Shown: positions 1 through 32,000, counted from the first letter of the stretch. The stretch: DNA of 32,000 nucleotides from Candidatus Iainarchaeum sp. (GCA_016205145.1 JACQJH010000001.1:180001-212000), one strand, 5' to 3'. Made by a program: numbers and translations. Notes: a model not told the origin generated them from the sequence alone.

Positions 1-3000
1 AAACGTCGCCCTGGTATGGCGCGGGGTGGTAAGTAAACTGCAGTCCGTCAAGCGCTATCGGCGCGCCTTCAAACTGGCAGTTGTTTGAAATGTTTGAAAT
101 GTGCGGCCCGGTTTTTCCGGCATCGGTTGAATCGTTCCATTCGAAGTTGTCGACTGAAACGCATTTGTCGGCAGGAGTTTCCCCGAAGCCGATTGCAACG
201 TTCAATGGAATGAACACGTCATAGGTTTTTGCGAACGCCTGGTTCTGGAACGTGAGCCAGACCCACCCGTCAAGGCTTTCCTGCCTGTCGACAATGCCGG
301 CTGAAACGAGCTGTGTCTTGATTATGTCCGCGAGCTCTTTTGCCTGCAAGGGCTTTATTTCCAGGCCGTTAGTTTTTGTCTGCAGGAACGAAAGCATTGC
401 AGTATAATCCAGTACTCCGAAAAACCTTGAGCTTTTTTCCTTGTAGTCCGATTTCGTCAGCTTCAGTGTTTCGCCGATGTGGCTTGTCGCAGTGAGAATC
501 GTGGAAATAGTTTCGTTGGTTTTTGCCCGCGTGTCAAGCCTTGACTGCAGTTTTTCCGGTTCGAATGAAAGTATCTGGCCTGAAACAGTCAGAGCGAGCG
601 GCTTGTCGAGCCAGTAGCCGATTTTTTCGGCTCCGAAAACAATTTGCGTCAATGGCGAGCTTGCCGGAACATGCACAATAACTTCGCCGTTGTCGCTGCT
701 CATGCAGTTGTTCCCTGAAACGCATGCGAGCCAGCTTTCGCTTGCATCGGCAAGAATTTTTTTTGCCTTGACAAGCACGCCGGAAAGCGGTTTTCCCGAA
801 CTGTCTTTGACTGTCACAAGAATGTCTTTCTGTTCGAATGCGTTGACCGCCGAGGGTTCGACTGCCAACGCCATGTCTTCCTTGCTTGCCGTCTTGAATT
901 CTATTTTTTTCCTGTAAACCGTCTGTCCGCCTGAAACAATGCGCGCTTCAAGGCCTGAGCTTTCAAGCTTTTTGCCTTCAATCCACAGCTTTGCGAGAAC
1001 GCTTTTGCCCTTTGAAAAGCCGCCAAGCGGAATTGCCGGCGACTTGAATGCGTTGAAATTGGCGTTCGCGTTTTCATGCGAGTCCGCGTCAAGCAGCGAG
1101 TATTTGCGGATGAGAATGCTTTCGTTGTCCGCACCATGCGAATCGACGCTTGCAATTATGAGCTGTATGCCGTTGAATTGCGCGTCGGAATTGTTTTTGA
1201 TTACAAAGTTCAGTAGGTATGGGCCGAAGACCGTCAGAGCGTACGGCTTGTCGTCGAGGAAAAGGTTTGACTGCTCGTCCAAAACATCCTCGCCTGCATA
1301 GCAGAAGTCCTGGCCGCATGTTACGGGCACGCCTTCCAGGAATTCGTTGATTTCAAACGTCTGCGCGAACAATTCCTTTTTCGCCGCGGTTTCACGCGCG
1401 CTTCCCAACCCGGCATCGGCCGGCATCCTGCTGTAAGTGTCTCCGCTGGCGGTCCAGGCCCGGTAGTGCATTGGCAATGGTGTCATCGGCGCAGTGCTTT
1501 TCTTCACCACGACCTCGAACGCCGCGTAAACCACTTCCGGTTCGGTTGTTGAAAATTTCGCATCCGCCCACTTGCCGACGCTTGCAGAGCTTTCAAGCAG
1601 GTTTTCAGCGTCGCTTCCAAGCGGCGGATTGAATGCGGAACCTTTCTCTATCTTGGCATTGCCGGCATCTATTTCGCCGATGTAAAGCGCGTCCCCTGAA
1701 ACAGTGTTCGTGTCGCCGGTCCTGAAATGTATGCCTGCCTGCTGGACAGCTGAGGGCAGTTTGAATTTGAAGAGTGCGAGATATCGTTTTCCTGATTCCA
1801 TTGCCTGGGCTTCGGAATAGTTTTCAAGCATTCCTTCGAACGAAACGCTTGGCTGGGAAATGCTGCCTTGCAATGGCAGTTCGGCCTTGAATTCCGCGAG
1901 AGTGTCGGGCCACAGCATTTTCGGGATTGTCTGTGCCTTCACGTGGTTGGGCGAGGTTATGACTGCAAACACTTTTCTTCCGGCCCTGATTTTCTGGGAA
2001 AGCGTGCCCTGCGGCATGTCATACCTTGCAATGCTTTGCCCCGCCATGTCGAAGAATTCGGCCTGCGAGTTCTGCAGCAATTCGTTCTGCTCGCTTCTCG
2101 CCTCGACCGAAACATCCGCGTCGCCGACAGCCAGTGTTACCTTGAATTCATTGAGCTCTTTTTTCGCAATCTTTTTTGCAAGCTCCCTTGCCGCGGTGTA
2201 AGCCGGCCATTTTTCGGCTGAAGGATAGAGAACCTCTTCGCGTATGCCCTGCCAGCCTGCCGTGCCATTCGCGTCCGTTGACTGCACCGCATACGGCGTA
2301 AGGCTTCCCGCCGCGCTGCCCTCGCCGAAAAGCAGTTTCACTTTCGCGCCTTCAACCGCCTGTCCGCTTTCATCAACAACCTGCACCCTGATTTTTCCGG
2401 AATTTTCCGGAGTCACTTTTTCAAGCTCTATTTTAAGGCTCTGCTCGCCGCTGAGCGAGGCAATGCCGGTCTGCGCGTAAAAATAGTCGTCCTGAATCGC
2501 GTAAACAATGAGGCTTTGCTGGGGGTCGAAGAATGCAAACGAAAGGGTTTTTGCCTCGCTTCCCGTGTTTCCCTTTTCAATGGCCACGCCGGAGCTGTTC
2601 CTCACTTCGACATCCGCATTGGCAATTGCGTTGTTTGTGCCCTTTTCCACGACCTGCACTGAAAGCCTGGCGCGCACGTTCCTTGAAACAGTCGCAGTCA
2701 CAAGGGTTTCCCCGGCAGGGTTGACCTGAATCCCCGCCTGTGTGTAGCTTGAATACAATGCGTTCTCGTCGCTCACAGTTACCGCATATTTTTTAGGCGC
2801 AAGGTTCTTGAACGAAACCTGGCCGTAGTATTCGGTCTGCTTCGATTCAATGGCGCTGCCGTCGTTGTCCTTCAATGAAACATTGAAGCTTGCCGCAGTA
2901 ACGCTGTTTGCCTGTTCATCCTGCACGATTACCCTGATTTTGCCTGTCGCCCCGGCCGGCCCCTCACGCGGCTCAGGCTGCTGGCCCGAGCAGTCTTCCG

Positions 3001-3823
3001 CGCACACTTCAGTGTTTTCGTTTGACTGGCAAACTCCGTCGCCGCAGCTTGCACCCGTGCCGGGGATGCTGCCGGTTGATGGAGTAAGCGTTATGCTGTT
3101 TGTCGGCTGCGGCAACTGGAATGTTTGCTCGGTAAAGCCCAGTGCAACGACAGTTGCACTCATGCCAATGCATTGCGCGGCGTTTTCGACTATGATTATG
3201 CCGTCGCCGTCTTCGTCTGAAAGCAGTTCAATCGGAATAGTGCCTTCCCTGCATGAAAGCTTCACTGTCGTGCCCTTTTTTGCGATTCTCTCGCCGGTCG
3301 GCGCCTTGAAAATTATTGTCTTTGTCTGCGGCCCGATTTCAATTGACGGGCTTTGCAATGTGAGCGTCTGTTTTTCCCTGGCGCTTGCGACAATCTTTTT
3401 CTGCAATGCGTCGAACTTTTTGCCGTTGATGACCTGCGATTTTATGAGCAGTTCGACTTCGCTGTCAAGCGGCACGGTTATCGAGAAAGCGCCTTGGGCA
3501 TCGGTTTCCGTTGAAAGGCTCTTGTCAGCAAACCTGTAATCGACCTTGACTTTTGCCAAAGCCTGCCCGGAAGCGTCTTTCACTTCGAATGGAATCGTTA
3601 TGTTTTCCTGGAACAGGTTCGGCAGGCCGCCTGAAAGCGCGCTGATGCCCCACACTCCGACCAAGAGAACGGCAAGCAGCACGAGCAAAAAGCTTGGAAT
3701 CATGCGGTCAATCGGGTCGATTGCCCTGTAGACAGGCACGACCTTGTTGATTCTGTCCAGTAAACCGTAATAGCCGTCTTCCAGCGAATAATAGATGTCT
3801 TTAAGGCTCTGAATCAGTCCCAT
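1..3823 (-). CDS. Very large membrane-anchored cell-surface protein. The 5' end is complete and the 3' end runs off the left edge (over 1274 codons). N-terminal cytoplasmic stub plus one TM helix, then repeated carboxypeptidase-regulatory-like/Ig-like beta-sandwich modules and a Cys-rich CGDGVC..EDC linker.
   Basis: Absent from the ORF track because there is no stop inside the window. I checked every plus-strand triplet in register with 3821-3823 from 3823 down to 2. None is tta/cta/tca, so the minus frame is open for 1274 codons. The ATG at 3823 is the first ATG after an in-frame TAG (3902-3904). Translation begins MGLIQSLKDIYYSLEDGYYGLLDRINKVVPVYRAIDPIDRMIPSFLLVLLAVLLVGVWGI. Later segments GKIRVIVQDEQANSV.. 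and GKIRVQVVDESGQAVEGAKVKL look like CarboxypepD_reg-type repeats. The motif ASCGDGVCQSNENTEVCAEDCSG lies at nt 2990-3046. Confidence 0.8.
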   Translation of the reverse strand, partial: MGLIQSLKDIYYSLEDGYYGLLDRINKVVPVYRAIDPIDRMIPSFLLVLLAVLLVGVWGISALSGGLPNLFQENITIPFEVKDASGQALAKVKVDYRFADKSLSTETDAQGAFSITVPLDSEVELLIKSQVINGKKFDALQKKIVASAREKQTLTLQSPSIEIGPQTKTIIFKAPTGERIAKKGTTVKLSCREGTIPIELLSDEDGDGIIIVENAAQCIGMSATVVALGFTEQTFQLPQPTNSITLTPSTGSIPGTGASCGDGVCQSNENTEVCAEDCSGQQPEPREGPAGATGKIRVIVQDEQANSVTAASFNVSLKDNDGSAIESKQTEYYGQVSFKNLAPKKYAVTVSDENALYSSYTQAGIQVNPAGETLVTATVSRNVRARLSVQVVEKGTNNAIANADVEVRNSSGVAIEKGNTGSEAKTLSFAFFDPQQSLIVYAIQDDYFYAQTGIASLSGEQSLKIELEKVTPENSGKIRVQVVDESGQAVEGAKVKLLFGEGSAAGSLTPYAVQSTDANGTAGWQGIREEVLYPSAEKWPAYTAARELAKKIAKKELNEFKVTLAVGDADVSVEARSEQNELLQNSQAEFFDMAGQSIARYDMPQGTLSQKIRAGRKVFAVITSPNHVKAQTIPKMLWPDTLAEFKAELPLQGSISQPSVSFEGMLENYSEAQAMESGKRYLALFKFKLPSAVQQAGIHFRTGDTNTVSGDALYIGEIDAGNAKIEKGSAFNPPLGSDAENLLESSASVGKWADAKFSTTEPEVVYAAFEVVVKKSTAPMTPLPMHYRAWTASGDTYSRMPADAGLGSARETAAKKELFAQTFEINEFLEGVPVTCGQDFCYAGEDVLDEQSNLFLDDKPYALTVFGPYLLNFVIKNNSDAQFNGIQLIIASVDSHGADNESILIRKYSLLDADSHENANANFNAFKSPAIPLGGFSKGKSVLAKLWIEGKKLESSGLEARIVSGGQTVYRKKIEFKTASKEDMALAVEPSAVNAFEQKDILVTVKDSSGKPLSGVLVKAKKILADASESWLACVSGNNCMSSDNGEVIVHVPASSPLTQIVFGAEKIGYWLDKPLALTVSGQILSFEPEKLQSRLDTRAKTNETISTILTATSHIGETLKLTKSDYKEKSSRFFGVLDYTAMLSFLQTKTNGLEIKPLQAKELADIIKTQLVSAGIVDRQESLDGWVWLTFQNQAFAKTYDVFIPLNVAIGFGETPADKCVSVDNFEWNDSTDAGKTGPHISNISNNCQFEGAPIALDGLQFTYHPAPYQGDV

Positions 3824-3835
3824 CCGAATCCCGCG

Positions 3836-3890
3836 CCGCCACTGCCGGCGGGTCAGCGCCAAGGCGTATCGCTGTCGCGATACGCCGAGC
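3836..3890 (+). repeat. Double-hairpin repeat unit, copy 1: GC hairpin, CCAAGG linker, then a 10 bp stem-loop and CCGAG.
   Basis: ccgcc/actgcc/ggcgg at 3836-3851. ggcgtatcgc/tgtc/gcgatacgcc at 3863-3886. Confidence 0.7.
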
Positions 3891-3928
3891 AACAGATCCC
3901 GCTAAAACTCGGATGTATAATAGCGTTT

Positions 3929-3942
3929 AGATAAATAAAAAG
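3929..3942 (-). promoter_or_regulatory. TATA-like box upstream of the giant surface-protein gene.
   Basis: Minus strand ctttttatttatct, about 105 nt upstream of the ATG at 3823. Repeat copy 1 lies in the intervening leader. Confidence 0.3.
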
Positions 3943-3992
3943 ATTGCTCTTGCGCCCAAATGAAATTTTCTGATTATAAAAAAGGGCTGCCC

Positions 3993-4058
3993 GGCATATT
4001 GCACAAGCAATATGCCTTGGCTCCGAACGCAGGGGGCTCTGCCCCCTCGCACGCCCCC
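3993..4058 (-). repeat. Double-hairpin repeat unit, copy 2 (inverted relative to copy 1), with a G-run hairpin module.
   Basis: ggcatattgc/acaa/gcaatatgcc at 3993-4016, then the ttgg linker. agggggc/tct/gccccct at 4031-4047, then cgcacgccccc. Confidence 0.7.
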
Positions 4059-4080
4059 AATCATTTACTACTGCTTACTC

Positions 4081-4131
4081 GGCGTATTGCACAAGCAATA
4101 CGCCTTGGTTCCGAACCAGCCGGACGGAACC
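4081..4131 (-). repeat. Double-hairpin repeat unit, copy 3 (inverted relative to copy 1).
   Basis: ggcgtattgc/acaa/gcaatacgcc at 4081-4104, then the ttgg linker. ggttccg/11 nt/cggaacc at 4107-4131. It abuts the stop codon at 4134. Confidence 0.7.
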
Positions 4132-4133
4132 GG

Positions 4134-6887
4134 CTAGTTTCTCATTTTGATTATGAGCGCTATGACGAGGATTATGATGATTATGATGAGGCCGGCTGTC
4201 AGGGCGTTGTCCGCGATTATCGCGAAAGCAGTTGAAACAGCGTTGCCTTCTACCGGTGCGGGCTTGAGCTGAACGGTTTTTGTTACCTGCTCGTTACCGG
4301 CAGTGAACCTGACTGGAACGCTGACTTCCTTGTCAATGCCCTTGTCCTGTTTGACAGTGAAAGCGATTTTCCTGGTTTCGTTTGCGGCAAGCGTCAAATC
4401 CTTTGTGGTTTCGCCGCTGAATTCCTTCGGCAGGCCGATTTCGATTGTGCCCGAAACAAGGCTGTCGGACTTGTTCTGCAACGTTACAGTGATTTCGGTT
4501 TCATTGCCTTTCGCTTCGGTTTCAACGCCGATCGTTACCCTGTCCGCAAGCCTCTGCCCTGAAACGAGTTTCAACTGCGAGGTTTTTTCGCTTATGCTGC
4601 AGCCTGAAAGCGTTGTGTCGAAGACAATCTGTGCGCTGCCTGAAAGCAATTGCACGTCGATGAGCTTTGCAGTGAAAGAATTTTTCGGCACGGTGATTGT
4701 GTCGGGTGCAGCGGTTGCGCCGATGCCCTTTACGATGATTGTCGCGCTTCTCCCGAGGGGGTTTTCGATTGAAACCAGGACCTTGTCCTCTTTTGCCAAG
4801 GCAATTTCTTTCGGCACTACAAGTTTGAAGTCCGGGCAGCTCGCCTGGTCGACATAGCCGTTAGTGTAAGCATAGCCGTTGTTGTTGAAATTGTCGCTGC
4901 CATTGTAATTGTTGCCGGAGCCGCCGTAACTGTTGTCGACCCTGACCGAAAAGCTTTCGCTTATGCCTGAGCACTGCCTGTTGCCGGCGCTTTCGCTGAA
5001 ATAGCCGCTGGCCCTGACAGTAGCAGTGCCTTCCACATTGCTCCTGTCAAACGAGTCGACCCGCACTCTTATGCGGCCTCTTCCGCCCGGCGCAATCGAA
5101 TTGTCGTAGTCGAGTTCGCGGACATTGAAGTAGCCGCTGTTGTCGGTTGCGCCCGCGCTTGAAATGTAGAACCTGCTGTTCGAATTGTTGACTATGTCGA
5201 ACGACGCGTATTCCGTCGAATTCGTGCCAAGCGAAACGTTTCCGGCGTTTATGTAAACGCTTGAGCAGCTTGACGAAAAGTTCGCGGCATTGTCGTTGAG
5301 GTAGACGGTTATTTCCTGCAGGCCGATGTCGTCAAAGCTCACTGCCGGGCCGCCCTCGAACCTGCCCCTCACCTTGTAATATGCCTTGACTGTCTTGTCG
5401 CCCGTGAGAACGGATGACACGAACCTGAGCCTTATGCGGCCGCTTCCCCTGCCGTCAATCTGGCTGTCGTAAGTGGAAACGCTTGGGCTGAAATCGGAAC
5501 TCGGAGTGTAAGTCTGCACTTCCTCAACGTAAAACCTTTTTCCGGAATCGTTTCTTATCGTGAAGGTTTCAATCCTCTGGTCGTTTTCGTTCAATGTTAC
5601 CGAATGGTTGTCAAAGCTTATGTCGGAAGCATTGCCGGAAGCGCCGTTGTTGCTGATGAAAACATTGAATCTTTCATCGCCTATTTCGGAGAACGAGCAT
5701 GTTCTCCCGTCCGAAAAGCGGCCCCTCAGTCCGGCTGTAGCGCTCGAACTCTGGTCGAAGTCGACGCTGCCGGCCGAAATCCTGGCTTCAAGCTCGCCCG
5801 AGCCGTTCGCGGCTATGCTTGGGCTGAAATAGCCTTCGGTCGCATTGAAGTAGGAGCTGTTGTCGCTGACATTGACTTCGTCAACGTAAAACGTCCTGTC
5901 GGAATTGTTGCGCACGGAAAACCTTTCGGTTACGCTTTCGTTTTCATTCACGTAAACTGAGTGCGTGTTAACTGTTATGTCGGCGCAGCTTGAATTGCCC
6001 GAGCCGCCGCCATTGCCGTTTCTTGGCAACACTCTGACAGTTCCTGTCATTTCGGAATGGAACCTGCAATGGTAATAGTATGTGCCTTCAGTGTTGAAGG
6101 TTTTCCTGTAAGTGCCGTTGTAGTTCAGGGTTCCGCTGTCGCCGCCCGTGTTTTCAAACGTGACCGTGTGCGAGTTGTTTCCGAGGTTGACCCATTCGAC
6201 TGTGTCGCCCTCATAAACCGTTATCGTGCCCGGGCTGAAATAGTTGTCCCTTATCTGCACGTCGGCGTTGCCATAATAGCCGCCGCCATTGCCCCCGCCA
6301 TAATTGCCGCCGGAGCCTCCGCCGGAAACGTTCACGTAAGCCCATTCTTCGTCCTGTATGACGTTGTCCTCTTCAAGGCCCGCGTAAACCACTATCTTGT
6401 AATTGTTGTACCTGTCGTCAATCCTGAAAGCGTCGCCCCACTGCACTTCGCCGTCAGCGTCCTGGTAGAGTGCGACTCCCTTGTTGGGATAATTGAAATA
6501 GTATGCCGAGCCCGGGGCAAAGTATGCCTCTGAATAGTTTCCAAAAGTGTAACTGGTGTTGGCGTAGTTGTAGGATTTCGGGTACAAATAGAATCTTTTC
6601 GTTTCCGTCTGCTTGATGTACTCGTAGCCATTGCCGCGGTCGCCGTAAATTTTAGCATAGGCGAAGACTTTTGCGTAAGGCTCGTATCCTGCCGTGTTCA
6701 GGTAAAGGAATGCCCTGACGTCGACAAGGTCATTGTCGCTTCCGCTTGGCTGATAGGCCCAGTCCGCGCCCGAATCCGTGCGGGCCTGCACGAAAGAAAT
6801 GTCAACTGAATAGTTTGAAGCCGCAAAAACGGTTTGCGTGAGAAAAAGCAAGACGAATGCGATTATGAGATGCCTGAACAGTTTCAA
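4134..6887 (-). CDS. 917 aa secreted, C-terminally anchored surface protein with a cupredoxin (type-1 blue copper) domain and three internal repeats of about 115 aa.
   Basis: TTG start at 6887, 8 nt downstream of GGGGG. Sec-type signal MKLFRHLIIAFVLLFLTQTVFA/AS. Residues about 209-287 (nt 6027-6263), GDTVEWVNLGNNSHTVTF...GTYYYHCRFHSEMTG, match the cupredoxin ligand pattern H...C-x2-H-x2-M. Repeats lie at nt 4932-5990. G/N/Y-rich linkers and many N-x-S/T sequons are present. Hydrophobic C-terminus LTAGLIIIIIILVIALIIKMRN. Confidence 0.85.
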   Translation of the reverse strand: MKLFRHLIIAFVLLFLTQTVFAASNYSVDISFVQARTDSGADWAYQPSGSDNDLVDVRAFLYLNTAGYEPYAKVFAYAKIYGDRGNGYEYIKQTETKRFYLYPKSYNYANTSYTFGNYSEAYFAPGSAYYFNYPNKGVALYQDADGEVQWGDAFRIDDRYNNYKIVVYAGLEEDNVIQDEEWAYVNVSGGGSGGNYGGGNGGGYYGNADVQIRDNYFSPGTITVYEGDTVEWVNLGNNSHTVTFENTGGDSGTLNYNGTYRKTFNTEGTYYYHCRFHSEMTGTVRVLPRNGNGGGSGNSSCADITVNTHSVYVNENESVTERFSVRNNSDRTFYVDEVNVSDNSSYFNATEGYFSPSIAANGSGELEARISAGSVDFDQSSSATAGLRGRFSDGRTCSFSEIGDERFNVFISNNGASGNASDISFDNHSVTLNENDQRIETFTIRNDSGKRFYVEEVQTYTPSSDFSPSVSTYDSQIDGRGSGRIRLRFVSSVLTGDKTVKAYYKVRGRFEGGPAVSFDDIGLQEITVYLNDNAANFSSSCSSVYINAGNVSLGTNSTEYASFDIVNNSNSRFYISSAGATDNSGYFNVRELDYDNSIAPGGRGRIRVRVDSFDRSNVEGTATVRASGYFSESAGNRQCSGISESFSVRVDNSYGGSGNNYNGSDNFNNNGYAYTNGYVDQASCPDFKLVVPKEIALAKEDKVLVSIENPLGRSATIIVKGIGATAAPDTITVPKNSFTAKLIDVQLLSGSAQIVFDTTLSGCSISEKTSQLKLVSGQRLADRVTIGVETEAKGNETEITVTLQNKSDSLVSGTIEIGLPKEFSGETTKDLTLAANETRKIAFTVKQDKGIDKEVSVPVRFTAGNEQVTKTVQLKPAPVEGNAVSTAFAIIADNALTAGLIIIIIILVIALIIKMRN

Positions 6888-6938
6888 GTTTTCAACCCCC
6901 GAAAACTCCTTCGCCTAACCTAAATAGCCGACGAACAA

Positions 6939-6952
6939 GTATTTAAATATAA
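6939..6952 (-). promoter_or_regulatory. TATA-like box for the cupredoxin surface-protein gene.
   Basis: Minus strand atatttaaatac, about 55 nt upstream of the TTG at 6887. Confidence 0.35.
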
Positions 6953-7003
6953 CTATTTTCTTAACTGGACAAAATTAACACAATCTCCTTTTGATGTGGC
7001 CTT

Positions 7004-7024
7004 GGTTTTTTTGGCAAAAAAACC
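7004..7024 (-). terminator. A/T hairpin with T-runs downstream of rtcB.
   Basis: ggttttttt/ggc/aaaaaaacc, preceded on the minus strand by tctttcttttat. Confidence 0.3.
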
Positions 7025-7088
7025 ATAAAAGAAAGACTTTTTTTCTTAAACTTCATATATTTATATTAAAGATATTGTATTGAAGTTT

Positions 7089-8561
7089 TCAACCTTTTAT
7101 GTTTCCTATCGGTTTCAGGCCGAAAACCTTCCTGCTGATGCCTGCCTTGTCCATTGTGTCAACCACTTCCGAGATACTCTTGTACGCGCCTCCGGCCTCT
7201 TCTGCAAGGCCTTGCGTGGAAGCCGACTTCACAAAAATGCCCTGCCTTTCCATTCTTTTCAGCAGTTCCCCGCCATTGAACTCCTTTTTTGCCTGTGCCC
7301 TTGACATGGTCCTTCCAGAACCGTGCATTGTGCTGCCAAAAGTCTCATCCATTGCCTTTTCAGTGCCCGCGCAGACAAAACTGCCGGTTTCCATCGAACC
7401 GCCGACAATGACCGGCTGGCCGATTCCGCGGTACATTTCCGCCAACTCGGGCTGGCCGGGACCAAAGCTTCGCGTGCTTCCCTTCCTGTGAACTACAAGC
7501 TTTTTCCTCTTGCCTTCGACCTTGTGCTCTTCGACCTTCGCGATGTTGTGCGCGACGTCGTAAACGATTTCCATTCCCATGGACTCCGCGCTTTGGCCGA
7601 GGACCCGTTCAAAAGCCAAGCGCGTATTATGTATAATAGCCTGCCTGTTGCAGAACGCATAGTTGCTTGCACAGGCCATCGCGGCATAATATCTTTTGCC
7701 TTCTCCGCTTGCAAATGGCGCACACGCAAGTTCCCTGTCCTTTACGTTCAGGCCGTATTTTTTCATGGCCGGCTCGAACTCCCTCACATAGTCCGTGCAA
7801 ATCTGGTGGCCGAATCCGCGCGAACCGCAGTGGACCATCACAAAAATCTGCCCTTCCTTTACAAGGCCCTCTTCCAATCCAAACGCCTTTCCCGCCTTCC
7901 AGTCAAAAACATTTTCCTCACGGACAACCTGCACTTCAAGGTAATGGTTTCCCGAGCCAAGCGTGCCAAGCTGGACCATGCCCCTATCAAAGGCTTCCTT
8001 GCTCACCATTGCAGGATTCGCTCCTTCAACCCTGCCTTTCTCTTCAATCCTTTCCGCGTCATTCTTCCAGCCGAAGCCCTTGCGCACAATCCACGGAACT
8101 CCTTCAACCATCATTTCCTGCATTTCACTTCGCGAAAGCTTCAATGTTCCCTTCCTTCCAACGCCCGCCGGCACCAGTTCAAACAGCCTGTTCACAAGGT
8201 CCCTTATTTTGGGCTGAACGTCCTTCAAAGTCAGATTCGTTTTCAACAGGCGCATGCCGCAGTTCACGTCAAAACCGATGACTCCGGGGCTGATGACGCC
8301 TTCTTCCAGATCAAATGCGGCAACGCCGCCAACAGGGCTTCCGTATCCTTGGTGCGCGTCGGGCATGGCAAGCGCATACCTTTGGATGCCTGGCATGCAG
8401 GCAATGTTTGTCACCTGCTCGAAGACGCCGTCATCCATTCCGTCAAAAAGCGTTTTGTTCGCGTAAATCCGCGCCGGAACATTCATGCCGGGCTTTTCCG
8501 TTTTCGGAATTTCCCAGACAAACTCGTTCACCCTTTCGACTTTCATGCCCTTTTTCTGCAT
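7089..8561 (-). CDS. rtcB: RtcB RNA 3'-phosphate/tRNA-splicing ligase.
   Basis: EIPKTEKPGMNVPARIYA..., MPDAHQGYGSPVGGV, GFDVNCGMRL and GSGNHYLEVQ are classic RtcB motifs. The track start at 8666 overlaps archease. The first ATG after the A-rich spacer is 8561 (MQKKGMKVERV); 8546 is an alternative. Confidence 0.92.
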   Translation of the reverse strand: MQKKGMKVERVNEFVWEIPKTEKPGMNVPARIYANKTLFDGMDDGVFEQVTNIACMPGIQRYALAMPDAHQGYGSPVGGVAAFDLEEGVISPGVIGFDVNCGMRLLKTNLTLKDVQPKIRDLVNRLFELVPAGVGRKGTLKLSRSEMQEMMVEGVPWIVRKGFGWKNDAERIEEKGRVEGANPAMVSKEAFDRGMVQLGTLGSGNHYLEVQVVREENVFDWKAGKAFGLEEGLVKEGQIFVMVHCGSRGFGHQICTDYVREFEPAMKKYGLNVKDRELACAPFASGEGKRYYAAMACASNYAFCNRQAIIHNTRLAFERVLGQSAESMGMEIVYDVAHNIAKVEEHKVEGKRKKLVVHRKGSTRSFGPGQPELAEMYRGIGQPVIVGGSMETGSFVCAGTEKAMDETFGSTMHGSGRTMSRAQAKKEFNGGELLKRMERQGIFVKSASTQGLAEEAGGAYKSISEVVDTMDKAGISRKVFGLKPIGNIKG

Positions 8562-8610
8562 TTCAAAAACCGGTTTTTTTATTTTTATTTTTCTTTCTTT
8601 TTTTTTGCTT

Positions 8611-9075
8611 TCAAATGTCCAATACCACCGTCGCCTTCCACGCGCTTCCATCCTTTTCAACGGCAAACAGGTGCTTTGTTATGGCCTTGACATCCGTGCC
8701 CGCGGATTCGACTTCTTCAACCTTCTGGCCGAAAACCCTGGCCTTCAGCACGAATTCGGCGCCCTTTTTCACTATGTCGACGTCGAACTTTCCGAACAAG
8801 GCGCCTTCGACATCCTTCAAATAAATCAGCCTGCTAAGCCAGTCGTACAGCAGATTTTCAATCGAATCGGATTTCAATTCGACCTTTTTTTCCAGTTTCG
8901 GCCTTACCTTTTTCGTCCTTGTCATGACCTCAAACAATGCGAGCGCGCAACTGCGGAACAACTCTTCCTCGCTTTCGCCGAAAGCCTCGAATGCGACATC
9001 CGCTATCGCGACGTTCTCGATGTAAACGAATTTCCTGAACTTCTGCTCAGATTTCTTCGCCTCTTTTTGCCGCAT
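8611..9075 (-). CDS. Archease (RtcB activator/RNA-chaperone family).
   Basis: IADVAFEAFGESEEELFRSCALALFEVM ... VKAITKHLFAV ... ATVVLDI resembles the archease family. It sits directly upstream of rtcB, the usual pairing. ATG at 9075 follows AGGTGA by 6 nt. The track start at 9081 is an upstream TTG. Confidence 0.82.
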   Translation of the reverse strand: MRQKEAKKSEQKFRKFVYIENVAIADVAFEAFGESEEELFRSCALALFEVMTRTKKVRPKLEKKVELKSDSIENLLYDWLSRLIYLKDVEGALFGKFDVDIVKKGAEFVLKARVFGQKVEEVESAGTDVKAITKHLFAVEKDGSAWKATVVLDI

Positions 9076-9094
9076 GCCCAATCACCTGCCGGCC

Positions 9095-9541
9095 TTATTC
9101 TTCAATCTTTTTTACCCTGCGCAAATGCCTTTCGCCGCCATCGCGTGCGCCGGCAAAGTCGGTTGAAAAGAATTTGTCAACTATTTCTTCCGCTTTTTTC
9201 TCGTCGGTGGTGCGGCTGCCGAAGCACAAAACATTCGCGTCATTGTGCTCGCGCGCCATCTGCGCGGAAAAAGCGTCATGGCAGACCGCGGCGCGCACGC
9301 CCTTAAACTTGTTTGCCGCCATCGACATGCCGATGCCCGTGCCGCAAATCAAAACCCCGAAGTCGGCCTTGCCAGCAGCCACTTCTTTTGCAACCTTCTT
9401 CGCGTAATCAGGGTAATCCGCGCTTTCCTCGCTGTGCGTGCCCAAATCCTCGACGGAAAAGCCTTTAGCCTTCAGCCATTCCTTGGTTTTCTCTTTCAGC
9501 CTGAACGCTGCGTGGTCGGAGCCGATAGCGATTTTTGGCAT
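9095..9541 (-). CDS. rpiB: Ribose-5-phosphate isomerase B (RpiB/LacAB family).
   Basis: MPKIAIGSDHAAF..., ICGTGIGMSMAANKFKGVRAAVCHD and HNDANVLCFGSR are RpiB signatures. ATG at 9541 lies about 25-30 nt downstream of a TTTAAATTAA box. Confidence 0.85.
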   Translation of the reverse strand: MPKIAIGSDHAAFRLKEKTKEWLKAKGFSVEDLGTHSEESADYPDYAKKVAKEVAAGKADFGVLICGTGIGMSMAANKFKGVRAAVCHDAFSAQMAREHNDANVLCFGSRTTDEKKAEEIVDKFFSTDFAGARDGGERHLRRVKKIEE

Positions 9542-9610
9542 AAATAGGAAAAATCGCGTTGTTAATTTAAACGTTGTCAATAAAATTAGGGTTTTTGAAA
9601 TATGGCCGGT

Positions 9611-9919
9611 TTATTCCTTGAGCTCTATTTCCACGTGCACTTTTTCGGGAATTTCAACGCGCATTACCCTGTGCAAAGTCCTTTCGTCTGCCTGGATGTC
9701 AATCAGCCTTTTGTGCACTCTCATTTCCCAGTGCTCGTAGCTTTCGGTTCCGCCGCCGCACGGGCTCTTCCTTGTCGGAACGACAAGCTTTTTCGTCGGC
9801 AACGGAATGCTGCCGGAATGCTTTACGCCGGTCTTCTCCGCGATATCAAGAATCCTGTCACAGATTTCATTCAACAGCTTGAAATCCGGGGAAGTCAGCT
9901 TTATTCTTGCTTTCTGCAT
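9611..9919 (-). CDS. rps10: 30S ribosomal protein S10 (uS10).
   Basis: [45 protein letters not shown]... ATG at 9919 is preceded by GGTGA. Canonical position after EF-1alpha. Confidence 0.92.
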
Positions 9920-9964
9920 TTGCACGTTCACCAATCAACAAACTTTTTTTTTTTACTAAATTTT

Positions 9965-10002
9965 ACTGAAAAAATTAAAGAAGAAATGACTGTTGCCAGT
10001 CA
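9965..10002 (-). terminator. Hairpin overlapping the EF-1alpha stop codon, followed by a T-rich tract.
   Basis: tgactg/gcaa/cagtca at 9987-10002, then tttcttctttaatttttt on the minus strand. Confidence 0.45.
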
Positions 10003-11277
10003 TTTCCCTGCTTCTTTTTTGACAATGCTCTGCACGAGCCCTGCCGCAACGGTCTGGCCCATGTCCCTTATCGCAAAGCGGCCGAGCTGCGGGAACATCT
10101 TGTATTCCTCGACAACAACCGGCTTCAACGGTACAACCTTGACGATTGCCGCGTCGCCTGCTTTCAGGAACTTGGGGTTTTCTTCCTTGACCTGGCCCGT
10201 TTTCGGGTCAAGCTTTTTCTGCAGCTCTGTCAGGGTGCATGAAAGCTGTGCGGTGTGCATGTGGAACACCGGAGTGTAGCCGACCGGAATTGCGGTCGGG
10301 TGCGACAGCACCACAATCTGCGCAGTGAATTCCTTTGCGACTGTGGGCGGGTTCTTGTCGTGTCCGACAACGTCGCCCCTTGAAACGTCTTCTTTTGTCA
10401 GGCCGCGGACATTGAAGCCGACGTTGTCGCCCGGAACCGCTTCTGAAAGCTGTTCGTGGTGCATTTCAACGGACTTCACTTCGCCGGATTTTCCCGACGG
10501 CATGAATACGATCTTGTCGTTCGGCTTCAAAACGCCTGTTTCGACCCTGCCGACCGGTACAACGCCGATGCCCTTGATGTTGTAAACGTCCTGGATTGGC
10601 AGCCTCAGCGGCTTGTCAACCGGGGGTTCCGGCGCAACAAGGGTGTCGAGCGTGTCAATGAGCGTCAGGCCCGTGTACCATTTCATGTTTTCGGTTTTCT
10701 TGGCGATGTTGTCGCCCTTCCAAGCCGAAATTGGAACGAACTTGATGTTGTCTTCCTTGAAGCCCACGCCCTTCAAAAGCTTGAGTATGTCGTCGTGGAC
10801 CGTCTTGTATTTTGCCTCATCGTAGCCGACTTCGTCCATTTTGTTCAATGCGACAACGAGCTGCTTGATTCCCATGACCTGTGACAGGAACGCGTGCTCT
10901 TTTGTCTGCGCCTGGATGCCATCCTTTGCTGACACGACCAGGACTGCGGCGTCTGCCTGCGATGTTCCGGTTATCATGTTCTTGACAAAGTCCTTGTGGC
11001 CCGGTGCGTCAATAATCGTGAACTCGTTCTTTTTGGCCTTGAACTTTTTGTAAGCGACGTCAATGGTTATGCCCCTTTCCCTTTCTTCCTTGAGGTTGTC
11101 CATTGCGAACGCGAACGCAAACGTGCCCTTGCCGAGCGCCTGCGCTTCCTGTTCAAGCTTCCTGTAATCCTGTTCGGACAGTGCTCCGGAATCGTACAGA
11201 AGCCTTCCGACGGTTGTCGACTTTCCATGGTCAACATGCCCGATGAAAACCAGGTTGATGTGGTTTTTTGCTGCCAT
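10000..11277 (-). CDS. tuf: Translation elongation factor EF-1 alpha.
   Basis: [21 protein letters not shown]..., DAPGHKDF and NKMD GTPase motifs. ATG at 11277 lies 8 nt after GGAGGTG. The track start at 11340 is an upstream alternative-start artefact. Confidence 0.95.
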
Positions 11278-11465
11278 TAAAACTGCACCTCCAAATGTGA
11301 CCTGCAACAACGAAAACGCTTTTGCATTGTGAAAACGCAAAACGCATTTTTTGGGGAATGTGCCGCGTAACAGCCCACAATCCGGCCGAATTTGCCCCTA
11401 ACAGCCATCTTGTGTTTGTAAGCCAGGTGTCTGCAGCTGATTTTACTCTATACTTCCTGTACCAG

Positions 11466-11478
11466 AATATTTAAATAA
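11466..11478 (-). promoter_or_regulatory. TATA-like box upstream of tuf.
   Basis: Minus strand ttatttaaatatt, about 190 nt upstream of the tuf ATG, which implies a long leader. Confidence 0.3.
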
Positions 11479-11574
11479 CATAGCCCCTTTGCCTTCCGCT
11501 TTTTTGCGTGTGGGGTGCTGCTTGCAAAAACAAAATTTTGATGCGAAAAGAAAGCAGGCAGGTGTTGCGCGAAT

Positions 11575-11616
11575 GCAAAAAGAAAGCAGATGGGTACGAC
11601 GCAGCGCGGCGTACCC
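11575..11616 (-). terminator. Hairpin plus T-rich tract after the candidate micro-ORF.
   Basis: gggtacg ... cgtaccc at 11592-11616 with inner cgc/gcg pairs, then atctgctttctttttgc on the minus strand. Confidence 0.35.
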
Positions 11617-11640
11617 GTCGCGCACCAGCCGGGCGTTCGG

Positions 11641-11721
11641 CTAGCAGCAGCAACAGCCTTCCTTGTGCGAATGCGAAGCTTTTTTCTTTGCGCCTGATTT
11701 TGCCTTTGTTGAGCTTGCCAT
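11641..11721 (-). CDS. Candidate 26 aa micro-protein MASSTKAKSGAKKKASHSHKEGCCCC (hypothetical).
   Basis: ATG at 11721 lies 8 nt after GGGGG. A TTTAAAAC box sits at 11786-11797 upstream. TAG is at 11641-11643. A hairpin plus T-run follows (11575-11616). Too short for the ORF track, and no homology was recognised. Confidence 0.25.
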   Translation of the reverse strand: MASSTKAKSGAKKKASHSHKEGCCCC

Positions 11722-11834
11722 GTTTTTTTCCCCCGTTTTTTTGTCAGCCGCGATTTGGCGTGCCTGAATTAGAATTGTCCGCTGGGTTTTAAACTTTTAT
11801 TGTTGGGTTTCGGGCCTGGTGCGGGTGGCATGCA

Positions 11835-11876
11835 GGCGATAAAAAATAAAAGCCATCCTGCTTTTTTTTGCAGGAT
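11835..11876 (-). terminator. Hairpin plus T-run immediately after the EF-2 stop.
   Basis: The minus-strand RNA has stem AUCCUGC, loop A8, stem GCAGGAU (11855-11876), followed by GGCUUUUAUUUUUUAUC. Confidence 0.5.
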
Positions 11877-11877
11877 T

Positions 11878-14070
11878 TCATTCGAGGAAGAATCCGAACG
11901 GCTTGACTTCCGGGTCCATGCCCTTGCGCTTGCGGACTTCCGTGACTATGATTTTCTGGAGTTCCCTTGGCAATGGCTCGTAACCGAAGTATTCGGCTGT
12001 CCACAATGCCCTTCCCTGCGTCGCGCCCCTGATTGCTGCCGAGAATCCGATGAGTTCCTTGACCGGAGCCTTGGCAATGATTATGCAGGTGTCGCCTTCC
12101 GTGCGCATTTCGTTTATCTGCGTCCTTCTTGCGCCAAGCTCTTTTGATGCCGAGCCCATGAAGTCCTGGGGAACGTTTATGGTGAGCGTCTGTTTGGGTT
12201 CGTACAGTACCGCGCCGCCTTGCAGCATTGAAGCGTAAATGGTCCTTGTTATGACCGGGAGGATTTGCGCGGGCCCGCGATGTATGGCGTCCTCGTGCAA
12301 TGACGCGTCGTCCAGAACGACTTCGACGCCGAAGCATTTTTCCTTCGCCAAGGGGCCCTGGTCCATTGCGTCGTTGAAGCCTTCCATCACTAGCTCGCGG
12401 ATTTCGTGCAACGCCGTTATTCCGCGCGTCATGTCGACAAGAATGCAGTTATTGTGGATTGCCCAGATGCGTTTTGCGGTTTCCTTGTCAAAGCCGATTT
12501 CTTCCAGCTTTGCCGTCATGTTCTTGTCCTTCGGCTTTATCTTGCCGTCGATTTTGGATTCAATGAGCTTTTCCATTATTGCGGGCTCTATCGGCCTGGC
12601 GTACATTTTGAACTTGTTGTGCTTGTTCGGCGATTTTCCTTCAAGCAGTTCGGATTCGCTTGTGATTGTTTCCCTGTAAACGACGATTGGCTGGGACACG
12701 TTTATCGGAATCTTGTGGTCCACTTCTATTCTGTACCTTGTTACGTCCAAGTGCAGTTCGCCCATGCCTGAAATGAGGTGCTCGCCCGTGTCAGAGTTTA
12801 TCGAAGTCACGACGTTCGGGTCTTCCTTTGAAATCTGTTTCAGCACTTCGATGAGTTTCGGCAGATCCTTTGTCTGCTTTGCCTCGACGCTGATCGTCAT
12901 CACAGGTTCCGCGCTTGACTTGAACGATTCGAAGACATCCATGTCAATCGTTGAAACGGTTTCGCCCGCGTAAATTTCCTTGATTCCTATGAGGCAGGCA
13001 ATGTTTCCAGCCGGGGCCTCGTCAATCGTTACCCTTTCCGGGCCCATGTACAGGCCGACCTGCTGCAACTGCACTTCCTTTTGCGAGCCTATGAGCTTGA
13101 CTTTCATGCCCTTTTTGACTGTGCCGCTGTAAATCCTGCCTGTCGCAACATCGCCCGCGTGCGGGTCGACTGTGATGTCGGTAACCATCATTGCGAATTC
13201 GCCGTTCGGGTCGCATTCCGACATCGACTTGTAAATCGGGCTTTCCTTGTCGCCGCCCCAGATGACCGGCGTTCGGTACTTTTGCGCCTGGATCGGGTTT
13301 GGCAGGTGCTTCACAACCATTTCGAGGACGCATGCATGCAACGGCGATTTTTTTGCCAGCTCTTTCTGCTTTCCGCCCTTGCAGTAATCGTAAATGTCCT
13401 TGAATCCTATGCCCGTCTCCTTCATCTGGATTATGGAGATTGCCCAGTTGTTGTAGGCCGAGCCGAATGAAACGCTGCCGTCCTGCACCTTTACAGTCCA
13501 CTCATCAATGAACGCTTTGGGCGCAGTCTTTTTTATGAGGCCGTTGACCTGCGTTATTGTCTTGATGAACCTTTCCTGCATCTGCTGTTCTGTCAGCTGC
13601 AGTTCATTTATGAGCCTGTCGATCTTGTTGATGAACAGCACGGGCTTCACATTTTCCTTGAGCGCCTGCCTTATGACTGTTTCGGTCTGCGGCATCACGC
13701 CTTCAACGGAGTCCACAACGAGTATGACTCCATCAACTGCCCTCATTGCCCTTATCACTTCGCCGCCGAAGTCTATGTGGCCGGGCGTGTCAATGAGGTT
13801 GATGAGGCACTGCTTTCCGTGCACTTCGTGGACAAGCGAAACGTTCGCGGCATTGATTGTTATGCCCCGCTCCTGTTCCAGGTGATAGTGGTCCATGAAC
13901 TGCTGTTTTCCGGCAAGCTCCTCTGAAATCAGGCCGGCCGCAGCAACCAAATTGTCACTTAGTGTCGTCTTGCCATGATCAATATGTGCGACTATGCCCA
14001 TGTTGCGGATGTTTTCCCTTGTGTTCATCAGCTTTTCAGCAAGATGCGCTATTTCCTCTTTCTTTGCCAC
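11878..14070 (-). CDS. fusA: Translation elongation factor EF-2.
   Basis: NMGIVAHIDHGKTTLSDNL and DTPGHIDF are present, as is the archaeal diphthamide-loop context DAIHRGPAQ. GTG start at 14070. Confidence 0.95.
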   Translation of the reverse strand: MAKKEEIAHLAEKLMNTRENIRNMGIVAHIDHGKTTLSDNLVAAAGLISEELAGKQQFMDHYHLEQERGITINAANVSLVHEVHGKQCLINLIDTPGHIDFGGEVIRAMRAVDGVILVVDSVEGVMPQTETVIRQALKENVKPVLFINKIDRLINELQLTEQQMQERFIKTITQVNGLIKKTAPKAFIDEWTVKVQDGSVSFGSAYNNWAISIIQMKETGIGFKDIYDYCKGGKQKELAKKSPLHACVLEMVVKHLPNPIQAQKYRTPVIWGGDKESPIYKSMSECDPNGEFAMMVTDITVDPHAGDVATGRIYSGTVKKGMKVKLIGSQKEVQLQQVGLYMGPERVTIDEAPAGNIACLIGIKEIYAGETVSTIDMDVFESFKSSAEPVMTISVEAKQTKDLPKLIEVLKQISKEDPNVVTSINSDTGEHLISGMGELHLDVTRYRIEVDHKIPINVSQPIVVYRETITSESELLEGKSPNKHNKFKMYARPIEPAIMEKLIESKIDGKIKPKDKNMTAKLEEIGFDKETAKRIWAIHNNCILVDMTRGITALHEIRELVMEGFNDAMDQGPLAKEKCFGVEVVLDDASLHEDAIHRGPAQILPVITRTIYASMLQGGAVLYEPKQTLTINVPQDFMGSASKELGARRTQINEMRTEGDTCIIIAKAPVKELIGFSAAIRGATQGRALWTAEYFGYEPLPRELQKIIVTEVRKRKGMDPEVKPFGFFLE

Positions 14071-14099
14071 AAGACCACAACCTTTGCATGCACCGGTTT

Positions 14100-14732
14100 T
14101 TACCTTGAGCTTTTCGCTATGCGCTCGACTTCATCGCGCCTTTTGATTGCAAGGCTTTTCGCGTCGTTCTTTGACGCTGCAATGATTTCGTCGGCCAGCG
14201 CGTCCGCCGCGCTTTTCGGGTTGTTGAACGAGTTGCCGAAGCCCGCCAAGGCGAGGTTCTTCAGTGATTCGTCGACCCTTTTCAATGGCGCTATGTCGAC
14301 TGCCTGCGCGTAGCTTATTCCGCCGCGCTTTATGCGCGTAACGTCTTCGCGCGGAGCCGAGTTTTCAATCGCCCTGACAAGCGTCTGCACGGGGTTTTCC
14401 TTTGTCTGCCTTTCGATTTTTTCGAACGCGGTTTCGACTATTTCAAGGGCCTGCAGTTTTTTTCCGCAGCTGCCCCTTCCCCTCACATACTTTCCGCTGA
14501 GTTTTCTTTTGCCCTGGCCGCTTCTCATGACCTTGTTTACAAGCCTTTCAACGACGTTCGCCTTTCCTTTTTCAAAGCGCCCGCGCGTGCTCCTGCCGAA
14601 AGTGTGCGGAACAATGCGCGAGTCAAGGCTGATGTACCGTGCCAGACCCAAATCCGAAATCTTGACGTTTGTGTCCCACTTGTTGAACACAAGGGGTTTT
14701 GCCGTTGCCTGCGCCTGCTGGTGTTCCGCCAT
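14100..14732 (-). CDS. rps7: 30S ribosomal protein S7 (uS7).
   Basis: Archaeal S7-like sequence throughout (e.g. ...RAIENSAPREDVTRIKRGGISYAQAVDIAPLKR). Conserved position between S12 and EF-2. Confidence 0.92.
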   Translation of the reverse strand: MAEHQQAQATAKPLVFNKWDTNVKISDLGLARYISLDSRIVPHTFGRSTRGRFEKGKANVVERLVNKVMRSGQGKRKLSGKYVRGRGSCGKKLQALEIVETAFEKIERQTKENPVQTLVRAIENSAPREDVTRIKRGGISYAQAVDIAPLKRVDESLKNLALAGFGNSFNNPKSAADALADEIIAASKNDAKSLAIKRRDEVERIAKSSR

Positions 14733-14740
14733 AAAATCAC

Positions 14741-15172
14741 TTACCTTTTCACTTTTTCCTTCTTGCCCTTTCTCAGCATCTCAAGGCTTTGCCCGTTGAC
14801 CTGTATGACCTTGAACTTGACGCCCCAAAGGTCGCCCGGCGAACCGCCTTTCCTGCCGCCAAGGCCTTCAATGAGCACTTCATCGTGCTCGTCAATGTGC
14901 TTTATCGCTCCGTCGAACGGCGCAAGCGCTGTAACCTGCCTTCCGTTCTTTATCAGCTGGACCCTCACGCATTTCCTTATGCCCGAGTTCGGCTGTCTTG
15001 CAGTGACACCCCTTTTTTCTATGACAATGCCCTTTGCCTGCGGGCTTCCTTCCAGTATTTCGGCTTTCGGCTTCTTGTTCCTGTGCATCCTTTCCCTGTA
15101 AGGGCGCTTTCTCCACTTCTGCTGTTTCCTCTTTTTTTCAAGCGACCTTGCCGCGTTTTCGCCTTTCGCCAT
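14741..15172 (-). CDS. rps12: 30S ribosomal protein S12 (uS12).
   Basis: [45 protein letters not shown] at 15172 lies 4 nt after GGTGAT; the in-frame ATG at 15184 is an alternative. Confidence 0.92.
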
Positions 15173-15211
15173 AAAAATCACCATTTGCCTTGCCTGACAT
15201 CCTCAAAACTT

Positions 15212-15250
15212 TCATCTTATTCTTATATCCTCAAAACCGTAATCACGCGC
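15212..15250 (-). pseudogene. Diverged duplicate of the last 11 codons plus stop of nusA.
   Basis: The minus strand reads cgt gat tac ggt ttt gag gat ata aga ata aga tga (RDYGFEDIRIR*). The live nusA end at 15310-15345 reads cgc aat tac ggt ttt gag gaa gta aga ata cgg tga (RNYGFEEVRIR*). Confidence 0.6.
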
Positions 15251-15277
15251 AGGGGACTCCGTCCCCTCGCACGCCCC
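15251..15277. repeat. G-run hairpin module, same family as 4031-4058.
   Basis: aggggac/tcc/gtcccct followed by cgcacgcccc. It differs from the 4031 copy by a compensatory G:C to A:T pair in the stem. Confidence 0.65.
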
Positions 15278-15309
15278 TGGAAAAACACAATTTTTGTCCT
15301 GCAATCTTT

Positions 15310-15723
15310 TCACCGTATTCTTACTTCCTCAAAACCGTAATTGCGCTTTGCTATTTCCCTTACCCTGGCAACCTTTTTTTTCGACTCCATGAGGGTTCTC
15401 CTGCTTTCCGAGGAAATCCTGACCGACACTGCCTTTCCGCTTTCGCCCCTGCGCGATTCAACGCCTTCAACCGCCATCGGCGCCAAGGCCTTTTTGAAAA
15501 ACCTTTCAGGGCTCTTCGAATATTCGACTATCTCGATTTTTTTTCCAAGCCTTTCGGAGAGCCTTTTCACGTTCTGGGCGCCCTTGCCGATTGCCCTGCC
15601 CACATCTTTTCCCCAGACAAGGAAAGAGACAGTGGAACCGTCAACAATGCAGTCCCTTGCCCCGACACCCGAAATTTTTTCAAGCGCGTTCATCAGCATT
15701 ATCTCCTCTAAGCCAAGCTTCAT
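15310..15723 (-). CDS. nusA: Archaeal NusA-like KH-domain transcription factor.
   Basis: Two KH-type GxxG segments (VGRAIGKGAQNVKRLSERLGKKIEIVEY). Conserved position between L30e and S12. Confidence 0.87.
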   Translation of the reverse strand: MKLGLEEIMLMNALEKISGVGARDCIVDGSTVSFLVWGKDVGRAIGKGAQNVKRLSERLGKKIEIVEYSKSPERFFKKALAPMAVEGVESRRGESGKAVSVRISSESRRTLMESKKKVARVREIAKRNYGFEEVRIR

Positions 15724-15729
15724 CCAATG

Positions 15730-16038
15730 TCACTTTGCAATTATGTCCAAGACCCTGCTCTTGCCCGTTTCTTCCACGGTGAGAGTTGAAATCACAAAAG
15801 GCTTTCCGCAGACCGAACCGAGCGAAAGCCCCGTTCCTTCGAACTCGAAAACCGGGACGTTGCAGGTTTTTCCGAGATTCCGGATTTTTTCCTTGACCGT
15901 CACGGGCGAGTCGAGGCTCACTACGACAAGCGCGCCTTTTCCGCCTAGCACGCTTTTCTCGCTCTGCCTCACGCCGAAAACAACCTTTCCGGTGTCCACG
16001 GCCCTGCGTATTTCCCTTTTCGCGTCAACTTCTGCCAT
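15730..16038 (-). CDS. rpl30e: 50S ribosomal protein L30e.
   Basis: IRRAVDTGKVVFGVRQSEKSVLGGKGALVVVS...GSVCGKPFVISTLTV matches the L30e/L7Ae fold family. Conserved position after rpoA''. Confidence 0.87.
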   Translation of the reverse strand: MAEVDAKREIRRAVDTGKVVFGVRQSEKSVLGGKGALVVVSLDSPVTVKEKIRNLGKTCNVPVFEFEGTGLSLGSVCGKPFVISTLTVEETGKSRVLDIIAK

Positions 16039-16073
16039 GCAGTATCACTGAACAAAATTGCACAGCCGGAACG

Positions 16074-16107
16074 AAAAAAACAGAAGGATTCAAAAGAAGC
16101 GCCTTCT
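16074..16107 (-). terminator. Terminator-like hairpin plus T7 run inside the leader of L30e.
   Basis: The minus strand reads agaagg cgcttcttttgaat ccttct g ttttttt. The T7 run is at 16074-16080, 36 nt before the L30e ATG. Confidence 0.35.
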
Positions 16108-16163
16108 CATTTTTTACTCCAGCGCAATAAGACCTGTCCGGGCAAGCATTTTAAAAAGCAATC

Positions 16164-16249
16164 CCCGGCGATTTCGTCCGCCGGGTTCGACGACGGGTAT
16201 TCTTCGCAAACCATTGGTTTGCGACGTGCCCAGAATCTTCGGATTCTGG
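16164..16249 (+). repeat. Triple hairpin module downstream of rpoA''.
   Basis: cccggcg/atttcgtc/cgccggg at 16164-16185. tcgcaaacc/att/ggtttgcga at 16204-16224. ccagaatc/ttcg/gattctgg at 16230-16249. Confidence 0.7.
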
Positions 16250-16294
16250 AGCATCGCTTCGCTCAATACCCCTCTGTCCGCCTTTAAATCTCTT

Positions 16295-17560
16295 TCACTT
16301 GCCCCCCTTCATCACCAATTCGACTATTCCCGTGCCGACTTTTATCGGCTGGCCGACGATTATGTTTTCAACGACGCCTTCAAGGTTTTCGACTTCGCCC
16401 TTGAATGCCGCGTCAAGCAGATGCTTTATTGTTTCCTCGAACGCGGCTCTCGCGAACGGCGAGCTTTTCTCGCGCGTTATTCCCGTCCTGACTATGCCCT
16501 TGATGTCGCCGCTGTAAGTCATCATGTCCGCAAGCAAAATGATGTGCCTGACGTCGACGGCGATTCCGTTGTCGTCAAGCGTCTTCTTGAGTTCCTTGAC
16601 AATCATGGCTCTCGCAGCCTCTATTCCGAAAACCTTGCTGATTTCCATGACATCGTTTGTCGTGGTCCTCGCGGGATCGATTTCCTTGAGCTTCAAAACG
16701 CTTTTCATGTTGCTGCCGGAAGTCTTGATGACGAACTCGCCTTTTTCCTCGACAAGAAGCGTCTTTGTTATGCCCTTCACGCCCTGCACCCTTGAATTCA
16801 GCAGCTTCAGCAAGTGCTTCCTTATTTTCAGCAGGGATTCCTTTTTTGAAAACGAGAATTCGACGACGTTCTTGCGCTGCCTCGCCTCGCCAAGCTTTAG
16901 GCCGGTCTTGATTTTGTCGACAAGGTCTTTTTCGTCGACGTTTCTCGCCTCGGCCTTGGCTTCGTCGATTTCTATCTGCAGCACGTTGTTGGCAAAGTTT
17001 TCCTTCACGCTGACAACGTCGGAAATCCTGACGTCCAAGAGAGATTTGGCAAACTTGTCGGCTTCCTTGCCGTTTTTTCCAAGCCCGCCGTCCAGATAAA
17101 TCGTCATTGTCGGATACTTGGCTTTGCTCCTGCCGTCGACTATCTCTTCAACCCTCTGGATTCCCGAGCCGACTGAAACTTCCGCTGCGCCCGCATAGTG
17201 CTTTGTCCTCAAAGTAAGCTGGGTTGCCGGCTCGCCAAGCGACTGCGCGGCGACAATGCCGACAGCTTCGCCCGGTTCAACGACAAGGTTTTCATAGCGC
17301 TCCTTTATTTTTTCCGCCAGAATGCCCGCTTTTTCCCTGCTCATGTTCTTTTTTTCCGCAAACAAGACGATTTCGTCAAGCACTTTTTTCGGCAGTTCGA
17401 CTTTTTCCCAGGAGCGGAGCTCTATTTTCGGGATTTCACGGTCCTTCCTGCTTTTTTCCTCGGCCTCTTCGGCAACTTCTTCAGCTTCTTCTTCGGCCTC
17501 TTCGCTGTCCTCAAGGGCTTCGTCTTTTTTTTCCGGGGTTTTCTTTTTCTTTGCCGCCAT
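16295..17560 (-). CDS. rpoA2: DNA-directed RNA polymerase subunit A''.
   Basis: PGEAVGIVAAQSLGEPATQLTLRTKHYAG and the C-terminal GVVENIIVGQPIKVGTG. It carries an N-terminal extension of about 40 aa rich in K/E. Confidence 0.93.
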   Translation of the reverse strand: MAAKKKKTPEKKDEALEDSEEAEEEAEEVAEEAEEKSRKDREIPKIELRSWEKVELPKKVLDEIVLFAEKKNMSREKAGILAEKIKERYENLVVEPGEAVGIVAAQSLGEPATQLTLRTKHYAGAAEVSVGSGIQRVEEIVDGRSKAKYPTMTIYLDGGLGKNGKEADKFAKSLLDVRISDVVSVKENFANNVLQIEIDEAKAEARNVDEKDLVDKIKTGLKLGEARQRKNVVEFSFSKKESLLKIRKHLLKLLNSRVQGVKGITKTLLVEEKGEFVIKTSGSNMKSVLKLKEIDPARTTTNDVMEISKVFGIEAARAMIVKELKKTLDDNGIAVDVRHIILLADMMTYSGDIKGIVRTGITREKSSPFARAAFEETIKHLLDAAFKGEVENLEGVVENIIVGQPIKVGTGIVELVMKGGK

Positions 17561-17569
17561 TTTTTCACA

Positions 17570-20182
17570 TCAGTTTTCGATTTTCTTTATTTCCTCTTCA
17601 ACGTCAATCGTCTTGCCCCTGCGGGTTTTGCGCGGGAACACTCCGTCCTCGCCGTAAACGAACTGCACGACATTCCTGTTGGCCGTCCTTACGGTTGCGT
17701 CGTTCCACACGGTCAGGTCCTTGAGGCTGTTGGCAAGGCGCCTGTACAGGTAGCCTGAAACCTTTGTCGAAACGCCCGTGTCGACTTCACCCTGCCTTCC
17801 GCCCATTGCGTGGTAGAAATATTCCTTCGGGTGCATTCCCTCGAGGAAATTCTGCTGGATGAAGCCGCCCGCCAGCGCTCCAACGTCGCCTTTCTTGTTG
17901 TGGGTTATGAGCCTTTTGTCAAAGCCCTTTTTCGGCCTTCCTTCCCTTACAGAGGCCTGGCCCCAGAAGCCTGAAATGTTCATGAGGTTCGTGCTCGAAC
18001 CGCGGCTGCCCGAAATTATCATCACGGTCGTGTTGAGTTTCGGGTTTTCCGTGAGAACATCCTGCTGGAGCTTTTCCTTCAAAATTTCCTTTTCGACCTT
18101 CGCCTTGACTTCCGAGCCCAGCCTCATCATGCTGATTTCAAAGCTCTCGTCCAGGGTCCTGCCCGGAATGATGTGCAGGGTTCCCTTATTGTACTTGTCG
18201 ACCAGCTCCCTGCCCTTTTCAAGCTCTTCCTGGATTGCCCTGTCCTTGGCCCTCTTTATGGTGTCGCTTACCTCGTATTCGTCCAGGCCGACTGTCATGC
18301 CCTTCTTTGTCAGCAGATCGCCTATGATGCGGCTGATCCTGTAATAGAATTCCTCAAGCACTTCGCTCGGATAATTCCTTGCCAGCGCATCCGCAATCCT
18401 TCCCCTGCCCTCGCCCAGGCCGGCTTCGTCTATGACACCGGAAACGAGCTTTCCGTTTTTTATGCGCACGAAAGCGTCAAACCTGTCATATTCTTCGACG
18501 GTCTTCTCCTTCACAAGGCCCGCGTCCTCAAGCAGCTTGCACATGTTCGACTTGAATTCGAGGTTCAAATCCTGCGGCAGCATCAATGAAAAGATCAGCT
18601 TTCCGGAATACCTTTTGCCTAAGTCGGGCTTGGGCATTTCAGTGAGGCCGATTTCGTAAAAGTATTTCATCGCCTCTTCCCTTGAAAACGTCGTCGATTT
18701 CATTGTGAGCGCGAACGCGCCTGAAATGCCGTCCTCGTCCATGATTATGACCGGTGCGCCGTACCTCGGCGAAACTATCTGGTCCCTGACAAGCATCAAT
18801 TGCCTTGCCTCGGTCTTGCCTTCCTCTGTCTGCGGCACATGCATGTTCATTTCGTCGCCGTCGAAGTCCGCGTTGTAAGGCTTGCAGACAATCGGATTGA
18901 TCCTGAACGTTCGGCCCGGCATTACCCTGACAAAGTGCGCCATCATTGAAAGCCTGTGCAGTGAGGGCTGCCTGTTGAACAAGACAATGTCGCCGTCCTG
19001 CAGCTTCCTTTCAACCCTGAAGCCGATGTCCAGTTCCGCAAGGATCTCTTCCTTCATTTCCTCGGAAACCTTCTTGCGCGTTCCGTTCGGCCTGATGATG
19101 TAGCTGATTTCGTCGCCGTGCTTTATCATCTTCTCGATTTCCTTCTTGTTGTATTCGGTAACCGCTTCCGGCACTGTAAGTTCGTCGGCGATTTCCTTCG
19201 GCACGCCGAGCTCGCTTATCTTGATGTAAGGGTCCGGCGTTATCGTCGAGCGCGCGGCAAAGTTGACGCGCTTTCCCGTCAAATTGTGGCGGAACCTTCC
19301 CTTCTTTCCCTTGAGCCTCTGAACAAGAGTGCGCAAGGCCCTTCCGCTTCTGTGCTTTGCCGGCGGCACGCCCGCCGTTTCATTGTCAAAATAAGTGGTA
19401 ACGTGGTATTGCAGCAGGTCCCACAAATCCTCGATTATGAGCTGCGGCGCGCCCGCATCGATGTTGTCCTTCAATCTCAGATTTATCCTGATGATGTCGA
19501 CAAGCTTGTGCGTCAGGTCGTCCTCGGACTTTATGCCCGACTCGAGTGTTATGGACGGCCTGATTGTTATCGGCGGAACCGGAAGAACCGTTATTATGAA
19601 CCATTCCGGCTTGATTATTTCCGGATTGTAGCCGAAAAGCTTAAGGTCATCGACTGAAATCTTTTCAACCCATTCCCTTATCTGAGTGGGATAGATGCGG
19701 TCCTTGTCCAAATAGAAGTTTGTCGGCTTGTCCAGTGAAACCGCGCCCCTGTCAGCATTGCAGTGCGGGCATTTCCTTGACTTCTTCGCTTTCGCAACAA
19801 CTGTCTTGCTCAAATCCTTTCCGGGCACGTGGCCGTCGCGCACTTCCTTGAGCTTGTCGTCCTTGATTGAAATTTTGCCGCAGCTCTGGCAGGTCGCGTT
19901 CATCAGACTTTCAAGCTTCCTTCCGAATTCGGGATGGATTATCGGCCTGACAAGCTCCATGCTGCCGAAGTGGCCGGGGCACTGCTTCATTTTCTGGCCG
20001 CATGTCTTGCACCTAAGGCCCGGGTTTATGACTCCGAGATGCGGGTCCATGAGGCCGCCTTCCATCGGATAACCGTCCTTGTCGTACGTTTCCGGAGTCT
20101 TGATTTCAATCGCAGACATTTTCCTTATCTGCGAAGGGTTCAGCATAAGAAACTGCACGCTTTCAATCCTTTTTGCCAGCAT
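17570..20182 (-). CDS. rpoA1: DNA-directed RNA polymerase subunit A'.
   Basis: Zn-binding CKTCGQKMKQCPGHFG and the catalytic YNADFDGDEMN motif. ATG follows AGGTGG. Confidence 0.96.
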   Translation of the reverse strand: MLAKRIESVQFLMLNPSQIRKMSAIEIKTPETYDKDGYPMEGGLMDPHLGVINPGLRCKTCGQKMKQCPGHFGSMELVRPIIHPEFGRKLESLMNATCQSCGKISIKDDKLKEVRDGHVPGKDLSKTVVAKAKKSRKCPHCNADRGAVSLDKPTNFYLDKDRIYPTQIREWVEKISVDDLKLFGYNPEIIKPEWFIITVLPVPPITIRPSITLESGIKSEDDLTHKLVDIIRINLRLKDNIDAGAPQLIIEDLWDLLQYHVTTYFDNETAGVPPAKHRSGRALRTLVQRLKGKKGRFRHNLTGKRVNFAARSTITPDPYIKISELGVPKEIADELTVPEAVTEYNKKEIEKMIKHGDEISYIIRPNGTRKKVSEEMKEEILAELDIGFRVERKLQDGDIVLFNRQPSLHRLSMMAHFVRVMPGRTFRINPIVCKPYNADFDGDEMNMHVPQTEEGKTEARQLMLVRDQIVSPRYGAPVIIMDEDGISGAFALTMKSTTFSREEAMKYFYEIGLTEMPKPDLGKRYSGKLIFSLMLPQDLNLEFKSNMCKLLEDAGLVKEKTVEEYDRFDAFVRIKNGKLVSGVIDEAGLGEGRGRIADALARNYPSEVLEEFYYRISRIIGDLLTKKGMTVGLDEYEVSDTIKRAKDRAIQEELEKGRELVDKYNKGTLHIIPGRTLDESFEISMMRLGSEVKAKVEKEILKEKLQQDVLTENPKLNTTVMIISGSRGSSTNLMNISGFWGQASVREGRPKKGFDKRLITHNKKGDVGALAGGFIQQNFLEGMHPKEYFYHAMGGRQGEVDTGVSTKVSGYLYRRLANSLKDLTVWNDATVRTANRNVVQFVYGEDGVFPRKTRRGKTIDVEEEIKKIEN

Positions 20183-20249
20183 TCCATTCCACCTTTTCGT
20201 CCAGCCAGTCTTTCATTTCTACGGTTGTTCGGCCTTCAATCCCGAATCC

Positions 20250-22067
20250 TCAAACCTTGTCCTTTATGATGAGCTTGGGGAAAACTCCCAAAGCCTTCAG
20301 CTCGTCAAGCAATAATTTGAAACTGTAACTCATTTCAATCGGATAAATGCGCGCGCTGTCGCACAAAGGGCAGAAACGCTTGTTCCTGATGACGTCGTTG
20401 ACTGCCAGCACGCCGCACCTTTCGCAGACGTATTCGACGGTCTTGTCCGAGCTTTCAATGAGCTTTTCCTGCAGCAGCATGGCCGCGCCATGCCCAACCA
20501 GTGTTTCGGCTTCCATTTCGCCGAAGCGCAGGCCGCCTTCCTTCTCTTTCCCTTCTGTCGGCTGCCTTGTCAGAATCTGCACTGGCCCGCGCGACCTGGA
20601 CTGCATCTTGTGCGCGACCATGTGGAACAGCCTCCTGTAACCGCATACGCCCACAAAAATTTCGCCTTCAAGCCTTTCGCCTGAAACCCCGTCGTAAAAC
20701 ACTTCCTTGCCGTCGCTCCTGAAACCGTAATCCGACAGCATTCCTTCAAGCGCTTCCAAAGGGGTTTCATTGAACGCAGTGCCATCAATCGCTTTCGACT
20801 TCAATGAGCCGGCCTTGCCTGCAATCATTTCCAGCAAATGCCCGATCGTCATCCTTGAAGGAATCGAATGCGGGTTAATTATCAGATCCGGCTTTATGCC
20901 TTCGGCAGTGAACGGCATGTCTGCTTCAGGTATGACCCCGCCGATGACGCCTTTCTGGCCGTGCCTGCTTGAAAACTTGTCACCGCGCTCCGGAGACATT
21001 TCGGTCCTCACCTTGACCTTGATCAATTTGTTGCCGTCCTCGCTTTCAGTCACGATAACTTTGTCAACATATCCCGGCTTGCCCTTGCGCGTTATCACGG
21101 AGCTTTCCCTTCTCTTTTCCTTGACAACGCCGAACTCGGATATTTCCTCCAAAAACCTTGGAGGCGAGGTTCTTCCGACGATTATTTCCTTTTCCTTGAC
21201 TTCTGCCTCAACTCTCACAAGGCCGTCCTCTCCAAGATTCTTGTAGGCATCCTCTCCAAGATAGCCTTCGACGTCTTCCGCCGGAATCTCAAGCTTGTCC
21301 TTCTGCCCGCCCGGATACCTGTTCTCGGTTCCGTCGTACGTCCTGTAATATGCGGCCCTTCCGAGGCCCCTTTCAACCGAGCCCTCGTTCAGCACAAGAG
21401 CGTCCAAGACATTGAAACTGTAAAACGGCATGATCGCAACGACAAAGTTCTGGTTCTGCGGCCTCTTGTCCACGCCGATGAAATCCATGACTTTCGTTTT
21501 CACAAGATGCGACTGAGGATAGTAAAGCAAAAAGCCCTCGGTGTCCGTGCGCAAATTCATGTTGATTGCCGGAATGCCAAGCGCCTGCTTGAACATTTTT
21601 GCGCCGTGCAATGCCTTGCCCGCCATGTTATGCGTAAGGTACGGGATCATGGAAGTGATGAGCGAAAAAACCGCGGAAGCGTCAATCTCAAGATGCGTGT
21701 GCTCGTTCGAAAGCTCGTCCTCGGAAACCGCGACAAAAGCGTTTTCCTCCTCTTCGGAGTCAAGGTACTCTATTATGCCCTTGCTTATCAGGTCGTTCCA
21801 CGAAAACTTGCCTTCCTTCGCCATGCGCACGTGCTCGTCCGTCAGCAACGGCCTGCCGTTCTCAACAATAATGAGGGGCCTCTGCACCCTTCCGGAATCG
21901 GTGTTGATGTAAACCTCGTTCGTCTGCCTGTTCAAGGCAACATTCACGAGATGCGAGATTTTTCCGGAACGCCTCGACTTTATGAGCTCCTGCGTCAGTT
22001 TCTCAGGGCTCTCATGGAAACCAATGAGCCTTCCGTTGATGTAAACCTTTCCGATTTCCGCCATCAT
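20250..22067 (-). CDS. rpoB1: DNA-directed RNA polymerase subunit B' (C-terminal half of split B).
   Basis: RHGQKGV, PSRMTIG, GGLRFGEME and the C-terminal Zn ribbon CERCG...CPLC. Confidence 0.95.
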   Translation of the reverse strand: MMAEIGKVYINGRLIGFHESPEKLTQELIKSRRSGKISHLVNVALNRQTNEVYINTDSGRVQRPLIIVENGRPLLTDEHVRMAKEGKFSWNDLISKGIIEYLDSEEEENAFVAVSEDELSNEHTHLEIDASAVFSLITSMIPYLTHNMAGKALHGAKMFKQALGIPAINMNLRTDTEGFLLYYPQSHLVKTKVMDFIGVDKRPQNQNFVVAIMPFYSFNVLDALVLNEGSVERGLGRAAYYRTYDGTENRYPGGQKDKLEIPAEDVEGYLGEDAYKNLGEDGLVRVEAEVKEKEIIVGRTSPPRFLEEISEFGVVKEKRRESSVITRKGKPGYVDKVIVTESEDGNKLIKVKVRTEMSPERGDKFSSRHGQKGVIGGVIPEADMPFTAEGIKPDLIINPHSIPSRMTIGHLLEMIAGKAGSLKSKAIDGTAFNETPLEALEGMLSDYGFRSDGKEVFYDGVSGERLEGEIFVGVCGYRRLFHMVAHKMQSRSRGPVQILTRQPTEGKEKEGGLRFGEMEAETLVGHGAAMLLQEKLIESSDKTVEYVCERCGVLAVNDVIRNKRFCPLCDSARIYPIEMSYSFKLLLDELKALGVFPKLIIKDKV

Positions 22068-22104
22068 TCACACCTTTTTTGCCCCATTTCCCCTTTGCAA
22101 AAAT

Positions 22105-23571
22105 TCACAGCTTTTTCAGCTTGACGCCTCTGCCGTACAGGAACTCTTCAATCGGCTTTTCGTCAGTCTCGGTCGTGACTTCAACCATCAGCGAGAGGTT
22201 CTTCACCAAACCGCATTGAGGGCCGTCCGGCGTCTCAATGCCGTCAAGCCTGCCCCAGTGCGTGCCATGCACGTCGCGCGCTTCATACAGTTCGCGGTTC
22301 TTGTTCAGGGGACTCTTGACTTTCCTCAAATCCGTGAGAGGCGACAGGAAGTTGACCCTGTCCATGAACTTTGAAACGCCCGTCGACCTGCCGATCCAGT
22401 TGCCCGTCGACATGGCAAACCTGACGCGCTCTGTCACTGCGCCCGGCCTGACAATCGTTGAAATGTTGAGTTTCCTTCTCCTTGTAATAGTGCGGTCGAT
22501 CTGGAACCTCAAATCCTTTATGAAATACTTGAAAGAATACCTGAACAAATGTTCCATGAGCTTGCCCGACAATTCAAGGCGCTTGTTGGCATAATGGTCC
22601 TTGTCGTCCTCGCCGCGCAAATTGTAAGTCCTTTCAACTGCTTTTTCGGCCATCATGACAAGGTAATAAGCTTTCGCAAGCCTCGACTCCTTTGCCTGCC
22701 CGATGTGCGGCAAAAGGAAAGCGTCGATGACTTCCTGCGCCCTCTTCAGCCTGTAATCGATGACCTGTCCGGGCGCGACATACTTTCCGATCTTGTCCAA
22801 AGCCTCTTTCTCGTCGGTTATCTCGCAGTTCTCAAGGTTCAACAGCACGTCGTTCTGGATTTCAACGCCGTCGGAGAACGCGCTTGAAATTTCCTTGTCG
22901 GACTTGAGGCCAAGCGCCCTCAAAAGCACGAACAGCTTCAGCTTCCTCGGCGAAGCGGGGAATGTTACTGACAGCAACCCATCAGGTTTCCTTGAAATCC
23001 TGACCCTGCCCTTGAACGCCCCCTTCGTCGAAATGACTTCCGAAATGACGCCTTTCACGCTTTCGGATATCATGACCCTGTCTGACGCGAGCACTTCCTG
23101 CGTCATCAAAGCCTTCTCGGAACCGTTGATGATGAAATAGCCGCCGAAATCCATGGGGTCCTCGCCCATTTCAACCAATTCATCCTCGCTCTTGTCCTTG
23201 AGCCAGCAGAGGTTCGACTTCAACATTATCGGCATTTCGCCGATGTAAGTGCGCTTGACATCCTGTTCAACGTCCCTTCTGAGCAGCCTCATTGTAATGT
23301 ACAGCGGACCGGAATAGGTGCGGTTCCTGATCCTGGCCTCCATTGGATAAAATTGCAGTCTCGGGCTTCCGTCAGCTTCGACTATGCGCGGCTTCAAGAC
23401 TTCTATGTCCGACAATTCGATTTTGACTTCCTCTATCTTCGGGATGATTTCGCCGTTTTCCGACACGATTTCCGGAAGCTTCTTTTCAATGAACTGGTTG
23501 AAAGAGTCGACTTCCATCTTGGCGATGCTTCTGTTCAGAAAATAAGAGTCGATTAGGGGCCATTTATCCAT
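22105..23571 (-). CDS. rpoB2: DNA-directed RNA polymerase subunit B'' (N-terminal half of split B).
   Basis: DSFNQFIEKKLPEIV..., PIMLKSNLCWL and GGYFIINGSEKA are typical of the N-terminal part of subunit B. Confidence 0.95.
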   Translation of the reverse strand: MDKWPLIDSYFLNRSIAKMEVDSFNQFIEKKLPEIVSENGEIIPKIEEVKIELSDIEVLKPRIVEADGSPRLQFYPMEARIRNRTYSGPLYITMRLLRRDVEQDVKRTYIGEMPIMLKSNLCWLKDKSEDELVEMGEDPMDFGGYFIINGSEKALMTQEVLASDRVMISESVKGVISEVISTKGAFKGRVRISRKPDGLLSVTFPASPRKLKLFVLLRALGLKSDKEISSAFSDGVEIQNDVLLNLENCEITDEKEALDKIGKYVAPGQVIDYRLKRAQEVIDAFLLPHIGQAKESRLAKAYYLVMMAEKAVERTYNLRGEDDKDHYANKRLELSGKLMEHLFRYSFKYFIKDLRFQIDRTITRRRKLNISTIVRPGAVTERVRFAMSTGNWIGRSTGVSKFMDRVNFLSPLTDLRKVKSPLNKNRELYEARDVHGTHWGRLDGIETPDGPQCGLVKNLSLMVEVTTETDEKPIEEFLYGRGVKLKKL

Positions 23572-23662
23572 GATTCACACCATTCACAACTGAAACACTT
23601 TTTTTTCCGCAATCGCGGCTGCTTTTTTTATGGCTTGTTTTTTTTATGGTTTTATGGTAATG

Positions 23663-23684
23663 GCCGCCCAAACGTGCCGGCGGC
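23663..23684. repeat. GC hairpin just downstream of the rpoH stop.
   Basis: gccgcc/caaacgtgcc/ggcggc. It resembles the GC-hairpin arm of the repeat family (compare 3836-3851). Confidence 0.4.
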
Positions 23685-23694
23685 TGAAATGCGG

Positions 23695-23925
23695 TCAAAC
23701 AACTTTCCTGTAATAAACCGCCTGTCCCGCGGTCGGGGAATTCCTTATTATCTTGATAATGTCGCCCTTTCTGGGCTTGAGGTTTTTCACTGCCGGATCG
23801 GTTTTGCTGATCTGCGGCAGGTTTTCGGCCTGGGTTCCGAGCCTGGCAAGCAGCCTGTCCACGTCTTCCGCAGGCAGGATGAAGTGTTCCGGAACCAGAA
23901 AATGTCTTACAGGCTCAAATGACAA
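23695..23925 (-). CDS. rpoH: DNA-directed RNA polymerase subunit H (Rpb5 C-terminal-domain homologue), proposed TTG start.
   Basis: HFLVPEHFILPAEDVDRLLARLGTQAENLPQISKTDPAVKNLKPRKGDIIKIIRNSPTAGQAVYYRKVV is RpoH-like. The frame has no in-frame ATG. The TTG at 23925 lies 7 nt after GGGGGG. The track extends to another TTG at 24039, adding 38 aa not recognisable as RpoH. Confidence 0.78.
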   Translation of the reverse strand: MSFEPVRHFLVPEHFILPAEDVDRLLARLGTQAENLPQISKTDPAVKNLKPRKGDIIKIIRNSPTAGQAVYYRKVV

Positions 23926-24139
23926 TTGGTTTCCCCCCGGGAAAAGCGGCCTTTTTTCGCTGCAGGGAATTGGGCGCGCTTTTGGCTGGCAATCAATGCA
24001 CTGCACCAAAAACGGTTGTGTCCAAACCTGAAACCCCAAGCAAGCGGAAAAAAATCGCCACGTATAAGTATATGTGCGAGAATTTTACTTATTTACAGAC
24101 GGAAAGAAATAAAAAGGTTTGTAAATTGGTTTGTCTTAT

Positions 24140-25240
24140 ATGGCATTGGACGCTTTTGCGGTGCTTTTGCAGTTTTCCTCCGGTTTCTTCAGCCGGGAGT
24201 ATTTCGGCAATGCGATTTCCCAGTACGTTGTCTTCCTGGCAATAGTCGGAATCTCGGTCCTTGTGGCGAAGGCCGCCGATTACCTGATCAAAAACTGGTT
24301 CCGCAGGCTTGCCGACAAAAGCTCGAACAAGTTCGACGATCTTGTTCTCGACGTCATTGAAAAGCCGCTTGTGCTGGCGATAGTCATTGCGGGCATTTTC
24401 ATCGGCTACCATTTCCTTTCGTTTCCAGACGCGATTGACGGCATTTTCCGGAACATAATCCAGATTCTTTACATCCTCGTCGGCGCATGGCTTGCCATGC
24501 GGTTTGTCGACGCGCTCATAAAGGAATACCTCGAGCCGCTTTCCGCCAAAACAGAGTCAAAGCTTGACGACCAGCTCATCCCGATTCTGCGCAAGGTCGT
24601 CAAGGCGGCAATACTGACAATCGCGTTCATAATCATCCTGAGCAATTTCGGTTACGATGTCACCGCGCTCATAGCCGGCCTTGGAATAGGCGGCCTGGCA
24701 GTCGCGTTTGCCGCGCAGGCGACCATTGCCGATGCTTTCGGCGGCCTGTCCATTTTCACGTCAAAGCCGTTCCTTGTCGGAGACATAGTGAAAACTCCCG
24801 ATGCGTTCGGCACAGTGGAGGAAGTCGGCCTGAGGTACACGCGCATCAGGACATTCGACAAGAGGATTGTGGTGGTTCCGAACAGCAAGGTCGCAGGCGG
24901 GGTCATTGAAAACGTTTCCTCCGAGCCGGCCCGCAGGATACAGCTGCACCTCGGCCTGACTTACGCGACGCCGGCAAAAAAAATCAGGCAGGCAAAGGAA
25001 ATAATACTCAAAATAATCAAAAGCAACCCCGGCTGTTCAAAAGGCGCGGAACTTGCGCCGCAAGTCACATTCTCGGAATTCAAGGACTACAGTCTTGACC
25101 TCTGGGCAATCTATTTTGTTGACAAGGACAACTGGATTGAAGTGCAGGGCCAGGTCAACGAGGCGATAAGGGAAGAGTTCGAAGATGCGAAAATCGAGTT
25201 CGCGTTCCCGACTCAGACAATCCACTTGGCGAAAAAGTAG
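24140..25240 (+). CDS. MscS-family small-conductance mechanosensitive channel.
   Basis: TM helices followed by GLGIGGLAVAFAAQATIADAFGGLSIFTSKPFLVGDIV...VVVPNSKV, the MscS pore helix plus beta domain. First ATG at 24140; the track uses the TTG at 24131. Confidence 0.87.
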   Translation: MALDAFAVLLQFSSGFFSREYFGNAISQYVVFLAIVGISVLVAKAADYLIKNWFRRLADKSSNKFDDLVLDVIEKPLVLAIVIAGIFIGYHFLSFPDAIDGIFRNIIQILYILVGAWLAMRFVDALIKEYLEPLSAKTESKLDDQLIPILRKVVKAAILTIAFIIILSNFGYDVTALIAGLGIGGLAVAFAAQATIADAFGGLSIFTSKPFLVGDIVKTPDAFGTVEEVGLRYTRIRTFDKRIVVVPNSKVAGGVIENVSSEPARRIQLHLGLTYATPAKKIRQAKEIILKIIKSNPGCSKGAELAPQVTFSEFKDYSLDLWAIYFVDKDNWIEVQGQVNEAIREEFEDAKIEFAFPTQTIHLAKK

Positions 25241-25242
25241 TG

Positions 25243-25545
25243 CTATTTTTTCGCGGCCCTTTTTCTTTTGAATGAGCGATAGTCAGCAGCTTCCTTAATG
25301 TGGGAAATCAAATAAGCATTTTTGCCTATTTTTTTATAGCTTTTTTCTTGTGCTTCCTTGAATTTTACTATAACAAAAAGCAGTAATGTTGCAGCGAGGA
25401 TAGTCAACCAGACATGTACTGAATTGGTACTATAATAGCGATTTGGGTCTGCTATAATTTGATTCAAATTTAATTCCCATAAATAATTAGCAACAATGTT
25501 CGTTAAGATGCCAACACTAACGCCAATAATAAAAATGTTCCTCAT
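25243..25545 (-). CDS. Hypothetical 100 aa protein with two predicted TM helices and a basic C-terminal tail.
   Basis: MRNIFIIGVSVGILTNIVANYLW... and VWLTILAATLLLFVIVKF are hydrophobic. It lies in a strongly AT-rich block. The start is 2 nt after the stop of the upstream small ORF. Confidence 0.55.
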   Translation of the reverse strand: MRNIFIIGVSVGILTNIVANYLWELNLNQIIADPNRYYSTNSVHVWLTILAATLLLFVIVKFKEAQEKSYKKIGKNAYLISHIKEAADYRSFKRKRAAKK

Positions 25546-25547
25546 TT

Positions 25548-25655
25548 TTATTTGAGGCTCTTCGCTTTGGTTGTTTTTTCCAATTCTTTAATCAACTTTT
25601 TTTCTTCTCGTGTTAGATTCTGGTCACCAAAGTCAGAATTTTTGCCTATGCTCAT
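25548..25655 (-). CDS. Hypothetical 35 aa K/E-rich peptide (MSIGKNSDFGDQNLTREEKKLIKELEKTTKAKSLK).
   Basis: Its ATG overlaps the MNT stop as ATGA (25652-25655). The track's 63 aa version from 25739 would overlap MNT by 88 nt. Confidence 0.35.
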   Translation of the reverse strand: MSIGKNSDFGDQNLTREEKKLIKELEKTTKAKSLK

Positions 25656-25969
25656 TTTATCGCCTTTCCCGTCGCCACCGCCTCGCTGACGATGCCTATC
25701 CGCCTGGCTTTTTCCTCGAATTCTTCGGGCGTATAGCACAGGCTTTCAAGCTGCTGTTTTTCGTTCCAGTAATCGTACATTTTTTCCATTCTGCTGAAAA
25801 AATTGGTCCCCTCAAACTTCTTGCTGACGATTATGAAATCATAGTCGGATTCTTCCAAAGCCCCGCCTTTGGCCCTTGAACCGAAAAGGATTATTCTGGC
25901 GTCCGAGAAATCCTTTTTGACTTTGTGCGCGAATGCAGCGATTATTTGCTTATCTGTTTTTCCGCCCAT
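25652..25969 (-). CDS. Minimal nucleotidyltransferase (MNT, Pol-beta superfamily), antitoxin-type partner of HEPN.
   Basis: ILFGSRAKGGALEESDYDFIIV matches the hG[GS]-x9-13-DhD nucleotidyltransferase motif. AGAGGT lies 6 nt before the ATG. The gene overlaps the HEPN gene by 28 nt. Confidence 0.85.
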   Translation of the reverse strand: MGGKTDKQIIAAFAHKVKKDFSDARIILFGSRAKGGALEESDYDFIIVSKKFEGTNFFSRMEKMYDYWNEKQQLESLCYTPEEFEEKARRIGIVSEAVATGKAIK

Positions 25970-26325
25970 TCAAAAACCTCTTTTGCGTTTTCAAGCAGTT
26001 CTTCCGCCATTTCGTCGCTGTAAGCGTCTTTTGGAATCGCGTTTGCGGCATCCGGATAGCGTGTTTGCACGTAGTGCGGATTGATTTTCCTGCAAGCTGA
26101 AACGATTTTTTCCGGCGCTTCAAGCTCTTCGGCCAATGCAATAATATTGTGCAGTGTCGTGCCCTTGTTCTTTTGCAGGATAAAAATAGCTTTCAAGGCC
26201 TTTTCAGCCGCCTGCTGGCAGTAAAACGCGCATGCGTAATAGACATCCTGCGAAAAAAGGATTTTTGCTGTTTCGAGGTCGTCTTCCGCCGCGTTAAGCC
26301 AGTCTAGGACTTCCTTGCGCATCAT
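25942..26325 (-). CDS. HEPN-domain protein (toxin-type partner of MNT).
   Basis: All-helical, 127 aa. CRKINPH matches R-x4-H, followed by YVQTRYPD, which is typical of small HEPN proteins paired with MNTs. Confidence 0.82.
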   Translation of the reverse strand: MMRKEVLDWLNAAEDDLETAKILFSQDVYYACAFYCQQAAEKALKAIFILQKNKGTTLHNIIALAEELEAPEKIVSACRKINPHYVQTRYPDAANAIPKDAYSDEMAEELLENAKEVFEWAEKQISK

Positions 26326-26347
26326 AAGGATTTGCCGGCTAAACCCA

Positions 26348-26358
26348 TTTATTTATAT
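26348..26358. promoter_or_regulatory. Shared AT-rich TATA-like box in the divergent HEPN / membrane-protein spacer.
   Basis: tttatttatat lies about 25-35 nt upstream of the HEPN ATG at 26325. A second box, tttttttataa, lies about 25 nt before the GTG at 26418. Confidence 0.3.
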
Positions 26359-26417
26359 GCCGCTTTCAAGGCATTTCTGATGCAAAGGGAGTTTTTTTAT
26401 AACTACTAAGCACTTAG

Positions 26418-27077
26418 GTGGTTTATGGCATTTTTTTCCGCCCCGCAAAAGTTTTCTCTTCCCCGACCACGGTAACCCTTCTGGCTTCAAACATTTTCAC
26501 AATCTTTCTCGCATTGACCGAAGGCTGGTCGCTGGCATTGGTTTTGTGGGTTTACTGGCTGCAAAGCGTAATTATCGGCTTTTTCCAGTTCCTCAAAATC
26601 CTTTCATTGGAAGAGTTTTCCTCCGACGGCGTTTCATTCAACGGCGTGCCGGTGCAGCCCACCACAAGGACAAAAATTTCCGTGGCATTCTTTTTTGCCC
26701 TGCACTACGGTTTTTTCCACCTTGTTTACGCGGTTTTTCTGGCATCCTTTTTTCTTTTCCAGGATTTTTCCGGAAGTTCCGCGCAGGCGCAATCCCAGGA
26801 CCTGTTTTTCTTTTTTCTTGCCGCGGCTGCCTTTTTCATAAACCATTTATTTTCGTTCCTGCATTTCAGGAACGCAGCCTCCGCTGAAAAGCCTAACATC
26901 GGCGCGGTGATGTTCGCGCCGTATGCGAGAATCATTCCGATGCATTTGACAATAATTTTCGGCGGGGTTTTGATTGCAACCGGCCAGGCCAAAAGCGCCC
27001 TGCTCCTTTTCCTGCTGTTGAAAACCGGGGCGGATTTGGCAATGCACCTGTTTGAGCACAAATCGCAATCGGTTTAG
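26418..27077 (+). CDS. Hypothetical polytopic membrane protein (about 6 TM). From memory it resembles the DUF6498 type.
   Basis: GTG start. WSLALVLWVYWLQSVIIGFFQFLKI near the N-terminus and PYARIIPMHLTIIFGG...LLLKTGADLAMHLFEH near the C-terminus. A TTTTTTATAA box lies about 25 nt upstream. Confidence 0.65.
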   Translation: MVYGIFFRPAKVFSSPTTVTLLASNIFTIFLALTEGWSLALVLWVYWLQSVIIGFFQFLKILSLEEFSSDGVSFNGVPVQPTTRTKISVAFFFALHYGFFHLVYAVFLASFFLFQDFSGSSAQAQSQDLFFFFLAAAAFFINHLFSFLHFRNAASAEKPNIGAVMFAPYARIIPMHLTIIFGGVLIATGQAKSALLLFLLLKTGADLAMHLFEHKSQSV

Positions 27078-28054
27078 CCCGCGAGAAAGTTTTTTTCTCC
27101 GCTTTGCGCCTGCCTTGCATTGAACAGCACCAGGCCGAGCAGGCCGAGCGCGAGGTTTGTTGCCAGCACTCCGAGCGAGAACGAGATTGCCTGCTGTGCG
27201 GGAATGCCGGCAAATGACAGGAAAAATATGAGGATTGCCTCCCTTGTGCCCAGGCCGGAAAAGGAAATGGGCAAAGATTCAAGCAGGAAAGCCGCAGGCA
27301 GGACCATGAGCAGGAAAAAATAGGAAACGTTTATGTGCACGGCCAACGCTATTATGTAGTATTGCCCTATTGCCGCAAGCCATGTTATGATTGTCAGCAA
27401 TGCAACAAACAGCGTGACCTGCTTTTCCCTGCCGAAACTTTTCATTCCTTCGTAGAAGTCGTGAAAACTTTCCCTGAATGTCGCCTTGAATTTTTCGGGC
27501 ACCAAGAACCCGAAGAACGGCTTTGCAACCTTCGCCATGAACTTTTTCCTTGAAATGAAAAATATTGCGCACACAAATGCAATGAACCCCGCACCGAGCG
27601 CTGCGAAAGCCGCGTTTCCGGCATTGTAAGCCAGGGAAAAAGCCGCGAGCCCGGCAAAAGCCATCAAAAAAAGCGTTGCCATGTCAAGCAATCTTTCAAC
27701 GAACACCGCGGAAAGGCATTGGCCCCTGCTTGCGCGCGGTGTTTCCTTGTTCAAATAAACCGCGCGCAGGAAATCCCCGACCTTGCCAGGGCTCAGCAAT
27801 CCGAAAAAGAATCCGATTGCCCAGATTTCAGCCGACTTGGCGAGGGAAATTTTTCCTTTCACCGGCTTCAAAAGCAGTTGCGCCTTCAAGGCCTTCAAAA
27901 AAAGCAGTGGCAGCAAGGCCAGCACGCCCAAGGCGAACAGCAGAAGGTTTGTCCTGAGCAGGCTTGCAATGATTTTCTGCGGGTCGAAGTAAAGGACAAT
28001 TCCCGCAAACAGCGCCACGCCGACCAAGCCGAGGTATTTTGAAAGGCCTTTCAT
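27074..28054 (-). CDS. Flippase-like / lysylphosphatidylglycerol-synthase-TM-region (UPF0104) family membrane protein.
   Basis: LLSPGKVGDFLRAVYL and PISFSGLGTREA match the two conserved loops of the family. About 8 TM helices. ATG at 28054. Its 3' end overlaps the convergent gene by 4 nt. Confidence 0.78.
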   Translation of the reverse strand: MKGLSKYLGLVGVALFAGIVLYFDPQKIIASLLRTNLLLFALGVLALLPLLFLKALKAQLLLKPVKGKISLAKSAEIWAIGFFFGLLSPGKVGDFLRAVYLNKETPRASRGQCLSAVFVERLLDMATLFLMAFAGLAAFSLAYNAGNAAFAALGAGFIAFVCAIFFISRKKFMAKVAKPFFGFLVPEKFKATFRESFHDFYEGMKSFGREKQVTLFVALLTIITWLAAIGQYYIIALAVHINVSYFFLLMVLPAAFLLESLPISFSGLGTREAILIFFLSFAGIPAQQAISFSLGVLATNLALGLLGLVLFNARQAQSGEKNFLAG

Positions 28055-28115
28055 CAAAAAAACCGTTCAAAAATTTAGGCCGGCAATTGTTTTAAAGCTT
28101 GCCTCGCCGTCATCG

Positions 28116-28192
28116 CCCGGCGGGTGCGAAACCAAGGCCTTCGTTGCAAAATCTTGGATTTTGCGACGTGCCCAGAATCTTTGGATTCTGGG
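28116..28192 (+). repeat. Hairpin module downstream of the Q/G-rich protein gene, homologous to 16164-16249.
   Basis: cccggcggg, then gcgaaaccaagg. cgttgcaaaatc/ttg/gattttgcgacg at 28142-28168. cccagaatc/tttg/gattctggg at 28171-28192. Confidence 0.7.
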
Positions 28193-28262
28193 GCATCACT
28201 GTTGTGAAAGACCGAGTGAGCTAATTTTCAATATTACTGTGCGAAAAGAATTTTTTTTTGTT

Positions 28263-30659
28263 TCAGCTTGCCAGCCTTCCGAAAATGCCGAACAGGTTGT
28301 TGAAATTATTGCTCTCTTCTCCGAGGCTTTTTATCTGCTCGTCAAGCAGTGCAATCGTTTCCTTGTCGGCTGAGCCGCTTGCCTCAAGCTTTGCCTTGAT
28401 TTCATTCAGCTTTTCCGATCTTTCCTTCAGTTTTGCCGCATAATCGCCGTTGCCAACAAGCTTGTCAACAAACCCAAGCTTCTCCTTGTCCTGCACGGTC
28501 ATGTCGGCAGTGGCGCCAAGCTGGTTTGCAAGCGCGGGATCGGATTCCGCCCATTTGGATGCAATCTTGTAAAGGTCTTCCTGAACTCCAATTTTGGCTT
28601 CCCCGCCGTATGCAACGCCGAACTTCCTGCACATGTTATCGACTACAAGCCTTGCTGTCTGATCGGGGTTCCTTTCGGCATTAAGGCATTGCTTTGCCGC
28701 CTGCTTTTTGGCTTCGCACCTCAAGGCAGCTTCCGCCTTGCATTTTGCCGCCTCAAGCCTCATCCTGTCCAAACCGGCTGAAACCTGGCTGCCGGCCTGC
28801 CTGCACATTGAAGTAGCCTGCGCTTCACTTGGGAAAAACCTTGTCATGTTCTGCGCGTCGCCCAAAAACTGTTCGACTATTTCATCATCGGTCATTTCGC
28901 ACAATTCTTCAGGCGACGGTCCCGGTCCCATGGGTCCGCCGAAACCGCCTTGCGGTCCTTGCGGCCCGAAACCCTGGCCGCCAAAGCCCTGTCCTTGTCC
29001 GCCCTGCATTCCGCCAGGTCCGACACCCGGCCTTATACAGTTGCCCTGCTTGCTTGGGTCAGGATATTCGCCTGGCGGGCATTGCCCTTGCCCCTGCTGG
29101 TTCGGTCCGCCGAATGGCCCGCCCTGTCCGAATCCTTGTCCCTGCTGCTGCATAGGCTGGCCTATTCCCTGATTGGGGAACGGTCCCTGGTTTGGAGAAT
29201 TCGGCAGCATGAGGCCGTTCGGCCCCTGTTGCATTCCGAATCCGAAATTGTTAAGCACGTCGTTTGTCTGCATGACCGGCTGGCCATTCTGCATTTGCTG
29301 CGGCTGGACGTTTTGCTCTGCAACCTGCTGCTGTTCAGCCTGTGGAGCCTGCACTATTTCTTCAGCGCTTTGGCTCAGGCTTTCATCCGCTTTCTGCTCG
29401 GCTTCCTGGAGCCTTGCAAGGATTGCAAGCATTGTCGGCGAAGAAATTGAAATTTCATCCGAAGCGGTTGCACCGCCATCGGTTGGCGCGGGTGCTGGTT
29501 CTGGTGCCGGGGCAGGTGCGGGTTCAGGCGCTGGAGCCGGTTCTGGCTGCGGAGCAGGCTGCTGCTGTTCCACCTGCGGTTGCTGCTCGCCTTGAGGCTG
29601 TTGTTGCTGCTGGTCTTGCGGCGGCACGTATCCAGGCGGAGGAGAATTGCACTGGTAGCTTCCGGTATTGCAGTTCCATCCGAACTCACATTGTGGCGGC
29701 TGTCCCTGGCATCCGTTTGGTCCGGGTCCCTGTTGCGGTGGACCGAATCCCTGCGGTTCGGACCTTTGCTGTTCCCAGCCGCGCTGTTCAAATCCCGGTC
29801 CTTGGTTGCGATATTGAGAGTTAATGCATCCGCCCCTTCCATCCGGTTCAGAGCCTTCGCCACATGGCATTTGCTGGTTTCCGCCCTGTCCCGGTCCGCG
29901 CGGCCCGAAATTTGTCGGCAACTGCGGTCCGAATCCTTCCTGGCCCTCGAATTCTTTCATTTTTGAGCATTCGTCTCTGAACTTTGAAATCTGCTGCCTT
30001 ATCTTTTCCTTCTGCTTTTCAAGCTGCCCGGCGATTTTTTCCTTTTCCTTGTTCAGCCTGGCAAGGCAAACATTTTGAATCAGTTCGGGTGTCATGTCCT
30101 TCAAAGTCAGGCTGTCAGGGTCATAGCCTGCGTCCCTCATGTCCTTTTTCTTGTCAGCAGGAATTGGCATTTTTCCTTCGCTGATCTGGCTACAGAACAA
30201 CTGCGAATCAGAATCGCACGAGCTTGACTCCGCGTCTATTGTGCCGCACGCGGTTGGAGCATCCTCTTTTATCGCGCCGACAATTTCGTTTGTCAAAGCG
30301 TCCCTGTCGGTTTTGCAGCCCTCAATGAACTTTGCGCTGTTTGATGCAACCCAAGTGTAGGCGGTCGTCATTGCCTTTGTGACGTCCTCTTCAGCCACGT
30401 ATTGCGAGTCGGCAAAGCTTGATGAAACATAGCTGTCTATTCCCATGCCGGAATCAAAGCCGAATCCGCCAAATCCCTGCTCGTCTTGCTGTCCGCCGAA
30501 GCCTTGCTGCTGGCCGAAACCCTGCTGGAAACCCTGGCCTTGGCCCTGCTGCGGAAACTGTCCCTGCTGCGGAAACTGCGCAAACGCCAAGCCGGCAAAA
30601 ACCGCGAACGCGAAAAGCAATGCGATTATTCCAATGCCTTTTTTCTGCAAATTGACCAC
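28263..30659 (-). CDS. Secreted low-complexity protein of about 798 aa, rich in Q/G/P and FG, with Cys-containing and coiled-coil modules (hypothetical).
   Basis: Proposed GTG start at 30659 gives the signal peptide MVNLQKKGIGIIALLFAFAVFAGLAFA/Q. It lies about 27 nt downstream of a TTAAATA box, so the mRNA may be leaderless. Alternatives are TTG at 30665 or 30650 and ATG at 30782. The track ORF start at 31085 overlaps the reductase gene and reads through the hairpin repeats. Confidence 0.72.
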   Translation of the reverse strand: MVNLQKKGIGIIALLFAFAVFAGLAFAQFPQQGQFPQQGQGQGFQQGFGQQQGFGGQQDEQGFGGFGFDSGMGIDSYVSSSFADSQYVAEEDVTKAMTTAYTWVASNSAKFIEGCKTDRDALTNEIVGAIKEDAPTACGTIDAESSSCDSDSQLFCSQISEGKMPIPADKKKDMRDAGYDPDSLTLKDMTPELIQNVCLARLNKEKEKIAGQLEKQKEKIRQQISKFRDECSKMKEFEGQEGFGPQLPTNFGPRGPGQGGNQQMPCGEGSEPDGRGGCINSQYRNQGPGFEQRGWEQQRSEPQGFGPPQQGPGPNGCQGQPPQCEFGWNCNTGSYQCNSPPPGYVPPQDQQQQQPQGEQQPQVEQQQPAPQPEPAPAPEPAPAPAPEPAPAPTDGGATASDEISISSPTMLAILARLQEAEQKADESLSQSAEEIVQAPQAEQQQVAEQNVQPQQMQNGQPVMQTNDVLNNFGFGMQQGPNGLMLPNSPNQGPFPNQGIGQPMQQQGQGFGQGGPFGGPNQQGQGQCPPGEYPDPSKQGNCIRPGVGPGGMQGGQGQGFGGQGFGPQGPQGGFGGPMGPGPSPEELCEMTDDEIVEQFLGDAQNMTRFFPSEAQATSMCRQAGSQVSAGLDRMRLEAAKCKAEAALRCEAKKQAAKQCLNAERNPDQTARLVVDNMCRKFGVAYGGEAKIGVQEDLYKIASKWAESDPALANQLGATADMTVQDKEKLGFVDKLVGNGDYAAKLKERSEKLNEIKAKLEASGSADKETIALLDEQIKSLGEESNNFNNLFGIFGRLAS

Positions 30660-30680
30660 TGTCAAAGCAAAGTTTAATCC

Positions 30681-30692
30681 CCTATTTAAGCT
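30681..30692 (-). promoter_or_regulatory. TATA-like box for the Q/G-rich secreted-protein gene.
   Basis: Minus strand gcttaaatagg, centred about 27 nt upstream of the GTG at 30659. It lies in the loop of the 9 bp hairpin 30664-30699. Confidence 0.35.
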
Positions 30693-30712
30693 TTGCTTTT
30701 TAGCTTTTCGAA

Positions 30713-30768
30713 CCGGCGGTTTCGTCCGCCGGGTCCGAAACCAAGGCGTATTGCTGATGCAATACGCC
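30713..30768 (+). repeat. Double-hairpin repeat unit, copy 4 (same orientation as copy 1).
   Basis: ccggcgg/tttcgt/ccgccgg at 30713-30732, then the gtccgaaaccaagg linker. ggcgtattgc/tgat/gcaatacgcc at 30745-30768, then gag. Confidence 0.7.
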
Positions 30769-30841
30769 GAGTATGCCAGCATATGATGCAAAAGTGCACA
30801 CTTGGCTTGTATTTGTGCCTGCAACCGGAATCGTTTTTCTT

Positions 30842-32000
30842 TTACCAGCCGTAGCTTTTCGCGCGCGAATACTGCAGGGCTGAGAAAACGCGGATTGTTT
30901 TGAGCTTTGGCAGTTTTGGGTTTGCCAGCAGCCTCAATCCGACAAGCAGCTTGTCCGAAAACGTCAGGCTTGTCAGGTTTTCCGGCATTATGCCGCCCAT
31001 TTCGTTCAGCTTTTTCTCGTCGAAAGTGTAAAGGCTTTTCTTTCCGCCGATAATGGAACCGTAATTGGGGAACTCCTTTCTCCATTTTTCAGAGTATTCC
31101 GCGAAAGCCTTTTCCGAAAAATCGTTTTGCTTCGCCGCCTTCGCAATCGTTTCCGCGCAAAGCCTGCCTGACATGAGTGAAAGAGCCGTGCCGCCTTCAA
31201 ACATCGGGGACGTAAAACCTGCCGCATCTCCGACCAAGGCAAACCTTTCCCCGCACGTTTTCGAAACCGGCCCGGATTCCGGTATGAGCCCGCCGAAAGT
31301 TTTTGTCACCTTCTTGTCCTCGAGCCGCATTTCCCTGATGAAACCGTCAAGGAATGCCTTTGCTTTTCCCTTTTCATTCGTAACTATTCCGACATTCGCC
31401 CTGTTCCCGCTTTTCGGGATAATCCAGGCATAACCGTGCGGCGCGAATTTGGTGGAAAAAAAGAAGTCGATTAAATCCTGGTCGACCAGGCCGTGCATTT
31501 CAACCTGCACGCCAATCACTGTTTCAGGTTTCCTGTTGATTCCGGTTTTCTGCGAAAAAACCGACGTCGGGCCGGAAGCATCGACAACGGTTTTGGCAAT
31601 GAATGTTCCGCCGCTGGTCTGTATGCGCCATCCTTCCGTGTCTTTCACGAACTGTTCCGCCCGCGTGTTCAAAAAGATTTTTGCGCCGGCTGCCTGCGCC
31701 TCGCCCACAATGAACCTTTCAAACTTGTGCTTTTCGAGCACAAAGCCTTTTTCGCGCACAACGGAATTCTTTCCGTTCGGAAAAATCACGCGGATGCCTT
31801 CAACGCGCTTTGAAATCACGCTGTCGGGCAGCTTCAGGCCGATCCTGTCAACCGCCAGTTCGGAAAGGCATTCGCCGCAGTGCACGGGTTCGCCAACCGC
31901 GGGGTGCTCTTCAATCACGCAAACACTGAGGCCGAGCCTGGCGCAATGCAATGCAGTTGAGCCTCCGGCCGGGCCCGAGCCTATGACCGCGACATCAAAA
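30842..32000 (-). CDS. Geranylgeranyl reductase family FAD-dependent oxidoreductase (archaeal lipid saturation). The 5' end runs off the right edge.
   Basis: Reading beyond the track start gives FDVAVIGSGPAGGSTALHCARLG, a GxGxxG FAD fold. FALVGDAAGFTSPMFEGG lies downstream. The frame is open to position 31999. Confidence 0.87.
   Translation of the reverse strand, partial: FDVAVIGSGPAGGSTALHCARLGLSVCVIEEHPAVGEPVHCGECLSELAVDRIGLKLPDSVISKRVEGIRVIFPNGKNSVVREKGFVLEKHKFERFIVGEAQAAGAKIFLNTRAEQFVKDTEGWRIQTSGGTFIAKTVVDASGPTSVFSQKTGINRKPETVIGVQVEMHGLVDQDLIDFFFSTKFAPHGYAWIIPKSGNRANVGIVTNEKGKAKAFLDGFIREMRLEDKKVTKTFGGLIPESGPVSKTCGERFALVGDAAGFTSPMFEGGTALSLMSGRLCAETIAKAAKQNDFSEKAFAEYSEKWRKEFPNYGSIIGGKKSLYTFDEKKLNEMGGIMPENLTSLTFSDKLLVGLRLLANPKLPKLKTIRVFSALQYSRAKSYGW

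Follow-up and report, generated by a model that had tools for sequence, protein, structure and literature searches.

REP/RAYT-type systems are described for bacteria, where RAYT transposases, whose genes are flanked by inverted REPs, mobilize REP sequences and BIMEs (bacterial interspersed mosaic elements), also known as REPINs; REPs characteristically number tens to hundreds per genome, and those located at the 3' ends of genes affect termination and mRNA stability. In Neisseria, paired DNA uptake sequences and Correia-type repeats double as terminator hairpins, a conserved 10-mer being arranged as an inverted pair at gene ends. We know of no DNA uptake system in DPANN archaea, and terminators are, to our knowledge, essentially unknown in the uncultured members of this group. 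REP families are marked by a GTAG or CGTC tetranucleotide that stays unpaired beside one end of the palindromic sequence (PMC3733652), and the palindrome of Stenotrophomonas BIMEs is kept by compensatory changes (PMC2817692). In a 2018 survey of complete genomes, RAYT-type subclasses were found only in bacteria, while archaea had only Y1 transposases of the IS200 type (PMC6006769). The archaeal 'REPs' reported by RepRanger, which sampled Euryarchaeota and Crenarchaeota, are loosely defined, comprising all intergenic stem-loops except predicted terminators (PMC12306157).

Here, we describe intergenic hairpins in a 32-kb stretch of DNA (the window) from a metagenome-assembled genome of Candidatus Diapherotrites (DPANN). 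The window is part of a 613-kb contig, all module counts refer to these 32 kb, and its coding share is approximately 92%. The hairpins resemble bacterial REP, BIME and REPIN elements in being short (about 25-65 nt), GC-containing intergenic palindromes that occur in both orientations, and BIMEs in that several palindromic unit types and short linker motifs are combined into varied mosaics whose length and content differ between strains. They share palindrome-preserving compensatory changes with the Stenotrophomonas elements and, like REPs, are also found at gene 3' ends. We therefore favor, with moderate confidence, the view that they constitute a family of short DNA repeat modules, each a perfect palindrome, that is specific to this lineage and has a REP/BIME-like mosaic organization.

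Organization of the hairpin units

The region upstream of a giant gene (minus strand, ATG at 3823-3821), the product of which gave no matches when used as query in a homologue search, contains three copies of a hairpin termed hp1: GGCGTATCGC/TGTC/GCGATACGCC at 3863-3886, GGCATATTGC/ACAA/GCAATATGCC at 3993-4016, and GGCGTATTGC/ACAA/GCAATACGCC at 4081-4104. A previous sequence-only reading had reported these three stems, and all are indeed perfect, with 10 bp, a 4-nt loop and exactly these positions. Copy 1 is inverted relative to the other two and has a TATA-like box (about 3925-3937) on one side and the giant gene's ATG on the other, again as described. A fourth copy, absent from that reading, is located at 30745-30768. 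The pattern GGCRTATYGC-N4-GCRATAYGCC matches the window four times, compared to 0.00 matches expected from 100 shuffles. The units containing hp1 are as follows:

3829 to 3891, minus strand: unit c1, with hp1 at 3863-3886, TTGG at 3859-3862 (on the plus strand) and a weak GC hairpin, CCGCC/GGCGG, at 3836-3851
3988 to 4028, plus strand: first part of unit c2, with hp1 at 3993-4016, TTGG and CTCCGAAC; antisense to the flanking genes
4076 to 4139, plus strand: unit c3, with hp1 at 4081-4104, TTGG, TTCCGAACC and the hairpin M2 (AGCCGG ACGGAA CCGGCT) at 4118-4135; covariance model score 81.1 bits
30710 to 30773, minus strand: unit c4, with hp1 at 30745-30768, TTGG, TTTCGGACC and M2 (CGGCGG ACGAAA CCGCCG) at 30714-30731; covariance model score 88.2 bits

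The consensus of the unit is CTC-[GGCRTATYGC N4 GCRATAYGCC]-TTGG-YYYCGNACC-[variable 5-7 bp GC hairpin]. In every copy, hp1 is preceded by (A/G)C(T/C)C and followed by TTGG, and in most copies a second hairpin comes next. A CCTTGG linker had been proposed; the motif is present, but two of its bases belong to the stem, so that only TTGG is unpaired. Likewise, the GC-rich hairpins had been taken for one shared part of the units, but they are not homologous: c3 and c4 carry M2, c2 a different hairpin (hpX), and c1 only its weak 5-bp hairpin. Unit c1 scores 63.3 bits (E 2e-13) with the covariance model R1. Units c2 and c3 are direct repeats with a start-to-start distance of 88 nt, and c1 is located 130 nt away. 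The M2 hairpin of c3 overlaps the stop codon (4134-4136) of a 917-aa gene. Unit c4 separates the stop codon of a geranylgeranyl-reductase gene from the TATA-like box that belongs to the next gene. The reductase gene itself extends past the edge of the window.

Base pairing and sequence conservation of the stems

We compared stem 1 between nine copies, i.e., the four in the window and five full units identified in close relatives with the covariance model, which bears out the expectation that the repeat recurs. All 90 cells were paired. Three of the ten pairs have changed, in each case in both arms, and no pair has a one-sided change, so the compensatory pattern first noted between the copies next to the giant gene (G:C versus A:T at pair 4, T:A versus C:G at pair 8) holds in the larger set. 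In stem 2, 5/6 pairs have changed on both sides, and none of 500 shuffles matched the observed pairing values of the stems. Even an indel is mirrored, as seen for two copies of a further module, hpB (AAACC/GGTTT versus AAAATC/GATTTT). However, the earlier conclusion that structure is conserved rather than a protein-binding word was too strong. Seven of the ten pairs of stem 1 are invariant while the loops are almost all different, which indicates sequence-specific recognition in addition to pairing.

Such recognition could in principle take place on double-stranded DNA, with hp1 as a palindromic operator (10-bp half-sites, 4-bp spacer) bound by a dimeric regulator of the adjoining surface-protein genes. 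The spacer is fixed in length and free in sequence between conserved half-sites, and two of the window copies precede genes whose products are secreted or surface proteins. We nevertheless consider an operator improbable, since all five variant stem positions are mirrored and none is one-sided, unlike what independent drift of half-sites would produce. Moreover, other copies are found next to a tRNA gene, after rpoA'' or after the reductase gene, and hp1 is always accompanied by TTGG and mostly by a second hairpin.

The units could also be genes for small non-coding RNAs, or processed fragments, with promoters of their own. The predicted folds of c2, c3 and c4 are strong (z-scores of -4.5 to -5.8), a TATA-like box precedes c2 on the plus strand, and one M2 variant has a G.U at its loop-closing pair on the unit strand. 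But no G.U pair occurs in the 90 cells of stem 1, and orientation relative to the neighboring genes is mixed: c1, c4 and the unit of the related locus L010 are sense, while c2, c3 and both units of L002 are antisense. Together, these two observations do not favor a strand-specific RNA. There is no consistent promoter ahead of the units, and the modules are also found separately and in varying order. Rfam 15 gave no match at gathering thresholds over the window; at E values up to 10, the best hit in 3780-4180 reached 15.4 bits against a threshold of 58.6 bits. We therefore regard RNA genes as very improbable. A possible pseudoknot between GGUUYCG and the M2 loop (CGRAACC) was rejected: there would be no connecting loop, so this pairing can only be an alternative fold, and its one apparent covariation (c3 versus c4) amounts to a single event. 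Readings as tRNA-like structure, K-turn, dif/Xer site or CRISPR repeat were dropped because the defining motifs are missing.

Additional modules and their mosaic arrangement

The three units next to the giant gene had been described as built on one double-hairpin plan. Instead, they are mosaics of separate modules (hp1, M2 and hpX), and two more, hpA and hpB, occur elsewhere in the window. There are thus at least five types of hairpin module, which are also found apart from each other; we counted four hp1 units and about 11 modules in 32 kb. Modules outside the hp1 units and their composite regions are:

4028 to 4057, plus strand: hpX copy 1, CGCAGGGGGC TCT GCCCCCTCGCACGCCCC, a module distinct from M2
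15248 to 15277, plus strand: hpX copy 2, in an insertion of approximately 98 nt between a KH-domain nusA-like gene and rps12
16162 to 16249, minus strand: region A, past the rpoA'' stop codon, with hpA at 16230-16249, hpB at 16204-16224 and an M2-type hairpin (CCGGCGG ACGAAAT CGCCGGG) at 16164-16185
28101 to 28192, minus strand: region B, past the stop codon of a 940-aa ORF, with hpA at 28171-28192, hpB at 28146-28164, CCTTGG-TTTCGCACC at 28123-28137 and an M2 variant (CGCCG GGCGATGA CGGCG) at 28105-28122

The combinations found are hp1+M2, hp1+hpX, hpA+hpB+M2 and hpA+hpB+CCTTGG+M2. The two hpX copies are 90% identical and differ by one compensated pair (G:C to A:T). The hpA+hpB segments of regions A and B (16218-16255 and 28160-28197) are 95% identical, and hpA, hpB and M2 of both regions are all read on one strand. 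With the covariance model, M2 of region A scores 21.2 bits and region B 24.6 bits. Variants of M2 were seen again in L002, L006 and L011, and a module similar to hpX precedes the unit in L006. As the sequence-only reading had anticipated, the repeats are restricted to intergenic gaps; this applies to every copy of hp1, M2, hpA, hpB and hpX, both in the window and at the related loci. Overall, the window contains 14 hairpins with a perfect stem of 8 bp or more (2.2 expected), compared to four (1.6 expected) in a relative at 69% identity.

Distribution and turnover in related genomes

The five further full units come from relatives with approximately 90% protein identity (two in L002 and one each in L004, which is the same as L010, L006 and L019). 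No units were found in relatives at 69-73% identity. Regions A and B as well as L002 also gave partial versions with the covariance model, either M2-only or containing hpB. A scan of genome collections with GGCNTATNGCNNNNGCNATANGCCTTGG (20 fixed bases in 596 Gb) yielded a single match, a hairpin in Hafnia (L001), which we judged to be due to chance because about one random match is expected. The metagenome scan recovered three true family members (L002, L004 and L006) alongside three matches that are apparently due to chance or coding sequence (L003, L005 and L007). Its pattern was too strict and recovered few copies: a variant at L002:203-225, in which pair 6 differs and the loop has 3 nt, was missed and surfaced only later. 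Viral contigs scanned with four module patterns gave no matches.

Single exact matches of this kind, in Hafnia and three unrelated metagenome contigs, show that databases of very large size can contain the pattern by chance. That the family as a whole represents chance, misassembly or degenerate CRISPR repeats is hardly credible, given four copies in the window against none expected and the recurrence of the units in assemblies made independently (JGI, ENA and Logan). The earlier exclusion of CRISPR is upheld by the irregular spacing (130 and 88 nt, with one copy inverted), the lack of uniform-length spacers, and the absence of cas genes from the window.

The rpoA''-rpl7ae gap differs between relatives. 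It contains hpA+hpB+M2 in the window, M2 variant b together with a different hairpin in L011/L012 (RpoA'' 96% identical), other hairpins plus hp1-TTGG-M2 in L010/L004 (90%), and only 2 nt in L018 (69%). A relative at 96% is present in the groundwater project PRJNA268031, and runs SRR12113383-85 represent the samples from which the window derives. The insertion with hpX copy 2 consists of 72 nt of new sequence plus one copy of a 26-nt repeat; the new sequence is bracketed by 26-nt direct repeats at 15218-15243 and 15316-15341. L010 lacks this insertion, the corresponding gap being 5 nt. Close strains thus differ by the gain, loss or exchange of modules.

This turnover bears on the possibility that the modules are dedicated cis-acting RNA elements and not mobile DNA, i.e., transcript-end hairpins with a T-run that terminate or stabilize the upstream mRNA and are kept by selection. 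Such a role would explain neither the swapping in the rpoA''-rpl7ae gap, nor the insertion with its flanking direct repeats, nor the near-identical stem-1 sequences at unrelated loci, and the modules are missing from the relatives at 69-73% despite the same genes. On the other hand, the counterpart of c4 in L019 fits it too, with no differences in 60 nt compared to 11-12 in approximately 145 nt (about 8%) of the diverged flanks. At least this one copy, judged by its sequence, appears to be held by selection. The free variation of stem 2 with pairing kept points in the same direction. We consider a purely cis-acting RNA role rather unlikely.

Comparison with known repeat families

In our analysis, the modules seem to behave like the mosaic elements of the bacterial REP/BIME type, that is, as miniature non-autonomous repeats. 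The earlier statement that no known element is recognizable stands insofar as Rfam has no match and the modules fall outside the defined REP families, but it overlooked this resemblance. There are differences from REPs: the host is an archaeon, the stems are perfect whereas REP stems are imperfect, and the hp1 unit has no GTAG/CGTC tag. A CGTC does precede hpB, but its TC belongs to the hpB stem. Unlike BIMEs, the modules show no regular alternation of orientation, c2 and c3 being direct repeats and hpA, hpB and M2 of regions A and B all reading on one strand. The window encodes no transposase, in line with the sequence-only reading, and thus no cognate RAYT (Y1 HUH transposase) gene.

MITEs (miniature inverted-repeat transposable elements) of archaea and bacteria are likewise small, non-coding, intergenic, multi-copy and hairpin-forming, with insertion polymorphism between strains. 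But our units have neither terminal inverted repeats around an internal sequence nor short target-site duplications, the only flanking duplication seen being that of 26 nt at the hpX insertion, and with approximately 60 nt per unit and 24-30 nt per module they are below typical MITE size. With the uptake repeats of Neisseria they share a 10-mer hairpin arranged as an inverted pair at gene ends. Here, however, stem variants are mirrored on both arms, which a signal for uptake based on sequence only would not need. Intergenic palindromic elements in archaeal genomes are also the subject of RepRanger, but the hp1 sequence family and its mosaic organization are not described there (PMC12306157).

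Position at gene ends and possible function

In regions A and B, in c4, L010, L011 and L006, and at the end of c2, TTTTTAAA-type boxes are preceded by M2 or hp1 at a distance of 0-25 nt. The modules probably form UTR hairpins just ahead of a T-run or TATA box. Since the stems are perfect, they would fold in transcripts in either orientation of insertion. Most modules are situated between a stop codon and the T-run or TATA box of the next gene and would form stable 3'-UTR hairpins, while copy 1 would form a 5'-UTR hairpin; such hairpins may help to define or protect transcript ends. A hairpin followed by a T-run, as in bacterial intrinsic terminators, is seen in L010 (M2, then TTTTT), in region A (TTTTTAAAA 6 nt past the M2-type hairpin, a T5 run) and at c2 (T6 on the minus strand).

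The regular placement between stop codons and T5-6 runs or TATA boxes fits a dedicated cis-acting RNA element equally well. Unrelated sites with a hairpin plus T-run at other gene ends (9983-10006 and 11855-11876) and the terminator-like score of the c3 M2 hairpin also agree with it. This M2 hairpin was the only match of a terminator scan of 3600-4400 and lies on the non-coding plus strand. Against a dedicated element, no T5 run follows closely behind c4 and region B, and c1 in a 5' leader would be left unexplained.

For a REP/BIME-like family, we infer that the modules were spread or reshuffled at the DNA level. A likely agent would be a trans-acting enzyme that reads hairpin shape and stem sequence, e.g., a single-strand transposase of the HUH/Y1 type; alternatively, templates could be switched at hairpins during replication. 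Either would lead to perfect Watson-Crick stems, mirrored changes including the indel, and freely varying loops. More tentatively, we propose that a DPANN archaeon with a genome of assumedly about 1 Mb may possess an active REP/BIME-like system. An enzyme specific for both hairpin and sequence, of a type so far unknown in archaea, would copy and recombine its perfectly palindromic modules, unless synthesis templated on the hairpins rewrites the two arms simultaneously, and the host would have recruited the modules as the standard transcript-end or insulator element between tightly packed genes.

A REP-like mosaic family in a reduced DPANN genome would extend this type of genome colonization to archaea and would motivate a search for the mobilizing factor. 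Should transcripts end at the hairpins, the annotation of transcription units in DPANN archaea that are uncultured would become easier. The modules may also account for assembly breaks at intergenic gaps in the Diapherotrites lineage and could be used as strain-level markers: in Logan contigs of the same strain, 8/16 ends are located within 2 nt of a module, although strain polymorphism could also cause such breaks.

Repeat units in the window

Three perfect hairpins with a 10-bp stem and a 4-nt loop (hp1) lie in the 310-nt gap that separates the ATG of the giant gene (3823, - strand) from the stop codon ending the 917-aa gene (4134-4136, - strand). The products of both flanking genes have signal-peptide, Ig-like and cupredoxin features, which fit surface proteins. 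The three hairpins lie where the sequence-only reading had placed them, and the paired differences between their stems are exactly as described there. A degenerate hp1 pattern found four matches in the window versus 0.00 expected from shuffles, the fourth being far outside the gap. The finding is real and larger than first reported.

Repeat units and hairpin clusters in the window
3863-3886, perfect hp1, copy 1
3993-4016, perfect hp1, copy 2
4081-4104, perfect hp1, copy 3
30745-30768, fourth hp1 copy (c4)
3829-3891, - strand (that of all flanking genes), unit c1
30710-30773, - strand (that of all flanking genes), unit c4
+ strand, units c2 and c3
16249-16162, - strand, region A, after rpoA'': hpA, CACG, hpB, an M2-type hairpin and, 6 nt on, TTTTTAAAA
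28192-28101, region B, after the 940-aa ORF: hpA-CACG-hpB, then CCTTGG-TTTCGCACC, then another M2 variant

In their common orientation, the units follow the consensus CTC-[GGCRTATYGC N4 GCRATAYGCC]-TTGG-YYYCGNACC-[5-7 bp GC stem, 6-8 nt loop]. The predicted folds of c2, c3 and c4 have z-scores of -4.5 to -5.8 relative to shuffles on either strand, while that of c1 is barely more stable than shuffles (z about -2).

The description of three units built on one plan has to be revised, since c2 carries a separate second hairpin, hpX, in place of the GC-rich hairpin M2 of c3 and c4. A second copy of hpX lies at 15248-15277 (90% identity, one compensated pair, G:C to A:T), and a similar module is found upstream of the unit in locus L006 from a relative. 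Two further hairpins, hpA (CCAGAATC N4 GATTCTGG in region A) and hpB (TCGCAAACC AAT GGTTTGCGA), form a block with 95% identity between regions A and B. Because the hairpins recur in other combinations in regions A and B and in c2, hp1, the TTGG plus CGNACC linker, M2, hpA, hpB and hpX are separable modules. By our own count, they account for roughly a fifth of the window's ~2.4 kb of intergenic DNA. The window holds 14 perfect hairpins with stems of 8 bp or more, versus 2.2 in shuffles.

Base pairing and stem sequence

Pairing was tested on nine copies, two of which (c4 and its equivalent in L019) are counterparts of each other, in an alignment fitted to a covariance model. All 90 stem-1 (hp1) cells are paired. 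Three pairs show two-sided changes (G:C/A:U/U:A, A:U/U:A and U:A/C:G) and none a one-sided change; in stem 2, five of the six pairs changed on both sides. None of 500 shuffles reached these values, and slid registers drop to 32-50% paired. The mirrored variants from the metagenome scan are a fair test, since its pattern placed no constraint on the two variable stem positions. The earlier inference of selection for pairing is upheld.

Its choice of base-paired structure over a protein-binding word, on the other hand, needs revision: pairing is kept, but the stem sequence is constrained as well, since 7 of the 10 stem-1 pairs are invariant while eight loop sequences occur among the nine copies. 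Furthermore, stem 1 contains no G.U pair, the direction of the units relative to transcription varies, and an indel difference between the two hpB copies is mirrored on both arms. Together, these features agree with a hairpin that is recognised for its particular sequence, or with copying from arm to arm at the DNA level. They agree less well with ordinary selection on a strand-specific RNA.

Gain, loss and conservation between strains

The gap between rpoA'' and rpl7ae differs between strains, whereas a promoter-like TTTTTAAA box and the rpl7ae leader align throughout.

Content of the rpoA''-rpl7ae gap
Window (RpoA'' identity 100%): hpA, hpB and M2
L011/L012 (96%): a different hairpin and the M2 variant seen in region B
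L010/L004 (90%): other GC hairpins and hp1-TTGG-M2

Between the nusA-like gene and rps12, where the gap of the 90% relative is 5 nt, the window carries an hpX-bearing insertion of about 98 nt. Of these, 72 nt are new sequence and the rest is one of the 26-nt direct repeats, which duplicate the 3' end of the upstream coding sequence. At 15180-15345, the last ~30 nt of this KH-domain gene are present three times, first as the gene end itself (copy 1) and then twice beyond the hpX insertion (copies 2 and 3), and once in the 90% relative.

Unit c4 is identical to its counterpart in L019 (90% relative) over 60 nt from hp1 to M2, with 11-12 differences in about 145 positions of the surrounding intergenic DNA. 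We calculated a probability of about 0.007 for zero changes in 60 nt at this flanking rate. In Logan contigs of the same strain, 8 of 16 ends lie at most 2 nt from a module, as expected if modules are repeated elsewhere or polymorphic in the population.

Distribution and relation to known repeats

A scan of JGI metagenomes yielded three true members (L002, L004 and L006), all from sample Ga0066639, plus three chance-like matches. A covariance model built from seven units detected full units in the window, L002, L004 (the same locus as L010), L006 and L019, but none in the loci of relatives with 69-73% RpoA'' identity. In the 69% relative, the rpoA''-rpl7ae gap is 2 nt and hairpin density is at background. 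Since units occur in close relatives and not in these loci, the family is young and restricted to one lineage.

L002 contains two full units, in one of which a third pair covaries (A:T to T:A) and the loop is 3 nt long. At positions 160-560 of L002, 13 nt separate an isolated M2 from the 5' end of a tRNA-Ala(TGC) gene. One full unit, in antisense orientation, begins 2 nt past the 3' end of this gene; the other is located some 330 nt upstream and points the same way, so that direct repeats of the unit bracket the tRNA gene together with its promoter.

The sole match in 185,579 species genomes was a look-alike in Hafnia psychrotolerans (L001, 4394-4425), a 12-bp hairpin AAGGCGTATTGC GGGC GCAATACGCCTT followed by GG. 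Its arms are identical to hp1, and it occurs once in the 8-kb locus. Given the size of the database, we judged it a chance match.

The closest analogues are the bacterial REP/BIME elements, short extragenic palindromes of several unit types joined by linker motifs, whose palindromy is preserved by complementary changes and which show strong between-strain dynamics (PMC2817692). An unpaired GTAG or CGTC tag is the defining feature of the REP superfamilies (PMC3733652). Membership is not supported, because hp1 lacks this tag. In a survey of complete genomes, RAYT-type subclasses of REP-associated transposases were found only in bacteria (PMC6006769). Loosely defined "REPs" have been reported from Euryarchaeota and Crenarchaeota in a 2025 tool paper, and the present family is not among them (PMC12306157). 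The units could be assigned neither to MITEs nor to Rfam families nor to CRISPR, the last in line with the sequence-only reading. The window contains no tRNA and no Rfam family, and the earlier remark that no transposase lies nearby holds for its whole length. Overall, we class this family of a DPANN archaeon, by analogy, as REP/BIME-like repeats of mosaic palindromic type.

Position relative to gene signals

In co-directional gaps (regions A and B, c4, L010, L011 and L006), the stop codon is followed by one or more modules and, 0-25 nt on, a T-run or TATA-like box. Read on the - strand, the inverted c2, followed by GGGCAGCCC-TTTTTTATAAT, keeps this order. In c3, the M2 stem and the 917-aa gene's stop codon overlap. 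The exception is c1, which follows the TATA-like box of the giant gene and precedes its ATG. Given this arrangement, the modules would probably form 3'-UTR hairpins once transcribed (5'-UTR for c1), and they may affect termination or RNA stability.

Single-copy perfect hairpins unrelated to the modules are also found at gene ends (9983-10006, 11855-11876 and 7003-7025), two of them followed by T-rich runs. The two with T-rich runs are GAAATGACTG TTGC CAGTCATTTC at the EF-1alpha stop codon and ATCCTGC T8 GCAGGAT after EF-2; the third is TGGTTTTTTT GGC AAAAAAACCA after RtcB. Gene ends of the hairpin-plus-T-run type seem to be general in this Diapherotrites lineage.

Other features of the window

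The window encodes split rpoB and rpoA, EF-2, EF-1alpha, RtcB, archease and ribosomal proteins. Its RpoA'' matches, at 100% identity, a protein that NCBI assigns to a metagenome-assembled genome of a Candidatus Diapherotrites archaeon. A conserved leader element, GCGCTGGAG(T)AAAAAATGAGAAGGCGC, precedes rpl7ae (16125-16099, - strand) and also occurs in L010, L011/L012 and L017. Even the 73% relative, which has a different hairpin in place of the apical part, retains the GCUGGAG...UGAGAAGGC core; Rfam gave no match to the element. L7Ae is known to regulate its own mRNA through a K-turn, and the element may be this structure.

The gap between EF-2 and EF-1alpha (11300-11877) is about 570 nt long; in the 69% relative L018, it measures 152 nt. 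Besides several GC hairpins without relation to the modules, the longer gap of the window holds a short ORF (11721-11641, - strand) that is preceded by a GGGGG motif and encodes MASSTKAKSGAKKKASHSHKEGCCCC. A HEPN and nucleotidyltransferase (MNT-type) gene pair at 25652-26325, likely a toxin-antitoxin module, lies in the stretch of lowest GC content (0.41). Downstream of c4, the ORF at 28263-30650 encodes a protein with a signal peptide, conserved cysteines and repeats of PAPEPA and QGQGFG tracts; its content of Q, G and P is very high. Finally, the geranylgeranyl-reductase gene at 30842-32000, with its N-terminal FDVAVIGSGPAGG motif at 31999-31961, continues past the right end of the window, and the mechanically listed 369-aa ORF is therefore truncated.

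Follow-up and report, generated by a model that had tools for sequence, protein, structure and literature searches.

The window, by which we mean the whole 32-kb stretch of DNA analysed here and to which all statements on the gene content, repeats and enzymes of the host are limited, carries on its minus strand the archaeal cluster rpoB''-rpoB'-rpoA1-rpoA2-L30e-nusA-S12-S7-EF2-EF1α. Homologues of this nusA contain the KH_2 and KH_NusA_2nd domains and stand in the gene order rpoA2-L30e-nusA-S12-S7-EF2. The nearest named homologues of the neighbouring and related genes come from 'Candidatus Diapherotrites' or from unclassified archaeal MAGs, and the host is probably a DPANN archaeon. Elsewhere in the window (7089-9081, minus strand) a gene for the RtcB tRNA-splicing ligase adjoins one for archease, an ordinary pairing that fits intron-containing tRNAs in this lineage. 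The junction between nusA and S12 comprises the following features, where E1 is the hairpin module studied here.

15310..15723, minus strand: nusA, archaeal NusA-like KH protein of 137 aa (from the ORF list; stop codon TGA at 15312-15310)
15308..15346, minus strand: copy A, the live tail of nusA (RNYGFEEVRIR, stop, 2-3 nt), representing the half of the target duplication on the far side of the insert's ragged end
15278..15307, plus strand: variable tail ("linker") of the insert, TGGAAAAACACAATTTTTGTCCTGCAATCT, which differs among E1 copies
15249..15277, plus strand: E1 core, GCAGGGGACTCCGTCCCCTCGCACGCCCC, of which 28 nt are identical to the copy in metagenome contig L103
15210..15248, minus strand: copy B, a silent copy of the nusA tail (RDYGFEDIRIR, stop), directly adjoining the conserved end of E1
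15178..15209, minus strand: copy C, a degenerate third copy of the tail (10 residues in frame), adjacent to S12, in the ancestral position
14741..15172, minus strand: rpsL-type ribosomal protein S12 of 143 aa (real start ATG at 15172-15170)

A start of S12 at ATG 15184 was rejected as a spurious upstream extension, the S12 proteins of relatives having 143 aa.

Copies A and B coincide at 33 of 39 nt (85%), with a start-to-start distance of 98 nt and 59 nt between them, and copy A comprises the final 11 codons of nusA, the stop codon and 3 nt. Aligned locally, the two flanks reach a score of 48, compared with a mean of 15.8 (sd 2.3, maximum 24) for shuffled sequences. Translated from the minus strand in frame with nusA, the two copies give RNYGFEEVRIR and RDYGFEDIRIR, each followed by the stop, and TGAAAG comes after B and likewise after A. 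The six nucleotide differences (C/T, A/G, A/T, G/A, C/A, G/A) are all synonymous or conservative, so that the first-pass annotation was right about both the duplication of 11 codons plus stop and the nature of the changes. Its further claim of protein-level selection on the silent copy is weak. When six random substitutions were placed on copy A, the observed BLOSUM sum was reached in 0.6% of trials, under a null that disregards selection acting on the live copy. Polarised by a relative with 76% NusA identity, about two of the six differences fall on live copy A, about three on B, and one is unpolarisable. The A-side differences would be conservative because of selection on the live gene end, and those on the B side are two conservative replacements, N to D and V to I, and the synonymous change AGG to AGA. 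The two differences of B closest to E1 mimic a junction in contig L096 (ATCACGC/GCAGGGG here, ATCACGAC/GCAGGGG there, a slash marking the boundary) and may have arrived with the insert. Selection on copy B is unnecessary to account for the pattern. A diversity-generating retroelement with template and variable repeats was rejected as an identity for this pair, since the differences are not confined to template adenines, the window has no reverse transcriptase, and the repeats are 39 nt long.

The third partial copy flagged by the same annotation is present, with GTTTTGAGGAT at 15199-15209. The extended match of copy C (15178-15209) to the nusA tail is modest, its score being reached by 3 of 500 shuffles in comparison with copy A, 17 of 500 with copy B and 25 of 500 with the tail of the relative. 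Copy C occupies the place of the ancestral tail, retains GGTGATTTTTATG, and terminates in GGTGA (15182-15178), which is the Shine-Dalgarno sequence of S12. The spacing between this sequence and the S12 ATG is unchanged despite the insertion.

The 59 nt between copies A and B start with the E1 hairpin module, which consists of GCA, the stem GGGGAC (15252-15257), the loop TCC, the stem GTCCCC (15261-15266) and the tail TCGCACGCCCC (15267-15277). As had been noticed earlier for 15251-15309 and approximately 4031-4058, the same module with a compensatory stem change (G:C to A:T) stands at an unrelated locus in the window: the 15-mer CCCCTCGCACGCCCC occurs twice, whereas 0.09 occurrences are expected. 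This second locus is composed of the following parts, E2 being another repeat family described below.

3992..4028, plus strand: left flanking repeat, an E2 copy cut off at ...TCCGAAC, directly adjoining E1
4029..4057, plus strand: second E1 copy, GCAGGGGGCTCTGCCCCCTCGCACGCCCC
4058..4079, plus strand: variable tail of the second insert, of which the final bases CTGCTTACT may already belong to E2
4080..4134, plus strand: right flanking repeat, a full E2 (first hairpin, TTGGTTCCGAACC, second hairpin), overlapping the stop codon of a 917-aa gene

Public contig sets were scanned for the module with the pattern GGGGN{5,9}CCCCTCGCACGCCCC, in which the 15-nt tail is forced to be exact, making the retrieval biased. 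Among the 56 loci matched in metagenome contigs only three qualify as true E1, namely those in L072, L096 and L103, contigs whose GC content of 51-53% is similar to that of the window. Together with the two loci of the window, five E1 copies are thus known. The 54 single matches in genome contigs (nearly all bacterial, at most one per locus, none like the lineage of the window) were set aside as unrelated, and the viral contigs yielded one high-GC match. Searching approximately 120 kb from related sequences with a covariance model of E1 added no copy.

Several other sequences resemble the module. A 26-mer formed by the hairpin and TCGCACGCCCC recurs in tandem units of 142-143 nt in L080 (2-857), L108, L068, L078, L084, L089, L090, L106 and L112. 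These contigs have 41-45% GC, L080 (the sole one checked for ORFs) has no ORF above approximately 110 aa, and the arrays resemble satellite repeats or a spacer array of a different, possibly eukaryotic, organism. Contigs L065, L070, L071, L074, L098 and L099 represent one conserved locus with 67-69% GC, where GGGGCTGACGCCCC-TCGCACGCCCC lies amid other hairpins; no flanking duplications accompany it, and an Rfam search of L065 alone matched no family. Both the tandem 26-mer and this high-GC bacterial locus were set aside as candidate E1 copies, having no flanking duplications. In the window itself, AGGGGCCTCTGCACCCT within the rpoB coding sequence (21874-21890) resembles the E1 stem-loop with one mismatch and no tail, probably by chance.

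The five copies share a 29-nt conserved core with a stem of 6-7 bp and a conserved flank of 11 nt, the core being identical across different contigs, and the whole insertions are 40-68 nt long. The two ends of the insertions differ. At the conserved end the joining point is constant to within ±2 nucleotides among the five copies, whereas the other end is ragged, with tails of 11-44 nt that are not conserved between copies; even with an identical 28-nt core, the tail is 11 nt long in L103 and 30 nt at nusA. No source of these tails was detected in the window or in related loci. The only trace of terminal inverted repeats is a weak match of GCAGGAC to GTCCCCTGC at locus 1, with nothing comparable in the other four copies. 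Both orientations relative to the neighbouring genes are found, and genes for a transposase, an integrase, Cas1 or a reverse transcriptase are absent from the window.

All five copies are bordered by direct repeats of 25-39 nt which are made of the local sequence of each site. The flanks score 30-59, and shuffled sequences reach at most 27; among the unrelated pattern matches we observed no significant flanking direct repeats. The left repeat always abuts the GCA or ACA end of E1, and the right one lies past the non-conserved tail. The lengths of the duplications are variable (26, about 25-31, 37 and 39 nt, up to approximately 42 nt). When the entire window was scanned for short-range direct repeats, the two longest ones (39 and 37 nt) were those bordering the two E1 copies.

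At three loci (locus 2 of the window, L072 and L096) the repeat families E2 or E3 supply the flanking repeats, and here a target duplication is indistinguishable from a repeat mosaic; in L096 the left and right flanks are different family members. E2 has the structure (GCTTACT)CGGCGTATTGC-NNNN-GCAATACGCC-TTGGTTCCGAACC followed by a second hairpin, also rendered as CTCGGCGTATTGC-NNNN-GCAATACGCC-TTGGTTYCGRACC followed by CRGCCGG-ACGNAA-CCGGC. Its copies lie in the window at 3835-3891 (minus strand), 3992-4028 (plus), 4078-4134 (plus) and 30717-30773 (minus), and in the related contig L001 at 5890-5950; the E2 pattern has no match in the viral contigs. Stem changes among the copies are compensatory (TATTGC/GCAATA, TATCGC/GCGATA, GTTCAC/GTGAAC), and at two loci E1 breaks E2 at the same point, ...CGAAC/GCA or ...CACGAC/GCA. 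The longer composite E3 (window 28100-28220 and 16179-16258; L096 1079-1199, the right flank of E1) joins an E2-like head to two nested hairpins, CCCAGAATC-CAAA-GATTCTGGG and GCAAAATC-CAAG-ATTTTGC, the L096 copy and that at 28.1 kb of the window being 89% identical over 121 nt.

The rpoA2-L30e spacer of about 260 nt (window 16039-16294, L001 5812-6081) has conserved edges and a different filling of hairpin repeats, E3-like in the window, where it contains one of the E3 copies, and in L001 composed of E2 and an E1-like variant, GCGGGGGTTGCGCCCCTTGCAAGCCCGC, at 5852-5879. In the 5' leader of a gene for a protein of more than 1270 aa, an E2 copy forms part of about 73 inserted nt that L122 does not have (window 3823-3905, minus strand; L122 3640-3660). 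The insertion is bordered by a short and imperfect repeat, GCGGGATCTG ... GCGGGATTCG, a hint that E2, too, duplicates approximately 10-13 nt of its target when inserting. Contig L096 contains a tRNA-Gly(GCC) gene (1394-1518, minus strand) that is interrupted by an intron of about 57 nt and that neither ARAGORN nor Rfam detected. The last 13 nt of this gene (CCCGGTGGTCGCA) are repeated at 1283-1295 (minus strand), past a 98-nt insert that comprises an E1-like hairpin, GTGCGA-AGTT-GAGGGGCT...AGCCCCTC-TGC, and an inverted partial copy of the tRNA's own intron (approximately 1336-1376, minus strand).

The comparison with related genomes that had been proposed as a check at the outset revealed an empty site at nusA/S12. 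In the closest relative, represented by four assemblies (L001-L004; NusA 76% identical), the nusA-S12 gap is 5 nt, the junction reads ...GTAAAGATAAGGTGATTTTTATGGCA... (over another span, ...AAGATAAGGTGATTTTTATG...) with one tail copy and no E1, and the TGA stop codon of nusA sits within the Shine-Dalgarno sequence of S12. Compared with this relative, the window contains exactly 132 extra nt, located between two GGTGA motifs. The junction is also tight in a 42% relative, where the Shine-Dalgarno sequence lies inside the final nusA codons, so that the tight state is ancestral. A 41% relative has a nusA/S12 spacer of 102 nt, in which no duplication was noticed by reading. The filled allele is reproduced in two independent Logan assemblies, and hence is not an assembly artefact.

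A second pair of alleles exists for the copy in L103, which is situated between cutA and an acetyl-CoA-synthetase-like gene (acs). The empty allele, observed in three assemblies of a relative, has the 26-nt sequence GGGGGAGGGTCAGGAATTCCCTGGAA once; the filled allele, also observed in three assemblies, has these 26 nt, then ACA-E1-CACTCGTTTAA (40 nt), then the 26 nt again, and is otherwise unchanged, so that the two alleles form a clean pair. As the flanks are locally different at each copy and the empty cutA/acs allele contains a single copy, the doubled DNA is native target, that is, a target-site duplication in the broad sense, rather than cargo of the element. E1 is missing at the corresponding loci of the close relatives L001 and L122. 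In L122, with a flanking gene 87% identical, locus 2 lacks both E1 and all three E2 copies, which indicates that small hairpin repeats turn over quickly. Near the cutA/acs site, about 70 nt 5' of the acs-like gene, GGGGGAGGGTCAGGARTTCCCTRGAACTGGGGAGGGGG-TKY-CCCCCTCCGCGGTTCGGAACGAAAACATCCG, are nearly identical between L124 (1040-1110) and L126 (1170-1240) despite CutA being only 71% identical, and are missing in the more distant L129; a leader structure that is conserved and a further repeat of recent origin are both possible readings of this stretch.

The first-pass annotation had proposed that an element inserted at the end of nusA and carried a replacement end, as integrative elements do. 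The empty site in the 76% relative bears out the insertion; the carried end finds no support, since the flanks are local to each copy, as the cutA/acs alleles illustrate, and an insert of 40-59 nt cannot hold five different matching ends. Spelled out, this model has the remnant of an integrase-type integrative element recombine with the nusA 3' end via an element-borne copy (attP with attB), leaving attL and attR. The doubling of a gene 3' end around foreign DNA, the conservative differences of the silent copy and the repetition of 13 nt of the tRNA-Gly 3' end 98 nt downstream around an E1-like hairpin in L096 agree with this model. It would, however, predict the same att core at each copy, whereas the five copies have five unrelated flanking repeats, and the cutA/acs empty site identifies the doubled segment as native target. 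Moreover, the inserts of 40-68 nt contain no integrase or remnant of one, so that five independent near-total deletions sparing the same 29 nt would have to be postulated. We consider this history highly improbable.

The repeated tail could also have been retained for a function, as an S12 leader or regulatory RNA motif, or as part of an RNA-level device such as a bulge-helix-bulge intron, by which the insert would be cut out of the mRNA. The S12 Shine-Dalgarno sequence is kept in copy C, the plus strand of the region folds more stably than shuffled sequences (z = -3.2), and RtcB and archease are encoded nearby. The sense strand, in contrast, is unremarkable (z = -1.5), E1 occurs in both orientations relative to the neighbouring genes, and the relatives do without such a leader, having their S12 Shine-Dalgarno sequence inside nusA. 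Bulge-helix-bulge candidates are at the chance level: under strict criteria locus 1 yields three, where 1.0 is expected and the maximum is 4. As none of them lies at the A/B boundaries or joins A to B in frame, the intron was rejected. Against Rfam 15 the window has no match at the gathering threshold or at E<=1, and none is observed at the module in 20 related loci. A functional role of the tail is hence very unlikely. Among other RNA identities, tRNA scans found nothing at the module, a C/D-box sRNA was rejected with only a C-box-like GUGAUUA present and the D box missing, and a mimic of a tRNA 3' half was rejected on motifs or tests.

We take E1 for a repeated hairpin element, very small and non-autonomous, which belongs to this archaeal lineage and whose insertion duplicates the target, and assign to this reading a probability of about 0.6; the more general statement that E1 inserts and that the insertion makes the duplication we regard as quite likely. 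A miniature mobile repeat with unusually long target duplications best fits the pattern. What counts against an element is that only five copies are available, three of them retrieved with the pattern demanding an exact 15-nt tail, that the flanks are ambiguous at three loci, and that the window encodes no candidate enzyme. In addition, the irregular ends and lengths are unlike those of any well-characterised prokaryotic transposase, the 15% divergence of A and B has to be explained by age, by errors during fill-in or by junction bases that stem from the donor, and the tandem copy C needs a separate event.

The hallmarks of miniature insertion elements are terminal inverted repeats and target-site duplications (PMC10969869). 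Like MITEs, E1 is short, non-coding, multicopy, intergenic and presumably mobilised in trans, with empty sites and direct repeats of the target. Unlike them, it has no terminal inverted repeats and a single conserved end, no insertion sequence is present in the window, and the insert (40-68 nt) is smaller than MITEs usually are. Target duplications of 2-14 bp are the rule in most families of IS and MITEs, whereas those of E1 range from 26 to about 42 nt, vary, and are nearly as long as the element. The combination of one precise and one ragged end, absent terminal inverted repeats, long variable duplications, insertion beside existing hairpins at several sites and either orientation excludes both ordinary MITEs and att-type integration. 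The elements integrated at 3' ends of tRNA or protein genes (SSV- and pNOB8-type, casposons at EF-2 or tRNA genes) similarly leave the gene end on both sides and the gene intact; however, they bring attP, are kilobases long and encode a recombinase, whereas the E1 flanks are native and differ per copy and nothing is encoded.

REPs and BIMEs are described in PMC3184786 and PMC2817692. With these RAYT-associated elements and REPINs E1 shares the GC-rich stem-loop of about 30 nt, the short conserved single-stranded flank, the intergenic location and either orientation, and, at the three loci where it adjoins E2 or E3, the mosaic arrangement. It differs in its archaeal host, a copy number that is so far low and the absence of a RAYT-like gene from the window; no target duplication is known to accompany the insertion of REPs. 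Integration by Cas1 (CRISPR spacers, off-target events, casposons) provides another parallel, as DNA of approximately 30-60 bp is inserted by strand attacks tens of bp apart, duplicating 14-37 bp. There the duplication is fixed by a ruler (repeat length; 14-15 bp for casposons), whereas that of E1 varies from 26 to at least 39 nt, and one and the same hairpin recurs in every E1 insert. Neither the window nor the loci showed a cas1 gene, a CRISPR array or terminal repeats of casposons. Searching the literature for the motif and for long prokaryotic target duplications returned nothing applicable.

If the insertions arose by copy-choice (template switching) during repair or replication, the nascent strand would copy E1 and a variable stretch elsewhere and return 25-45 nt upstream, yielding insert and duplication in one step, and E1 would be a favoured donor or stall site rather than a transposon. 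The ragged insert end, the lack of terminal inverted repeats and the variable duplication length would follow naturally, as would the extra tandem copies on the hairpin side at two loci (B/C here, U1/U2 in L072), the inverted copy of part of the intron beside the E1-like hairpin in the insert behind the L096 tRNA-Gly, and the resemblance of the E1-proximal bases of B to the E2/E1 junction of L096. Against it stands the conserved end, joined at the same nucleotide (±2) in five of five copies; the return junctions have no convincing microhomology, and the variable tails are sourceless in the 32-kb window and the related loci. This makes copy-choice an unlikely explanation, if the most serious of the rivals.

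Under retroposition via RNA, a transcript with the E1 hairpin at its end would be reverse-transcribed at a nicked, priming target, as in SINE/LINE pairs. In SINEs, one junction carries a conserved 3' stem-loop and the opposite end is ragged, and long target duplications of variable length are common to SINE/LINE and IS1634-type elements, so that the geometry fits: a conserved hairpin at one junction, raggedness at the other, and duplications of 26 to about 42 nt. The differences are that neither a reverse transcriptase nor an IS4-family transposase is found in the window, that poly-A or simple-repeat tails are absent, that the host is a prokaryote, and that the element measures tens of nucleotides; 5' truncation of one master RNA also predicts homologous tails, whereas the core-adjacent tails are not clearly homologous. 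No SINE/LINE-like retroposed element is known from prokaryotes, and we consider this route quite improbable.

We loosely favour integration with widely staggered strand openings over copy-choice and retroposition, without attaching much confidence to the preference. For the hairpin element, a trans-acting enzyme encoded elsewhere would precisely join the conserved hairpin end, the target strands would be opened 25-45 nt apart, and the gaps would then be filled; such a geometry would correspond to Cas1-type or target-primed integration rather than to DDE-type transposition of MITEs. At the nusA-S12 junction, originally 5 nt long, a 28-nt tandem duplication would first have produced the B/C pair, and the insertion of E1 would next have duplicated a target of approximately 39-42 nt, in keeping with the 25-40 nt doubled at the E1 sites generally, producing A, with the upstream copy becoming the live gene end after each step. 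Copy A would thereby keep the C-terminus and stop of nusA, copy B would be a silent by-product, and copy C would keep the ribosome-binding site of S12. An insertion here would be viable only if the nusA stop and the S12 Shine-Dalgarno sequence are both kept, which a long duplication spanning them accomplishes. At several sites the E1 insertion adjoins pre-existing hairpins. A more speculative extension, which we hold doubtful, is that E1 is the footprint of a kind of archaeal integration not yet described, in which a hairpin-ended nucleic acid of about 40-60 nt would enter beside existing hairpins with the strands opened 25-45 nt apart, through a Cas1-like integrase acting outside CRISPR or a target-priming reverse transcriptase (a SINE-like retroposon).

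Standard transposition in prokaryotes does not account for duplications nearly as long as the element, together with one precise and one ragged end. The duplication of a gene end around a hairpin is a signature recognisable in raw sequence, and it carries a caveat for annotation, as silent copies of gene tails that look selected can arise without a foreign replacement end. Insertion of the E1 type helps to explain the fast turnover of intergenic regions in this lineage. A tightly coupled junction of essential genes can take up mobile DNA if the duplication preserves the nusA stop and the S12 ribosome-binding site. Should the pattern of long duplications and unequal ends hold genome-wide, it would suggest that this poorly sampled archaeal lineage, probably a DPANN one, has a mechanism of integration not yet described.
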